Under the pieces are notes generated by a model. It was not told the origin of the DNA, made no database searches, and saw nothing but the letters and a program-made list of their open reading frames with translations. Both the position numbers and the translations under genes were made by a program. A stretch of DNA of 62,092 nucleotides, filler included. It is 7 parts of 7 records of this genome, joined end to end, with 100 filler letters (N's around TTAATTAATTAA, not from the genome) between each part and the next. Parts side by side here need not be neighbours in the genome. Positions count along the whole stretch, not along the records: positions 37,673 to 42,849 come from SRR31156797_31844; 6 more parts are not named here. One strand, written 5' to 3'. Shown piece by piece: positions 1 through 62,092 of the stretch; the first letter of the stretch is position 1, and every line of letters starts with the position of its first letter.

Positions 1-1218
1 AAAGAAAGGAAATGCCGCTCGGGTCACATACAGGATGTCGTGCCCGGTGAGGCCCTGGATCACGAATAGGTTAAAGCCGACGGGCGGTGTGAGTTGGCTC
101 ATCTCCACCGCGATGACGAGATAAATTCCGAACCAGATCAGATCGAAACCCGCGGCCTGCACCATCGGCAGGATAACGGCCGTGGTCAGAATCACGATCG
201 AAACACCATCCAGCATGCAGCCCAGAATGATGAAGAAGATGGTCAGCGCCGCGATCAGGCCACTCGGCGGAAGTCCCAGCGTCCCTATCCATTTGGCCAG
301 CGCCTGCGGTAGGCCGATGAACCCCATGGCGGCGGTCAGGAAGGCGGCGCCGGCGACGATCAGACATATCATGCAGGAGGTGCGCAAAGCGCTGAACAGT
401 CCCTCGAAGAATTGGCGCCGTGTCAACGTTCCCGAAAAGTAGGTTAATAAAAGCGCAAGTGCGATGCCTACTGCGGCGGCGTCGGTCGGGCTGGCAATGC
501 CGGCGTAAATGGAGCCGAGGATGCCGACGATCAGCCCGAGGACCGGAATAAGCCGTCGCGTCGCCCACAAACGCTGCCGAAGCGAAAGCGCCGGCTCCGG
601 GGGCGGCATGCGGTGGCGGTTCCAGATCGCCCAGCCGATGACGTAGGCCATGAACAGGACAATGAGCATTAGGCCCGGCAACACGCCGGCGATGAATAAC
701 CGAGCGATCGATTGCTCGGTGGCCACACCGTAGACGATAAGAATGATCGACGGGGGAATAAGCAGACCCAAGGTTCCCGACCCGGCCAGGGTGCCCAGCG
801 TCAGTTCCTCGTCGTACTTGCGTGAACGAAGTTCGGGAACGGTAAGCCGGCCGATGGTTGCGCAGGTCGCGGCGGAAGATCCCGAAACCGCGGCGAAGAC
901 GCCGCAGCCCAAGATGTTGACGTGTATGAGCCCGCCCGGAATGCGGCGAAGCCACGGCGCCAGACCGGTAAATAGATCCTCGGACAGGTGCGAACGCGAT
1001 AGGATCTCGCCCATCCAGATGAACAGCGGCAGAGCCGTCAGCGGATAAGAGGCCATGGCACTCCAAGCCGACGAAGCCAGCAACTGGCCAGCCTGCACGT
1101 CGGCAAAGAAGTAGAGAACCGCCGCCGCGGTTACCAGCAGAGAGATCGCCACCCACACGCCCATGGCGAGGCACCCGATCAAGACTCCGAAGGCAAGGAG
1201 GGCGGTAAGGGTGTCCAT
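1..1218 (-). CDS. dctM: TRAP transporter large permease DctM, 3' end cut by window edge
   Basis: ATG at 1218 (MDTLTALLAFGVLIG...). Very hydrophobic, with PLFIWMGE, FAAVSGSSAAT and GTLGLLIPPS motifs. Missing from the ORF track because it has no stop. Confidence 0.92.
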   Translation of the reverse strand, partial: MDTLTALLAFGVLIGCLAMGVWVAISLLVTAAAVLYFFADVQAGQLLASSAWSAMASYPLTALPLFIWMGEILSRSHLSEDLFTGLAPWLRRIPGGLIHVNILGCGVFAAVSGSSAATCATIGRLTVPELRSRKYDEELTLGTLAGSGTLGLLIPPSIILIVYGVATEQSIARLFIAGVLPGLMLIVLFMAYVIGWAIWNRHRMPPPEPALSLRQRLWATRRLIPVLGLIVGILGSIYAGIASPTDAAAVGIALALLLTYFSGTLTRRQFFEGLFSALRTSCMICLIVAGAAFLTAAMGFIGLPQALAKWIGTLGLPPSGLIAALTIFFIILGCMLDGVSIVILTTAVILPMVQAAGFDLIWFGIYLVIAVEMSQLTPPVGFNLFVIQGLTGHDILYVTRAAFPFF

Positions 1219-1219
1219 C

Positions 1220-1783
1220 CTAATCTCCCGCAGGGCCGTCGACAGCCGGCAGCGGCGCTTCGTCATCGTCAGGGACGTAACGGCCGCTGGCGACGCCGAC
1301 CAGCCGGTCCAGGAAGGCGATGGTCAGCACGATCAGGCCGATCGCCATGGGGGTCTGCGGAATCCACATGGGAATGATGATCAGGCCGTAGGATTTGTCA
1401 TCATATAGCCAGCTCTCGTGGACCATGATCGTCGCCCGGAATGCAAAGAACGCGACAGCCACGGTGGCGATGGTGGTGGCAAGGAACTCGACGATTCGCC
1501 GCAACACGGGCGACATGGTTCGCAATGCCAAGGTCACGCGAACATGGGTGCCGTGATTGAGTGCGGTCGCGAAGCCAAGGAACATCGAAGCCGCCAGCAG
1601 ATATGATGCGAACTCGGCGTAGGAAGGGATCATAAGGCCGATCGACTGGCCGGCCAGACTGACGACGAAGCGATTGATCAGGTCGAATACGATTTGCACA
1701 AGGATAATTGCAAAGATCGCCACCAGAAAAATTCCGGCGATCCATCCGCTGGCGGTGTAGAGCAGGTTGAGCAGCCGTCGCAT
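1220..1783 (-). CDS. dctQ: TRAP transporter small permease DctQ
   Basis: Likely ATG at 1783 (MRRLLNLLY). Four TM segments, HVRV motif, lies between dctP and dctM. Confidence 0.9.
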   Translation of the reverse strand: MRRLLNLLYTASGWIAGIFLVAIFAIILVQIVFDLINRFVVSLAGQSIGLMIPSYAEFASYLLAASMFLGFATALNHGTHVRVTLALRTMSPVLRRIVEFLATTIATVAVAFFAFRATIMVHESWLYDDKSYGLIIIPMWIPQTPMAIGLIVLTIAFLDRLVGVASGRYVPDDDEAPLPAVDGPAGD

Positions 1784-1850
1784 TTGTTTATTGGTTGTGG
1801 AGAAAAACCGCCGCAGCCGACCACCGGCCGACTGCGGCCTTAGGATACAG

Positions 1851-2825
1851 TCAACCGCCGAGTTCGTCGACGATCGCTTTGCCCTCGGCGCCGGCCCTGG
1901 CCAGCCAATCCTCAAGCATTTGCGCACCGATCTTCTGCAGGCTTGCCTCCAGGTCCGGTGTCGGCTGTTCCACGGCAACGCCGTTTTGGGCGAGCTTGGC
2001 AGCCATGTTCTTGTCGTTGTCGGCCGACATCTTCCAGCCACGCTCCTCGGCGGCGGCAGCGGACGTTAGCACGGCCTCCTGAACGTCCTTGGAAAGGCTC
2101 TCGAACGCTTGCTTGTTGATGACGACGACATTCTTCCCGAGATAGGACTTGATGTTTAAGTAGTGTTTGACGAAATCCCAGGCCGAGATGTTCACGCCGG
2201 TTGCCGCCGAAGTGATCATCGACTCGACACGGCCGGTGGCAAAGGCCTGGGCGATGTCAGGAATTTCCACCTGCGTTGGTACCGCACCCGTCAGTTGGGC
2301 AAACCGCTCGGTCGTCGAGTTGTAGGTCCGGAACTTAATGCCGCGGAAATCGTCGATCGAACGCAGTTCCTTATTCGCGTAAATCCCATTGTTCGGCCAT
2401 GGCACCGAGTAAAGGATGACGATGTTCTGGCGGCCAAGCAGTTTCTGAATGGGCTTTTTCGTCACCTCCCACAGACGCTCCGCACGCGGATAATCGGTCA
2501 CGAAGAAGGGCACCAGATCGATCTCATAGACGGGGTTCTCGTTGGCCAGTCGGGAAAGCAGGAACTCGCCCATCGGCACCGTTCCGTTGCGCACCGCGTT
2601 GCGAATTTCAGCATGGGGAATGAGCGACCCACCGGCATGGACGACGATTTCCAGCGCGCCATTGGTTGCTGCCTTAACGTCCTTGGCGAATTGCAGATGA
2701 TTCTGGGCGTGGAAATTGGATTCAGGATAGGGCGTCGCCATGTTCCAAGTTTCGGCCATGGCGGGCCCTGTAAGGCCGCTCACCAGGGCGGTGGCGGCTA
2801 AGGTACGACTAAGTTTGGCGAACAC
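1851..2825 (-). CDS. dctP: TRAP substrate-binding protein DctP
   Basis: Signal peptide ending AMA-ET; DFRGIKFRT and GAVPTQV motifs. Confidence 0.92.
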   Translation of the reverse strand: MFAKLSRTLAATALVSGLTGPAMAETWNMATPYPESNFHAQNHLQFAKDVKAATNGALEIVVHAGGSLIPHAEIRNAVRNGTVPMGEFLLSRLANENPVYEIDLVPFFVTDYPRAERLWEVTKKPIQKLLGRQNIVILYSVPWPNNGIYANKELRSIDDFRGIKFRTYNSTTERFAQLTGAVPTQVEIPDIAQAFATGRVESMITSAATGVNISAWDFVKHYLNIKSYLGKNVVVINKQAFESLSKDVQEAVLTSAAAAEERGWKMSADNDKNMAAKLAQNGVAVEQPTPDLEASLQKIGAQMLEDWLARAGAEGKAIVDELGG

Positions 2826-3006
2826 GGGTTAGCCTCCCTTTGTTGGTATCGGTTTGGTATTCGCAGAGCCAACTCTTTCAGCGACCGCGCTCCCGACGTA
2901 TCGCCTTACAGCTGCTCTTCCAACGCTGCTGGAGCCAGCAGCATCCTCAGCAGTGACTTTATCGGCGGCGGGCGGCTGTAGGAATTACATTTCCCCCACG
3001 TCAATA

Positions 3007-3020
3007 TGAACGCCGTGCAT
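3007..3020 (-). promoter_or_regulatory. Putative LysR box (ATGCA-N5-TTCA, fits T-N11-A) upstream of the first dctP
   Basis: The same motif recurs at 6105-6118 and 7163-7176. Confidence 0.6.
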
Positions 3021-3089
3021 GTCCGCCCGAAGCAATTTGGCCGTAGTGAGGCCGGCATCCGACCGGCGGTCCCGGCGCTATCCCGTCCG

Positions 3090-4370
3090 CTACATGATGA
3101 GATCCTGAAGAAAGAGACTGACCGGCGGAAGCAGGGCGATCATCAACAACACAGCGACCATGATGCCGATCATCGGCAACAGCGGTCGGGCGATTTTTGA
3201 GATCGGCAACCCGCTAACCGCGGCACCGACGAAGACGGTGTAACCGAAAGGAGGCGTCGCCATGCCGACGGTGAAGTTCAAGGTCACCATGGTCCCGAAT
3301 TGAATGGGATCCATCTGCAACTGCGAACCGATGGAAATCAGGAACCCCGACAGAATGATCATGGCGGCCAGATTGTCCATGACACAGCCGATCAGAAGGA
3401 GGGAGACGTTGAGCGCGAGAACCATCAGAAGCGGATCCGCCGACAGCCCGGAAACCAGGCCGGCCATCTTTGCCGGCAATTGTTCGAACGCGACAATCCA
3501 ACCGAAGCCGTTCGCGGCGGCGACGATGAACAGGACGATCGCGGACGTCCGGATGGAGGTTTCGGTAACGGAAATGACTGTGGAAATGGACAGTTCACGA
3601 TATGCAAAGAAGCCGACCAGCAACGCGAACAGGGTTGCCACGACGGCAGCCTCTGTCGGCGTTACGACGCCAAGGTAGATACCGCCCAGAACGAACACCG
3701 GCCCCAGGAAGGCCCATTTGGCGTCGCCCAGAGCGGCAAGCACCTCTTTTCGGTCGGCCCTTTTTTGGGTCGGGATCTTTGCCCGCTTGGCGTAGACCCA
3801 GCAAACGAACATCAGGCCGGCGGCAAGCATCAGGCCCGGGAAGACGCCGGCCAGGAAGAGGCGGGTGATCGATTGTTCCGACATCACGCCCCAAACCACA
3901 AAGGGAATCGACGGCGGAATCATCGGGCCGATGATTCCGCTGGCCACCGCCAGGGCAGTGGCGAAGGGCTTGCTATAGCCTTGTCGAACCATCTCCGGGA
4001 TCATGATGGTGCCGATTGCCGCCGTTGTCGCCGGGGCGGATCCCGAAATGGCGGCGAAAAAGGCCGCCGCCAGTACCATCACCATGCCGAGACCGCCGGT
4101 GCGGCTGCGCACCAGCACCTGTGCGGCATTGACCAGGCGGCGCGAAATGCCGCCCGCCGTCATCAGGTCGCCGGCAAGAATGAAGAAAGGAATGGCAAGA
4201 AGGCTGAAGGACTGGGTGCCGGCAATGAATTTCTGGGCCAGAACGATGACTTCTATGTCGAGCAGCCACAGTGCCGCTGTCGCCGACAAGGCGAGAGCGA
4301 CGGCGAAGGGCGTTCCCATCAGGATGAGTGCGACGAACCCGGCGCTGAGGATCCAGTTGGCTTCACTCAT
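3090..4370 (-). CDS. dctM: TRAP large permease DctM (second system)
   Basis: ATG at 4370; LLAIPFFILAG, AAISGS and IPPSI motifs. Confidence 0.93.
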   Translation of the reverse strand: MSEANWILSAGFVALILMGTPFAVALALSATAALWLLDIEVIVLAQKFIAGTQSFSLLAIPFFILAGDLMTAGGISRRLVNAAQVLVRSRTGGLGMVMVLAAAFFAAISGSAPATTAAIGTIMIPEMVRQGYSKPFATALAVASGIIGPMIPPSIPFVVWGVMSEQSITRLFLAGVFPGLMLAAGLMFVCWVYAKRAKIPTQKRADRKEVLAALGDAKWAFLGPVFVLGGIYLGVVTPTEAAVVATLFALLVGFFAYRELSISTVISVTETSIRTSAIVLFIVAAANGFGWIVAFEQLPAKMAGLVSGLSADPLLMVLALNVSLLLIGCVMDNLAAMIILSGFLISIGSQLQMDPIQFGTMVTLNFTVGMATPPFGYTVFVGAAVSGLPISKIARPLLPMIGIMVAVLLMIALLPPVSLFLQDLIM

Positions 4371-4848
4371 GATGGGTCTCGTCCGGGCTTTCGAAGAACC
4401 GCGCCACGGCATGCAGGCAGATCAGCAGGCCGGATACGAACGCTGAAAGGTGCAAAAGTTCGATCGGGTACTGCAGGGCCGCCGACAGCAGGCCTCGTGT
4501 TTCCACCACGTAGGAAAAGCCCGCATACGTCAGAACAATGCCGAAGCCGGCGGTCATCACGAGAACCCCCCGTGTGGTCACGGCCCTCAGTTTCGACATT
4601 CCGTCCCGAGTGAACAGATCAATGGCGACGTGGAAGTTTTCGCGTACACCGACGCTGCCTGCCAGCATGATGACCCACCCGAACAGGGTGATGGCCATTT
4701 CCTCGGTCCAACTGGGTGGCGAGCCGAAGAAGTAGCGGCCAATCAGCTGAACGGAGAGAAGCAGCAGCATTCCGAACACAAGAAGGATGCAGAGCCTCAT
4801 CGTCCAACGCGAGGCGGTCCGGCTTAGGGTGGAGATAACGGAAATCAT
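4363..4848 (-). CDS. dctQ: TRAP small permease DctQ (second system)
   Basis: WTEE and HVAID motifs, four TM segments, overlaps the dctM start. Confidence 0.92.
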   Translation of the reverse strand: MISVISTLSRTASRWTMRLCILLVFGMLLLLSVQLIGRYFFGSPPSWTEEMAITLFGWVIMLAGSVGVRENFHVAIDLFTRDGMSKLRAVTTRGVLVMTAGFGIVLTYAGFSYVVETRGLLSAALQYPIELLHLSAFVSGLLICLHAVARFFESPDETHHE

Positions 4849-4920
4849 GCTGGCCCAAGGGGTTTGCGGCAGCGGGAGGCACCAAACACTGTGGCGCCTC
4901 CCGCCGATTTTACGTTCGGA

Positions 4921-5934
4921 TCACTTTACCGCCGCCAGCGTCTGATCCATGAGGTCGGCGCCGATGGCTCCACGGAATTGATCATAGACGGGCAGGACGG
5001 AGTCGCGGAACGGCTTCATGTCCTGAACTTCGTTGATCTGCATGCCCGCGGCCGCCAGGCTTTTCAGCAGGCCCTTTTCGTTTTCCTGGACGGTCAGACG
5101 CTGATTTTTGATGGCAAGACGACCCGCCTCAACAATCATCTCCTGCGTCTCGGCGTCCAACTTGCCGAACACCTTCTTCGAAATCAGGAGTTCCATGGCC
5201 GTGTAGGTGTGGTTGGTCAGAGACAGGTACTTTACGATCTCGTAGAACTTGTTGCCGTAAACGACAGCCATGGGGATTTCCATCCCGTCAACCGTTCCCT
5301 GCTGCAGGGCGGTAAACACCTCGCCCCATGCCATCGGAATTGGACTGCCACCGAGCGACTGGAACATCTGAATGTAGACGGGATTCTGCATCGTCCGGTA
5401 CTTGACCCCAACCACGTCGGCCGGCATGGCCACCGGTTTGGCATTGTTGATCATGGTCCGGAAGCCGGCTTCCATGAAACCGAGAACCTTGAGGCCCTTG
5501 GCGTCGACGGCCGTTCTCAGTGCGTCGCCAACCGGCCCGTCGAGCACGGCATGGGCCTGTTCCGAATTTTTGAAAAGGAACGGCATGTCGATCAATTGAA
5601 GCTTGCGTTCAAGGTTCGCAACCGAGGCGTTGGTGACGATTGCCATGTCCAGCGTGCCGAAACGCATGGCCTCGACCATTTCCTTTTCTTCGCCCAACTG
5701 ACGGTTAGGGAAGAGCGCAACGCTGTGCTTGCCGCCCGATGTCTTGGCCAGCGCGTCGGCAAAGGCATGGGCGCCGACGGCAAAAGGATCGGTCTTGCTG
5801 TCGGCGCTCGTCCACGTCAGCTTGAATTCGACGGCCTCGGCCGTTCCGCCCCATGTTTGCCCGAAAGCAAGAATTGCCAGGCCCGCAATAGCTAGGGTCC
5901 GGAGCTTTGCCGGTCTGCGATGATTTGCAATCAT
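4921..5934 (-). CDS. dctP: TRAP substrate-binding protein DctP (second system)
   Basis: Likely ATG at 5934; QLGEE, GFR and ALQQGTVDG motifs. Confidence 0.92.
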   Translation of the reverse strand: MIANHRRPAKLRTLAIAGLAILAFGQTWGGTAEAVEFKLTWTSADSKTDPFAVGAHAFADALAKTSGGKHSVALFPNRQLGEEKEMVEAMRFGTLDMAIVTNASVANLERKLQLIDMPFLFKNSEQAHAVLDGPVGDALRTAVDAKGLKVLGFMEAGFRTMINNAKPVAMPADVVGVKYRTMQNPVYIQMFQSLGGSPIPMAWGEVFTALQQGTVDGMEIPMAVVYGNKFYEIVKYLSLTNHTYTAMELLISKKVFGKLDAETQEMIVEAGRLAIKNQRLTVQENEKGLLKSLAAAGMQINEVQDMKPFRDSVLPVYDQFRGAIGADLMDQTLAAVK

Positions 5935-6075
5935 CCCCTTTTTCTCCCAATCTCGGCGGATCCCCCATGGGCTCCGACCAATCCGATAAAACCTCCATCC
6001 ACAGGGGCGATTGATCGCCCGTGGATATCTCTCAGCGTCGCACAAATGATGAGAGGTGACGATGGCCGCATACAC

Positions 6076-6118
6076 TGAACGGCCAGCATAATCTACAAGA
6101 CAAGATGCATGACATTCA
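6076..6118. promoter_or_regulatory. Paired putative LysR boxes upstream of the second dctP
   Basis: TGAA-cggcc-AGCAT at 6076-6089 and ATGCA-tgaca-TTCA at 6105-6118. Confidence 0.55.
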
Positions 6119-6156
6119 GGTCGGAGGCCGGCCCGGCGAGTCCGGGCGTGACGCCG

Positions 6157-7059
6157 TCAATAGGTCCGGAAAATCTCGGAAACCAGCGTTCGCAGCCATT
6201 TCTGGCCGGGGTCTCGGTGCCGCTTCACATCCCAGCATTGGTCGATCGAAAAGAGGACTTCTTTAAGCGGAAGGGGCGCGAAATCGAAACGATTGCTGCG
6301 GTTGAAGGAGGCCTGCCATCCGTTCGGCACGACAGCGACCAAATCGGACCGTTCGATGATCGCCGAAATCTCGGACCAACTGCGCACGGTGAGGACAATG
6401 TTGCGCGTCAAGCTACGCTGGGCCAGTGCATCGTCGATGGGGCTACTGCCGATCGCGCCTATCGACACCTTCAGATGGTTCAAGGCGGCATAGCGCTCGG
6501 CGGTCAATTCCTGTTGGCTGGCCGGATGGCCCTTGCGCATAACCACGATGAAACTTTCGGAGATAAGGCGCTCCCTACGCAATGTGTCGGGTTGCTCGAT
6601 GCCGAAGGTCAGCCGCACCTGAAGGTCGGCCGGTTCTTTTGTCGGGTCTTCGTTGAGAGGAAACTGCTCGACCACGATCTTGACCGACGGAGCACTCTCC
6701 CTCAACACCTCGATCAGGCGTGGCAGCAAGAAGCCGCTAACATAGTCCGACACCTGAATCCGAAAGGACCGTGTCGAACAGGCCGGGTCGAACACCTGCT
6801 GCTTCTCAAGGGCAGACTCGATCTGCTGAAGGGCCACGCCAACCTCTCCGGCCAGCTGAACGGCCCGTTCCGTGGGTTGAATGCCCCGGTTGGTTCGCAC
6901 GAAAAGCTCGTCGTTCATGGTCGTTCTCATGCGCCCCAAGGCGTGACTTACCGCCGAAGGCGAAAGGCCGACGCGTTCAGCCGCGGCCGACACGCTGTTC
7001 TCCTTGATCAGCGCATCGAAGATCACCAGAAGGTTGAGGTCGACGGTTCGCAGGTTCAC
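6157..7059 (-). CDS. LysR-family transcriptional regulator (NodD/LeuO-like)
   Basis: DLNLL...SVSAAAERVGLSPSAVSHAL helix-turn-helix; C-terminal HRDPGQKWLR. Confidence 0.95.
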   Translation of the reverse strand: MNLRTVDLNLLVIFDALIKENSVSAAAERVGLSPSAVSHALGRMRTTMNDELFVRTNRGIQPTERAVQLAGEVGVALQQIESALEKQQVFDPACSTRSFRIQVSDYVSGFLLPRLIEVLRESAPSVKIVVEQFPLNEDPTKEPADLQVRLTFGIEQPDTLRRERLISESFIVVMRKGHPASQQELTAERYAALNHLKVSIGAIGSSPIDDALAQRSLTRNIVLTVRSWSEISAIIERSDLVAVVPNGWQASFNRSNRFDFAPLPLKEVLFSIDQCWDVKRHRDPGQKWLRTLVSEIFRTY

Positions 7060-7162
7060 CTGATCTCTCCTCGCTTTGCTGCGCTCGCGGACCGTCCGCC
7101 ACCATCTGCCCCATTGCCGCCGGACAGGCCGGCCTGAACGGAATGCGGCTCGCCTTCCGAAT

Positions 7163-7202
7163 ATGCACCAAATTCAGGTCGAGTTGGGAGATATGTGCTT
7201 CC
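7163..7202 (+). promoter_or_regulatory. Putative LysR recognition and activation sites in the divergent promoter
   Basis: ATGCA-ccaaa-TTCA followed by TGGGAGATATGTGCTTCC, with the same spacing as upstream of the first dctP. Confidence 0.6.
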
Positions 7203-7319
7203 CGGAATTTCAATGGGAGCGCTACGGTCATTGCCGCTCCAGCCCGGGCTGGAAGTCTGGTCTTAATTAACGTCAACGCAGGTCAATTGGCCGGAATGCA
7301 AGATAATGGGGATCTAACA

Positions 7320-8189
7320 ATGAAACAGGAAATGTCGGCACCAAAAATCAGGCGGGCGCCTAGCGACTTGGTTTGGCCCGGAGGGCGCAACGTCGCCGTG
7401 GTATTCAACGTTGCCTACGAGACTTGGTCCGACGGCAATGTTTCGGGTGTGGGTCCGATGGGCAATCCTCTGCCCGCCGGCGTCTTTGACGCGAACGCCG
7501 ATTCGTACGGCAACTACGGCGCAAACTGTGGCATTCAGCGCCTGTTGCGGGTGCTGGGGCGGGCCAAGGTTTCGGCCAACATCTATGCCAGCGGCAGACT
7601 GGCCGAACGTTCCCCTGACCAAGTGAAGCGTGTTGCCGAGGCCGGGCACGAGATCGTTGGCCACGGCTATGCGCAGGACCTTATCCCGGCGAAACTGACA
7701 CCCGAGGATGACGAAAGATACGTTAAGCAGACAACCGAACTGCTGACCTCCGTCATCGGCAAACAGCCGACCGGCTGGATCAGCCCGCGTGCGACGGCCA
7801 ACAACGACACGTTTTGTCGGCTTGCCAAGGCCGGCTACAAGTGGCACGGCGACGTGCTGGATACCGACCTCCCGTACATTCAGGAGTTCGAGGAGGGCAG
7901 CATCGTCGCTGTTCCGCTCAGCATCGACCTCAACGACCTGGCCCACGCAATGCGGTTTGGCCGCACACCCCGGCAGTTCATCGAGGTCTTCGACGACTTC
8001 CTGTACCATGCACTCGCCAACAGGGATGAAACCATCATCATCGATGTGCTCGTCCACACCCACTGCTACGGCCGCCCCGGCGGCGCCTGGGCCTATGAGG
8101 AGATCGCTCGGAAGTGCGCCCAGCGGGATGACATCTGGGTCACCACCCGCGGCAAGATTGCCGAGCATTTTCTCAGCCAGCTTAAGTAA
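7320..8189 (+). CDS. Polysaccharide deacetylase-family hydrolase (PuuE-like)
   Basis: WPGG...VAYE, YG.NCGIQRLL, GHEIVGHG, PTGWISP and DLPY motifs. Confidence 0.88.
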   Translation: MKQEMSAPKIRRAPSDLVWPGGRNVAVVFNVAYETWSDGNVSGVGPMGNPLPAGVFDANADSYGNYGANCGIQRLLRVLGRAKVSANIYASGRLAERSPDQVKRVAEAGHEIVGHGYAQDLIPAKLTPEDDERYVKQTTELLTSVIGKQPTGWISPRATANNDTFCRLAKAGYKWHGDVLDTDLPYIQEFEEGSIVAVPLSIDLNDLAHAMRFGRTPRQFIEVFDDFLYHALANRDETIIIDVLVHTHCYGRPGGAWAYEEIARKCAQRDDIWVTTRGKIAEHFLSQLK

Positions 8190-8256
8190 CTTGGCAAGGT
8201 GATGTCTCGTCGGCTCGGTTCCGACGGAAGAGGCAGAAAGGAACAGGAGAACGACA

Positions 8257-9213
8257 ATGGCACAGCGGTTGACGACGGCGGCGAAGGGGATCTTCCCGAT
8301 CTGCCCGACGCCGTTCTTGAATAGTGGCGACGTCGACTACGAGAGCCTCGATCGGCTGGTCGACTGGTACGTCTCCTGCAAAGTTGCAGGCTTGGTCTCG
8401 CTCGGCGTCTTCGGCGAGGCGGCGAAGCTGTCACCAGATGAGGGCGAACAAGTCCTGAAGCGGGTGATCGATCGGGTGGCGGGGCGCTTCCCGGTGATTG
8501 TCGGCACCGGCAATCTGCGGCTTCGCGACTACGCGCCGCTGGCCCAGGCCTCGATGGAGGCCGGGGCGGCGGGGCTGATGATTGCACCGACCCAGGGGGT
8601 GCGCACCGACGAGGAGATCACCGGCGACCTCAGGCGGATTCTCGCCGCCATCGGTCCTGACGTGCCGGTCATGTTGCAGGACTATCCGCCGGCCAACGAT
8701 GTCTTCCTCTCGGTGCCGCTGATCTGCCGGCTAATCGCCGAGTTCGAGCAGATCGTGGTATTCAAGAGCGAAGACAATCCCGGCCTCGGCAAGCTGGCTC
8801 GGATTCGCGAATCCTGCGCCGGAGAGGGCATCCGGCGCATCAGCATCCTGTCGGGCCGCGGCGCTCTGTTCGCCGCACTGGCTCTGATCCGCGGGGCCGA
8901 CGGAGTGGCCTCGGGCTTCGCCTACCCCGAAATGCTGGTCGAGGTATTCAAGGCCGTGGAGCGGGACGACAAGCAGTCCGCCTGCGACCTCTACGACCTG
9001 TTCCTGCCGCTAATCTGCCACGAACTGCAGCCGAAGATCGGCGTGCCGGTGCGCAAGTACATTCTTTATAAGCGCGGCCTGTTGACCTCGCCCCTGGCGC
9101 GTCCGCCGGCACCGGCCATCACCGATGCCGACAAGGTCGAGGTCGACTTCCTGCTCGAGCGAACGGCCGCCAAGTGCCGTCAGGCCGGTGTGCTCAAAGA
9201 GGTTTTCGCATGA
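8257..9213 (+). CDS. Dihydrodipicolinate synthase-family aldolase/dehydratase
   Basis: PTPF, LGVFGE, Schiff-base Lys in FKSED; QDYP replaces the DapA YNVP. Confidence 0.9.
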   Translation: MAQRLTTAAKGIFPICPTPFLNSGDVDYESLDRLVDWYVSCKVAGLVSLGVFGEAAKLSPDEGEQVLKRVIDRVAGRFPVIVGTGNLRLRDYAPLAQASMEAGAAGLMIAPTQGVRTDEEITGDLRRILAAIGPDVPVMLQDYPPANDVFLSVPLICRLIAEFEQIVVFKSEDNPGLGKLARIRESCAGEGIRRISILSGRGALFAALALIRGADGVASGFAYPEMLVEVFKAVERDDKQSACDLYDLFLPLICHELQPKIGVPVRKYILYKRGLLTSPLARPPAPAITDADKVEVDFLLERTAAKCRQAGVLKEVFA

Positions 9214-9484
9214 GCTCCGGACAATCCCTATCGTGCACTGAAATTCAGTGGGGATACGGGTTTTTATGAAAGTCGCCGTTGTATGCCAGCGCACAACGAA
9301 CAATAATTTTAAACGAAGTAAACTTAAATAGAATTTAGGTGCGCTCGAACGAGTCTATAAATGCAAAACTCCGACTTAAATTTGTCAGCATACCTCGTCG
9401 TTTAAAACGACCCGCGAGATGGCTTCGATCAACGGCGGTGTACCTTACGCCGACGGGATATCCACCCACTCCATTCTTGCATCG

Positions 9485-11035
9485 CTATTCCCACTCAATC
9501 GTTCCCGGCGGCTTGGAGGTCACGTCGTAGACGACGCGGTTGATGCCGCGCACCTCGTTGATGATGCGGTTCGCGGTGCGGCCCAGGAAGTCGTGCTCGA
9601 ACGGGTAATAATCCGCCGTCATGCCGTCGGTCGAGGTGACGGCGCGAAGCGCGCAGGCGAAATCGTAGGTTCTGGCGTCGCCCATGACGCCGACGGTCTG
9701 CACCGGCAGCAGCACCGCGAAGGCCTGCCAGATCTCATCGTAAAGGCCGGCTTTTCTGATTTCGTCAATATAGATGGCGTCGGCACGGCGCAGCAGATCG
9801 GCCTTTTCGCGGCTGACCTCGCCGGGGATGCGCACACCCAGGCCGGGACCGGGGAAGGGGTGGCGGCCGACCAGGCTGTCGGGCAGGCCCAGTTCGCGGC
9901 CGAGCACCCGGACCTCGTCCTTGAACAGTTCGCGCAGCGGTTCGACCAGTTCCATGTTCATGCGTTCGGGCAGGCCGCCGACATTGTGGTGCGACTTGAT
10001 GGTGACGCTGGGTCCACCGGTAAACGATACGCTTTCGATGACGTCCGGATAGAGTGTCCCCTGGGCCAGGAAGTCGGCGCCGCCGGCCTTCCGGGCTTCC
10101 TCGTCGAAGACGTCGATGAAGGTGGCGCCGATGATCTTGCGCTTTTTCTCGGGATCGTCGACGCCGGCCAGCTTGCTCAGGAAATCTTCCGAAGCGTCTC
10201 GCGCGATCAGCGGAATGTTGTAGTGCCCGTGGAAAAGCTCGACCACCTCGTCGGCCTCGTTCAGGCGCAACAACCCGGTATCGACGAACACACAGACCAA
10301 CTGCTCGCCGATGGCCTCGTGCAGCAGCACGGCGGCGACCGACGAATCGACCCCGCCGGACAGCCCGCAGATGACACGGCCCTTGCCGACCTGGGCCCGG
10401 ATCTTGTCGATCGCGGCGTCTCTGAAAGCGGCCATCGACCAGTCGCCCGAACAGCCGGCGACGCGGTGCGTGAAATTGGAAAGCAGTTTGGCGCCGTCCG
10501 GCGTGTGCATCACTTCAGGATGGAACTGCACCGCATAAAACCGCCGTTTGTCGTCGGCGATGGCGGCGAAAGGCGCGTCCGGTGTCGTTGCAACCGGGCG
10601 GAAACCGGCCGGAATCGCATCGACACGGTCGCCGTGGCTCATCCAAACCTGGTGATTGCCGCCTTTTTGCCAGACCCCGTCGAATAGGGTGCAATCATCG
10701 ACGATGTCGACATGGGCCCGGCCGAATTCGCGCTGATCCGACAGGGTGACGCGGCCGCCCATCTGTTCGACCATGGTCTGTTCGCCGTAACAGATGCCGA
10801 GGATCGGCAACTCCATGTCAAAAAGGCCGTCCGGCGCCCGGGGCGTGTCCATCTCGGTGACCGACGCCGGGCCGCCGGACAAAATCACACCTTTCGGCGC
10901 GAAGTCCTCGATGAAGGCCTCGTCGACTTTCTGGAAGGGGTGGATTTCGCAATAGACGCCGCTTTCGCGGACGCGGCGCGCGATCAACTGGGTGACCTGC
11001 GAACCGAAATCGACGATCAGGATGTTCTGTGACAT
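9485..11035 (-). CDS. guaA: GMP synthase (glutamine-hydrolysing)
   Basis: [31 protein letters not shown] and KPPGTIEWE motifs. Confidence 0.99.
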
Positions 11036-11266
11036 GGCGGTGATTGAAATTCCCGGAGCCGGTTGGAATTCCGCCGCAACATAACCGATTGCCCGGACCG
11101 TCGCCAGCGCAATTCGCGCCGCCGTCGGACACGCGGAGATGATGGCTCCTCGACGTCCCGGTTCGGGTTTTCAAATGGGGCCCGCATCGATCGCCGGGCA
11201 TAAGACCCCTCTGACGCTCCCGGACAGGCCTGCCGGGCGGAAAACCGGGAGTACGAGCGGAGCCGG

Positions 11267-11653
11267 TCAGGTCGGCATCAGACATTCCGCCAGGCAGCGG
11301 TCGATGAGTTCGTTGATATCCTCGGGCATGAAGGGCTTGGTCATCCCCGCCCGGGCGCCGGCCTCGAGGGCACTGTCCAACAGGTCGATTCCGCGCACCC
11401 TGGCTCCGCCGGAAATGGCCAATACGGGGACTTCGGGAAAATGCTCCTGCATCCAGACAATCACGTCGATGCCGGCGAAGACGGGCATCACCAGGTCGAC
11501 GATGACAAGATCGAATTCCTCGGCCATCTGCTTCTCGATGCCGTCCTTGCCGTTGACCGCCTCTTCGACGGTGTGTCCGTACATTTCCAGCATCAGGCGC
11601 AGCGAATATCGGACCAGTTCTTCATCATCGATGACTAGGATTCGGCACATCAC
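11267..11653 (-). CDS. Single-domain response regulator
   Basis: ILVIDD, DLVMP, ISG and KPF receiver motifs. Confidence 0.92.
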   Translation of the reverse strand: MMCRILVIDDEELVRYSLRLMLEMYGHTVEEAVNGKDGIEKQMAEEFDLVIVDLVMPVFAGIDVIVWMQEHFPEVPVLAISGGARVRGIDLLDSALEAGARAGMTKPFMPEDINELIDRCLAECLMPT

Positions 11654-12019
11654 GCTTTCCCAACCGAAGAATCAATGGATAAACCCTTCGAAATCGAAAC
11701 ACCGGCATTGCCGTCGCGAAAACGAAGCGTATGAAACATGCCGAAAAAGTATCCGGAATCGCCGCTGGCGGTGGAATTGTGATCTTCGGTAAGAAACCTG
11801 TGGCAAATACGTAACATGAAAGGATGGGAGGCGTATCGACCGGCAGTTTTGTGCATGAATGCGGTTTTGCCAAGCTCAGCCCGATTAGGCTACTATTGCT
11901 GGCGAATGTCGGATCAACCGGATATACGTGCGGTTGAGGTTGGGGGCGGGACCTGACATCGAAGCAAACGAGCAGGAGAGGCGTTCAGCGATCAATTTGA
12001 CACCGCTAACGGGTATCGA

Positions 12020-12640
12020 ATGAGCTCGAATGAGCCAATTGTCTACGTCGTCGATGACGACGAGTCGGTGCGGAACGGCATAGTCTGGTTGCTGGATTCT
12101 GTCGGTATTGCGGTGGGCGCTTTCGAATCCGGAGACGCTTTCATCGAACGGTTGAAATTGGAAGAGCGGCCGGCATGTGCCGTCGTCGATGTGCGCATGC
12201 CCGGTCGCAGCGGTCTGGATCTGCAGGAGGAACTCGCAGCCATGACCGATACCTTGCCGGTCATCATCCTGACCGCCCATGGTGATGCGTCGATGGCCAC
12301 AAAAGCGATGAAATCCGGTGCCTTCGATTTCGTTGAAAAACCTTTCAACAACCAGGAACTTCTCGATCTGATTCAACGTGCCCTCCGGTTCTCATCCGAA
12401 AGACTGGAAGCGCAGCGGGAGAAGGCAACGGCCGTCGCGCATATGAACAGACTGACGGCACGGGAACGCGAGGTCATGGACTTGGTTCTCGAAGGAAATA
12501 CCAACCAACAGATCTCAGAGCGGCTGTCGATCAGCAAGCGAACCGTCGAAGTGCACCGGGCCGGCGTTATGGAAAAGATGGAGAGCCGATCCCTGGCCCA
12601 CCTCATGAAAAAGGCGTTCCTGCTCGGCCTCATCGAGTGA
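12020..12640 (+). CDS. FixJ-type response regulator (receiver + LuxR HTH)
   Basis: VVDDD, DVRMP, LTAHGD, KPF, LTARE and RTVEVHR motifs. Confidence 0.95.
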   Translation: MSSNEPIVYVVDDDESVRNGIVWLLDSVGIAVGAFESGDAFIERLKLEERPACAVVDVRMPGRSGLDLQEELAAMTDTLPVIILTAHGDASMATKAMKSGAFDFVEKPFNNQELLDLIQRALRFSSERLEAQREKATAVAHMNRLTAREREVMDLVLEGNTNQQISERLSISKRTVEVHRAGVMEKMESRSLAHLMKKAFLLGLIE

Positions 12641-12750
12641 GGGACGGCGGTCCGAGCGGCGATGGCGTGCCATGCGTCGGATCGCCGCAACGAGTGTCAC
12701 CGTTACCGTCGACCACGTCGTTTGAACAATAGGGCGCAAAGGATGTTTCG

Positions 12751-13721
12751 ATGGTCATCGAATTGATCAAAGGTGTGGCTCTGCTGCTGGCGCTCAGCCT
12801 GCTGCAAAGCTTCGTGGCCCGGCGATGGCGTCGGGGAGAAATCCTTGGTCAAGTCGTTTGCGGCGTTCTTTTCGGCGGGATATGCGTCGTCGGCATGGCG
12901 GCGCCGGTCGAGTTGAGGCCGGGCATCATTTTCGATGCCCGTTCGGCCATTTTGGCCATGTCCGGGCTTTTCGGGGGGCCGGTTACCGGAGCGCTCGCCG
13001 CCACTATTGCCGCCGCATACCGACTATGGATCGGTGGCAGCGGCACCTTTGTCGGGCTCGTTGTGATCGTCACGTCGGTCGTGTTGGGGCTTCTCTACCG
13101 CCTCGTTCGGGAAAGGGGATGGGTGGGCATCGGTATGGTGCAACTCCTCATTTTCGGGTTCGTCCTTCACGTCGCCAGTGCTGCCTGGTTTCTGTTGTTG
13201 CCGGCGGATATCGTCGGCCGGATCATGTCGACCGTCGTGCCGCCGTTTGTCGCGACATTCACGCTCGGAACCGCCATTCTCGGCCTGCTGCTTCTCGATA
13301 TCGAACGCCGCATCGCCATCGAAGGGGCGCTGGCCGACAGCGAAACGCGTTTCCGTCAGCTCTACAACCACTCGCCGGTGATGATGCATTCCATCGACGG
13401 TTCGGGTGTATTGGTCGACGTCAACGAACATTGGTTGAAGACCCTCGGCTACGAGCGATCCGAGGTCATCGGCAGGAAGTCGGCCGACTTCCTGACCGCC
13501 GAATCGCGGAAATACGCCATCGAACAAGTCCTTCCCGATTTCTTCGAGACCGGCGTCTGCAAGGACATTTCCTATCAGTTCGTCCGCAAGTCCGGAGAAA
13601 CCGTCGATGTTCTGTTGACCGCGACATCGGCTTTCGAAGCCGATGGCAGGATCGAAAGAAGCCTGGCCGTCCTGGTCGACGTCACGGAACGCAACCGCAT
13701 CGAGGAATTGCTCAGGCAGAA
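12751..13721 (+). CDS. 5TM-LytS membrane sensor with PAS domain, probable histidine kinase, truncated
   Basis: GIIFDARS...LFGG LytS motif followed by PAS/PAC (DVTER); runs into the spacer. Confidence 0.85.
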
Positions 13722-13821
13722 NNNNNNNNNNNNNNNNNNNNNNNNNNNNNNNNNNNNNNNNNNNNTTAATTAATTAANNNNNNNNNNNNNNNNNNNNNNN
13801 NNNNNNNNNNNNNNNNNNNNN
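13722..13821. other. Artificial contig spacer
   Basis: N-run with central TTAATTAATTAA; composition changes across it. Confidence 0.98.
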
Positions 13822-16228
13822 TTTTTTCTTCACGCTTATGGTAGCAGCGGGCAACTCCGGGACCACTTATACACAGCTCTCCTGCGTAGCCAGGCGGTTG
13901 GGGGTGACCGTGTACATCAAGGATATAAACGTGAAAATGAGGCAGCGGCCTGCCGATGGGTATATTCTCTTCATGTTTGGTGACGGTGAACTGGGTGGCA
14001 TAAATAGAGCATTCGGTGGGACCATAGATATTTATGAGCTGGTAATCCCTCGGCTTGAACACCCGCATTTTCTCCCCGCCTATGGCCAGCACACGCAGGG
14101 ACTTATTATCTATGAAATCCATGAACTGTTCGCCTAGCTGGGTTGTCAAAAACGCCCAGGTTATCCCATTGGTTTCATAATACTCGTTGAGATGACTGAG
14201 GGAGAGACGGATTTCCTCGGGAATAATATGCAGCGCCGCACCACTCATGAGTGCACTAAAAACTTCCAGCAAACTGGCATCAAAGGAGAAACTGGCATGC
14301 TTGGAAATATTATCACTTGGAGTGATTTCATGCCCGTGAATGGTTGCATTGATGGTATTGCATATGGCTCGGTGCTCCAGCATTACTCCTTTTGGATTAC
14401 CTGTTGAGCCGGAGGTATAGATAACCACGCTCAGATCGTGGGAAGAAGTAACATTTGCAACAGGGCTGTCATCATTATCAAAAATTGCAGAATCATCTAG
14501 GTTGAGGATGGTGGCATCACCAAAATCTTTTTCCTGTATGAAACGACTTTGAGTAAGGATGATCGGTGCGCCGATATCCTCTAACATAAATTGGATACGA
14601 GAATCCGGATAACCCGCATCAATGGGCATGAAGGCGCTGCCACTTTTCAGTATGGCAAGTTGCGCGATGATAATGTCAATGGATCTGTCTGCAAGCAGCC
14701 CTACTACTTTGCCAGGTTCAGCCCCTTGAGCTTGCAGGGTTCTGGCCACAGCGTTTGCTTTCGCGTCCAACTGCGCGTAAGTAAGCGACATACCCCGGTA
14801 TATAACGGCTATATGACCTGGATAATGACGGGAAATTTTCGCAATAGATTGATGCAGGGTCGCCTCCACCTCCCAATCACCAGTTGTTTGGTTAAAAACA
14901 TGCAGGAGCTTATTCCGTTCCGTCACAGACAGAAAGTCAATATCCTTAACCGGGAATTCGGGGTTGGCAAGACCTGCAAATATGGCCTCTTCAATGTGCT
15001 CAGCGAGCCCAACAATACGCCACGATTCATACATCTCACTATTGTAGACAAACCTCAGGTCCACATGCTTATCGCCGGGATTATCTCGGTGCGGATATGT
15101 AAGAAACCCGGCAAGGGGAATCAGGGACTCACCGTGGCAGTGAATAACAGCCTCTGCATACTCAGCATAGGGTGTGCGAACCATTTCCACCAAAGTGCAC
15201 GAAACAAGGTCCGGAGCTTCGCCGATTCGGTTTCGGATATCCGCAGTCAGGCTGTCGTAAGGATAACGACCATGGATAAGAGTGTTACGTACACTTTGAC
15301 TGGCATGTTGTATTAATGCAGCAAAGGTTGCGTCTTCCTCCACATTGAGCCGCATGGCACAGGTATTAACGAACATCCCTGCAGCTTCACTCAATTCCAT
15401 CGGGTATCTATTTGCCGTGGCAGTACCCAATACCAAATCACTGCGCCGCAAGGTTCGACACAAAACAAGGCTCATTGCAGCCAGGACGACACGAAATGGA
15501 GATACTTTGTGTTCATGACAATAGGTAAGCAGTGCTTTAGATGTCTTGGCGCTGAATCGATGATCATGCGCCTGCTGTGTCAAGGATGCAGTGGCAGCCT
15601 TACCTGCAAGGTCCATATTGTCGGGAATCGTTTCAAACAACGTATTCCAGTACGTTTTATCTTTTTCGCATTGATCGGATCTGAAATACTCCTCTTCTGA
15701 TTGATATGCAGCAGTGAGTGGAGGGGGCTCCTTGAACTGCACAGGTTCCCCTTTCTCCAGCTCCTCATAAGTTTGAATAACCCGGCGGAAAACCAAATCA
15801 CTGGCACCACCGTCTACAGCGATGTGATGATAAATGGAGAACAGGTAGCCGATTTGATCGCCAACATCAGCAATTCCCAGGCGATATGGTGGAGCATTCA
15901 ACATGGGGATTGGTGACTCCGCCTGTGCTTGAGCCCACTCTAAAAAAGCAGGTTCTCCTCCCGCGGAAAAATCAAGCTCTTCAATAACAGGCTCAAAATC
16001 TTCCACAATACACTTACAGGCCTCACCATCTCTTTCACTAAACACAACATGTAGACCAACCGTGTTTGTGATGACATAGTGCAGTGCTTTGCGTAACCGT
16101 TCCAGGTCGACCAAGGTAATTCTCAAAGAAATTGGCACATTCCACATGCAGGACTGAGGATAGAGTTTCTGCGTCAGATATATCCGCGTTTCGGCATGGG
16201 TGAGAGGGACGTATTCGTTGCCAGCCAT
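13822..16228 (-). CDS. Non-ribosomal peptide synthetase, condensation + adenylation domains, truncated
   Basis: HHIAVDG C-domain motif; YTSGSTGNPKG, FDAS, YGPTE and GELCISG A-domain cores. Confidence 0.95.
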
Positions 16229-16664
16229 TGAGAATTCTCCTGATTAAAAGCATATGTGAAGTGGAAAAAAACATACAGGATTTGATTGTGCTACGACACG
16301 GCACGTGTGCTGTCAGCCATCCTGGTATTTGAAGAGGTGCAGAGATAAATGGTACGGTATTGCCAAAGAGAGAGGGGATATTAACACGAGCCAACACTTC
16401 TAAGACCACCTTGAAAAATTGCTTTTTCTACCAAATTTGTCTTTCTCTCACGCCTCTTGACCGTACTGCTCTGAACCAGCACTTGTTGCATTGTATGGAA
16501 TTGATTTTCAAAATACAAGGTAACAGCTCACACGCACCCAACGGAGTCTCTGCTTACCCAAATCGGGGGCACGTATGAACAGTTACAGGTTTGAGTCATG
16601 ACAAAATCGTCATTACTTTCACCGTTGTTGGGCAAATACTGTAGATTACTTTTGAGCCCCTCAA

Positions 16665-17090
16665 CTACAGATCGATTCCAAGCAGACCCATTAACTCCAT
16701 CATTCTCGAATCACCGGCTAAGTTCTCCTTTACATCGTTATGAATTTGCTCGTATATTTCAGGATTCGCGTTTAGATCTCGATTACAATATCTTCCCGGA
16801 TTAATGCCATGTTTCTCGCACGCCTCATTGAAGTATGAGTTCAGTTGACTTTGATATTCGTCGATTTCCTGACTGTGTTCGCGTCGAAAACTATTTTTAG
16901 CTAAGTATTCACTGCGCATTAAATCAGGTTCATTTTTCCAACGTTCCATGTCTGACTCAGCGGTGAGATCCATTGCGTCTGGATGATACTCTCCATACCA
17001 TTTAGGCATAGCCAATGACTCCAAAGATGGAAGTTCGGTATCATTCGTTGAGATTTTCGACACCTGCCTCCCTTGGCTAGAAATATCCAC
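16665..17090 (-). CDS. Hypothetical protein
   Basis: 141-aa ORF with GAGGA upstream; no family recognised. Confidence 0.65.
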   Translation of the reverse strand: MDISSQGRQVSKISTNDTELPSLESLAMPKWYGEYHPDAMDLTAESDMERWKNEPDLMRSEYLAKNSFRREHSQEIDEYQSQLNSYFNEACEKHGINPGRYCNRDLNANPEIYEQIHNDVKENLAGDSRMMELMGLLGIDL

Positions 17091-17662
17091 ACTATCTCTT
17101 CCTCAGGTTGTTCTTTGAGTCGTGGAGTGAGAGATTTGTTGTGTTACACGCTGAATAGATTTCTGAGTAGCGACCACGTAGCCCGCCTGTACGCCTGCTA
17201 TTGCCATTTAATCCTCCGATTGTCTGTCAAGGCTGTTTCATTTTTCAAATCCTCCACGTTTTACCTCGACGGTTCACCCTCAAAAAATCAGCTGTAAGTA
17301 ACATTGAATCTCGATCCGATCAATTCTGATAGGTATTGATGGATTCACTCGATTCTCCACATGGTCCCAGGTGGAGAAAACAGGAGAGTGACATGGCAAT
17401 AGCAGGTATAGGTAGTCGATACAGAGTAAATAAGGTATTGGTCAGCATCGTGGGTAAATATACGCTAAGGTAAGCAAAGAAGAAAAACATTCAAAGTTTG
17501 CGTCCTCTGCTTTCACAATAAAGTATTTTCTAAAATTACCGGCTGATTGGAACCATAAAATACTGTTATTGATAGAAGATATTAATCTATCAGGTTAGGT
17601 GTAACCCAGACTTCTTTTTATGAGAACGTTCAAGAGATGAACCCTTAACAGGAATTTTTTAT

Positions 17663-18469
17663 ATGAACGATAATAGCATATTAATCACCAACGATGACGG
17701 TATCGACTCTCCGGGCATTAAGGCCGCTGTTGAATCCGTACTCGACCTTGGGACCATTACCGTTGTTGCTCCTACCACTCAACAAACTGGGACTGGCCGA
17801 GGTCTGACGGGAAACAAACAAAAAAGCCTAACCCCCTATAACTACGCGGTAAAAGGGGTAAAGATTCGCGCTTTCCATTGTGACTGCTCTCCTGCACTTA
17901 TAGTCCGGCATAGCCTGAGAGCATTATTCAACGGCTGCGCTCCAAAGCTTCTGGTGTCTGGTATTAATTATGGTGAGAATCTAGGCTCAAGCGTTACATG
18001 CTCGGGTACAGTAGGTGCTGCATTAGAAGCAGCTAGTTATGGCATACCGAGCATTGCCGTATCAAAGCAAACTGAAATTGAATCGCACCATATCTATACA
18101 AATCAGGATTGGTCAGCATCGATGTATTTTCTTAATTATTTTTCAAAACTTCTGTTAAGAGAGAAAACTCATAATGATGTTGATGTCCTAAAAATTGATG
18201 TGCCAGACAACGCAACAAAAACAACTAAGTGGAGAATTACAAATTTAGCTAAATCTGGCTATTACCAGAAGGACACTGATCAAATTAGTGTAGACGCTCC
18301 ATTCAATACAGGCGGAACTGTCATAAATTTTGACAGGAAAACAATAGATCGTAATTCCGACATTTATGCTCTTGCTGTAGAAAGGGTCGTCTCTGTAACT
18401 CCCCTCAGTAATGACCTTACTTCACGTGTAAGTTTGGATGAGCTCTATATTGATTTCAAAAATGAGTGA
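17663..18469 (+). CDS. surE: 5'/3'-nucleotidase SurE
   Basis: ILITNDDG, SGINYGENLG and SGTVGAA motifs. Confidence 0.95.
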   Translation: MNDNSILITNDDGIDSPGIKAAVESVLDLGTITVVAPTTQQTGTGRGLTGNKQKSLTPYNYAVKGVKIRAFHCDCSPALIVRHSLRALFNGCAPKLLVSGINYGENLGSSVTCSGTVGAALEAASYGIPSIAVSKQTEIESHHIYTNQDWSASMYFLNYFSKLLLREKTHNDVDVLKIDVPDNATKTTKWRITNLAKSGYYQKDTDQISVDAPFNTGGTVINFDRKTIDRNSDIYALAVERVVSVTPLSNDLTSRVSLDELYIDFKNE

Positions 18470-18729
18470 AAAAGCAGGATATGGTATCTGAACTAATTTC
18501 GAGGTGGCCTCGAATATTCAATTCACAGACCACTAAACTGCATCAATTTTGGCTACACCACCTTGAATTCACTTCAAATTACGGGATGAATAAATGCTGT
18601 ACGAGGAAACATTACCTACTGTAACATAATGAAATAATGTGAATTAACATCTCTGAGCTTAAAAGATAATGATTGAGGACGCAGGCATTTTCACCCCGCC
18701 CAAACTTTCCTTACAGACTCGTCACATAT

Positions 18730-19158
18730 ATGAAGAATCTAGTCCTACGAAAATACATAAAGTCTGATGCTAAAGAAGTCAGAAGTCTGATGGAACAGCT
18801 TGGATATTCATTAAAACAAAAAGATCTAACAACGCATATAAAAGCAATAAGGAAAAATGGTGGTGAGGTCATTGTGGCTGCTTATAAAGATAAAGCAGTT
18901 GGCTGTGTTTGTGTACTTATTGATGCTCGACTTGCTGAAGGTATTAATGCCGAAATAGTAAGTTTGGTTGTTTTTGAAGATGTGAGAGGTAAAGGTATAG
19001 GAAAAGATCTCATCAAAAAAGCTGAGAGGTGGGCTGCTAAGCGAGTAAAAAAAATCCGTGTCAGGGCAAACGAAATAAGAAGCGATGCACACTTATTCTA
19101 CAAAAGCTTAGGATATGATGAAGTAAAGACTCAGAAAATATTAACAAAATGGGTTTAA
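18730..19158 (+). CDS. GNAT acetyltransferase
   Basis: ATG at 18730; RGKGIGK acetyl-CoA motif; FYKSLGY. Confidence 0.9.
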   Translation: MKNLVLRKYIKSDAKEVRSLMEQLGYSLKQKDLTTHIKAIRKNGGEVIVAAYKDKAVGCVCVLIDARLAEGINAEIVSLVVFEDVRGKGIGKDLIKKAERWAAKRVKKIRVRANEIRSDAHLFYKSLGYDEVKTQKILTKWV

Positions 19159-19267
19159 CAAGGATAGATACTGATAGGGCAGCGATCCATGACCTTATCC
19201 AAGGTTGAGGAAGCTCAGCATACTAATAGCGAATTAAGCAGAGACGTATCATTGCCAGCCGCTACAC

Positions 19268-19894
19268 CTAACGCTCTGTTGTGGCTAGCTTAAGGGCTAA
19301 CCCAAGAAAGACTGTACCTGCCACCCTGTTAAGGATAACCTGAATGCGGGAAGATCGTTTCAGCCACCTGCCAAGTGTCCCCGCCAGTAGGCCAATGGTG
19401 CCGAAAATAACGATGGTGGCAATGATGAATAAACCACCCAAAAAGAGCATCTGAATAGATATCGCCCCTCTTTGAGGATCAGCAAATTGCGGCAGAAACG
19501 CTAAAAAGAAAATGGATACCTTGGGGTTAGTGATATTCATTATGATACCGCGGCGGTAGAGTTTCCAATAATTTATCTGGCCGTTATGGCTGTTCTTTAT
19601 CGCACTGGCAGGTGCACGGAAGGCCTGCCATGCCAAATATACTAGATAAGCCGCACCAATGAATTTAAGGATGGTAAAGGCCAGTGCAGATGTCTGGAAA
19701 ATGACGGCCACACCAAACGCCACCGCAGTACTGTGCACAATAAGTCCCGTACAGAGACCGAGCATAACAACCATCCCAGCAAGTCTACCATGAAGGGCAG
19801 ACTGGGTCAGGACAAAAATATTATCCGGACCGGGTGCCAAGGCAAGCAGTATGGAGGCCAAAAAAAAAGTCATTTGAGTTTCAATTGGTAGCAT
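19268..19894 (-). CDS. LysE/RhtB amino acid exporter
   Basis: PGPD, GAAYLVYL and NPKV motifs. Confidence 0.95.
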   Translation of the reverse strand: MLPIETQMTFFLASILLALAPGPDNIFVLTQSALHGRLAGMVVMLGLCTGLIVHSTAVAFGVAVIFQTSALAFTILKFIGAAYLVYLAWQAFRAPASAIKNSHNGQINYWKLYRRGIIMNITNPKVSIFFLAFLPQFADPQRGAISIQMLFLGGLFIIATIVIFGTIGLLAGTLGRWLKRSSRIQVILNRVAGTVFLGLALKLATTER

Positions 19895-20226
19895 TATTTT
19901 TCTCTCTTTATACAGATATCCTCTGGACTAATAAAAACACCACTGCCAATGGCTTGTTCACCTTCACTGAAAGTTGGATGTAAGCGGCAACCCTATTATG
20001 CGCCCCCAACCCAGAAGAGGTGTTTATAACACTTTTCCAATAATTCGTTTATATGAACCTGTGGCACGAAAAACCTTTATGAAAATAATGACATTTTTTA
20101 CAGATAATGTGAATGCTGTTCGCAGAACAAATTCTATAATAAATGGATACACCACAGTACAATAAAAAAATAACACAAATAATGCTTCGTTCAAATAATC
20201 GAAGCGCCCCTGGAGGATGCTGGATA

Positions 20227-20433
20227 ATGAACAACCCCATAACAGATATATATCAAGGCTGGGTAATTTCAATAACGGCAGAGAAAAACATGTGCGCCAA
20301 ATTTAGCTTTGATATCACCAGCCCTTCGGGGTACACTCAGCATGTTGCCATGGGTGGTGAAAACGAACAACGGGCAGTAGAAAGGGCACGGGAAATGATA
20401 GATATGGAGATTGCCCTGCTCGATGGGGAATAG
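20227..20433 (+). CDS. Small hypothetical protein (68 aa)
   Basis: GGAGG upstream of ATG at 20227; plausible globular composition. Confidence 0.6.
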   Translation: MNNPITDIYQGWVISITAEKNMCAKFSFDITSPSGYTQHVAMGGENEQRAVERAREMIDMEIALLDGE

Positions 20434-20537
20434 TGCCGCTTGGCAAAGAGACAAATGAAATGTTTTTACTTTACCCTTTTGTTCTACAATTGAAAAAGAC
20501 CCTTTAATTGCAAGACACCCACACATGGAACTACACA

Positions 20538-21650
20538 ATGGATTCACCACCTACGTTTAATCATCCCCTTAGTACGCTCCCCGAGCACCTTACCCGGATG
20601 GGGTGGACCAGACACTTCCAAGCTGCACTAGAAAAACTCCCCTTTCCCTACACACCAGTTAGAGTTATTGGAGGCTGTAAAAACAGCTTTTTGGTGAACC
20701 AGGGGACAGCGCCTTTCACTGCAACCATAGTCGGAACCCTGGAACACACGCCGGAAGGGACCTACCCTGTAGTGGGTGATTGGGTGGCGGTTAAAGACGA
20801 GGTCATTATCTCCGTCCTGGAAAGAAAAAACGTACTGGCAAGAGGTGCTGCCGGAAGCAAACAAAAACAGAAAACAGGGCAAGTAAAAGAACAAATAATG
20901 GCGGCAAATATTGATACCGTCTTTATTGTCTGCGGGCTTGATCGTGATTTTAATTTGCGGCGACTTGAACGCTACCTGACCCTGGTTTACAACTGCGGCC
21001 TCACGCCTGCAATAGTGCTCACCAAAGCCGACCTTGAGCAGCATCCCCACGAGCGGGCAGATGAGGTCGAAGCCATAGCCTTTGGCGTACCCGTGCACTT
21101 GATATCAGCCCATGAAGCCAGTGGCCTGGCTGCCCTTGATAGATACCTTGCTCCAGGACAGACAGCTACCCTGATCGGTTCCTCTGGTGCGGGGAAATCA
21201 ACCCTGATAAACAGACTATACGGCTCAAATTTACAGGCTACGGGAGCTGTCAGCAAAAGGGTTGGAAAAGGCAGGCATACCACCACCACTCGAGATTTAA
21301 TTACGCTCCCTTCAGGCGGCATGCTGATTGACAACCCTGGAATGCGGGAAATTACCTTCAGCGACGATCATGGCGCTCTTGATACCACCTTCCCGGAAAT
21401 CGAACTCCTCACTCGATCATGCCGGTTTGCAGATTGCAGTCATACCCATGAGCCTGGCTGCCAGGTTTTAGATGGTGTTGCCTCTGGCCAAGTCTCCAGA
21501 GAGCGGCTGGACAGTTACCTTAAGATGCAGCGTGAGCTCTCCTTTTTTGCAAACAAAGACCAGAAGTCAGCCTCCCAAATAGAGAGAGAAACCTGGAAAG
21601 GAGTATCCCTGAAAATAAAAGCGATAAAAAAAGGAAAGAAGAAGGGATAA
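20538..21650 (+). CDS. rsgA: Ribosome small subunit-dependent GTPase A
   Basis: VGDWV, TKAD, GSSGAGKS, GRHTT, DNPG and CRFADCSHTHEPGC motifs. Exact start uncertain. Confidence 0.95.
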   Translation: MDSPPTFNHPLSTLPEHLTRMGWTRHFQAALEKLPFPYTPVRVIGGCKNSFLVNQGTAPFTATIVGTLEHTPEGTYPVVGDWVAVKDEVIISVLERKNVLARGAAGSKQKQKTGQVKEQIMAANIDTVFIVCGLDRDFNLRRLERYLTLVYNCGLTPAIVLTKADLEQHPHERADEVEAIAFGVPVHLISAHEASGLAALDRYLAPGQTATLIGSSGAGKSTLINRLYGSNLQATGAVSKRVGKGRHTTTTRDLITLPSGGMLIDNPGMREITFSDDHGALDTTFPEIELLTRSCRFADCSHTHEPGCQVLDGVASGQVSRERLDSYLKMQRELSFFANKDQKSASQIERETWKGVSLKIKAIKKGKKKG

Positions 21651-21771
21651 CATTACAATCCCTTGTACTGAGGCATACCCCTCCAAGTGGACACCGGCCA
21701 ACGGCAGAAGAAACGTTGTAACTATTACGTAAATGACAGATAGCCTCGTCTTCCCCTCGACCTGTAACTAT

Positions 21772-23127
21772 TCAACTATACACCCGCGGATCAGTCTCTT
21801 TGATGATCACGTTAACATTCTTTTTATTAAACCCTTTATATCCATCTCGACGTTGGATATTTTCCAGATGACTGCCGAGAACGCCCTGATGCAAAAACTG
21901 CTCTGCCTTTTCTTGGGTAATTCTTTTTTGATCCAGGAGATTTTTCACCCGCAAGGGGTCCACCTCCCACATTTCGCCTTTACTAAAAGATTGTTTCAGA
22001 TAATCAAAGTCACTAAAGGGTGCCATAAACGCTACCCCATATTGCTGCACATCCTGAACAAGATTTCCAAAAAGACTCTCTACTGCAAGGTGATGCATCC
22101 CCGCCTTGAGGATCGAATCACCATGCAAAGCACACCACAAGCCCACCGTTCCCAGTTGGTCTCGCTCTTCCAATTGCTGGGTGGAGAAGTCGACACTCAC
22201 CTCCTCGGGGGCCAGATCAACATCGAGGAATAGAGACAGCCCGGCTGTACTGTTTTCCATCACCTGGGCACCCCATCCTGCTTCCTTACCTGCGTAAAAA
22301 CGCTCCCTTTTCGTAAAACCCAAACGGCTGAACAGTTCAACCAGCCTGGTGAAATATTTTCGTGAACTACGAAAGGTATGATGATCGTGGTTTGCCCATC
22401 CCATACCAAGGATGTCCTGCCGCATTTTCTGAATGCGAGCCGCATAATTTCTGGAAAGCCAGTAACGCCGCTCTCCTTCACAGACAATGTGGGCAGCCAT
22501 ATCCTGGCCAAAACTGCTTACAAGACTATCTGCAGCATCAAGAATTGCTGAAAATGCCTGCTTTTCATCGGCTAATCCGCGGGGAATAAGCTGCCATTGT
22601 TCAATCCCGGCCAGGTATTGCTGCTGATACCCTTCTGCCAGCGATATTGGTTGCATTGCCCTGGTTGCCCTTCTTTCTACCGCATAAAGAGCGGTCTCAT
22701 TATCCAATGACACGCAACACTTCCGGAAAGAAGCCAAAGGGGAACCGTCAATAGCTCCATTAAACCCGTTGTACTGAATAAAATCTGCTATATTCTCGAC
22801 CCTCAGAGCCACCCCTGGATGATGGTGAGATAAGCTGGAAGAAAGAACCACCGCCGGCAGCATGACACCAGGGCATACATAACTGGATACGTTTTCATGC
22901 CCTTCCAGAACAAACCCCATTTCAGTCAGTTTGGTACGGGTATGAAGAGAATTCTCAACTACAAAATGATCAATCCAGTCAAACAGACGGGTACTGGTTA
23001 TTGCCTTTAACTTTGCTTCCAGCCTTGCAATAACGATATTTTTTTTTCGGAAATTCTCCAGCAACTGAAGGAGAAAGGACTCAATTTCCGGCTCCTGCTG
23101 CCAATCAAACTGTTGTTGTGCTCCCAT
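21772..23127 (-). CDS. Uncharacterised VOC-fold protein resembling HPPD / DUF1338 (HglS) Fe(II) dioxygenases
   Basis: NHDHHTFRS, GMHHLAV, LKQSFS and HLENIQRRDGYKGF suggest a 2-His-1-Glu triad; lies directly downstream of lat. Confidence 0.6.
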   Translation of the reverse strand: MGAQQQFDWQQEPEIESFLLQLLENFRKKNIVIARLEAKLKAITSTRLFDWIDHFVVENSLHTRTKLTEMGFVLEGHENVSSYVCPGVMLPAVVLSSSLSHHHPGVALRVENIADFIQYNGFNGAIDGSPLASFRKCCVSLDNETALYAVERRATRAMQPISLAEGYQQQYLAGIEQWQLIPRGLADEKQAFSAILDAADSLVSSFGQDMAAHIVCEGERRYWLSRNYAARIQKMRQDILGMGWANHDHHTFRSSRKYFTRLVELFSRLGFTKRERFYAGKEAGWGAQVMENSTAGLSLFLDVDLAPEEVSVDFSTQQLEERDQLGTVGLWCALHGDSILKAGMHHLAVESLFGNLVQDVQQYGVAFMAPFSDFDYLKQSFSKGEMWEVDPLRVKNLLDQKRITQEKAEQFLHQGVLGSHLENIQRRDGYKGFNKKNVNVIIKETDPRVYS

Positions 23128-23191
23128 GGTTACCCTCAGCTTAAAGTCTTAGGATACAGGTCATTAATCAGCAATTCCCGAAAGCAATGCA

Positions 23192-24511
23192 TTAATGATA
23201 TTGTATTTTGCTCAGTATGTTGCGGAGAATACCTATTACCTGTTGAATTTCATTATTGTTAACAATCAAATGGGGCCGAAAACGGACGGTTTTTTCTCCG
23301 GCGCCCAGCAGAAGTACTCTATGCCTGAACAGCTCACTCAACAACCGATTTCTTGTCTGCTCTTCAGGTAAGTCAAAGGCGCACATCAGCCCCCTTCCAC
23401 GAGCACCGGTTACCATATGCGGAAAATCCTGGGCAAGCTTTTCCAATTCGCTCAAGAGCAACTTCCCCTGTCGGCGACTGTTGTCCACCAAGTTCTCTTC
23501 CTCAATAATACGCAGAATATGGGTGCACCTTGCCATATCAACTAGATTACCGCCAAAAGTGGAATTAATTCGACTGGATTCCTGAAAGACATTGTTTTCT
23601 ACCTGATCAATACGACGTGAGCCAATGATTCCACAAACCTGTGTTTTTTTCCCAAAACAGAGGATGTCCGGTCTCACGTTAAAATGCTCGTGAGCCCAAA
23701 ATTTACCGGTCAACCCTACTCCGCTCTGCACCTCATCCATGATATAGAGGATATCGTGCTGATCACAGACCTGTCGAAGCTGCTGCAGGAATTGTGGCCG
23801 GAAATGATTATCTCCACCTTCTCCCTGTATCGGTTCAATGATAAGTCCGGCAATATCGTCTCCTTCCGCAGCAATCACGTCGTTTATCTGTTGGATCGCC
23901 ATCCCTTCCAGCTCAGCGACCTGTTCCAGACTTTCTTGATTTAGGGGAAAGGTGATTTTCGGATTGATAATACGAGGCCACTGCAGGGAAGGAAAAAACT
24001 TTGTTTTCCGGGTATCAAAAGTATTGGTTAGGGAAAGAGTGTATCCGGATCGCCCATGAAAGGCCTGTTGAAAATGGATAATTTTACTCCCTTTCTGCTC
24101 TTTGGATCCCTTTTCAAAATTCTTGCGCACCTTCCAGTCAAAGGCTGTTTTTAGGGCGTTTTCAACTGCCAGAGCACCGCCTTCAATAAAAAACGCATGG
24201 GGAAGAGCAGCAGGCATGGCCAGCCTGGAAAAAGTAGCGACAAATTCGGCAAAGGTTTCAGTATAAACATCTGAACAAGAAGGCTTCTGAATTACAAGTT
24301 TTGCCAGTTGTTCCTTAACTGCCAACAATCGGGGATGATTGTATCCTACTGCCATGGAGGCATACATGGAAAAGAAATCAAGGAAGCGATCACCACTGAG
24401 TTTATCAACCAGATAGGAGCCACTGGAGTTTTCCAGATCCATGACCAACTCTAGCCCGTCTGCCAACATGTGGTTAGCAAGTACTGTTTTCACTTCATGG
24501 GGTTGCAGCAT
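23192..24511 (-). CDS. lat: L-lysine 6-aminotransferase
   Basis: GGALAVENALKTAFDWK, FHGRSGY, EPIQGEGGD, DEVQ, FGKKTQ and SRINSTFGG motifs; GAGGAGG before ATG at 24511. Confidence 0.95.
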   Translation of the reverse strand: MLQPHEVKTVLANHMLADGLELVMDLENSSGSYLVDKLSGDRFLDFFSMYASMAVGYNHPRLLAVKEQLAKLVIQKPSCSDVYTETFAEFVATFSRLAMPAALPHAFFIEGGALAVENALKTAFDWKVRKNFEKGSKEQKGSKIIHFQQAFHGRSGYTLSLTNTFDTRKTKFFPSLQWPRIINPKITFPLNQESLEQVAELEGMAIQQINDVIAAEGDDIAGLIIEPIQGEGGDNHFRPQFLQQLRQVCDQHDILYIMDEVQSGVGLTGKFWAHEHFNVRPDILCFGKKTQVCGIIGSRRIDQVENNVFQESSRINSTFGGNLVDMARCTHILRIIEEENLVDNSRRQGKLLLSELEKLAQDFPHMVTGARGRGLMCAFDLPEEQTRNRLLSELFRHRVLLLGAGEKTVRFRPHLIVNNNEIQQVIGILRNILSKIQYH

Positions 24512-24646
24512 CTCTCTCCTCCTCAAGTAACCAGAATCGCTTTTTCTCTCCCTTTTTAGCCCGAGTTTATCATCAGTGAAGACTTTAGCAGATCGAGGCG
24601 CAGGTCACGCCGCTGGAGTAAGCTACCGCAAATGGCCTGCAACAAA

Positions 24647-24746
24647 NNNNNNNNNNNNNNNNNNNNNNNNNNNNNNNNNNNNNNNNNNNNTTAATTAATT
24701 AANNNNNNNNNNNNNNNNNNNNNNNNNNNNNNNNNNNNNNNNNNNN
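24647..24746. other. Artificial contig spacer
   Basis: N-run with TTAATTAATTAA. Confidence 0.98.
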
Positions 24747-25145
24747 GCCATTGATATCTGTTCAGTTCAAAATAACACGATACTCCACAGGGAAATGACT
24801 CCCTTCTACAAGGAGAATACGAAGAACACACCAATGGACTGGGACAGGTCAACAATTTACCAGGTATACTGGTCAGAGGATGGCAGCTGCATCATTTATG
24901 ATACACTTGGTGCGGATATTGACGGCGGAACCTATCCATCATACGTTGTTACTACAAAACTCAATATTGATTATACTGAGCTCAGAAGACTAAATGGAGA
25001 TGATGTCTCTGAAGAAGAATTGGCCGATGGTTCAGAAACACCTGAAAAAAGTCCTGTTCAGAATGACCTGATGGCAATTCCAGGATTTGAAAGCACAGGC
25101 GCAGCAATAGCCCTGATACTTGGGAGAAAAATAAAGCAAAAATAA
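24747..25145 (+). CDS. C-terminal fragment of an archaeal surface protein with a PGF-CTERM-like tail
   Basis: Frame open from contig start; ends IPGFESTGAAIALILGRKIKQK. Confidence 0.65.
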   Translation, partial: AIDICSVQNNTILHREMTPFYKENTKNTPMDWDRSTIYQVYWSEDGSCIIYDTLGADIDGGTYPSYVVTTKLNIDYTELRRLNGDDVSEEELADGSETPEKSPVQNDLMAIPGFESTGAAIALILGRKIKQK

Positions 25146-25155
25146 ACTAGAATGG

Positions 25156-26217
25156 TTATCCCATAGCCATTTCCAGCAGGTCGATAACATCCAGTACCTC
25201 AACCCTGGAGCCGCCACGTTTAAGATTTGTACGGCACAGTGGGCATGCGGTTACCAGATAGTCAACATCCTTAGGGACTTCTTCGATTCTGTTCTTTGAA
25301 AGTTCAAGTGAGAGTTCAGGATAGCCCTTGAGGACTCCTCCCCCTGCTCCACAACATTTTGACTTTTCCCTGTTGCTCTTCATTTCCTCAAGATAGCAAA
25401 TAGACTTGATTATCTTTCTGGGAGCATCAAAGACACCGTTGCACCTACCAAGGTGACATGGATCATGGTATGTTACTTTCAAGCCCAGTTTCTTCAGGTT
25501 CATCTCATCAAGACGGTCTGCAAGGAACTCGGTAGCATGTACAACCTTGATGTTGTCAGGATAATCATTCTTCAGCGTAGTGAAACAGCCTGCACAACCT
25601 GTAATTACAGTGTGTGCACCTGTCTTGCTGATTTGTTCCATATTCTTGGACATCAATTCGGATGCATCTGAACCTGTTCTCAGCAGAGGAGAACCACAGC
25701 ATACTTCTTCCTTTAATGCAGTCACACCGAATCTCTTCAGTATATCAAATGTCTTTTTCGTAATCTCAGGATACCTGTAGGAAGCAAGACATCCTGCAAA
25801 GAACACGTAATCTGCTTTCTCAGGCAGTTCATCCTTAGAGTCACCAAGCCAGGACAATCGGTCCTTTTCCTCGCCAAGCGGATTGCCCTTTTCAAGAGCA
25901 TCGGCGCGAATGAGTTTCTGGGCATCTGTCATCTTGCCCTGAAGTACGAGCTGATGCCTGACATCCTCTATAACCTTCACAGGAGATGCACCGGACGGAC
26001 ACATCTGTTCACACAGTCCGCATGTGGTACAGGTGTTGATGCTATCAAAGACACCCTCATCTACTTCCAGGCCCTGGGCAATACCATGGGCAACAAGCAT
26101 ACGTCCCCTGGAACTGGCTGATTCCCAGCCAACAATATCAAATACAGGACATACTGAGCGACATGTTCCGCAGCGGACACATTTAAGAATTGAACGCATA
26201 TCTGATTCGTTCATCAT
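25156..26217 (-). CDS. Fe-S oxidoreductase (GlcF/HdrD-like; two 4Fe-4S motifs plus CCG domains)
   Basis: CVRCGTCRSVCP, CTTCGLCEQMCP, two CCG and YHDPCHL motifs. Confidence 0.92.
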   Translation of the reverse strand: MMNESDMRSILKCVRCGTCRSVCPVFDIVGWESASSRGRMLVAHGIAQGLEVDEGVFDSINTCTTCGLCEQMCPSGASPVKVIEDVRHQLVLQGKMTDAQKLIRADALEKGNPLGEEKDRLSWLGDSKDELPEKADYVFFAGCLASYRYPEITKKTFDILKRFGVTALKEEVCCGSPLLRTGSDASELMSKNMEQISKTGAHTVITGCAGCFTTLKNDYPDNIKVVHATEFLADRLDEMNLKKLGLKVTYHDPCHLGRCNGVFDAPRKIIKSICYLEEMKSNREKSKCCGAGGGVLKGYPELSLELSKNRIEEVPKDVDYLVTACPLCRTNLKRGGSRVEVLDVIDLLEMAMG

Positions 26218-26220
26218 TTT

Positions 26221-27603
26221 TCAGACCCCCATCTTCCCTGGATTGAGTATTCCCTTGGGGTCAAGTGCTTTCTTTATCAGGATCATTACATCAAGGCCCT
26301 TCCCAAGTTCAAGTTCAAGATACTCTGCCCTGGCACTGCCTACTCCGTGCTCGGCTGTAACGGTTCCGCCAACACTGATAGCTGTACGGTGAATCTTATC
26401 TGCAGCCTGGGTCAGTTTTTCCCATTCCTCGTCGCTGAGAACATCAATGCACATCCCTGTATGGAGGTTGCCGTCACCAATGTGGCCGTAAGTCATGATA
26501 GGCAGGTCAAACTCCTTTGATATTTCACCGACCTTGTGCAGCATTCCCGGCAGTTCCTTAATGGGGACACCAACATCCTCACCCACGTAAACACGGGTGC
26601 GGAGAGGATCAAGCCTTGAGACAGCAGCACCGACAAGTCTTCTTGCAGCCCATATCTCATCCCTTTCTTTCTTATCTGAGGCTGCCCTGATGCTTGTTGC
26701 AAGGTTGCTGCAGGTATCCTTTATCATCTCTATGCCTTCACGGACAGTATCCTCTGTACCGTCAACCTCGAACATCAGGATTGCACCGGCTTTTGGAAGA
26801 CCGATGTGAGGATCATAGGTGTTGATGGCTTCTATAATGTTCCTGTCAAGAATTTCACATGCTGAAGGTATGATCCCCGAAGACAGGACCTTTACCACTG
26901 CCTCTCCTGCATGCTCCGGATCATCAAAAGAAGCGAGTAGTACGGAGCGCTCTTTTGGAAGCGCCCTTACCTTCAATATGGCCTTTGTAATTATACCAAG
27001 GGTTCCTTCAGAACCCACGAAAAGATCAGTCAGTGAATAGCCTGCTACAGATTTTGTTACCTTGGTACCTGTATTAATCACAGTGCAGTCCGCCATAACG
27101 ACCTCAAGACCGAGCACGTAGTCCCTTGTAGTACCATATTTCACAGATCGCATTCCACTTCCATCGTTAGCGATAAGTCCGCCCAGGGTGCACATTGCGG
27201 AACTTCCCGGGTCAGGTGGGAAGAAGAAACCATATGGTTCAAGTGCATCATTCAGCTTTTCCTGGACTATTCCAGGTTCGATTGTGACCTGAAGATTGTC
27301 AAGGTCCATTTCAAGTATCCTGTTCATGGATGACATGTCAAGTACAATGCCACCTTCTACTGGCACGGCTCCGCCGGCCAGCCCGGTACCTGCGCCTCTT
27401 GCAGTCACAGGAATCTCTTTTTCGTTTGCAAGACTGACTACCTTTGATATCTGTTCAGTACTTGTCGGCCTGACAACAAAATCAGGCATGCCTCTTACCT
27501 GGGAGGCGTCACATGAATAACAATAAAGCTCAGCAGCTGACGCGGAAACTTTGTCATTTCCCACGATATTCTGTAGCTTTTTAAGTAAATCGGATTTTTG
27601 CAT
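26221..27603 (-). CDS. FAD-linked oxidoreductase, GlcD/D-lactate dehydrogenase-like
   Basis: RGAGTGLAGG, PPDP, GSEGTLG, GHIGDGNLH, AEHGVG and LNPGK motifs. Confidence 0.93.
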   Translation of the reverse strand: MQKSDLLKKLQNIVGNDKVSASAAELYCYSCDASQVRGMPDFVVRPTSTEQISKVVSLANEKEIPVTARGAGTGLAGGAVPVEGGIVLDMSSMNRILEMDLDNLQVTIEPGIVQEKLNDALEPYGFFFPPDPGSSAMCTLGGLIANDGSGMRSVKYGTTRDYVLGLEVVMADCTVINTGTKVTKSVAGYSLTDLFVGSEGTLGIITKAILKVRALPKERSVLLASFDDPEHAGEAVVKVLSSGIIPSACEILDRNIIEAINTYDPHIGLPKAGAILMFEVDGTEDTVREGIEMIKDTCSNLATSIRAASDKKERDEIWAARRLVGAAVSRLDPLRTRVYVGEDVGVPIKELPGMLHKVGEISKEFDLPIMTYGHIGDGNLHTGMCIDVLSDEEWEKLTQAADKIHRTAISVGGTVTAEHGVGSARAEYLELELGKGLDVMILIKKALDPKGILNPGKMGV

Positions 27604-27688
27604 GGAATCGTTTTTTAAGTGGGATAGGATAATTTATATCTTTTGGTGAAAGCAAACATTTACATCTAACTACAACTATTAAGCAGCA

Positions 27689-29530
27689 ATGACACGATAC
27701 TTTGAGGTAGAACAGCGAGACGGCGCTGCAAGGATAGGAAAATTCATGCTGAAAGAGACTATCCGGACCCCACATATTATAGATACAAGAAGCCTTAGCT
27801 CCCCTGAAAGCATTATAATTGACAGCGGTTCACTCTGGAAATATGCCAGTATGCAGGAAGCAGAGAACAATCTGAATGAACTCAGGGAAAAAGCAGGCGA
27901 TGATACCTTAATAATACTTCCTCATCAGGATCTTAGCCCGGATGCCCCCCATGACCTTGCACTAAAACTTGCTTCAAGATCGGAGCTTATAACAAGCGGA
28001 TCCACTGGAATCACCTTCATCAGCGGCCAGGAAGCAAAGGCTCATGACATGTACATTATGGCAGGAGCCGGTTGCTTTGAGAATAACGCAAGACGTTTTC
28101 TCAAAATACTCATTGAGCTGAAAGATGCAATCGCACCTGATACAGCCATATACGCACCTAATATAGGTACTCCTGAAAACCTTGCAATGCTGGTATATCT
28201 TGGAATTGATATTTTTGATAATACTAAGGCCATAGTTGCAGCACACAACGATATATATCTTACAAGTGCCGGGCAATTCTACCTGGACTCACTTGCAGAA
28301 CTGCCATGCAGATGCAGCGCATGTGCCTCAACAGATGCAAAAAGCCTCATGGACATGGATAAAAAGAATCGTGCTGCTATTCTGGAGCAACACAACATCA
28401 GTGCAATGGAAGCTGAAGCTGCCCTTGTCAGGGAAAAGATTCGCCGTGGAATGCTGCGGGAGTATATAGAAGGACAATGCAGGGTAAACACATGGCTCAC
28501 TGCACTGCTAAGACTTGCAGATGCGGAGTATAATTACATGGAAAGCAAAAGTCCTGTTGCAAGGAACAATTCACTTATTGCAACCTGTGGAGAATCACAG
28601 AACAGAGTTGAAATCGTCAGGTTTGCAAAAAGACTTCAGGAAAGATACACTCCACCGGAGACCGACATACTTCTGCTCTTGCCATGCTCTGCCAGGAAAC
28701 CATATTCAACATCAAATTCCCACTGGAAATTTATCAATGCACTTAGAAAGAGCCGCAAGTTTGTACACGAAGTGATAATTACATCACCCCTTGGAATCGT
28801 ACCAAGGGAACTTGAACTTACATACCCTGCAGCACACTATGATACTACTGTGACCGGGCACTGGGATGCTGAAGAAAAGCAATGGGTAGCTTCCTGTCTT
28901 GAAAATTACCTGTCCCAACATCAATATACTTCAATCGTTGCACATGTTGAGGATGCATACCGGGAAATCTGTGAAATAGTTGCAGGGAAACTTGGAATAG
29001 ATATAATATATACAAGCCTTGGAAATGTGACATCACAGGATTCACTGAAGAATCTTGGCGAGACAGTGTCAAAGCTCTGCAGCGGAAGAAAGCGCAGCCA
29101 TGAACAAACACAAAAAGACCTTATGAAAGCAGTTGCAGATTACCAGTTTGGAAAAGGGTCGGGAAAGATACTTGTTCCGCAAGATTCAATAATCAAAGGA
29201 CCTTTCCCAAAACATCAGGTCTTTGTTGGCAAAAAGCAACTCATTACGCTGATCCCCCAATATGGAACCCTGGCGATTACCGTAGAAGGAGCAAAAGCCA
29301 TGATGGATCAGAACAGATATATGGTGACAATTGATGATTTTGTTCCACGCGGTTCCCTTCTGGCACCCGGAGTAATGGACGCTGACCCCTTGATAAGACC
29401 TAACGACGAAGTGATTATCTGTGGAGAAAAAGCAATCGCTGTTGGCAGGGCAAACATGAACGGTGAGGAGATGAAAAAATCAAACCGTGGTGTTGCAGTG
29501 GACCTGCGTCACGTTAAAAAGACAGAATGA
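27689..29530 (+). CDS. arcS: Archaeosine synthase subunit alpha (TGT-like + PUA)
   Basis: RDGAARIG, PCRCSAC, LLPCSARKPYS and TSPLG motifs; C-terminal PUA domain. Confidence 0.9.
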   Translation: MTRYFEVEQRDGAARIGKFMLKETIRTPHIIDTRSLSSPESIIIDSGSLWKYASMQEAENNLNELREKAGDDTLIILPHQDLSPDAPHDLALKLASRSELITSGSTGITFISGQEAKAHDMYIMAGAGCFENNARRFLKILIELKDAIAPDTAIYAPNIGTPENLAMLVYLGIDIFDNTKAIVAAHNDIYLTSAGQFYLDSLAELPCRCSACASTDAKSLMDMDKKNRAAILEQHNISAMEAEAALVREKIRRGMLREYIEGQCRVNTWLTALLRLADAEYNYMESKSPVARNNSLIATCGESQNRVEIVRFAKRLQERYTPPETDILLLLPCSARKPYSTSNSHWKFINALRKSRKFVHEVIITSPLGIVPRELELTYPAAHYDTTVTGHWDAEEKQWVASCLENYLSQHQYTSIVAHVEDAYREICEIVAGKLGIDIIYTSLGNVTSQDSLKNLGETVSKLCSGRKRSHEQTQKDLMKAVADYQFGKGSGKILVPQDSIIKGPFPKHQVFVGKKQLITLIPQYGTLAITVEGAKAMMDQNRYMVTIDDFVPRGSLLAPGVMDADPLIRPNDEVIICGEKAIAVGRANMNGEEMKKSNRGVAVDLRHVKKTE

Positions 29531-29551
29531 CAGAGACATTGTGGTTTTTAG

Positions 29552-30073
29552 ATGATAGTTATCAGGAACTTTGAACCCGCTGATTTTGAAGAGGTTCTGG
29601 AGATCGAGTCAGAAGCTTTTTCGGAGCACAATCCGTTTCTTTACATGAACTTTTATGAGATGAACAGTGAAGGGTTCCTTGTTGCTGAGTATGATAACTA
29701 TATAGTGGGCTTTGTTGTCGGGTATTGTCTTTCTTCAACTGAAGGAAGAATATTTTCACTTGCAGTGAGAAACGGATACCGAAGTCTGGGTATTGGAAGC
29801 AGACTGATAAATAGTATTCTGGCCGTATTTATGTGTAAATTCCTGCAATATGCAAGCCTTGAGGTAAGAATAAGCAATGTAAGAGCCCAGGAATTTTATA
29901 AGAGGATGGATTTTGTACCGTGCTGGGTAGAGCATGGTTACTACTCTGACGGTGAGGACGGAATTATAATGAAAAAGCGTTTAACTCCGTTTGCGCCTTC
30001 TTTCCTGGAAAACAAAAACAGGTATGTTTTGCCAGGAAAGAAAGATGTTTTTAGATTTCTCGACAGAATCTAA
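29552..30073 (+). CDS. rimI: RimI/Ard1 N-terminal acetyltransferase
   Basis: LEVRISN, AQEFY and YYSDGEDG motifs. Confidence 0.9.
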   Translation: MIVIRNFEPADFEEVLEIESEAFSEHNPFLYMNFYEMNSEGFLVAEYDNYIVGFVVGYCLSSTEGRIFSLAVRNGYRSLGIGSRLINSILAVFMCKFLQYASLEVRISNVRAQEFYKRMDFVPCWVEHGYYSDGEDGIIMKKRLTPFAPSFLENKNRYVLPGKKDVFRFLDRI

Positions 30074-30354
30074 TTCGAATGTGCAATCTGTTCACTTGCA
30101 CGCGCAGCAAGTTCGTGCATTCTTGCAGAAGTTCGGCCCATTCCGGATATATCATCATGAGACAATGCTGATGCAATATCGTTCCCAAGAACGAATATAG
30201 CCCGTTTGTGTTCAGCCTTGCTTCTGTGAACATGTAAAGGACTTATTGAAAGCGAATCGTACTCGCCAAATGTATTTTCAATTCCCATCTGTTCAAACTG
30301 CTTCTTGATTTGCGCCATCAATGTGTGCAACTGAATTAATTCGTCTTTATGCAT
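30070..30354 (-). CDS. UPF0058 family protein
   Basis: MHKDELIQLH and ISPLHVHRSKAEHK motifs. Confidence 0.88.
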   Translation of the reverse strand: MHKDELIQLHTLMAQIKKQFEQMGIENTFGEYDSLSISPLHVHRSKAEHKRAIFVLGNDIASALSHDDISGMGRTSARMHELAARASEQIAHSN

Positions 30355-30598
30355 ACCAACCAACCTATGTGTAATTTATATTATCAACTGTTCTTTTGTG
30401 CACTGTTTAAATTAATGCACTACACATAGTTGGCAAATTTCCTATTAAAGATGTTTCCCTAGGAAAGCAATTCCGTATGATCAATATATAAATTTTTCTC
30501 TTTAACCTCAATGATTAATCATTAAAGAATGGGCAAAAATAACCAAACTATTCAAAATTGGACCAATAATAATTTAACAGGAAACTAAAAATATAATT

Positions 30599-30619
30599 GC
30601 TGTGCGCAAGTGCACAGCA
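30599..30619. terminator. Hairpin just downstream of dnaG
   Basis: GCTGTGC-gcaagt-GCACAGC. Confidence 0.4.
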
Positions 30620-30626
30620 CATATAC

Positions 30627-31964
30627 TCATAAGGAACCAGCGGTCATGATTTTAACAGAAGCAGGCCTCTTGGTAACGCTTCCTACCTTTGCACCAATGA
30701 GACGCTCTATACCTTTATCTGCTGCAATATCAAGAATTCTCTGCGTAACCACGCCATCAAAAACAACCGTTTTGACCTCATCCTGATAATCCTTAAGAGT
30801 ACTGACAAGATCACGAACTGCGGTTTCATTGACAACATTATCCTTTCCATCAAGGAAACGGGCACTGAATGTACCTATCAGGTCAGTTGCATGTGACTTG
30901 AACCTCTTGTTCACAGGTGATGAAGGAACCTTTGCTTTTACAGCATTACGCGGCTCACCGGCAGGCTCAGCTGCAGGCACCTGTTTTCTTGAATCCCTTC
31001 CACGAGATGGTTCTCTGGAAGGTCTTTTTACCTGGGAAGAACTCACGCGCTTGATATCGCCTGCAGGCCTTCTTTCCTTGCGCTTCGGAACACGCGGAGA
31101 GCGTCCGTTATCAGCCTTAGCAGGCTGATCCTTCATAACATACTTATCAATTACCTGCTCAACAGGAACTTTCTGCCTGAGTGATCTTACAATCTCCTTC
31201 TGAACAAGGTCTTCAACACTCTTGCCATCAGGTGCCCTTGCAATGAAATCAATATTTGCAACCTGCACAAGTTCCTTGATTATAAGTTCACCTCCACGGT
31301 CGCCATCGGTGAAAGCTGTTACAGTATCTTTCTTCTTGGTAAGTTCTGCAACTTCAGGAGGAACATTGGTACCACCCACACAAATTGTGTTTTTGATACC
31401 GTACTTTAAAAGGTTAAGGACATCTGCACGGCCCTCAACAACAACAATTGCATCTGAATCAAATACAGCAGGACCGCATGGGATCTTGTTCTTCCCAAAG
31501 TACTGCATCTCCTCAACTCTTACGGACTGACGCACCTCATCAGCTATTTCCTGGGACTCCGGAAGGTTCTCATCGAACATACCCTTGAAGATGAACTTTG
31601 CCCTTTCGATAATCTGATGGCGCTTGGTAGCCCTTACATCCTCTATATGAGTAACCTCTATCTTTGCGCTGCATGGCCCAACCCTGTCAATGGTTTCAAG
31701 GGAAGCTGCAAGAATTGAAGTTTCGACTTTGTCAAGGCTTGATGGAATGAGGATAGTACCCTTGGTCTTACCACCTTTTGCGCTGACCACAACTTCGATC
31801 CTCCCTATCCTTCCCGTCTTCTGGAGGTCGCGAAGGTCAAGGTCAGATCCGAGCAATCCCTCAGTCTGGCCAAAGATCGCCCCTACTATATCAGGACGTT
31901 CAATTATTCCATCTGCGCTAATTTTTGAATGAATTATATATTTAGTAGTGTCTGCATTTTGCAT
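30627..31964 (-). CDS. dnaG: Archaeal DnaG (primase-like, exosome-associated)
   Basis: [20 protein letters not shown] and DGDRGG TOPRIM motifs. Confidence 0.97.
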
Positions 31965-32589
31965 GTAAATATCTCCGAAATTTGTAATGATGATACCAGA
32001 ACAATTCGGAATACAAAAAAGTTAATCTGTAAAACAAAACAGAAAAATGGACCATTTCAAAAAGCCTAAAGTATGTAATATTAACTTCAATGATTAAACA
32101 TGAAGATTTCCACTTAATCTAAACCAACGCCAAGCTGAGAACAGCAGTAACATTACATCATGCACAAGATGTAAACGTGCTACTCCGACTGTTATCCTGC
32201 TTGGTCAATAAGCAGTATTTCCAAATCCCTCATTGAATACTTTTAGCTTTTGACCTGTTGAGCATTTAACTCACATATTATAAATGCCCTATTGATTAAT
32301 GATTCCTATTTGAATCTGTAATGATTACGAATGACTAAACAATATTTGTATTGTTGAAAGATACCTTGTTCTTAGTATCTGTATTATTTGTTTTCAAGCA
32401 TTAATTAACCATCTTGTAATGGTTACACTAAGTAATAGAATTCAAAGTTTTATAAACTTATGGGTTGACATTTTATTCAAGTTGTTAAGAGATTAGTTTG
32501 AAATTTAAAATTAAAAACACAAGTTTTTTTGAATTAGTAGAGCAGCAGAGAGGAACATAATTAATATCCGTAAAGACTTTTAAGAGAAC

Positions 32590-33963
32590 ATGCAAGAAAA
32601 AAATATGAATGAAGATAGAAAAATTATAATCATCGGTGGCGGTGCTACTGGAATGGCCGTGGCCACAGGCCTTAGTCGCCACAGTGATTATTCCATAACA
32701 GTATTCTCTGCGGACATACACACAGCTTACAGCCAATGTGGAATGCCCTTTGTAATTGGAGGGCAAATTGAAAACTTCGAATCATTGATCCTGCGAGATA
32801 ATAAATTCTTCAGTGATTTAGGAATAGACCTGCGACTGGAAAGCAGGGTTGATTTCATAAACTTGAAAAGAAGAACTATCAGCTCGCAAGGCCAGGATTA
32901 CCATTTTGACAAACTTGTGATAGCCACCGGAAGCAAACCAAGGATACCTGCAAACATTTCCGGCACCTCACTTGAAAACGTCCTCACCCTGAGAACACTT
33001 TCCGATGCAATGAAAATAGAAAACGCACTGAGCAACGTATCAAATGTACTCATAATCGGAGGAGGATCCATAGGTGCTGAGCTTGCCTCTGCAATTGCAG
33101 GAAGAAGTATCAACACTACACTTGTTAACAGAAGCACATCAATACTTTCGCACAATATTGATCCCGATATGGCAGATATAGTTCAGGAACATCTGGAAAC
33201 CCATGGAGTAAAGATCATAACCGGACACGTACCGGAATCAATTAACGGAGATCAAAAAGCAGAGTCAGTAACAATTGCATCCAGCCAGTTTCCTGCAGAC
33301 CTTGTGATTATATGTACCGGAGTTGAACCGGAGAATGAACTGGCAAAGAATACAGGGATAGATATAGGAGAAACCGGTGGAATTGTTGTTAACAAGTACC
33401 TTCAAGCATCTGTAAATGGGGAATTTGACCAGGACATATATTGTGGCGGTGAATGTATTGAAGTTCATGAACTCATCACAGGAAAAGCAATGTTAAGCCA
33501 GGTTGCAAGCACTGCAAGAAGAATGGCCGGACATATAACAAATAATCTCAGCTCTTCTCCCGGGGAATTCAACCCAATACTGAACCCATGGGTTGCTGTC
33601 ATAGGAGAACTCCAGGTAGGAACAACAGGAATAACTTCAAAAACAGCCATGGAAAATGACATACGAATCGTAACAGGGGTTGCCACAGGAGCTACAAGAG
33701 CTGGCTATTACCCAGGCGGAAGCAATCTTTTCATTAAGCTCATATTCAGCAACAGGTATCTTGTGGGAGCACAGGTAGTAGGCGGCGAAGGAGTAAAAGA
33801 GCGCATTGATGCACTCACAATAGCAATCAGTAAAAAGACAACTGCCGATGAGCTGGAAAAAATGGAAACTTGCTATGCACCCCCTGTATCAATGCTTATA
33901 GATCCCGTAAGTTTTGCAGCAAAAGGCGCGCTTAAGAAAATGCGAAGAATCAAACATGATTGA
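32590..33963 (+). CDS. Pyridine nucleotide-disulfide oxidoreductase (NADH oxidase/CoA-disulfide reductase-like)
   Basis: IGGGATG, YSQCGMP, ATG, GGGSIGAE and YAPP motifs. Start may be the second Met. Confidence 0.9.
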   Translation: MQEKNMNEDRKIIIIGGGATGMAVATGLSRHSDYSITVFSADIHTAYSQCGMPFVIGGQIENFESLILRDNKFFSDLGIDLRLESRVDFINLKRRTISSQGQDYHFDKLVIATGSKPRIPANISGTSLENVLTLRTLSDAMKIENALSNVSNVLIIGGGSIGAELASAIAGRSINTTLVNRSTSILSHNIDPDMADIVQEHLETHGVKIITGHVPESINGDQKAESVTIASSQFPADLVIICTGVEPENELAKNTGIDIGETGGIVVNKYLQASVNGEFDQDIYCGGECIEVHELITGKAMLSQVASTARRMAGHITNNLSSSPGEFNPILNPWVAVIGELQVGTTGITSKTAMENDIRIVTGVATGATRAGYYPGGSNLFIKLIFSNRYLVGAQVVGGEGVKERIDALTIAISKKTTADELEKMETCYAPPVSMLIDPVSFAAKGALKKMRRIKHD

Positions 33964-34960
33964 AATTGACGGATCATACGGAGAAGGCGGAGGACAAATA
34001 CTAAGGACGGCTGTAGCCCTTTCTGCCATTGTCGGGGAAGACGTCCTTATCAGAAATATACGTCAAAATCGTCCAAAAGAAGGACTAAAACCCCAGCATC
34101 TTAAATCCATAGAAACCGCAGCAATGCTTTGCAATGCCGACATCAAGGAACTTTTTCCGGGATCCTCAGAGATATACTTTTCTCCATCGGAAATTAAGGG
34201 GTTTAAAAGGAGCATATCAATAGGAACAGCAGGAAGCATCCCCTTACTACTACAAACAATAATGCCTATTGCTGCTTTTGCTTCAGGAAAGACAAAACTC
34301 AGAATCACAGGAGGAACAGATGTTGCATGGTCACCCTCCATTGACTATCTGGAAAAAGTCACATTAAAAGCTCTTTTTGCAATGGGTTACAAGGCAAATA
34401 TAAAGCTGATTAAACGTGGTTACTATCCGCAAGGCGGAGGAATTGCAGAGATTGAGATTCAGCCGGCTGCCCTGAAAGAGTATTATTTTGAAAGAGAAGA
34501 GGGGCACATATCCCGCATTTTTGGCATCTCACATTGTTCTAATCTGCCTGAACATGTTGCAAAAAGACAGGCTGATTCCGCAGGTAAATTCCTGGAAGAA
34601 AAAGGAATGAAACCAAAAATAGCGGTTGAAACGGAAAACTTGCTCTCAACAGGAAGCGGAATTACCCTGTGGTCCGGGTTTATGGGCTCGGTAAGCCCTG
34701 GTAAAAGAGGAGTGCCTGCTGAAAAAGTCGGTCAGAAAGCTGCACAGACGTTACTTGAAGACTTAGAGTCCAGAGCGTCTGTTGATATCTACCTGTCAGA
34801 TCAGCTTATACCTTATATGGGACTTGCAGGAAAAGGTTCTTTCACTGTCAAGGAACTTACCCAGCATTGCCTGACAAATATACACGTAACCGAACAGATA
34901 CTTGACGTTAAGTTCAGCGTTAAAAAAACAGATGGCTTGTTCAAAGTATCTGTGGAATGA
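33956..34960 (+). CDS. rtcA: RNA 3'-terminal phosphate cyclase
   Basis: DGSYGEGGGQILR, GGTDV, RGYYPQGGG and HCLTN motifs; ATG at 33956. Confidence 0.96.
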   Translation: MIEIDGSYGEGGGQILRTAVALSAIVGEDVLIRNIRQNRPKEGLKPQHLKSIETAAMLCNADIKELFPGSSEIYFSPSEIKGFKRSISIGTAGSIPLLLQTIMPIAAFASGKTKLRITGGTDVAWSPSIDYLEKVTLKALFAMGYKANIKLIKRGYYPQGGGIAEIEIQPAALKEYYFEREEGHISRIFGISHCSNLPEHVAKRQADSAGKFLEEKGMKPKIAVETENLLSTGSGITLWSGFMGSVSPGKRGVPAEKVGQKAAQTLLEDLESRASVDIYLSDQLIPYMGLAGKGSFTVKELTQHCLTNIHVTEQILDVKFSVKKTDGLFKVSVE

Positions 34961-34963
34961 GAT

Positions 34964-35596
34964 TTACTCCTCTTCCACAACAGTAAGATACTCCGGAGGG
35001 ATGCCCCTTGCAAGGACAATATCGTCATTAACGGTAACAATATCCACTCCATCCTCTTGAGCGGCGTTTGCATCTATTTCGATGATCACAGGATTATCTG
35101 TGTGGACGCAAGCTGCCTCCTTTGCCTTATCATAAGATGTGCTCAGGTGTACATAGCACTGCCTTATAGGAGAGATCCCATTGTCAAGCAACATATCAGC
35201 TTCTTCCTGACTGACTCCATAGTACAGATATGACAGCTCATTTTCAGGGTAATCCGATATAAGATCCACATCTACTGAATGACCATATCTTGCCCTTATG
35301 AAACCATCATCAATTTCGTAGCGGCCTTTGATGTCAGATTCTACAAGGGATATCAGACGTTCCATAGTACCCCACTTGTAACGTCTTTTCATGACTTCGC
35401 AGAGTTGATCAAGGTCTACCCATCCCTGTTGATCCATTTCAATGCCTACATCATCAGGGAAATGCCTCAATGCACCGGAAACAAATCTTCCAAGACGTTC
35501 TTCCCGATCATCATCCAGCACGTAACGTCCTTCCTCTCCACAATCAGGGCAACTCTCTCCCCTGAAATAGCCATGCTCTTTACATTTACGGATCAT
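34964..35596 (-). CDS. kptA: RNA 2'-phosphotransferase KptA/Tpt1 with N-terminal Zn ribbon
   Basis: ALRH, GRY, IRARYGHS and VHLS motifs; N-terminal CKEH...CPDC. Confidence 0.94.
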   Translation of the reverse strand: MIRKCKEHGYFRGESCPDCGEEGRYVLDDDREERLGRFVSGALRHFPDDVGIEMDQQGWVDLDQLCEVMKRRYKWGTMERLISLVESDIKGRYEIDDGFIRARYGHSVDVDLISDYPENELSYLYYGVSQEEADMLLDNGISPIRQCYVHLSTSYDKAKEAACVHTDNPVIIEIDANAAQEDGVDIVTVNDDIVLARGIPPEYLTVVEEE

Positions 35597-35794
35597 GATA
35601 TCTGCAAATACACCTCATAATTAATATAAGTTGTCAAAATAGCTCAACTAACATTATATACTCTTTAAAAGATGAAAATCAAAGGATTTTTATAAACATC
35701 TTCGTTAGATTAATTATCTAGAAGAATACTAGACTACGTGAAAGGTAAATAGGATAATTATTTAGTAATTTAATTCAGTTTTCAGGGTATTATC

Positions 35795-36922
35795 ATGGAC
35801 GAGATCAGCGAAGTATACGAAAAGCTAGGTGGTATCATCAGTAAGGATGATTTCACACGCAAGGTTGAAGAAAAAGTGGAACAAATGAGCGGACTCTGTG
35901 ATACAAAAACAGCGGCAATGCTTGTTGCTCACGACCTGGGAATAAGTGACAACACTGAAAGTCAGCTACAGAAAATATCGGACATAACCCCCAACAGTGG
36001 CAATGTCAAGTTTATCGCAAAAATTATGTCAGTGTTCCCTGCAAAGGAATTCAATCGTAATGACGGAACCATTGGCAGGGTTGCAAACCTTGCAGTTGCA
36101 GATGAGACAGGATCCATACGTCTGACATTGTGGGATGACAGGGCAGACCTTGTGAAAACAGGGGAAATTGAGGTCGGTCAGAATTATCAGATCGCAGGAT
36201 ATGTAAAAGAAGGATACTCAGGTGTTGAAGTTAATATAGGCAATAATGGTGTTTTCTGTGAAACTGATGAGAATATTGAGGCACGCATTGATTCTAAGCA
36301 GATAAAAGACATCCAGAATGGAATGGGCGACATCAATATCCGTGGAAGAATTATTGATATCTCCGACATCAGGACATTCAACAAAAGAGATGGCGGAGAA
36401 GGAAAGGTCGCAAATATCCTTATAGGAGATGAAACCGGCAAGATCAGAGTCACACTCTGGGATGAAATGGCAGACTTTACAAATGAACTGGAAGATGACT
36501 CCTCTGTGGAAATATTAAATGCATATGCAAAGGAGAATAATTTCAACCAGCAAGTTGAACTGCAGATTGGAAACCGAAGTGTTATAAAGAAAATAGAGGA
36601 CGAAGTCGTCTTTAAGGAAGATTTCACTTCCATTGCCGACATTATACCTGGCGAGTCATACTCAATAACAGGACAGGTATCAGGTCTTGGGGAAGTAAGG
36701 GAATTCAACCGTGACGATGGTACTGTGAACATGGTTTCCAACATATATGTCTCGGATGACACAGGGAGAATACGTATCGCACTATGGGGTGACCATGCCC
36801 TTCTAGTAGAACAGCTTGACATTGATATGACTGTGGAAATAATAGATGCATTCTCAAAATCCGGTTTTAATGATGAGATTGAACTCAGTGCAGGAAACCG
36901 GACAAAAATAACGGTTCGTTAA
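35795..36922 (+). CDS. rpa: Replication protein A (three OB folds)
   Basis: Three repeats of F.R.DG...D(E/D)TG.IR..LW. Confidence 0.93.
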   Translation: MDEISEVYEKLGGIISKDDFTRKVEEKVEQMSGLCDTKTAAMLVAHDLGISDNTESQLQKISDITPNSGNVKFIAKIMSVFPAKEFNRNDGTIGRVANLAVADETGSIRLTLWDDRADLVKTGEIEVGQNYQIAGYVKEGYSGVEVNIGNNGVFCETDENIEARIDSKQIKDIQNGMGDINIRGRIIDISDIRTFNKRDGGEGKVANILIGDETGKIRVTLWDEMADFTNELEDDSSVEILNAYAKENNFNQQVELQIGNRSVIKKIEDEVVFKEDFTSIADIIPGESYSITGQVSGLGEVREFNRDDGTVNMVSNIYVSDDTGRIRIALWGDHALLVEQLDIDMTVEIIDAFSKSGFNDEIELSAGNRTKITVR

Positions 36923-37125
36923 AGAACCTTTTCTATTTTATTTATTGAGTCCTTGCTGTCCGCTGCAAAAATCTTTTTTATAAACACATGCAAGAGACGT
37001 GTATTATATAGAACAGTGAAACGTAAGAACGACCATGAACACCTATATATACAATAAAAGTTACATTTTAATTAGTGGACTATAAGTAATCACATCCTTT
37101 AATTCAGAATGCCGGAAGTACGTTT

Positions 37126-37572
37126 ATGGTCTTGAGTGTTCAGAATGACATGCAAAACGATGTTTCAGTTCTGGAGATCCAGAACGAAATGTTGGTCAGG
37201 GAAACAATGTCAAAGGATATTTTTGACATTGATGTCACAGCCAGCGTTCTTGATGTTTCAAGAATGATGGCAGAAAGTGATACCGGTAGCATTATCGTCA
37301 TCGAGGATGGCGACAGTATAGGTATTATAACTGAACATGATATCATTACCAAAACTGTTGCAATGAATGTACTCCCTTCTAAAATGGCAGCTAGAGAGAT
37401 TATGTCATCTCCAATTATAGCAACCAAATCTTCAACCAATATAATAGAAGCCGCTGAAATGATGGTTAAGTCCAACATTCGCAGGCTTGCTGTAATGGAA
37501 AATGACAAAATTATAGGGATGATAACTGACAGAGACATAATAGCTATCGCTCCCGGGCTGACGACCATTCTG
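37126..37572 (+). CDS. CBS-domain protein, truncated
   Basis: GIITEHDI and IRRLAV...GMITDRDI. Confidence 0.9.
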
Positions 37573-37672
37573 NNNNNNNNNNNNNNNNNNNNNNNNNNNN
37601 NNNNNNNNNNNNNNNNTTAATTAATTAANNNNNNNNNNNNNNNNNNNNNNNNNNNNNNNNNNNNNNNNNNNN
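37573..37672. other. Artificial contig spacer
   Basis: N-run with TTAATTAATTAA. Confidence 0.98.
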
Positions 37673-38076
37673 GAATTAACTTGGCCATAAAAAGATGGTG
37701 ATCTCAGAAAATGGTAAAGATAGACTGGCAGGATATTTTCAGTTTTGCATCGCAGAATGACCATTCCAGAGTTTATCCGCATGTGGTCATATTGAATCGC
37801 GTCACTGTAGTAGGCTGAATTCCCTATTGTCCCCCTTGTTGTCAAAATGACATCGCCACGGCAAAGCTTGCCTTTACGGAGAGCGCCGTCTTTCTGTTCT
37901 GAGATAAACTGGCAATCAGAAAAATCAAAACCGCTTTTAGTCACATTGGTCGCACTCAAGAAAAGACAGTGCCCTTCAGAAGCAAATTCATTCTGCTTTG
38001 GGTAATTCTTGCCTCGGTCGCCATCAATAATATCGAAAGGGGCAAACTCAAAATTTGTCAGCACAGAGCTTTTCAT
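37673..38076 (-). CDS. hsdS: Type I R-M specificity subunit, N-terminal TRD, truncated
   Basis: DGDRGKNYP, GDVILTTRGTIG and INSGMVILR; ATGA overlap with the hsdM stop. Confidence 0.92.
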
Positions 38077-40226
38077 ATCCCCAGCTCCTCAAAATTCTTT
38101 TTGATCAGCGCCGCCAACTTCACAGCTTCGGCATTGAGATCGTCCAGCTCTACATGGATTTCTCGCATGGTCTCTTCAAAATCGAAGTTTTCATCCTCCT
38201 CTTCCGGCGCCACGCCCACATAACGCCCCGGAGTCAAGGACCAGTCATTTGCCTCGATTTCTGAACGGTCCACAAGCTTAACCAACCCTTCCACGTCACA
38301 TAGCTCAGCTTCTGGAAATCGCTCGGTCAACCAATGTGCCTGCCGCCAGAAATATCGTACCTGCTTTAGCTGCTCTACCACAAGACTACGGGCCTTATCC
38401 AAAGCTTTATGAGCAAGTTTAACCTCTTTCCTCGTCCAGGTATCACTTTCAAGGGCGTTGCATTCGGTTTCACAAACTTCGATCACGCGTGATGCCCATT
38501 TGAACAACAAATCGGTCTGCTTGACCAAGCTGCGGCTGGATTCTGCCAATATTGCCATCTGGTCAACGGATTTCTTCAGCGCACCGTTGGTGGTTTTTGT
38601 TTTTTTCTTCCATGCGGCGCGCTGCTTACCCAGCTCCTTTTTGAATCCCTTAATATCATTTTCACACTCGGTTGTTGCAGAACTGAATTCAGTCCATACT
38701 TCAGCATGCGCATCATCCTTTGCGAGTGTCTTGACAAACGGATGAACCGTATTTATTAGTAAATCCGAGCATTTATAAAGATAGGGTAAGGGGGTAACAG
38801 TCTCACCATTTTCATCCTGGTTTTCAAAACAACCGGCCGCCTCGTCCAACATCCGCTCGCAATATGCATGAACCTGGTCAAGGTATCTTTGCGTCTGGTC
38901 GCGATAAAGGGCGACAATTGCAATGATGTTCCGCTCCTGCTCCGGTGAAAAATCATAAATTTTGCGAGTCACCTTACGGTATATGTTGCGGGCATCGATC
39001 ATTAGGACCTTATCCCTATTCCCTTCAGGTTTGTTCCGATTCAGAAACCACAGTTCACAAGGAACGGTACGAGTATAGAAAAAGTTGGAACGGATGGCGA
39101 TCATGATATCCACATCGCCGGTCTCAATCAGCTTTTGGCGGACCTTCGCTTCATCACGACCGGCACTGGATGCTTGGGAAGACATGACAAAACCGGCGCG
39201 GCCATTTTCGTTTAGATAGCTATAAAAATAGCTAATCCATACGTAATTACCATTAGACACCTTACCCTTTCTGCCCTTCGCCTTTTTGTCCTTTGGACCA
39301 GCACCTTTGCTGACTCCTGGAAGACCAAATGGTAGTCGTGGGTCCCTCTTGACTTTATCTGCGTCGATCTCGTCCACATTAAACGGCGGATTGGCCATTA
39401 CATAATCGGCCTTTCCAACCAGTTCATGGGGATCTTCATAATAGGTAATTGCTTTCTGAATATCACCTTCCAGACCATGGACGGCCAAATTCATTTTGGC
39501 CAAACGGATAGTAGTTGCGTTTTTTTCTAAACCACGAAAAGTTAACTGTTCGGTAGGATTCTGGCCATGCTCTTCAACTGTACGGGCACTTTGAACAAAC
39601 ATACCACCTGATCCACAGGCCGGGTCGAGCACGACACCACGTACGGGATCTAAAACATGGGCAATCAGTGAAACCAAAGAAATGGGTGTGAAAAACTCTC
39701 CACCATCGTGCGCTTTCTGGTCCGCAAACTGGGTTAAAAAGTATTCATAGATGCGACCAAAGACGTCACCCGTAACTTTTTTTAATTTATCAGGATTCAG
39801 CGTGCGCAAAAGCTGTCCAATGACGTCGTTGTCCAGTTCCTGATATTCACTTTTAGGTAATACGCCGCGGAGGTTTTCGTAATCCGATTCGATGGATTCC
39901 ATAGCATCGATGATCGCTTTGTCCCGGTCTGCCCCATCAGGCATTTCTACAAGATAGTCGAACTGTGCTTTAGATTGAAGGAAAATTGCACTCTTTTGGG
40001 AAAAATCTTCTTTGGTCAGCGCTCGCGTTTTACCACCGCGTTTTGGTAAATTGGCCTCGATTTCGGATTTTACCAACAAATAACGACTGAATGCATGCCG
40101 TAAAAAAACCAGTCCCATAACCGGCAGGAAATATTCGTTACTGGCATAAGCGGAGTTGGCCCTTAAGGTATCCGCCGCAGTCCAAAGTCGCTTTTCGATA
40201 GCTTCGATATGTTCAAGTTGCGTCAT
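38073..40226 (-). CDS. hsdM: Type I R-M methyltransferase subunit with intact motifs
   Basis: LWTAADTLRAN, GEFFTP, DPACGSGGM, ANPPF and SLTPGRYVG; ATG at 40226. Confidence 0.97.
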   Translation of the reverse strand: MTQLEHIEAIEKRLWTAADTLRANSAYASNEYFLPVMGLVFLRHAFSRYLLVKSEIEANLPKRGGKTRALTKEDFSQKSAIFLQSKAQFDYLVEMPDGADRDKAIIDAMESIESDYENLRGVLPKSEYQELDNDVIGQLLRTLNPDKLKKVTGDVFGRIYEYFLTQFADQKAHDGGEFFTPISLVSLIAHVLDPVRGVVLDPACGSGGMFVQSARTVEEHGQNPTEQLTFRGLEKNATTIRLAKMNLAVHGLEGDIQKAITYYEDPHELVGKADYVMANPPFNVDEIDADKVKRDPRLPFGLPGVSKGAGPKDKKAKGRKGKVSNGNYVWISYFYSYLNENGRAGFVMSSQASSAGRDEAKVRQKLIETGDVDIMIAIRSNFFYTRTVPCELWFLNRNKPEGNRDKVLMIDARNIYRKVTRKIYDFSPEQERNIIAIVALYRDQTQRYLDQVHAYCERMLDEAAGCFENQDENGETVTPLPYLYKCSDLLINTVHPFVKTLAKDDAHAEVWTEFSSATTECENDIKGFKKELGKQRAAWKKKTKTTNGALKKSVDQMAILAESSRSLVKQTDLLFKWASRVIEVCETECNALESDTWTRKEVKLAHKALDKARSLVVEQLKQVRYFWRQAHWLTERFPEAELCDVEGLVKLVDRSEIEANDWSLTPGRYVGVAPEEEDENFDFEETMREIHVELDDLNAEAVKLAALIKKNFEELGI

Positions 40227-40353
40227 ATTATTTCCCTTCAATAATTTTAGAATAAAATCAAAGTTTTCCGACCATTGGCAAATCCATTTTCAAAACACTT
40301 ACCTGTAAACACCAATCCTAATAAACGGTAACCTTCTTGTTATTTTTATGAAT

Positions 40354-42150
40354 TTAATAATTCCAATGCCTTTTTTTTATATTATCCAATTGCTTTCTTA
40401 GATCATTCATTTTTTGTTGGATTGCTATCTCGTCTTCAAACGATTCTAATACCTTTTGCTGTTCTTCATTTGTAAGAATGATCACCGGAAAAGTCTTAAT
40501 GTCTCGAACTTGAATCATCTGCACAGCGGTACCAGCAGCTTTTGATTTGATCATTTCTTGGCCTACCGAGGAACGTAGGTACATGTATAAAACTCGAGGA
40601 TCAATGATTGACCTTTTATTTTTTAACCGTAGGATTTGAAAAGACTGACCAGCGAGCCATTCACCTTCAAAATTTGGTGGAACAATACCAACTTCACCAA
40701 TAGTCCCCTTTGTTGAAAGCAGAATATCTAAAGGTTCAAGGCATTGTTGTTTGGCCTTAGAAAGCATTTTATTGCTAACCAACGAAGTACGTTCCGGTTT
40801 TGAAATATATCCTGTCAAAGGAACATCACTTACCATAACCTCTAAAAATTCATGAATCCCTTCTTCTCTTGAACGGACTGACTGTGACCGAGCTAAATCA
40901 GCTATCTTTTTTAGCTCAACCACCTTGCTTGACTCTATTAGTTTTCCGAGACTTTTTTGATCTGAAGACAATACATATCGATTCGGTAGAAGGTTAAAAT
41001 CATTATCCGCACAATTTTCAGACGATACAAGCTCAGAGTACGGGCCATTACTCGGATTTTCGAGAATGGATACAATCTCATCTATGTTGTCCAATGTATT
41101 GCGGCCGTTCTGCCGTTTGTAAAAGTTTTCAGACGAGGCATCAACAAAGAGAATATCATAGGGCAAAGCATTGTCAGAGCGTAAATTTAGAACAATAAGT
41201 GCGAAAGGAATGGTTGTATTAGGCAGTAGGGCCGGGGGTAACGAAATAATTGTTTCCAGCAATCTATTTTCAATGAGATCTTGTTTTAACTCTTTCTCCC
41301 CAGCACTTGTTCTAAAAAGCACCCCAAGAGGAACTGCGATTATTGCTTTTCTTTTTGTTTGGGCAATACAATGCCGTATATGCAATACTTCTCCGTATAA
41401 AGATTTTTCTGGAAAACGATTAAAAATATCAGCAAGTTTTTTGCGATAACGAATGCCAAAAGGTGGAAAGGCAAGAGTGACATCAAACTTTCTGAGTTTC
41501 CCATTTTCCACTAAGGTTGGCGCTTCAATGGGATCACTGAACTTTGGCTGCAAATTGATGTCACAGAGGATATTAACAATATAAGGATAAGGTGAAACAA
41601 AATGGCTCTCAGTAAAAATGTTATCTGTGTAATCGGAACTACGAATTGCCCCATTATATGAGGATTCAAAAGGACAATAAACATTATCACTTGGTTGGAT
41701 TGCAGCTATTTCCGTTGCAAGCGTAGCTACTTCATAAGGTATTAGAGTCAAGTCGGAGCGAGAATTTGAATATTGCACTATTTCCCATACAGCTTTTTTA
41801 TAATCTATAATGTTACTTTGATAGGCAGACCATAAATAATCCAAAAGTTCAGTCAAAGTACTGTGATTCATTCTGGATATCGTACCTTTTTTAACTTCAA
41901 AACCTTTAGCGTTTAGTCCAATATCCGGATTTTCTGTTAATTCCAGAAAGAGGTATTCCAGCAAGGAAGGGTGAATTGGGCCTTCAGCGAAACGGGCAAC
42001 TTCAAATTTTTTTTCATCGTGAAGTATGCCTTGTTGGGATAGTTTTAGCCAGCTTAGTACTTGAAGAATAAAAATATTGGGTGATGGCGAAGTTATGGAG
42101 GATTCACTGCGCAATATGTTATATATGTTAGATATGAATTGGCTGCTCAT
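40354..42150 (-). CDS. HsdM-like N6-methyltransferase fold with degenerate motifs, fused to a single HsdS-type TRD
   Basis: Motif X reads DLTLIP, motif I reads VYCPFESSY, motif IV reads AFPPF. HsdM scaffold kept (GVLFR, IISLP, LFVDAS, FNLLPNRY). C-terminal DILLSTKGTIG...YLRS...EEQQKV TRD. Confidence 0.85.
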   Translation of the reverse strand: MSSQFISNIYNILRSESSITSPSPNIFILQVLSWLKLSQQGILHDEKKFEVARFAEGPIHPSLLEYLFLELTENPDIGLNAKGFEVKKGTISRMNHSTLTELLDYLWSAYQSNIIDYKKAVWEIVQYSNSRSDLTLIPYEVATLATEIAAIQPSDNVYCPFESSYNGAIRSSDYTDNIFTESHFVSPYPYIVNILCDINLQPKFSDPIEAPTLVENGKLRKFDVTLAFPPFGIRYRKKLADIFNRFPEKSLYGEVLHIRHCIAQTKRKAIIAVPLGVLFRTSAGEKELKQDLIENRLLETIISLPPALLPNTTIPFALIVLNLRSDNALPYDILFVDASSENFYKRQNGRNTLDNIDEIVSILENPSNGPYSELVSSENCADNDFNLLPNRYVLSSDQKSLGKLIESSKVVELKKIADLARSQSVRSREEGIHEFLEVMVSDVPLTGYISKPERTSLVSNKMLSKAKQQCLEPLDILLSTKGTIGEVGIVPPNFEGEWLAGQSFQILRLKNKRSIIDPRVLYMYLRSSVGQEMIKSKAAGTAVQMIQVRDIKTFPVIILTNEEQQKVLESFEDEIAIQQKMNDLRKQLDNIKKRHWNY

Positions 42151-42160
42151 ACGGATCTCC

Positions 42161-42421
42161 TTAATACGAATTGTAGCTATTTAGGTGATATGTGGTTATT
42201 TCCATATTGCCCTCCTCAACAACGACCAAGCCCCCTTTTTCAATCATTTTCTGGGCAACTTTTTGGACGGACCGTAATTCATTCAGTAAACACTGAAGAC
42301 CTTTTTTATTCAGGATGACTTTATCTTGTTTTTTGATGCCGTATTTCATAGTTAGGTCAACCATGGATTGCCGAATACCTCTTTGGGACATTCTGGCTTG
42401 GATGTGGCGTGTTTTGCTCAT
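42161..42421 (-). CDS. DUF4258-like small protein (putative RelE/BrnT-fold toxin)
   Basis: TRHIQARMSQRGI...G...LVVV...ITTY pattern; basic, 86 aa; GGGGAG RBS. Confidence 0.7.
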   Translation of the reverse strand: MSKTRHIQARMSQRGIRQSMVDLTMKYGIKKQDKVILNKKGLQCLLNELRSVQKVAQKMIEKGGLVVVEEGNMEITTYHLNSYNSY

Positions 42422-42455
42422 GACGCTCCCCCTTTAAAATTGTCATCGTGAACAG

Positions 42456-42487
42456 AACATAATATGCTTGATTTAAATAGTCAAGCA
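42456..42487 (-). promoter_or_regulatory. Sigma70-type promoter overlapped by a palindromic operator
   Basis: TTGACT-17 bp-TATGTT on the minus strand; TGCTTGA-N9-TCAAGCA at 42465-42487. Confidence 0.7.
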
Positions 42488-42675
42488 CTGATTTTTATAT
42501 TTTTTACTTGATTAACAATTTAAGGTGTGGATTATTGGTGCGAAGTGGGATGCTGATAGAGTGAACCACCGGTAAGCATTGAATATATTGACAAAATAAT
42601 ATGTTAGAGTCTATCCTACTCAAGACTCCCACTCTCAATTTCCCACGCATATGCACAATCAGGAGCGCCGAGCGC

Positions 42676-42849
42676 ATGAACAAAATCCAACTCATTCAAA
42701 CCTTAAAAGACGCAAACGGTCTATCCAAGCCAAAAGCTGAATCCATCGTGAACCTGTTTTTCAATGAAATGGCCGAGGCGCTGGCAAATGGGGACCGAGT
42801 TGAAATCCGGGGATTCTGTTCATTTTTCGTCAAGGAATACGATGGATAC
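42676..42849 (+). CDS. IHF/HU-family DNA-binding protein (IHF beta-like), truncated
   Basis: MNKIQLIQ...GDRVEIRGFCSF; AGGAG upstream. Confidence 0.9.
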
Positions 42850-42949
42850 NNNNNNNNNNNNNNNNNNNNNNNNNNNNNNNNNNNNNNNNNNNNTTAATTA
42901 ATTAANNNNNNNNNNNNNNNNNNNNNNNNNNNNNNNNNNNNNNNNNNNN
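42850..42949. other. Artificial contig spacer
   Basis: N-run with TTAATTAATTAA. Confidence 0.98.
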
Positions 42950-42974
42950 TGAGCACTGAGCACTGAGCACTGAG
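42950..42974. repeat. Heptamer tandem repeat (TGAGCAC)n at contig end
   Basis: TGAGCAC three times plus TGAG. Confidence 0.85.
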
Positions 42975-43002
42975 AATTTAAAATAAATCATTAAAATATA
43001 AA

Positions 43003-43026
43003 AGGCGAACACAGGTTCGCCTCTAC
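43003..43026 (-). repeat. GTAG-type REP-like palindrome
   Basis: GTAG-AGGCGAAC-ctgt-GTTCGCCT downstream of glgC, next to a 14-bp tandem duplication. Confidence 0.7.
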
Positions 43027-43054
43027 TTTTTACTTTTGCCTTTTTACTTTTGCC

Positions 43055-44290
43055 TTAGATAACGGTATTATCCGGTATACTCACATCTTTCTTTACCACA
43101 ACAATGCCGTCACGAATACAATAGGCTTCATCTTCATGGTTTTCCAGATTATCTTTATTGATGATCTGAACATTGTCACCGATACGTGCATTTTTATCAA
43201 CAATGGCATTTTTGATCAGACAGTTTTTACCAATACCCAGTGGGATCTTTCCTTTATGGTCGGTTTCGAAAAAATCATTACCCATGATATATGAATCGAA
43301 GATCTCTGTATTTTCCCGGACAACAGAACGAATTCCAAGAACAGAATTCTCTATGGTTTTGGCATGTATCAGCGCTCCATCATTGATCAATGAGTGCTTG
43401 ATACCGGCATCGGAAATTCGTGAACCCGGCAACATACGGGCATGAGTATAGATCGGGAAATTTACATCAACAAAACGGAAATCCGGATCCATAGCAGAAA
43501 GATTGATATTGGCATCATAAAAAGATTTGATCGTACCGATATCTTCCCAGTAGCCATCAAAGAAATATGCTTGAACGTTATGTGTTTTGATCGAACCGGG
43601 AATAATATCCCCTCCAAAATCATCTTTTGGAATATCAGTCAATGAATTACGCAAGGTATCACGATTGAAAACATAAATACCCATTGAGCCCCAATATGGA
43701 CGATCAGGATCACCGGTCGGACTTTTCATTTTTTCCAATTCTTCATCGCTTTTCGGTTTTTCGGCAAAATCAATGATCCGTCCATCTTCATTAACTTTTA
43801 AAATACCAAAGCCCATTGCTTCTTCTTTTGTAACAGGTTTTACAGAAATGGTAATATCGGCTTCTTTTTTACGATGATGCTGAACAAAATCCGCATAATT
43901 CATCCTGTAAAGGTGATCACCGGCAAGTATAAGATATTGATCGAAAGAATAGTTCTCAAAATGTCCGATATTATGGCGTACCGCATCGGCCGTACCCTGA
44001 TACCAATCCATATTTTCAATGGTTTGTGATGCAGCAAGCACTTCAAGGAACCCTTCTGTGAAGTTATCAAATTTATAGGTTTGGTTGATATGCCGGTGTA
44101 GGGATTCCGAATTGAATTGTGTTAAAATATAAATTTTTCTGATATTCGAGTTCAAGCAGTTGGAAATGGGAATATCGATCAAACGATATTTTCCACCAAT
44201 AGGAACTGCGGGTTTTGAGCGTACGGTCGTAAGTGGTGCAAGCCGAGTCCCGCGGCCTCCACCAAGAATGACACTTAATACTTTGCGCAT
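43055..44290 (-). CDS. glgC: Glucose-1-phosphate adenylyltransferase
   Basis: GGGRGTRLAPLT..RSKPAVP, WYQGTADA, FAEKP, DFG and YWEDIGT motifs. Confidence 0.98.
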   Translation of the reverse strand: MRKVLSVILGGGRGTRLAPLTTVRSKPAVPIGGKYRLIDIPISNCLNSNIRKIYILTQFNSESLHRHINQTYKFDNFTEGFLEVLAASQTIENMDWYQGTADAVRHNIGHFENYSFDQYLILAGDHLYRMNYADFVQHHRKKEADITISVKPVTKEEAMGFGILKVNEDGRIIDFAEKPKSDEELEKMKSPTGDPDRPYWGSMGIYVFNRDTLRNSLTDIPKDDFGGDIIPGSIKTHNVQAYFFDGYWEDIGTIKSFYDANINLSAMDPDFRFVDVNFPIYTHARMLPGSRISDAGIKHSLINDGALIHAKTIENSVLGIRSVVRENTEIFDSYIMGNDFFETDHKGKIPLGIGKNCLIKNAIVDKNARIGDNVQIINKDNLENHEDEAYCIRDGIVVVKKDVSIPDNTVI

Positions 44291-44316
44291 AAGCACCCCT
44301 GTGATTTAGTATAATC

Positions 44317-44991
44317 TTATTTTAACGAATCAGGTTCAACGATCAATGAATCATTCCCTGAAAGTGTATTGATACGATAATTTGAAAAACTCAGGTCAAT
44401 ATACCCAAAAGATGATCCCATCGGCATATTGCCTCGTGGGTTCGGTACGACTTTTTTCTTGGTTTCCTTACTTTCGATCATCACCCTGATCTCAGCCGGC
44501 ATGAATAAACCGGGTTTGATCTCTTCTTGTGTAAAATTTATATCTGCGACCATTTCAGGTTTATCGATCATTTTCATCTGGGCAAGCACCCAATCAATGG
44601 TATCGATCTGGGCGAGAAATACAACATCTTTGCCTTCCATTGGTTTTACAACCTCAACAAAAGCAACATTATCTTTATTTTCCTTAAGTTCAAGGGTGCG
44701 TAAAGATGTTGCATCTTTGACCAATCTTTCCAAGTCCATCAGAAAGATCTCAGGCGGGATCATTAAAGGAGTGTTGTCCTCAGTAAAAAGGGAGTCAGGG
44801 CGAATGAAATGAACAACCGTTTCCCTATCCGGAAGAGTTGCTTCCGGCATTCTTGAGCGAATCCGGACATCAACGATCATATCATTAACTTGTTTGAAAT
44901 TCTGATTTGTCCTACGAATATAATAATTCGGATCTACAGCTAACACAAGCATGATCAAACATAAACTTAATATCGTTACCTTCTTCAACAT
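44317..44991 (-). CDS. Exported hypothetical protein (possibly LolA-like fold)
   Basis: Signal peptide, beta-rich, C-terminal FSNYRIN. Confidence 0.6.
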   Translation of the reverse strand: MLKKVTILSLCLIMLVLAVDPNYYIRRTNQNFKQVNDMIVDVRIRSRMPEATLPDRETVVHFIRPDSLFTEDNTPLMIPPEIFLMDLERLVKDATSLRTLELKENKDNVAFVEVVKPMEGKDVVFLAQIDTIDWVLAQMKMIDKPEMVADINFTQEEIKPGLFMPAEIRVMIESKETKKKVVPNPRGNMPMGSSFGYIDLSFSNYRINTLSGNDSLIVEPDSLK

Positions 44992-45461
44992 GTACACTTC
45001 TCCTCTTCCTGGTCAATGGGATGAACCGTCCAATCCCTTTCCGGGATCCATTCCTCTACTTTTCCGTCAGGTTTCTCCAGTACAACACGTTTAATATTAG
45101 CATTGGAGATCTGTGCTTTACATTGGTAGCAGACAAACTCATGTCCATAGATATAGATCGTGGAATTATTTGTAGCATGTCCATTTCTGGCTGCTAATGC
45201 AATGGCATTGGACTCGGCATGTGATCCGACGGCCCGGCAACGTTCCAATTGTGTACCGGATATGATATTATGCTTATCTCTATAGCAAAAACCAATTTCA
45301 ATACAATTCTGTTGGTATTGCGGTGATCCATTATAGCCGGTTGAAACAATATCTTTATTATTTACGATCACGGCTCCAACCTGTCTTCTTAAACAGGAAG
45401 AACGCGTCGCAACCACTTTCGCAATATTTAAAAAATACTCATCCCAACCAGGTCGTTCCAT
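44985..45461 (-). CDS. dCMP deaminase/ComEB-family protein
   Basis: RSSCLRRQVGA, TGYNG, HAE and CYQC motifs. Confidence 0.92.
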   Translation of the reverse strand: MERPGWDEYFLNIAKVVATRSSCLRRQVGAVIVNNKDIVSTGYNGSPQYQQNCIEIGFCYRDKHNIISGTQLERCRAVGSHAESNAIALAARNGHATNNSTIYIYGHEFVCYQCKAQISNANIKRVVLEKPDGKVEEWIPERDWTVHPIDQEEEKCTC

Positions 45462-45475
45462 ATATAAATTCCACC

Positions 45476-46363
45476 TTAAAATTCAATTACGTCAAGATCA
45501 TGTGAAATATGCGCATTTTTATATGTTTTTTCAACTGCTTTCTGATATAAGTTCAGGTCCTTGTAACGCTCAGAAAAGTGTGTAAGGATCAATTTATTTA
45601 CCTTATTCTCTTTTGCATATTCCCCGGCTTTCTCACCGGTCATGTGCATAAATTCCTCCGCTAAATGGTCTTCACTTTCAAGATATGTGCCTTCCATCAA
45701 CACAGCAGTTGCATTTTTCATCAGTTTGTTAATGTTATCACAAACACCGGTATCAAGGATATAGGAAAAGACTTTTTCTTCAGTCAAATAGCTTAATTCC
45801 TCACGACTCAGTATCTTTCCCCTATGCTCTATTTCACCCATTCGTTCCAATTCACCCAGGATGGGGCCACCTAATTCGAGTTCATCCAATAAATCTTTTC
45901 TGAAGCGCATTTTCGACTTCTCGATCAATCGATAGCCCAATGTAGGTGTGCTATGCAATAGTTCGTAGGCTTCTATCCGGTAAGCGTCAGTTTCTTCTAC
46001 AAGCCCTTCTTCCAGAGGATGAAAGTGAAACTCAATTCTACGAGTATATTTCGAACTATTCATCATTGCATTAAGAAAATCTTGTCCGGCTTTTGGATAA
46101 TAAACATGAACTTTATGGTCCACTTGCATCAAATTTAATCGCTGAAGCATACCGGGCAAACCCAAGCAATGATCTCCGTGAAAATGAGAAATAAATATTC
46201 TATGAACTTTCCAGGGAGATATGCCGGCATGTGTAAACTGGCGTTGTGTCCCCTCACCCGGATCAAAAAGAATATTACCATAAGGCCATTCCAAAAAATA
46301 AGCATTTTGGTTTCTACTTCGGGTGGGAAGTTGTCCGGCTGTACCGAGTACCGTTAATTTCAT
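45476..46363 (-). CDS. rnz: Ribonuclease Z
   Basis: DPGEGTQRQ, SHFHGDH and LTHFSERY motifs. Confidence 0.95.
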   Translation of the reverse strand: MKLTVLGTAGQLPTRSRNQNAYFLEWPYGNILFDPGEGTQRQFTHAGISPWKVHRIFISHFHGDHCLGLPGMLQRLNLMQVDHKVHVYYPKAGQDFLNAMMNSSKYTRRIEFHFHPLEEGLVEETDAYRIEAYELLHSTPTLGYRLIEKSKMRFRKDLLDELELGGPILGELERMGEIEHRGKILSREELSYLTEEKVFSYILDTGVCDNINKLMKNATAVLMEGTYLESEDHLAEEFMHMTGEKAGEYAKENKVNKLILTHFSERYKDLNLYQKAVEKTYKNAHISHDLDVIEF

Positions 46364-46381
46364 CTTCTTATTCCGAATAAT

Positions 46382-46408
46382 GTAGAGACGCGATGCATCG
46401 CATCTGTA
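46382..46408 (+). repeat. GTAG-type REP-like palindrome
   Basis: GTAGAGACGCGATGCATCGCATCTGTA imperfect hairpin between ptb and rnz. Confidence 0.7.
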
Positions 46409-46441
46409 TAACTATCTTCATTTCTTATTATCATTTCCTGA

Positions 46442-47314
46442 TTATTCAACTAATGACAACACGATCGAATTAAGTTTCTCACTCGGCCTATCCGATCGTG
46501 AGAGCAAGATCAAGGGAACCTGTGCTCCCATGACCAAACCACCAACAGGTGCTTTTTGTAGTTCTATCATAGATTTAAGCATGTAATTGCCGACTGTAAT
46601 TTCATGAAATACAATTATATCCACATCGCCTGAAATAGTTGATTTTATGCCTTTCTTTTTTGCGGCATCGGCATTTAAAATTACATCCAAAGCCATGGGA
46701 CCTTCAGCTTCATATCCTTTTGCGGTATATTCCTCTGCCAGTTGTCTGGCATCCAAGGTTTCTTGCATTTTGGGATTAAGTTTTTCTACAACGGCCGCAA
46801 AGGCGATCTTTGGTTTTCTTTTAAGGACTTTTTCTGCTAATTCAATGGCATTATCTGTAATTGCCCTCTTTTTTTCAAGATCCGGTACAATATTGATCGC
46901 CCCATCGGTTAAAAAGAGCAATTTATGATAACCGGGGCTGTCACCAACGGCAATATGGGATAGAACACCGCCCTTTCTCAGACCTTTTTCTCTATCTAAA
47001 ATCGGACTTAGATATGCTGCCGTTGAGATATCGCCTTTCATCAAAGCATCACCCTTTCCTTCACGTACATCGGCAATAGCTGCCCAAATAGCTTCTTCAG
47101 ATGATGCAGCTTCGATATAAACTGCTTCTTTCAAACCGCTTTCCTTAGCCAATTTTTTCATATTCTCAGTGATCCCATATAATCTGGGAATGATATATCG
47201 CTTATTTCCGGCTTCTGCGAGCGCTTCAAAGATCGAAGGTGAATTCGGAAACACAACATTGACCGATTTCGGATCCTTAACATTGATTCTTTCGTAGATG
47301 TCTTTGTAATGCAT
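46442..47314 (-). CDS. ptb: Phosphate butyryltransferase-like acyltransferase
   Basis: LMKG, TDGAINI.P, EGPMALD and SRSD motifs; adjacent to buk. Confidence 0.9.
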   Translation of the reverse strand: MHYKDIYERINVKDPKSVNVVFPNSPSIFEALAEAGNKRYIIPRLYGITENMKKLAKESGLKEAVYIEAASSEEAIWAAIADVREGKGDALMKGDISTAAYLSPILDREKGLRKGGVLSHIAVGDSPGYHKLLFLTDGAINIVPDLEKKRAITDNAIELAEKVLKRKPKIAFAAVVEKLNPKMQETLDARQLAEEYTAKGYEAEGPMALDVILNADAAKKKGIKSTISGDVDIIVFHEITVGNYMLKSMIELQKAPVGGLVMGAQVPLILLSRSDRPSEKLNSIVLSLVE

Positions 47315-47322
47315 TCAATACC

Positions 47323-48390
47323 TCACATTTTATCATAATCGTATATTTTCATTTCGCCGTCGATCAGTCTAAACCCACCATCTGCCATCGCTCCCAGTTC
47401 ATTTTCACCGGGATAGATAATAATAGAGAATTGTTTACCTAGATGTGTAAGGAATTCTTCTTTCACATAGTGGGAATACGCAATGCCACCTGTCAAAATA
47501 AGGGCGCAAACATCAAAGTTCAAAACCGCTGCCATCGCTCCGATCTCCTTTGCGGTTTGATAGATCATGGCATCCAATATCTTCTTGGCAAATTTATCAC
47601 CCTTATTTATCCTCTCCTCTATCTCCCTGACATCATTGGTTCCAAGATAGCCTTTCAACCCGCTCTCGCGTGATAAAAGTCTTTTGATCGATTTTTCATC
47701 ATAACCTTTTTTGAAGATCAGGTCAAGAATACCTCCGAGCGGTGTTGCACCTGCCCGTTCAGGTGAAAATGGCCCCATGCCCAATAATGCATTGTTTACA
47801 TCAATATTTTTGCCTTTTTCCATAGCACATACAGAGATACCGCCACCCATATGTACAACAATGAAATTTCTATGATTGATGTCCCAATTATTACGATCAC
47901 ATACCCTGCGTGTTGTTGCTTTAATATTCAAAGCATGTGAAATACTTTTTCTTTCTATTCCAGGAACTCCTGAAATACGTGCAAGATCGATCATTTCATC
48001 CACAACAACCGGATCGATGATATAGGCAGGACAATTGAACATCCTACCGAAATAATCAGCAAGTGGAGCACCAAGATTGGAAGCATGGTTACCATATTTT
48101 GTAGTCCGGAGATCCTCTAACATGCTTTCGCATATTTTTAAAGCACCGCTTTTACAAGGCCTTAGCAATCCACCTCTGCCGATCACCATGTCTATCTTTG
48201 TAATACCGTGCTTTTCAAGCTCATCTTTAATTTGTTCTTTACGAAAAGGAAATTCATCATAGACATTTCCCTTTGAAACCTTACTTTCCTCCAGTGAGAC
48301 TTTTAACTCAAATTCTACTTCCTTCCGGGTAAACACAGCCATCTTGGTGGAAGTGGAACCGGGATTGATCGCAAGAACGCGTTCAGACAT
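47323..48390 (-). CDS. buk: Butyrate kinase
   Basis: INPGSTSTK, GRGGLL, HASNLG, HMGGGIS and PFSPERAG motifs. Confidence 0.97.
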   Translation of the reverse strand: MSERVLAINPGSTSTKMAVFTRKEVEFELKVSLEESKVSKGNVYDEFPFRKEQIKDELEKHGITKIDMVIGRGGLLRPCKSGALKICESMLEDLRTTKYGNHASNLGAPLADYFGRMFNCPAYIIDPVVVDEMIDLARISGVPGIERKSISHALNIKATTRRVCDRNNWDINHRNFIVVHMGGGISVCAMEKGKNIDVNNALLGMGPFSPERAGATPLGGILDLIFKKGYDEKSIKRLLSRESGLKGYLGTNDVREIEERINKGDKFAKKILDAMIYQTAKEIGAMAAVLNFDVCALILTGGIAYSHYVKEEFLTHLGKQFSIIIYPGENELGAMADGGFRLIDGEMKIYDYDKM

Positions 48391-48492
48391 TTAGACTCCT
48401 CAATGTGTTTAGTAAAACGTTACACGGAAGATACATATTTTTTGTTTGATTATCAAAATTTTTTCTTATATTGGCAGGCAATTTGATGAATT

Positions 48493-48529
48493 GGGGAATT
48501 AGCTCAGCTGGGAGAGCGCTTGAATGGCA
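48493..48529 (+). tRNA. tRNA-Ala(GGC), 5' half, truncated by spacer
   Basis: GGGGAAT-TA-GCTC-AGCTGGGA-GAGC-G-CTTGA-AT-GGC-A. Confidence 0.88.
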
Positions 48530-48629
48530 NNNNNNNNNNNNNNNNNNNNNNNNNNNNNNNNNNNNNNNNNNNNTTAATTAATTAANNNNNNNNNNNNNNN
48601 NNNNNNNNNNNNNNNNNNNNNNNNNNNNN
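48530..48629. other. Artificial contig spacer
   Basis: N-run with TTAATTAATTAA. Confidence 0.98.
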
Positions 48630-48792
48630 ACTTCTCCTGTTTGGACTTTTTGCTGAGAATCCTCAAAAAGCATTCAACAGGAAAGAACTGTAGAACCTGC
48701 GCGATAACAGTACAACGACATCATACACGCTTATCCTGGCTTTATATCCTTATATCCTTTGGACGGATTAGGTTCTCCATAAGGCAATTGCG

Positions 48793-48832
48793 AAAAAGAA
48801 ACCGCCACTCCGAAGTGTCACAGAGTGGCGGT
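48793..48832 (-). terminator. Intrinsic terminator after flgM
   Basis: ACCGCCACTC...GAGTGGCGGT stem followed by TTCTTTTT on the minus strand. Confidence 0.75.
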
Positions 48833-48865
48833 GAAAAGGTGGTTAAAATACGATGGTGCCCTGTA

Positions 48866-49162
48866 CTACTCCAGCATCATTTCCTGCAGAATCCGTCCGG
48901 CCGTTGTAGATATCTTCTCAGGTGTTTCATACGTATTGGCTTCAACTTCCGCCCTGATTCGTTGAATCATGTCCATTCGAATGTCGGGAAGGTCTTTCAC
49001 TTTCCCGAGCATTTCCCCGATGTTCGACAACTCAACCGTATCTTCCCTGTTCCGGGATCCGGTTGTCGAATCAGGAGAATGTTCCACGTGGCGGGGTTGA
49101 TCCAGTTGCTTGAAATCCTGGACCGACTGACAGATTTTTCCGACATTGCCAATGTCGCTCAT
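48866..49162 (-). CDS. flgM: Flagellar anti-sigma-28 factor FlgM
   Basis: DTVELS and PDIRMDMIQRIRAEVEANTY; AAGGAG before ATG at 49162. Confidence 0.85.
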   Translation of the reverse strand: MSDIGNVGKICQSVQDFKQLDQPRHVEHSPDSTTGSRNREDTVELSNIGEMLGKVKDLPDIRMDMIQRIRAEVEANTYETPEKISTTAGRILQEMMLE

Positions 49163-49909
49163 TCGCTTCTCCTTCGTCCGACTGGCATGGAAAACAACGT
49201 AAACGCCAGGTCGAAAAATCGGTACTTGATTGCCCCGGCGCGCACTGCACCACCAGGGAACTGACCGCGTCATCTTCCGTGATTCTTCGGTTGTGAAAAA
49301 CCCAGTATGCTCGTTTGCTCTTACCCCTGGCCTTCTCTGCTTCCCAGTCCATTGGCCGCAGAATCTCAAGGCCTGAGCAACGTTCCGCAATTATTATCGA
49401 CCGATTGATCCCCAATCTTGAATCAATTCTTTTCGACCATTTGTTTGTGGATCTTGAGTGACAAATTCATGCAAAATCTGCGTTTTTAGCCCAATAACAA
49501 TGATTATGTGGACGAAAATAGCGCAAAAAAGGACATGGGGAATATGGGTCCGATGGCATAATCGTGCCGACTGGTCAAGTTGGGAAGGACCGATAACTGC
49601 AATCCGGTGGAAAGACGGGTAAAGGGCGAGAGGCAGTGAAAGACCGTAGAAAATTTGAAAAAAATGAAAAAAAAGATCATCGCAGAATATGAGGTGAACA
49701 ACGCAGAATCACCAGCTTACCTGCCTGTTGCAGGTTACTCGTTTCATGTTGAACAAGGCAGTTTGGGTGAACTCAGGATCTGTATTAACGCGATGCAAAA
49801 TCACAGAAAACTGTTCGTAAAAAACGATTCAACAGGAAAATGGGAAAACGATTGTGAACAACACTGGTGCGATTGGCGGGAAAAAACGAAATAGGCTAGA
49901 GTTTCTCGC

Positions 49910-51508
49910 ATGAAAACAAAACTGACATGCGTTTTTTCTGTCAGCATGCTCCTGATGTTCAGTGGCTGCTCCCCTGATGCCACGCCGACTGTCCAGCTTG
50001 CATCACATGTAGAAAAACCGAAACGCGCAGTCGTTCTGATTACTGCCGACGGCGTGAACCGGAGTGTGATGGACGATCTTCTGGCAGAAGGGAAACTGCC
50101 TAATCTTCGGTGGATGATTGATCGAGGAGTTCAGGTAGAGAACGCCGTTTCTGGTTACCCGTCCATTACGTATGCTCAACTGACATCAATCGTCACAGGC
50201 TGTTATCCGGGAACCCACGGGATTACGGGAAATAAATGGTTTGATCGACAGACACTTACGTATCGAAACTATACGACCGCAGCCACGTATCGGTTGGTAG
50301 ATGGTGATTTACAGGTCGACACATTGTTTCAATGGCTTCCGGATGAGTTCACCGTCAACATCCAGTGTCCCGTACGAAAGGGCGCAGACCGGGTCGTGGA
50401 CAACTGGATGACAAGCGGCATTCTCTGGTTCTTTGGATCCTGGCATACCGTCGACAGATTGATGCCTCTGCGATTCGAATTAATCGCAGAACTGGCAAAT
50501 GAACTTGGGCGATGGCCAACGCTTGTTCATGCCTATCTTCCAGCAACGGATGAAGTTGGGCACCAGTATGGTGCAGATTCAAAACAATACCGTGAATGTC
50601 TCTGCAATGTGGACACGCAGGTGGGCAGAATCCGCTCCGCCCTGGAGTCCGCAGACATGCTGGATCGCACGTACTTGATTTTCGTCAGCGATCATGGGCA
50701 TGCTCCTGTTCCGAAGTCAAAAGTTCTGAATCTGCCAGGGTTTCTCCGCGAAAAAGGGTACCGGGTTGTTGATTATGCGATCGAAAACACGTTCATTGAA
50801 GACAGGGCAGATCGCCTGAAACATGCCGATACGGTTCTGATTGTAGGAGGGGATCGCAGGGCATCGATTTCCTTCCGGGGGGTGGATCGTTGGGATCAGA
50901 AAGCAGATCCAAGTCTGACCAACCGAATTCTCGGTGTTCAGAGTGATTCTGTATTCAGGCACCCGGCAATTTCACTTGTTGTTACAAGAGGTGAAGGAAA
51001 AATAGGAGAGTCTGTCGTGCTTCTTCACGGTGCACATGGGGTTTCCCGAGTTATCAGAAAAACAGAAAACGGGAAAAAACTGTACCGTTATGCGCCAGGA
51101 GAGTCCGACGCACTTGGGGATTGGGCCGATTCGGACTTGCAGGCGTTCATCGATCAGGGATGGCACAGCAGTCAGGAGTGGCTTCAGGCAACGGTGTCGA
51201 CAGACTTCCCGGACATTATCGTCCAGAGTCTGGAGTTGTTTGACTCACAACGGGCAGGGGATGTGATACTGTTTGCGGCGGAAGACTGGGATTTCAAAAC
51301 CAATGGTGCGGGAGGCCATGGAAGTATTCATGCGATTGACATGATTGTTCCAATGATTTTCTCTGGTCCGGGGATTAAGGCCGGAGGAAGACTTCATGCA
51401 GCTCGACTTGTGGATGTCGCGCCGACGATCATGGAGTTTCTGGGCAGACCTTCACCCCTGGTTGATGGAGTCTCCCGTGCGGGCGACCTTCAGGATAAGC
51501 CTGAGTGA
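49910..51508 (+). CDS. Alkaline phosphatase superfamily (NPP-type) lipoprotein
   Basis: Lipobox FSGC; ADG, PSIT nucleophile, DEVGH, SDHG and GGHGS motifs. Confidence 0.9.
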   Translation: MKTKLTCVFSVSMLLMFSGCSPDATPTVQLASHVEKPKRAVVLITADGVNRSVMDDLLAEGKLPNLRWMIDRGVQVENAVSGYPSITYAQLTSIVTGCYPGTHGITGNKWFDRQTLTYRNYTTAATYRLVDGDLQVDTLFQWLPDEFTVNIQCPVRKGADRVVDNWMTSGILWFFGSWHTVDRLMPLRFELIAELANELGRWPTLVHAYLPATDEVGHQYGADSKQYRECLCNVDTQVGRIRSALESADMLDRTYLIFVSDHGHAPVPKSKVLNLPGFLREKGYRVVDYAIENTFIEDRADRLKHADTVLIVGGDRRASISFRGVDRWDQKADPSLTNRILGVQSDSVFRHPAISLVVTRGEGKIGESVVLLHGAHGVSRVIRKTENGKKLYRYAPGESDALGDWADSDLQAFIDQGWHSSQEWLQATVSTDFPDIIVQSLELFDSQRAGDVILFAAEDWDFKTNGAGGHGSIHAIDMIVPMIFSGPGIKAGGRLHAARLVDVAPTIMEFLGRPSPLVDGVSRAGDLQDKPE

Positions 51509-51636
51509 TCCCCGCGTGCAGAAGTCGGTCTGACAATAACCAACCATGCAAATGCTGTTTCTGAATGTTCCCGGTTCTTTACCGTTTCGACATGCCCGGT
51601 ATCGGGTGTCGTACTGGCTCGGAATCCGCCTGTACC

Positions 51637-52227
51637 TTACTGGTTACTGGCAGCCGGCATCGGGGTATCAGCTGGCGCTGGTTTCGGGCTCTTTTCCGGC
51701 TTTCCCTGCTTGGGCGGTACAACCTTGCCGATCGGAGCGATGACCATGCCCATTCGACGCCCTTCTGTCTTCGGTGCTCGCTCGACCTTTGCGATCTCAG
51801 CGAACTCCCGCATGATTTCATCGAAAATATCGAATCCGATGTCCTTGTGGGCATTCTCACGCCCGCGGAACTGCAGGGTAAACTGGACCTTGTGGCCGGC
51901 ATCGAGGAACTTCTTGGCCTTTTTGATCTTGATCATCAGATCATGCGAATCCGTTTTCGGGCGGAGACGCACTTCCTTGATGACAATCTCGTGGCCGGTC
52001 TGTGCCTTGAGCTTCTTCTTCTGCTGATACTTAAACTTGCCGTAGTCCATGATGCGGCAGACGGGTGGACGTTCGGTGGGAGAGACTTCTACCAGGTCCA
52101 TACCTGCATCACGGGCCATCCGTTGTGCTTCAGCCGTTGGAACGATTCCCCTCTGATCATTGTTCTGGTCAATGAGCCTGACCGGGGAAATCCGAATCTG
52201 CTCATTCAAACGTAGTGCCTTAGCGAT
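51637..52227 (-). CDS. infC: Translation initiation factor IF-3, probable non-canonical ATC start
   Basis: NEQIR, DLVEV, PPVCRIMDYGKFKY and FRGRE; AGGTGA SD upstream of ATC at 52227; in-frame TGA three codons upstream. Confidence 0.95.
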   Translation of the reverse strand: MAKALRLNEQIRISPVRLIDQNNDQRGIVPTAEAQRMARDAGMDLVEVSPTERPPVCRIMDYGKFKYQQKKKLKAQTGHEIVIKEVRLRPKTDSHDLMIKIKKAKKFLDAGHKVQFTLQFRGRENAHKDIGFDIFDEIMREFAEIAKVERAPKTEGRRMGMVIAPIGKVVPPKQGKPEKSPKPAPADTPMPAASNQ

Positions 52228-52324
52228 GGTGAATCACCTATCCTTTCTTCTACGGGTAACGGAATCCTGAGTTTTCCTCCGGTCTGGCGACGCTGCGTCG
52301 TTTCGCCGGGTTCAGAAAACTCCA

Positions 52325-54532
52325 CTATTCATCTTTCTCACGATGCCACGGACCTTTTTCGTCTTTATGGCCTTTCGTAAATATTTCGTGCTGACACCCC
52401 TCGATAAACTTCTCGAGAGGATACGTCCCGATGACCCGGCCGTTGCAGTCATTGATATTGACGGTGCCTTCGGCCGATTCCTGTTCACCAACGACCAGGA
52501 TGTACGGGACTTTCTGCTGACGATACTTGTGTTTCTTCGGACCGATCTTGTCGCTGCTGTTGTCGATCTGGGCACGCAGGCCAACCTGGGCCAGCTTCAG
52601 GAAGACCTGTTCGGCGTACTCGCGGCTCTTGTCGCTGATCGTCACAACCGCGACCTGCAGAGGCGCGAGCCAGAGCGGGAACGCACCGGCAAAGTGCTCA
52701 ATCAGGATGCCGATGAATCGCTCCATGCTGCCGAACGGTGCACGGTGAATCATAATCGGCCGGTGAGACTGGTTGTCGGCTCCGACGTACGTCAGGTCGA
52801 ACCGCTCCGGAAGATTGTAGTCCACCTGGACGGTACCAAGTTGCCATTCACGACCGATCGCATCCTTGACAACAAAATCGATCTTCGGTCCATAGAATGC
52901 AGCTTCACCTATTTCTTCTGTCGCCTCGAGTCCGGCAGCTTTCACGGCCTTGCGGATGTGCTCTTCCGCCATGTTCCAGTGCTCTTCATCGCCGACATAC
53001 TTGTCGGAATCCGGATCACGAAGACCAATGCGGACACGGAAGTCTTTCAGATCGACGGCTCGAAGTACGCCAAGCGTAAGGTCGATCGTGTTCATGATCT
53101 CTTCAGGCAGCTGCTCTGGCGTGCAGAACAGGTGAGCATCATCCTGGGTGAAACCGCGCACGCGGACCATTCCGCTCAGTTCACCACTCTGCTCGTTCCG
53201 GTACACGGTTCCGAACTCGAAATACCGCAGCGGCAGATCGCGATAACTACGCGGATTTGCCTTGTATATGTGCAGGTGGTGCGGGCAGTTCATCGGCTTG
53301 AGAAGATAACCTTCCTCGGATGCCAGTTCCGCATCGAGGATTTCGATCATCTTTTCCGGTGATTCCGCATCGGAAAGTCCCGGGATCGTGCCCCAGGTCT
53401 CCTGTGCTGCAGCGGCAAGCTTCTTCGCATGCGAGATCATCTTGTCGCGTTCAGTGTCCGAATGGTTGACGGCACGCTCCACCAACTGCATCAGGCTCAG
53501 CAGGGTACGACCGCGATCCGTCTCGTACAGCGGAGGAAACTGCGAATCCCGGTAATAGGGATAGTGCCCACTCGTGCGGTAAAGATCGAGCCGGCCGATG
53601 TTCGGTGCATATACAGGCAGGTACCCGCGAGCGACCATTTCTGCCTTCAGGAACCCTTCAAGTGCCATGCGGACAATCGAGCCCTTCGGATGCCAGAGCA
53701 CAAGACCGCTGCCGACCTCGGGACTGATGCTGAACAGGTCCAGCTCCTTACCGATGACGCGGTGGTCGCGTTTTTTCGCTTCTTCGAGTTGCTGCATGTA
53801 TGTCTTCAGGGCTTTCGCTTTGAAGAAAGCGGTACCATAGACTCGCTGAAGCTGCTTTTCGTTCACATCGCCGCGGTAGTACGACCCGCTGACCTGTTTG
53901 ATCGCGAACGCACCGATCTTGCCGGTCGAGGGCAGATGCGGTCCGCGGCACAGGTCTTCGAACGTCCCGTTTCCGGGCTCACCGGTATAGTAGAAGGAGA
54001 TCGTATCGCCTTCTGCCCGTTCAGCATTCTCGACTTTGTATCGATTGTCTTCTTCCTGGAGCTTCTTCATCGCTTCATCGCGACTCATGTCACAGCGGGT
54101 GAAGGAGCGATTCTCCTTGACGATGGCTTTCATCTTTTCTTCGATGGTCACGAAATCGTCCGGGGAGAGCCTGTGTTTCAGGTCGATATCGTAGTAAAAG
54201 CCGTCTTCCAGCGACGGACCATAGACGAGCTTTGCATCCGGGTAAATCGAGCAGATTGCTTCGGCCATCACGTGAGCGGTACTGTGCCGCAGGACATGAA
54301 GGCTTTCGCGGTTTTCGTCGTCTGCAGTGAGGATCCAGAGCTGGCAGTCGCCGGGCAGCGGTGTGTTGGCATCGAGAATCAGTGTGTCGCCATTGACACA
54401 GACCTTTCCTGCTATCGTGGCTTTCGCCAGACGTGAGCCGATCTTTTCCGCCACATCAAGGGTGGAGGAACCGTTGTCCATTTCCAGGACATTGCCATCA
54501 GGAAGGGTTACGTTCAGGATGCACCTCCGCAT
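52325..54532 (-). CDS. thrS: Threonyl-tRNA synthetase
   Basis: LRHSTAH, DLCRGPH, KPMNCP, RGFTQDDAH, FYGPKID and HRAPFGS motifs. Start is ATG 54532 or CTG 54517. Confidence 0.99.
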   Translation of the reverse strand: MRRCILNVTLPDGNVLEMDNGSSTLDVAEKIGSRLAKATIAGKVCVNGDTLILDANTPLPGDCQLWILTADDENRESLHVLRHSTAHVMAEAICSIYPDAKLVYGPSLEDGFYYDIDLKHRLSPDDFVTIEEKMKAIVKENRSFTRCDMSRDEAMKKLQEEDNRYKVENAERAEGDTISFYYTGEPGNGTFEDLCRGPHLPSTGKIGAFAIKQVSGSYYRGDVNEKQLQRVYGTAFFKAKALKTYMQQLEEAKKRDHRVIGKELDLFSISPEVGSGLVLWHPKGSIVRMALEGFLKAEMVARGYLPVYAPNIGRLDLYRTSGHYPYYRDSQFPPLYETDRGRTLLSLMQLVERAVNHSDTERDKMISHAKKLAAAAQETWGTIPGLSDAESPEKMIEILDAELASEEGYLLKPMNCPHHLHIYKANPRSYRDLPLRYFEFGTVYRNEQSGELSGMVRVRGFTQDDAHLFCTPEQLPEEIMNTIDLTLGVLRAVDLKDFRVRIGLRDPDSDKYVGDEEHWNMAEEHIRKAVKAAGLEATEEIGEAAFYGPKIDFVVKDAIGREWQLGTVQVDYNLPERFDLTYVGADNQSHRPIMIHRAPFGSMERFIGILIEHFAGAFPLWLAPLQVAVVTISDKSREYAEQVFLKLAQVGLRAQIDNSSDKIGPKKHKYRQQKVPYILVVGEQESAEGTVNINDCNGRVIGTYPLEKFIEGCQHEIFTKGHKDEKGPWHREKDE

Positions 54533-54996
54533 CAGTGTTCAGGCTGGAACCGTCCAGCCATGCTATTTTCAATCCGGGCATACAAAAACGACACGAAACC
54601 TCACGCTCAGCTGACGCGGGAATAGCAGACAGACCTTTCTGTCATCCTTTCCCGGATTAGCATGTTGTGCGTGTCATGGTGTTCGAGCCGTCTCATCTGC
54701 CCATATGGGCGTAAACAATGTCGATTATGTTAAATTCATGGAAGGGTGCGATTTGAGGCACCTCAGCCAGTAATTTACTATACCGTATCGGATCGTCTGG
54801 TCAAGAATCTGAACCATTTTGAACCCTGAAAACACGGATTCTTAAACCTGTGAAATTTTTGAAACACTTCATCTTTGCCAGCTCCTCCAGGGAATTGATC
54901 AAAGGTTTTTTGGTTTTTCGTACAAATAAAGTGGGTTTCTGACTTTTCAAGACAGAAACCCACGATGTGTCTTCGAGATTCCGGGAAGTCAGCAGG

Positions 54997-55732
54997 CTAT
55001 TTCATCCCTAATTGATCCATGAAGAAGGCCCAGACGTCGGCGGTTTCTTCGATCCGCTTGGTCAGAGGCTTTCCAGCTCCGTGACCCGCCTTGGATTCGA
55101 CGCGGAGAAAGATCGGATTGTCGCCGCCGTTGGCCCACTGGAGCATCGCCGCCATTTTGAAGGCGTGCATGGGCTGCACCCGACTGTCCGAAGCTCCGGT
55201 CTTCAGCATGGTGGCGGGGTACTTAACTCCTTTTTCTACATGATGATAAGGGGAATACGCATAGAGCCAGCCGAACTGCTCCTCGTTCTCAGGATCACCA
55301 TATTCGGGGATCCAGAGGCGGGCGATTGCAAAGCCCGTGTAGCGGACCATATCCAGCAGGGGGACTGCACATACGACTGCCTTGTAGAGCTCCGGTCGCT
55401 GGACCTGGCATGCTCCGACGAGCAGACCGCCGTTGCTGCCTCCGTAGATACCCAGATGGTCCGGACTGGTGTATCCCTTTTTGATCAGGGTTTCGGATGC
55501 CGCGATGAAGTCATCAAAGGTGTTCTGTTTTACTGCACGTCTGCCCGCTTCGTGCCAGGCTTTGCCGAACTCGCCACCACCGCGGAGGTTCGCGACGACA
55601 TAAACCCCGCCACCGTTAAGCCAGGGCAGGATCGACGTGCTGAAGCGAGGTTCTTCGTTGATGTTAAATCCGCCGTATCCGTACAGGACAGTCGGGTTGG
55701 TTCCATCAAGTTTGATGTCCTTGCGGTGGACG
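54997..55732 (-). CDS. Prolyl oligopeptidase (S9A), C-terminal part
   Basis: YGYGGF, NLRGGGEFG, GGSNGG, DSRV and AGHG; frame open to the spacer. Confidence 0.95.
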
Positions 55733-55832
55733 NNNNNNNNNNNNNNNNNNNNNNNNNNNNNNNNNNNNNNNNNNNNTTAATTAATTAANNNNNNNNNNNN
55801 NNNNNNNNNNNNNNNNNNNNNNNNNNNNNNNN
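55733..55832. other. Artificial contig spacer
   Basis: N-run with TTAATTAATTAA. Confidence 0.98.
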
Positions 55833-55892
55833 TGGGGGAACGATTGATAAAATACTTAATCGATAGCAGGCATAAAAATTAGTACAACAATT

Positions 55893-57131
55893 ATGAAATT
55901 AGAAGAAATTATTCAAAACCTAAAAGACACTCAAAATAAGAGTGACGCACCAACTGAATATGAATTAGTTTTAGCTGAAGCTTTTAAATTTTTAGGTTAT
56001 CAGGCTAAGACTATAGGTGGAAAGGGAGATACTGATGTGCTACTCACTGCAAATATTGGAAAAGAAAGCTACAAAGTAGATGTTGATGGCAAAACAAGCA
56101 AAAATGACAAAATAAGTGATGCACAAATCAATTGGCTATCTCTTAAAGACCATAAAGAAAAAAATAATTCAAATTTTGTAGTTGTTGCTGGACCAGGTTT
56201 TGCAGGGGGAAATCTTGAAAAAAGAGCACAAGAGTATAATGTTAGTTTATTGACAACAGATGAGTTGATTAAGATTTTAGAAGCTCATTCAAAATATCCA
56301 TTTACTCTGTTAGAGCTAAAAGATTTATTTGCGGAAGCTGGCTATTTAAATGAGCAAGTAGAAGACTTGTTAAGTCAAAACCACGTCAGACGCAGTTTCT
56401 TAGAAAAATTTAAAACTATTATTGAAGAGATTGAAAAGCTTCAAAACACTCGACTTGGATATTTTACATTTGAAAGCTTAGCAGGTAGAGAAAAAATTCA
56501 AGAACTTGAAATAGAACTGGAAGATATTGAAAATATTATTCAACTTCTTAAGATACCATTTATTAATGCAATATCTGAAATTGATAAAAACAAATTTGTT
56601 TTCACTTTAGAAAAAAAAGACTTATCAAATACATTTTTTCAGATATCACAGTTAATTAGTATCAAGCCTGTAACAGCAACAGTTAAAACAGAAATTGCAG
56701 AGCAAACAGAAGTACAAACAGAGACTACCACGACAGATGAACCTGAAGAAAGAACATTAGGAACAAAGTATTATAAATGGCAAATACGTGGAAACTCTCT
56801 TTTTGCCACAGCTAGAGAAGAAAACCCCTACGAACATAGTTGTCCCATCGACCATTTTAAGACAATTATATCTAAAATCATTGAAGCTTTTCAGGAGCAA
56901 AACGTAATTAATAATGATACCATTTTTCAGAAGTTAGAAAATCAAGAATTATCTCTTAATCGTGTTTTTAAAGGAAAAGCGGAAGAATATAAAATTAGAA
57001 TGATTTTAGGAGTTCTTGAACTAGAAGGATACACAAAATGGACAGGCTCATTGAGACCTTTAGAATATACGCTTGATAAACCATTAGATGAATTAATTAA
57101 ATGGAGCAAAGAAACAGGGATTAGAAAATAA
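55893..57131 (+). CDS. PD-(D/E)XK restriction endonuclease-like protein (Mrr-like N-terminal domain)
   Basis: EYE...AFKFLGY...GGKGDTDV...VDGKT; AT-rich. Confidence 0.7.
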   Translation: MKLEEIIQNLKDTQNKSDAPTEYELVLAEAFKFLGYQAKTIGGKGDTDVLLTANIGKESYKVDVDGKTSKNDKISDAQINWLSLKDHKEKNNSNFVVVAGPGFAGGNLEKRAQEYNVSLLTTDELIKILEAHSKYPFTLLELKDLFAEAGYLNEQVEDLLSQNHVRRSFLEKFKTIIEEIEKLQNTRLGYFTFESLAGREKIQELEIELEDIENIIQLLKIPFINAISEIDKNKFVFTLEKKDLSNTFFQISQLISIKPVTATVKTEIAEQTEVQTETTTTDEPEERTLGTKYYKWQIRGNSLFATAREENPYEHSCPIDHFKTIISKIIEAFQEQNVINNDTIFQKLENQELSLNRVFKGKAEEYKIRMILGVLELEGYTKWTGSLRPLEYTLDKPLDELIKWSKETGIRK

Positions 57132-57135
57132 ATAC

Positions 57136-57271
57136 GCCTGCTATTAAAAGCTATACTCAATAAGGGTTTTAGTGCTTTATTGAAAGGAAAATCAAGAAAT
57201 GAAAATTAGTAATAAATTGAAACGGAATTGCTACGAAATCCCTTACTGGGCATAGCCAAACCGTTGGCAGC
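57136..57271. repeat. attC-like long imperfect inverted repeat 1
   Basis: GCTATACTCAATAAGGGTTT pairs with AAATCCCTTACTGGGCATAGC; ends AACCGTTGGCAG. Confidence 0.65.
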
Positions 57272-57295
57272 AAGCAATACTAACATACACAACAG

Positions 57296-57601
57296 ATGGA
57301 CACTGATGATTTATCAAGAGAATCTTACGAAGGAATTCTTATCGAGGCAGAGAAATTGTCACACGATTTGACTATACATTTTGGAGTTTTATCGGGTGAT
57401 TGTAAAAATGAGACCGAATACCTTGATAAAGCTGAAAAATTGACTATAGAAATCATGCACGCAGAGGATTGGGAGATTGACGATTTATTTTGGGGCAATC
57501 CTCCCGAAAAAGAGAAATTGGAATTAACTTGTAAAAAAATACTAGAAAATATTCAGCAAGTAAAATCGATTCCGATTGAAAAACGTAAATTTGATTTTTA
57601 A
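57296..57601 (+). CDS. Hypothetical acidic protein (101 aa)
   Basis: Starts about 25 bp after the attC-like element. Confidence 0.75.
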   Translation: MDTDDLSRESYEGILIEAEKLSHDLTIHFGVLSGDCKNETEYLDKAEKLTIEIMHAEDWEIDDLFWGNPPEKEKLELTCKKILENIQQVKSIPIEKRKFDF

Positions 57602-57617
57602 TCATCAAAAAGACTTT

Positions 57618-58190
57618 ATGATTATATATTTAGTAGGTATAAGCTGTATTGGAAAAACGACAATTGGAAAAATGTTAGCAGATAAGATGGGTTATTCTTT
57701 CTTTGACCTGGATGAGGAAATACAGGATTACTATAAAAAACCAATTGAACGAATTCAGGATGAATGTTTAACAATGAACGGATATAGAGAAAAAGCCAGC
57801 ATTGTTTTAGATAAGCTATTTTCAAAAAATATTAATTCCATAATTTCCGGAACGCCATCTGGATTGAAGTTTTCATATCTTCAAGTGTATAAACGACACA
57901 AGGACAAAGAATTAATTTCTATTTATTTAAATGATTCATTTGAGAACGTATTGGACAGGTTAACTTTTTTTGACAAGGACTCTAATCCTATAATGGAAAG
58001 ACTGGATGAATCGAAGAAAAAGAGATATTTAAAAGAGATTCGAGCTGATTATAATTTTTTTAAGGATTCATACAAACGAGCAGATTTTCAGATAAATATA
58101 GAAAATGTGAGTTTAAATAATATCCCTGAATTGATTATAAAAACCATAGGAATGAATGAACGAATGCCAGTTGACAATACGCGGTCATAA
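57618..58190 (+). CDS. Shikimate kinase-like P-loop protein
   Basis: IYLVGISCIGKTTIG and FFDLD; lacks the canonical AroK GGG motif. Confidence 0.8.
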   Translation: MIIYLVGISCIGKTTIGKMLADKMGYSFFDLDEEIQDYYKKPIERIQDECLTMNGYREKASIVLDKLFSKNINSIISGTPSGLKFSYLQVYKRHKDKELISIYLNDSFENVLDRLTFFDKDSNPIMERLDESKKKRYLKEIRADYNFFKDSYKRADFQINIENVSLNNIPELIIKTIGMNERMPVDNTRS

Positions 58191-58304
58191 TTCATTGCAC
58201 GGATAGTACTATATTTAAAGGAAATAATATTTAATCAACGGCTTAATGAGTTGATAAGCTAGTGCTTCGGAGTGCGCAACGATTTTATGCCAACAACCGT
58301 TGTC
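58173..58304. repeat. attC-like long imperfect inverted repeat 2
   Basis: GACAA...CATAATTCATTGC pairs with GCAACGATTTTATG...AACCGTTGTC. Confidence 0.6.
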
Positions 58305-58426
58305 TCAAAATTTTACCCCCCCTTCAACCATCCCTTATTTTGACTAAAACTAAATTCCTTTTCATTAGATGATTATGTGGAGGATTTCGTTTATTATTGA
58401 TGTCTGAATCAACTACTTTAATCGAT

Positions 58427-59647
58427 ATGAATATGAAAACCACGTTACTAACTTTAATTACATTTTTATTGTTGTCAACCGCATGGTCGCAGGAAGCCGA
58501 ACAATGGCGCGGGCCAGACCGCGATGGCATTTATCCGGAATCCAATTTACTCAAAGAATGGCCTGAGGAAGGCCCTGAACTGTTGTGGCATTTTGATGAG
58601 CTGGGCGACGGGTATTCCTCCGTTGCCATTACCAAAAATGCAATCTATACATCCGGCGCCGATGGCGATATGGGTTTTGTGATTGCACTGGACCACCAGG
58701 GCAACCTGCTTTGGAAATCACCCTACGGCGAAGAATGGACCGAAAGCTATCCGGGATCAAGGTCAACCCCGCTTTACTATGACGACAAGCTTTACATGAT
58801 GAGTGGCATGGGTAAAATTTTCTGCATGAATCCTGCCGATGGAAAGATGATCTGGGAAGTTGACCTCTTTGAAGAATACGGCGGAATTAACATCAAATGG
58901 GGCGTTACAGAAAATCTGGCCTTCCTCGACAACATGATTTATTGTGCTCCCGGAGGAAAAAAACACAATGTGATTGCTTTGGATAAAAACACAGGAGAAC
59001 TGATCTGGTCGAGCGAAGGTGAGGGAGAAACTTCTGCTTACTGCTCACCTAATGTAGTTAATCACAACGGACTTGAAATGCTCGTTACCCAAACGGCATC
59101 CTCCATCATGGGTTTCAATGCCCGCACGGGCGAACACCTGTGGAGCCATGACCAACCCAACCGCTGGTCGGTGCATGCCAACACACCCTATTACCGCGAT
59201 GGAAGGATTTATTGCGTGAGTGGCTACGGAAAAGGTGGTGTTGTGGTTGAACTGTCTGAAGACGGAAAAAGTGTATCCGAACTCTGGCGTGAAACCAACA
59301 TCGACGGCCGCATGGGCAGCTTTATCGTTTACGGTGATTACATTTACGGGCCTGCAGACCAGGGCTTAAAATGGTACGGCCTGAAATGGGAGACCGGCGA
59401 AACTGTTTACGGTGAAAACATGATCAAAAAAGGGAATATCACCATGGCTGACGGTATGCTCTACCTTTACGGTGAAGACGGGAAAGTAGTTCTTGCTGAA
59501 CCCAAAGACGGACAGTACATCGAAAAAGGTGAATTCAGGGTTCCTTACGGAAGCGACCAGCACTGGGCATTCCCGGTATTTAAAAACGGCAAAATGTATC
59601 TCCGCCACGGTAATTCACTCATGGTTTACAATGTTTCCGCCGAATAG
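58427..59647 (+). CDS. Secreted PQQ-like (BamB-type) beta-propeller protein
   Basis: Signal peptide; QWRGPDRDG; repeated ALD..TG...W blades. Confidence 0.9.
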   Translation: MNMKTTLLTLITFLLLSTAWSQEAEQWRGPDRDGIYPESNLLKEWPEEGPELLWHFDELGDGYSSVAITKNAIYTSGADGDMGFVIALDHQGNLLWKSPYGEEWTESYPGSRSTPLYYDDKLYMMSGMGKIFCMNPADGKMIWEVDLFEEYGGINIKWGVTENLAFLDNMIYCAPGGKKHNVIALDKNTGELIWSSEGEGETSAYCSPNVVNHNGLEMLVTQTASSIMGFNARTGEHLWSHDQPNRWSVHANTPYYRDGRIYCVSGYGKGGVVVELSEDGKSVSELWRETNIDGRMGSFIVYGDYIYGPADQGLKWYGLKWETGETVYGENMIKKGNITMADGMLYLYGEDGKVVLAEPKDGQYIEKGEFRVPYGSDQHWAFPVFKNGKMYLRHGNSLMVYNVSAE

Positions 59648-59680
59648 CAAATCCATTTTTATCATCCAATCACCTTTCTG

Positions 59681-61108
59681 ATGCTCATCGCAAAACTTGA
59701 AAAGATCATGCTTCCAGTGCTGATCCTTACCGGGATATCGGCCATGATCTTTTGGTTTGTGCATGATCCGGTCAGGGATTTTTCCATCAGCATGCCGGGG
59801 ATGGACAACCGCCCGGTAAAGGATGCTTCCACTGCTGAGGTGGTGAACATTGGTGAAAAATTTACCTTTTACAACGATTTCCAATCTGATTTAACCGGCA
59901 AGTGGCCTCGCTTCCGGGGAGCAGATTTCGACAACATCAACAAAGAAAACATCCCGCTCCTCGACAACTGGAAAAGCCAGGAACCACAAATCCTGTGGGA
60001 AGCCGAACTCGGCGAGGGCCATGCCGCACCGGTAATTTACGATGGCAGGGTTTATATCCTGGATTACGATGAAACCAAAAAAGCCGATGCCCTGAAGTGT
60101 TTTGCCCTTGAATCCGGCGAACCACTTTGGAAGCGCTGGTATAACGTACATACAAAACGAAACCACGGCATGTCGCGTACTGTTCCGGCAGTAAACGAAA
60201 AATATGTGGTGACTATCGGGCCGCAGGGTCAGGTAATGTGCACCGATCGCATTACCGGTGATTTTATCTGGGGGTTGGATATGGTGAAGGAATACGGTTC
60301 TGAAATTCCATTCTGGTACACCGGCCAGTGCCCGCTGATTGACAACAACGTTGCAATTCTTGCTCCGGGAGGCTCATCGTTATTAATTGGTGTTGATTGT
60401 GAAAGCGGCAAAGTTATATGGGAAACGCCCAACCCGGGAACCTGGCAAATGTCGCACTCCAGCATTATGCCCATGGAGTTTGCAGGTAAAAAGATGTATG
60501 TGTATGCAGCAATTGGTGGAATCTGCGGCGTTTCAGCCGATCCCGGCGATACCGGTAAATTGCTTTGGACCACCAATGAATTTGCCCCTTCCGTGGTTGC
60601 TCCATCACCCATGCAACTGGATAGCGACAAATTGTTTATGACCGCGGGATATGGTGCAGGAGGTGCCATGTTTCAGCTATTTGAAAACGGGGATGAAATG
60701 GGCATAGAACTTTTATACAAATACAAACCCAAAAACGGACTGGCCAGCGAGCAACAAACCCCCGTACTTATCGACGGCCTGATTTACGGAATCCTGCCAA
60801 AAGACGCCGGAAATGCGCGCAACCGCTTTGTTTGCTGCAACCCGGAGAATGTTCAGGAATACCTCTGGACAAGCAATAAATCAGAACGCTTTGGGCTGGG
60901 GCCTTATATTTATGCCGACGGAAAATTCTACATTGTGGATGATGATGGAACATTATTGATTGCTTCGGCCGATAAAAATGGATTTGAAATTTTGGATCAG
61001 CGGCGCATCATCGAAGGCCAGGATGCCTGGGGGCCTATCGCCATTGCAGATGGCTACCTGCTGATGCGCGATTCCAAAAAAATGGTGTGCTTAAACATGA
61101 GAAAATGA
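59681..61108 (+). CDS. Membrane-anchored PQQ-like beta-propeller protein
   Basis: N-terminal TM; WPRFRG; G..LW blades; WGPIAIADG. Confidence 0.9.
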   Translation: MLIAKLEKIMLPVLILTGISAMIFWFVHDPVRDFSISMPGMDNRPVKDASTAEVVNIGEKFTFYNDFQSDLTGKWPRFRGADFDNINKENIPLLDNWKSQEPQILWEAELGEGHAAPVIYDGRVYILDYDETKKADALKCFALESGEPLWKRWYNVHTKRNHGMSRTVPAVNEKYVVTIGPQGQVMCTDRITGDFIWGLDMVKEYGSEIPFWYTGQCPLIDNNVAILAPGGSSLLIGVDCESGKVIWETPNPGTWQMSHSSIMPMEFAGKKMYVYAAIGGICGVSADPGDTGKLLWTTNEFAPSVVAPSPMQLDSDKLFMTAGYGAGGAMFQLFENGDEMGIELLYKYKPKNGLASEQQTPVLIDGLIYGILPKDAGNARNRFVCCNPENVQEYLWTSNKSERFGLGPYIYADGKFYIVDDDGTLLIASADKNGFEILDQRRIIEGQDAWGPIAIADGYLLMRDSKKMVCLNMRK

Positions 61109-62092
61109 GACAAAAACCAATCATCATAATCGCAGTTTTCCTGCTCTTGGCCATCATTGGTTTGATGGTCTGGGATTTTTATTATGAATCCAAACAGGCA
61201 GAAAACCCTTACGAATACAGCCTTGACGATTTAAAGAAAATTGATGATAGTGAGATTTGCTATGCCAAATCTGGCGAAATAAATCCGGACATCAAGGGAG
61301 CATACGCCATGGCCATCGACGAAAAAGACAGAATTTTTGTTGCAGGCGAAAACCAGATATCTGTCATGAATAAGGTTGGTGATATCATCAAAAAAACTTC
61401 CATTATCAGCCCCGCGACCTGCATAGCTGTTGATGCCCAGGGAAATGTTTTTATAGGTACGAAAAGCCATATTGAGGTTTATGACAGAAATCTCAGGTTG
61501 AAAAATCAATGGCCGGAAATCAACCCCAACTCACACATCACGAGTATTGCCGTGGAAGGCAATTCGGTTTTTGCTGCCGATGCAGGAAATAAAATCGTCT
61601 ATCATTTTGATTTCGAAGGAGCATTGATAAACACCATCGGTGAAAAAAATGCAGAAACAGGATTTGGTGGTTTCATCCTTCCGAGTCCTCATTTCGATTT
61701 GGCATTAGGCCGCGAAGGACAGCTTTGGGTGGTGAACACCGGAAAGCATGAATTCCTGGCTTTCAACAAAAACGGCGAAATCTTTTCAAGCTGGAAAAAA
61801 ACCTCCATGCAACTGGAAGGATTCAGCGGATGCTGCAACCCCGGGAATATTGTATTGCTTTCGGATGGCAGTTTTGTAACCAGCGAGAAGGGCATCGAAA
61901 GGGTGAAAATCCACCTTCCCAATGGTGACTACAAATGCGTGGTGGCCGGCCCCGCGCAGCTATCATCCGGTTGTCAGCATTTCGACCTGGCCGTTAATTC
62001 AGAAGACCACATCTATGTTTTGGATACCAAAAGTGGGATGGTAAAGATTTTTTCACGAAACCAAAACCTTACAGGTCTGCCCCCGGAAACAG
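61105..62092 (+). CDS. Membrane-anchored NHL/six-bladed beta-propeller protein, runs off window
   Basis: ATGA overlap with the previous gene; MRQKPIIIIAVF..., IAVD/ADAGN blades and FSGCCNP. Missing from the ORF track because it has no stop. Confidence 0.85.
   Translation, partial: MRQKPIIIIAVFLLLAIIGLMVWDFYYESKQAENPYEYSLDDLKKIDDSEICYAKSGEINPDIKGAYAMAIDEKDRIFVAGENQISVMNKVGDIIKKTSIISPATCIAVDAQGNVFIGTKSHIEVYDRNLRLKNQWPEINPNSHITSIAVEGNSVFAADAGNKIVYHFDFEGALINTIGEKNAETGFGGFILPSPHFDLALGREGQLWVVNTGKHEFLAFNKNGEIFSSWKKTSMQLEGFSGCCNPGNIVLLSDGSFVTSEKGIERVKIHLPNGDYKCVVAGPAQLSSGCQHFDLAVNSEDHIYVLDTKSGMVKIFSRNQNLTGLPPET

What the first reader, a model, noticed from the sequence alone, without database searches (positions are those of the whole stretch)
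40354..42421. Candidate R-M decoy/guard: DUF4258-like toxin coupled to a degenerate HsdM-TRD fusion in front of a type I R-M operon
Seen: an 86-aa basic ORF with a DUF4258-like pattern ends 10 bp before a 598-aa ORF with its own AAGGAG RBS. The large protein keeps the HsdM scaffold and one HsdS-type TRD in a single chain. All three functional motifs have drifted relative to the intact hsdM next door: GEFFTP to DLTLIP, DPACGSG to CPFESSY, NPPF to FPPF. The pair looks more AT-rich than hsdM and is co-oriented upstream of hsdM-hsdS. Established: motif I binds SAM and the motif IV Asn is catalytic; type I R-M is targeted by DNA mimics (Ocr, ArdA) and can be guarded by toxins (PrrC). Inference: the fusion is a non-methylating M-S mimic that acts as antitoxin and sensor, releasing an RNase toxin when anti-restriction proteins bind. 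Exapted type I R-M decoys have precedent, but I do not recognise this two-gene architecture.
Basis: partly seen in the sequence, partly recalled or inferred. Interest (0 to 1): 0.88.

Follow-up and report, generated by a model that had tools for sequence, protein, structure and literature searches.

The report
Toxin plus dead methylase beside restriction genes
A small toxin-like gene is paired with a DNA-methylase look-alike that has lost its catalytic residues, and this pair recurs next to type I restriction systems in several bacterial phyla, so it is probably an undescribed back-up alarm for those systems.

Summary
An 86-aa basic ORF (42161-42421, -) ends 10 bp before a 598-aa ORF (40354-42150, -). 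The large protein has an HsdM fold plus one HsdS target-recognition domain, and it reads VYCPF for motif I and FPPF for motif IV. hsdM and a cut hsdS follow on the same strand.

This is not local decay. The large protein belongs to an old family: 150 listed cluster representatives of about 600 aa, and 417 with E<1e-30. Only 8 of 162 aligned members keep Asn at motif IV.

The small protein is a divergent DUF4258 protein (colicin-like BECR RNase fold) with an invariant His.

- Of 18 independent loci, 11 carry the small gene directly upstream.
- Of those 11 pairs, 10 sit in or beside type I hsdM/hsdS(/hsdR) clusters. They span Desulfobacterota, Cyanobacteriota, Pseudomonadota and Campylobacterota, often on plasmids.
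- No member was found in phage collections.
- PADLOC gives only generic type I hits.

Best reading (0.4): a guard module built from a toxin and a pseudo-methylase, linked to type I R-M and analogous to Ronin and PrrC. Toxicity, neutralisation and the trigger are all untested.

Verdict: a new variant of a known kind; interest 0.7.

The parts
42161..42421 (-). Small 86-aa basic protein, a divergent DUF4258 (colicin-like BECR) putative RNase toxin
   Evidence: ORF. PF14076 E 0.0023; 23 of 31 relatives hit PF14076. Invariant T4, H6, Q13, R14, G15, I16, G63, G64, T76. AF2 model pLDDT 85.8 with two helices, a beta-hairpin, an inserted helix and a second beta-hairpin. pI 9.89.
42426..42484 (-). Promoter-like site (TTGACT-17-TATGTT, 42484-42456) and GGGGGAG ribosome-binding site (42432-42426) before the small ORF. 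The palindrome TGCTTGA-N9-TCAAGCA (42465-42487) overlaps the -35.
   Evidence: Consensus scan, a pattern match only; sequence. The -35 region is similar in L001, but the palindrome is only partly kept there.
40354..42150 (-). 598-aa pseudo-methyltransferase: an HsdM-like domain fused to one HsdS TRD plus a conserved-region helix (M-S1/2 architecture)
   Evidence: Pfam. Family. AF2 pLDDT 88.2. Top Foldseek hits are 7eew_A, PacII M1/M2 and 3lkd. Profile hits to solved HsdM and HsdS chains.
41746..42150 (-). N-terminal helical domain (aa 1-135), the most variable part of the family
   Evidence: Helices. Mean pairwise identity 0.17, against 0.31-0.33 for the other domains. Shortened in L104 and L106, which lack the small gene.
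41668..41682 (-). Degenerate motif I: VYCPF in place of (V/I)YDPACGSG
   Evidence: Alignments. Family counts: Y158 in 157 of 162, P160 in 141 of 162, F/W/Y at 161 in 153 of 162.
41458..41469 (-). Degenerate motif IV: FPPF in place of NPPF
   Evidence: Alignments. First position is F in 67 and N in 8 of 162; the other residues listed (A 15, I 13, M 13, V 11, L 10, S 8) are mostly hydrophobic.
40357..40950 (-). Single TRD (basic, pI 9.5) and C-terminal long helix (aa 561-595)
   Evidence: Methylase_S at 451-577. Helix. pI. TRD identity tracks MTase-domain identity.
38073..40241 (-). Canonical hsdM (722-aa ORF; likely ATG at 40226) with intact motifs and a long C-terminal extension
   Evidence: N6_Mtase 249.7 bits plus HsdM_N. 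PADLOC PDLC03035 8e-250. Motifs visible.
37673..38076 (-). 5' part of hsdS, cut by the contig end
   Evidence: Methylase_S E 0.014. Overlaps the hsdM stop. Contig end shown.

Best explanation
This is a two-gene guard module attached to type I restriction-modification.

The 86-aa protein is a colicin-like BECR (DUF4258-type) RNase toxin, most likely acting on tRNA or another RNA.

The 598-aa protein is a pseudo-enzyme. It keeps the whole shape of a type I methyltransferase half-complex (M domain, one TRD, dimerising helix) and probably forms an (M'-S1/2)2 look-alike of the M2S1 core. It cannot methylate.

In uninfected cells the pseudo-methylase holds the toxin inactive. When a phage or plasmid disables type I enzymes, for example with DNA-mimic proteins such as Ocr or ArdA that fill the DNA groove of M2S1, the pseudo-methylase is hit too. 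The toxin is released and the cell stops growing (abortive infection).

Shown here: the architecture, the family-wide loss of catalytic motifs under continued purifying selection, the conserved tight pairing, and the linkage to type I operons.

Inferred: toxicity, neutralisation by the fusion, dimerisation, and the trigger.
For: 1. Pseudo-enzyme, not decay.
- The family is large: 150 listed representatives of about 600 aa, and 417 with E<1e-30.
- Members are full-length open frames at 25-50% identity.
- Motif IV Asn is present in only 8 of 162 members. The motif I G-loop is replaced by conserved Y158 (157/162), P160 (141/162) and an aromatic residue at 161 (153/162).
- The rest of the fold is kept: AF2 pLDDT 88.2, with Foldseek E 1e-20 to 1e-24 to solved HsdMs.

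2. The top structural match is 7eew_A, a solved M-S1/2 fusion methyltransferase crystallised with the DNA mimic Ocr. Proteins of this architecture can therefore bind Ocr. The TRD here stays basic, pI 9.5.

3. The TRD evolves in step with the M domain: mean identity 0.33 against 0.31, and 0.80 in the 11 pairs whose M domains are over 70% identical. By established knowledge, TRDs of working type I enzymes are shuffled and hypervariable. The result fits a constant ligand rather than diversifying DNA specificity.

4. The small protein fits the toxin family.
- 23 of 31 relatives hit DUF4258.
- The model has two helices, beta1-beta2, an inserted helix, then beta3-beta4.
- The invariant residues lie on the first helix (H6, R14) and the last strand (T76, Y78). 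That is where the colicin-like BECR active site is described in 10.64898/2026.08.28.747851, section 10 (read).
- DUF4258 is listed among BECR toxin families in PMC11980606 (passages).

5. Pairing. 11 of 18 loci have the small gene directly upstream. In the 9 unsplit pairs the gaps are 10, 10, 23, 189, 1, 8, 9, -55 and 9 bp.

6. Linkage to type I.
- 10 of the 11 pairs lie in or beside hsdM/hsdS clusters.
- hsdR is seen in L101, L102, L112 and L126.
- The neighbouring HsdMs differ in type, from 515 to 722 aa.

7. Precedent. In Ronin, a small lethal protein is suppressed by HsdMS and released by Ocr/ArdA, independent of methylase activity. PrrC works similarly with EcoprrI (10.1101/2023.04.06.535777, passages read).

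8. The family is absent from phage collections: 0 of 16 phage hits cover 80% or more of the query, and 0 confirmed hits in viral contigs. Members sit in defence-rich plasmid regions next to Bil-like, SIR2-HerA, DUF262 and HEPN genes.
Against: - No experiment or prediction here shows toxicity, binding or a trigger.
- 7 of 18 family loci lack the small gene even in a six-frame search. The pseudo-methylase therefore also works without it.
- 5 or 6 of 18 loci have no type I genes nearby.
- The small-protein family pairs with unrelated downstream proteins on other plasmids: LRAT-family of 221/222 aa, a DUF3944 protein, and a 194-aa unknown. The small protein could therefore be the constant regulator or antitoxin, and the large partner the effector.
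- The window protein itself is below the DUF4258 gathering score.
- No solved structure matches the small-protein model.
- DUF4258 has no experimentally characterised member ('remain undescribed in the literature', PMC11980606).
- Unlike Ronin, these loci keep hsdR and a complete working-looking R-M, so a separate decoy is not obviously needed.
- L110 was found through the small protein. Counted fusion-first, pairing is 10 of 17.
Confidence: 0.4

Rival explanations
1. An ordinary toxin-antitoxin or addiction pair. The DUF4258-like toxin is neutralised by a large antitoxin that happens to derive from an M-S fusion. It stabilises plasmids and islands, or is activated by general stress or antitoxin turnover. 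It does not sense anti-restriction proteins.
For: Two tightly spaced co-directional genes, a basic small protein and an acidic large one. Many members are on plasmids. The same small-protein family pairs with other partners, as expected from partner swapping among TA modules. DUF4258-MqsA toxin-antitoxin fusions are reported in PMC11980606.
Against: It does not explain why 10 of 11 pairs sit inside or beside type I operons of different HsdM types. It does not explain why a 600-aa full M-S1/2 scaffold with a basic TRD is conserved across phyla. Seven of 18 loci keep the large protein without the toxin.
Confidence: 0.2
2. A DNA-sensing trigger. The dead M-S1/2 still reads DNA through its TRD and base-flipping pocket, recognising a particular sequence or a foreign modified base. 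On binding invading DNA it switches on the RNase. This would be a type IV-like sensor with an RNA-targeting effector.
For: The TRD and its scaffold motifs are conserved and basic. The pocket region stays under selection: E181 in 152/162, D206 in 123/162, P211 in 157/162, plus the new Y-x-P-aromatic motif. This suggests a retained ligand or base pocket.
Against: The TRD shows no sign of specificity diversification. It is no closer to the neighbouring HsdS than to unrelated ones: own 22.4 bits against 21.8 for others, over 9 loci. The residue at motif IV position 1 is not fixed (F 67, A 15, I 13, M 13, V 11, L 10, S 8, N 8 among the counts listed for 162), which argues against a tuned reader pocket.
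Confidence: 0.15
3. An accessory or regulatory subunit of the neighbouring type I enzyme. For example, a non-methylating M-S look-alike could titrate HsdR to damp restriction while a plasmid-borne system establishes itself in a new host. The small protein would then be an adaptor or regulator, not a toxin.
For: The gene sits at the head of hsdR-hsdM-hsdS or hsdM-hsdS clusters in L102, L103, L112, L125 and L126. Several are on conjugative plasmids. The fusion occurs beside type I genes without the small gene in L113 and L125.
Against: The pair also occurs with no type I genes (L110), and the fusion occurs alone (L048, L105-L107). The neighbouring HsdMs are of different families, which does not fit family-specific HsdR contacts. 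The small protein carries an invariant His/Arg signature of an RNase family rather than a DNA-binding fold.
Confidence: 0.15
4. Local decay: a dying duplicate of hsdM-hsdS next to a chance small ORF.
For: The motifs are degenerate and the pair is more AT-rich than hsdM.
Against: Both genes are conserved as intact frames from 85%/71% identity (Desulfamplus) down to about 30-40% in other phyla. The motif loss is shared by the family. The fusion is barely similar to the neighbouring hsdM.
Confidence: 0.02

Closest known systems
Ronin (RonA + HsdM + HsdS) decoy immunity of E. coli ECOR55 (Silas et al., bioRxiv 10.1101/2023.04.06.535777; passages read)
   Same: A small effector gene lies directly upstream of type I M/S-type genes. 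The effector is lethal alone and suppressed by the M/S proteins. Methylase activity is dispensable. Ronin is triggered by anti-restriction proteins. The logic proposed here is the same.
   Different: RonA is a 61-aa protein with a predicted transmembrane helix. The protein here is an 86-aa soluble, basic DUF4258-type protein. Ronin uses separate HsdM and HsdS with an NPPF motif. Here there is one fused chain with one TRD and lost motifs I and IV. Most Ronin genomes lack hsdR, whereas these loci sit beside complete-looking type I systems. Sequence similarity to RonA could not be tested because no RonA sequence was held.
PrrC anticodon nuclease guarded by the type Ic enzyme EcoprrI (mentioned; details recalled)
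   Same: An RNA-cutting suicide effector is encoded within a type I R-M locus and is proposed to fire when a phage blocks the R-M enzyme.
   Different: PrrC is a large ATPase-nuclease (recalled) kept silent by the active R-M enzyme itself. Here the toxin is 86 aa and has its own dedicated pseudo-methylase partner.
M-S1/2 'minimal intact methyltransferase' of Vibrio vulnificus YJ016 (PDB 7EEW; Seo et al. 2022, cited in PMC12429846, passage read; the paper itself was not seen)
   Same: One chain holds an HsdM domain, one TRD and a conserved-region helix. It is the best Foldseek hit (E 9e-24). It was crystallised with Ocr (entry title). Two such chains recapitulate M2S1.
   Different: The solved protein keeps motif I (YDPAMGTGG in the alignment). 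The family here has VYCPF. Sequence relation is weak (79 bits, below the canonical HsdMs). At motif IV the solved chain aligns as GVPF. I could not check whether it methylates.
DUF4258 / Ntox49, colicin-like BECR toxins (PMC11980606; 10.64898/2026.08.28.747851)
   Same: N-terminal H-x(3)-R-x(3)-RGI-type signature, the order of helices and strands, and conserved residues on the first helix and the last strand.
   Different: A roughly 23-residue helix is inserted between beta2 and beta3. The Pfam score of the window protein is below threshold. The gene lies upstream of its partner, whereas the table in PMC11980606 gives antitoxin-first order for DUF4258. No family member has been tested for activity.
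PacII M1M2S non-canonical type I methyltransferase (PDB 7VRU/7VS4; PMC9613975, listing and abstract only)
   Same: A type I locus with a second M-like protein. It is the best sequence match among solved chains (1e-33). L122 has two tandem hsdM genes.
   Different: Both PacII M subunits are active (abstract). The protein here lacks the catalytic motifs and carries its own TRD.

Membership tests
Type I HsdM / gamma-class N6-adenine DNA methyltransferase (PF02384) | Sequence and fold of the N6_Mtase domain | tested here: met
   PF02384 at 85 bits, but only profile positions 121-308. Foldseek E 1e-17 to 1e-24 to solved HsdMs. Profile hits at 1e-33.
Type I HsdM / gamma-class N6-adenine DNA methyltransferase (PF02384) | Motif I glycine-rich SAM loop (DPACG(S/T)G) | tested here: not met
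   VYCPFESS aligns to it. No G-x-G in the family consensus.
Type I HsdM / gamma-class N6-adenine DNA methyltransferase (PF02384) | Motif IV (N/D)PP(F/Y/W) catalytic Asn/Asp | tested here: not met
   FPPF here. N occurs in 8 of 162 family members and F in 67; the other residues listed (A, I, M, V, L, S) are mostly hydrophobic.
Type I HsdM / gamma-class N6-adenine DNA methyltransferase (PF02384) | SAM binding and DNA methylation | not testable with these tools
   Needs a binding assay and a methylome.
HsdS specificity subunit (PF01420) | TRD plus conserved-region helix; two TRDs in a full subunit | tested here: met
   One Methylase_S domain at 451-577 and one long C-terminal helix at 561-595. 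This is a half-S, not a full S.
M-S1/2 fused type I methyltransferase (7EEW type) | M domain, one TRD and a CR helix in one chain | tested here: met
M-S1/2 fused type I methyltransferase (7EEW type) | Intact cofactor site | tested here: not met
   7eew_A aligns with YDPAMGTGG where the family has VYCPF.
DUF4258 (PF14076) / colicin-like BECR toxins | Pfam model match at the gathering score | tested here: inconclusive
   The window protein scores 18.6 bits against a cut-off of 25. 23 of 31 relatives match at E<=0.01, the best at 1.6e-8. NCBI names several relatives as DUF4258.
DUF4258 (PF14076) / colicin-like BECR toxins | Topology pre-alpha + alpha + four strands, with a conserved His on the pre-alpha helix and conserved residues on beta4 | tested here: met
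   Model: H5-13, H18-27, E29-31, E34-36, (H39-61 inserted), E65-70, E73-79. H6, R14, T76 are invariant and Y78 is nearly so. The criterion comes from the preprint section read. No solved structure confirmed it.
DUF4258 (PF14076) / colicin-like BECR toxins | RNase activity and toxicity | not testable with these tools
   Needs expression and cleavage assays.
Ronin decoy system | RonA-type small transmembrane effector | tested here: not met
   The 86-aa sequence has no long hydrophobic stretch (read directly) and folds as a soluble alpha/beta protein. Homology to RonA was not tested because no sequence was held.
Ronin decoy system | Effector gene tightly linked to hsdM/hsdS-type genes | tested here: met
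   10-bp gap here. 11 of 18 loci are paired.
Ronin decoy system | No hsdR partner (an R-M look-alike without a nuclease) | tested here: not met
   hsdR lies in the same cluster in L101, L102, L112 and L126. It is not visible in the window because the contig ends.
Ronin decoy system | Cell death triggered by Ocr/ArdA | not testable with these tools
   Needs an experiment.
Type II toxin-antitoxin module | Adjacent co-directional genes; toxin neutralised by direct binding of the partner | tested here: inconclusive
   The gene arrangement is met. Binding is not established by any search.
Described defence systems in PADLOC-DB v2.0.0 | A system-specific protein model matches | tested here: not met
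   Small protein: 0 families. Fusion: only generic MTase_I/Specificity_I, plus mad5 at 56 bits. NCBIfam MAD5 scores 64 bits against a cut-off of 400. DefenseFinder was not available.

The most novel reading that the evidence does not exclude
A widespread family of catalytically dead M-S1/2 pseudo-methyltransferases serves as a dedicated molecular effigy of the type I methyltransferase core. As an (M'-S1/2)2 dimer it cages a colicin-like tRNase. It frees the tRNase when phage or plasmid DNA mimics (Ocr, ArdA) occupy its DNA groove. This would make an 'integrated decoy' guard a standard, cross-phylum accessory of type I restriction systems. The conserved remnant of the cofactor pocket (E181, D206, and the new Y-x-P-aromatic motif) could add a second input, such as sensing SAM depletion or another adenosine-type ligand.
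Probability: 0.3. Interest if true: 0.85.

Novelty: new variant of a known kind. Interest (0 to 1): 0.7.

Why it matters
Guarding of restriction systems against phage anti-restriction proteins is known from only a few cases: PrrC, PARIS, retrons and Ronin. The decoy form (Ronin) has been described only in E. coli and its relatives.

This module would be a second, structurally distinct solution. It uses a purpose-built, enzymatically dead copy of the methyltransferase core coupled to an RNase-type toxin. It is spread over at least four phyla and over plasmids.

It would also do two further things:
- give the uncharacterised DUF4258 family a defined biological setting;
- flag hundreds of genes annotated as 'N-6 DNA methylase' or 'subunit M/S' as probable non-enzymes, which matters for methylome and R-M annotation.

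Every step is testable with standard E. coli/T7 assays.

Tried and rejected
- Co-folding of the fusion with the small protein returned 'no answer' (score 0.00, controls not run). It says nothing either way.
- Fold searches with the small-protein model found nothing usable. Foldseek against PDB had a best E of 1.2. VIA-align wide had a best Z of 3.6, matching coiled coils on the inserted helix. The A4 profile against PDB sequences had a best E of 0.082.
- The search for fused small-plus-large forms found none ('longer' lengths, 33 candidates, 0 hits). This is weak evidence.
- Phage collections held no family member. In tblastn, 0 of 16 hits covered 80% or more of the query. The IMG/VR scan gave 90 pattern matches and 0 confirmed.
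- The genome-contig scan gave 37 loci, of which 1 was a true member. The metagenome scan gave 54 loci, of which 2 were true members. The rest were canonical HsdMs and were dropped.
- Whole-genome sampling found few members: 1 of 401 (phylum of L001, E<=1e-50), 3 of 401 cyanobacteria (two of them the same records as plasmid hits), 0 of 401 (phylum of G403), and 2 of 401 (phylum of G404). Only the three best candidates per genome were scored, so these are lower bounds.
- An N-terminal-domain HMM of the fusion did not hit the alternative partners of the small protein.
- The fusion TRD is no closer to its neighbouring HsdS than to other HsdS proteins.
- Co-divergence of the small and large proteins is weak: Spearman 0.29, p 0.03. 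The Mantel r of 0.71 (3 of 5000 permutations) is driven by a few close pairs.
- The upstream palindrome is not clearly conserved in L001.
- An earlier-findings look-up returned nothing.
- No whole genome is held for the window.
- Literature searches for a described system of this kind found Ronin and the DUF4258 classification papers, but no paper on this pairing. Subscription journals and supplements were not searchable.
- Plasmid rows not examined: H8, H11, H13-H15 (same type as H12), H16-H17 (canonical HsdM), and 12 of the 16 Aeromonas/Acinetobacter/Moraxella small-protein records.


Full report
**What is in the window**

The window is not one molecule. Seven stretches are joined by N44-TTAATTAATTAA-N44 linkers, and their GC content runs from 0.40 to 0.60. 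The finding lies on a 5177-bp contig, 37673-42849. On that contig, all on the minus strand, lie:
- an 86-aa ORF (42161-42421);
- a 598-aa ORF (40354-42150);
- a 722-aa hsdM (38073-40241, likely ATG at 40226);
- the start of hsdS, cut by the contig end.

A partial HU/IHF-type gene is transcribed the other way upstream.

The small ORF's stop and the large ORF's ATG are 10 nt apart, and AAGGAG overlaps the stop. A promoter-like site precedes the small ORF. No terminator-like site lies between the large ORF and hsdM (pattern matches only). The pair has GC 0.375-0.395 against 0.465 for hsdM.

**The large protein**

Pfam sees only the second half of the N6_Mtase model (profile positions 121-308 of 311, 85 bits) and one Methylase_S domain. 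The AF2 model is confident (pLDDT 88.2). It shows four parts:
- a helical N-terminal domain;
- a Rossmann-type domain;
- one TRD;
- a 35-residue terminal helix.

Its best structural match is 7eew_A, the Vibrio vulnificus methyltransferase crystallised with Ocr. PacII M1/M2 and other HsdMs follow. A passage in PMC12429846 describes the Vibrio protein as an HsdM-S1/2 fusion, two copies of which recapitulate M2S1.

Profile alignment to solved HsdMs places the motifs as follows:
- VYCPFESS falls on the motif I loop (YDPACGTGG).
- AFPPFG falls on motif IV (ANPPF).
- TLIPYEVATL falls on motif X (EFYTP).

**Not local decay**

BLASTP against the adjacent hsdM gives only 28% identity over 68 residues (E 0.002). 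The protein belongs to a separate family:
- 24 near-full-length relatives in the word-indexed search;
- in the exhaustive search of 50%-identity representatives, 417 hits with E<1e-30;
- 150 of those were listed, nearly all 570-660 aa, down to E 1e-57.

I aligned 162 sequences: the query plus the 161 fetched members of 520-700 aa. Shorter and longer rows were dropped.

| Position | Count (of 162) |
|---|---|
| Motif IV position 1 | F 67, A 15, I 13, M 13, V 11, L 10, S 8, N 8 (top counts listed) |
| Y158 | 157 |
| P160 | 141 |
| Aromatic at 161 | 153 |
| E181 (motif II position) | 152 |
| D206 (motif III position) | 123, plus 25 N |
| P211 | 157 |

The catalytic Asn and the glycine loop are gone across the family. 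The pocket region nevertheless remains under selection, with a new motif.

The TRD is as conserved as the M domain (mean pairwise identity 0.33 against 0.31), and its identity tracks that of the M domain. That is unlike the shuffled TRDs of working type I enzymes (established knowledge). The TRD is basic, pI 9.5.

**The small protein**

It is basic, with pI 9.89. Thirty relatives of 80-119 aa share an invariant T4, H6, M11, Q13, R14, G15, I16, G63, G64 and T76.

The window protein scores below the DUF4258 threshold. However, 23 of 31 family members match DUF4258 at E<=0.01, and NCBI names several plasmid relatives DUF4258.

The AF2 model (pLDDT 85.8) has the order helix, helix, beta-hairpin, long inserted helix, beta-hairpin. 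A 2026 preprint describes the colicin-like BECR group, in which it places DUF4258. It gives that group's topology as pre-alpha + alpha + beta1-4, with active-site residues on the pre-alpha helix (often His) and on beta4, and notes that characterised members mostly cut tRNAs. The conserved residues here lie in exactly those elements.

Gerdes (PMC11980606) lists DUF4258 among BECR toxin families but notes that no member has been studied. No solved structure matched the model.

**Context elsewhere**

I gathered 18 independent loci holding a family member, counting the window.

| Source | Loci |
|---|---|
| GTDB contig scan (Desulfamplus magnetovallimortis; 71% and 85% identity) | L001 |
| Metagenome scan | L047, L048 |
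| Plasmids | L101-L107, L110-L113 |
| Sampled genomes | L122, L125, L126 |

My HMM of the small family finds the small gene directly upstream in 11 of the 18: the window, L001, L047, L101, L102, L103, L110, L111, L112, L122 and L126. A six-frame search found nothing in the other seven. L110 was reached through the small protein; counted fusion-first, the ratio is 10 of 17.

In the unsplit pairs the gaps are 10, 10, 23, 189, 1, 8, 9, -55 (the ORF start is probably overcalled) and 9 bp. In two alphaproteobacterial plasmids (L111, L112) the large gene is split into two ORFs.

**Link to type I R-M**

Ten of the 11 pairs lie in or beside type I gene clusters:

| Locus | Neighbouring type I genes |
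|---|---|
| Window, L001, L047, L103 | hsdM-hsdS |
| L102, L126 | hsdR-hsdM-hsdS |
| L112 | hsdM-hsdS-hsdR |
| L101 | hsdM-x-hsdS-x-hsdR-SprT, just upstream of the pair |
| L122 | two hsdM, an HTH-M78 gene, hsdS |
| L111 | remnants only |

The exception is L110, where HEPN genes follow.

The neighbouring HsdMs range from 515 to 722 aa and belong to different types, so the link is modular rather than inherited with one R-M lineage. Of the seven loci without the small gene, two (L113 in Lactococcus, and L125) also precede hsdM-hsdS.

The family is rare. It was found in 6 of 1604 sampled genomes, which is a lower bound. It was absent from the phage collections searched.

**The complication**

The small-protein family is not exclusive to this partner. 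It occurs in 23 plasmid records. Seven lie beside a fusion-family gene. Of the other 16, I examined four, and there it precedes:
- a 194-aa unknown protein (L108);
- a DUF3944/Ubiq_cyt_C_chap protein (L109);
- LRAT-family proteins (L114, L115).

This fits partner swapping of a toxin. It also leaves open that the small protein is the regulator and the large partner the effector.

**Interpretation**

The combination is most simply read as a toxin held by a look-alike of the type I methyltransferase core. The elements are:
- a conserved RNase-type small protein;
- a full-length but catalytically dead M-S1/2;
- tight coupling of the two genes;
- strong linkage to type I operons;
- defence-island and plasmid settings.

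This parallels Ronin and PrrC. Its mechanistic steps are inference. Co-folding gave no verdict and counts for nothing.

Rivals:
- a plain TA pair (0.2);
- a DNA-sensing trigger (0.15);
- an accessory or regulatory subunit of the R-M enzyme (0.15);
- local decay, effectively excluded.

**Novelty**

PADLOC-DB v2 and NCBIfam have no specific model. Six literature searches found no description of the pairing. Subscription journals and supplementary tables could not be searched.

The concept (decoy or guard of type I R-M) is known. The parts and the architecture are new. I class it as a new variant of a known kind, interest 0.7.

Noticed in passing
window 13722-13821, 24647-24746, 37573-37672, 42850-42949, 48530-48629, 55733-55832: The window is seven contigs joined by N44-TTAATTAATTAA-N44 linkers. 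Contig GC ranges from 0.40 to 0.60. Genes across a linker are therefore not physical neighbours, and the bin may be mixed.
   Followed up: partly
PDB 7eew_A, alignment: The solved V. vulnificus M-S1/2 'intact methyltransferase' keeps motif I (YDPAMGTGG). At the position of motif IV it aligns as S-G-V-P-F-G, with no Asn/Asp. It may itself be a non-canonical or inactive relative. The alignment is local only, and the paper was not available.
   Followed up: no
L113 4407-6209 (Lactococcus cremoris plasmid pJM2A): A divergent 600-aa M-S1/2 protein sits directly upstream of hsdM-hsdS. It keeps a G-rich motif I (DATAGTAG) and GDTL, but reads VPPF at motif IV. No small gene lies upstream. The same type occurs on four more lactococcal plasmids (H11, H13-H15).
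   Followed up: partly
L114 4001-5029; L115 4001-5048; L109 5001-6011; L108 353-1475: On Acinetobacter, Moraxella and Aeromonas plasmids, the same small DUF4258-like family sits 16-25 bp upstream of LRAT-family proteins (221/222 aa) or of a DUF3944/Ubiq_cyt_C_chap protein. In L108 it lies 281 bp upstream of a 194-aa unknown. These are further candidate two-gene modules. L115 also has two extra fragments of the small gene at 7689-8178.
   Followed up: partly
L111 6238-8132; L112 7284-8986: In two alphaproteobacterial plasmids (Roseomonas, Roseovarius) the pseudo-methylase is split into an N-terminal ORF (258/184 aa) and a C-terminal ORF (373/383 aa). The break falls at about the same place in both. 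This is either a natural split form or parallel frameshifts.
   Followed up: no
L122 4658-7950: Two tandem hsdM genes (585 and 515 aa) lie downstream of the pair, followed by an HTH-Peptidase_M78 gene and hsdS. This recalls the two-M arrangement of PacII-type systems.
   Followed up: no
L116 248-2871; L125 2241-5386; L102 12918-13704: The loci sit in defence islands: a multiubiquitin-E2-ThiF-DUF6527 cluster in Oscillatoria, SIR2 plus HerA in a Campylobacterota genome, and a DUF262 gene in Aromatoleum.
   Followed up: no
window 38073-40241: The canonical HsdM is 722 aa, with a roughly 270-residue C-terminal helical extension. It matches PADLOC MTase_I model PDLC03035 end to end (8e-250). L125 has a similar 782-aa HsdM next to its pseudo-methylase.
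   Followed up: no
window 42465-42487 and 42601-42849: The palindrome TGCTTGA-N9-TCAAGCA overlaps the -35 of the promoter-like site before the small gene and is a possible operator. A divergently transcribed HU/IHF-type gene lies just upstream. An HU gene also lies about 4.6 kb upstream in L111.
   Followed up: partly
L104 6195-6392; L106 7386-7583: Two cyanobacterial plasmids carry the pseudo-methylase without the small upstream gene. Instead they have a 65-aa hypothetical gene abutting its 3' end, followed by an integrase. This may be a different partner.
   Followed up: no
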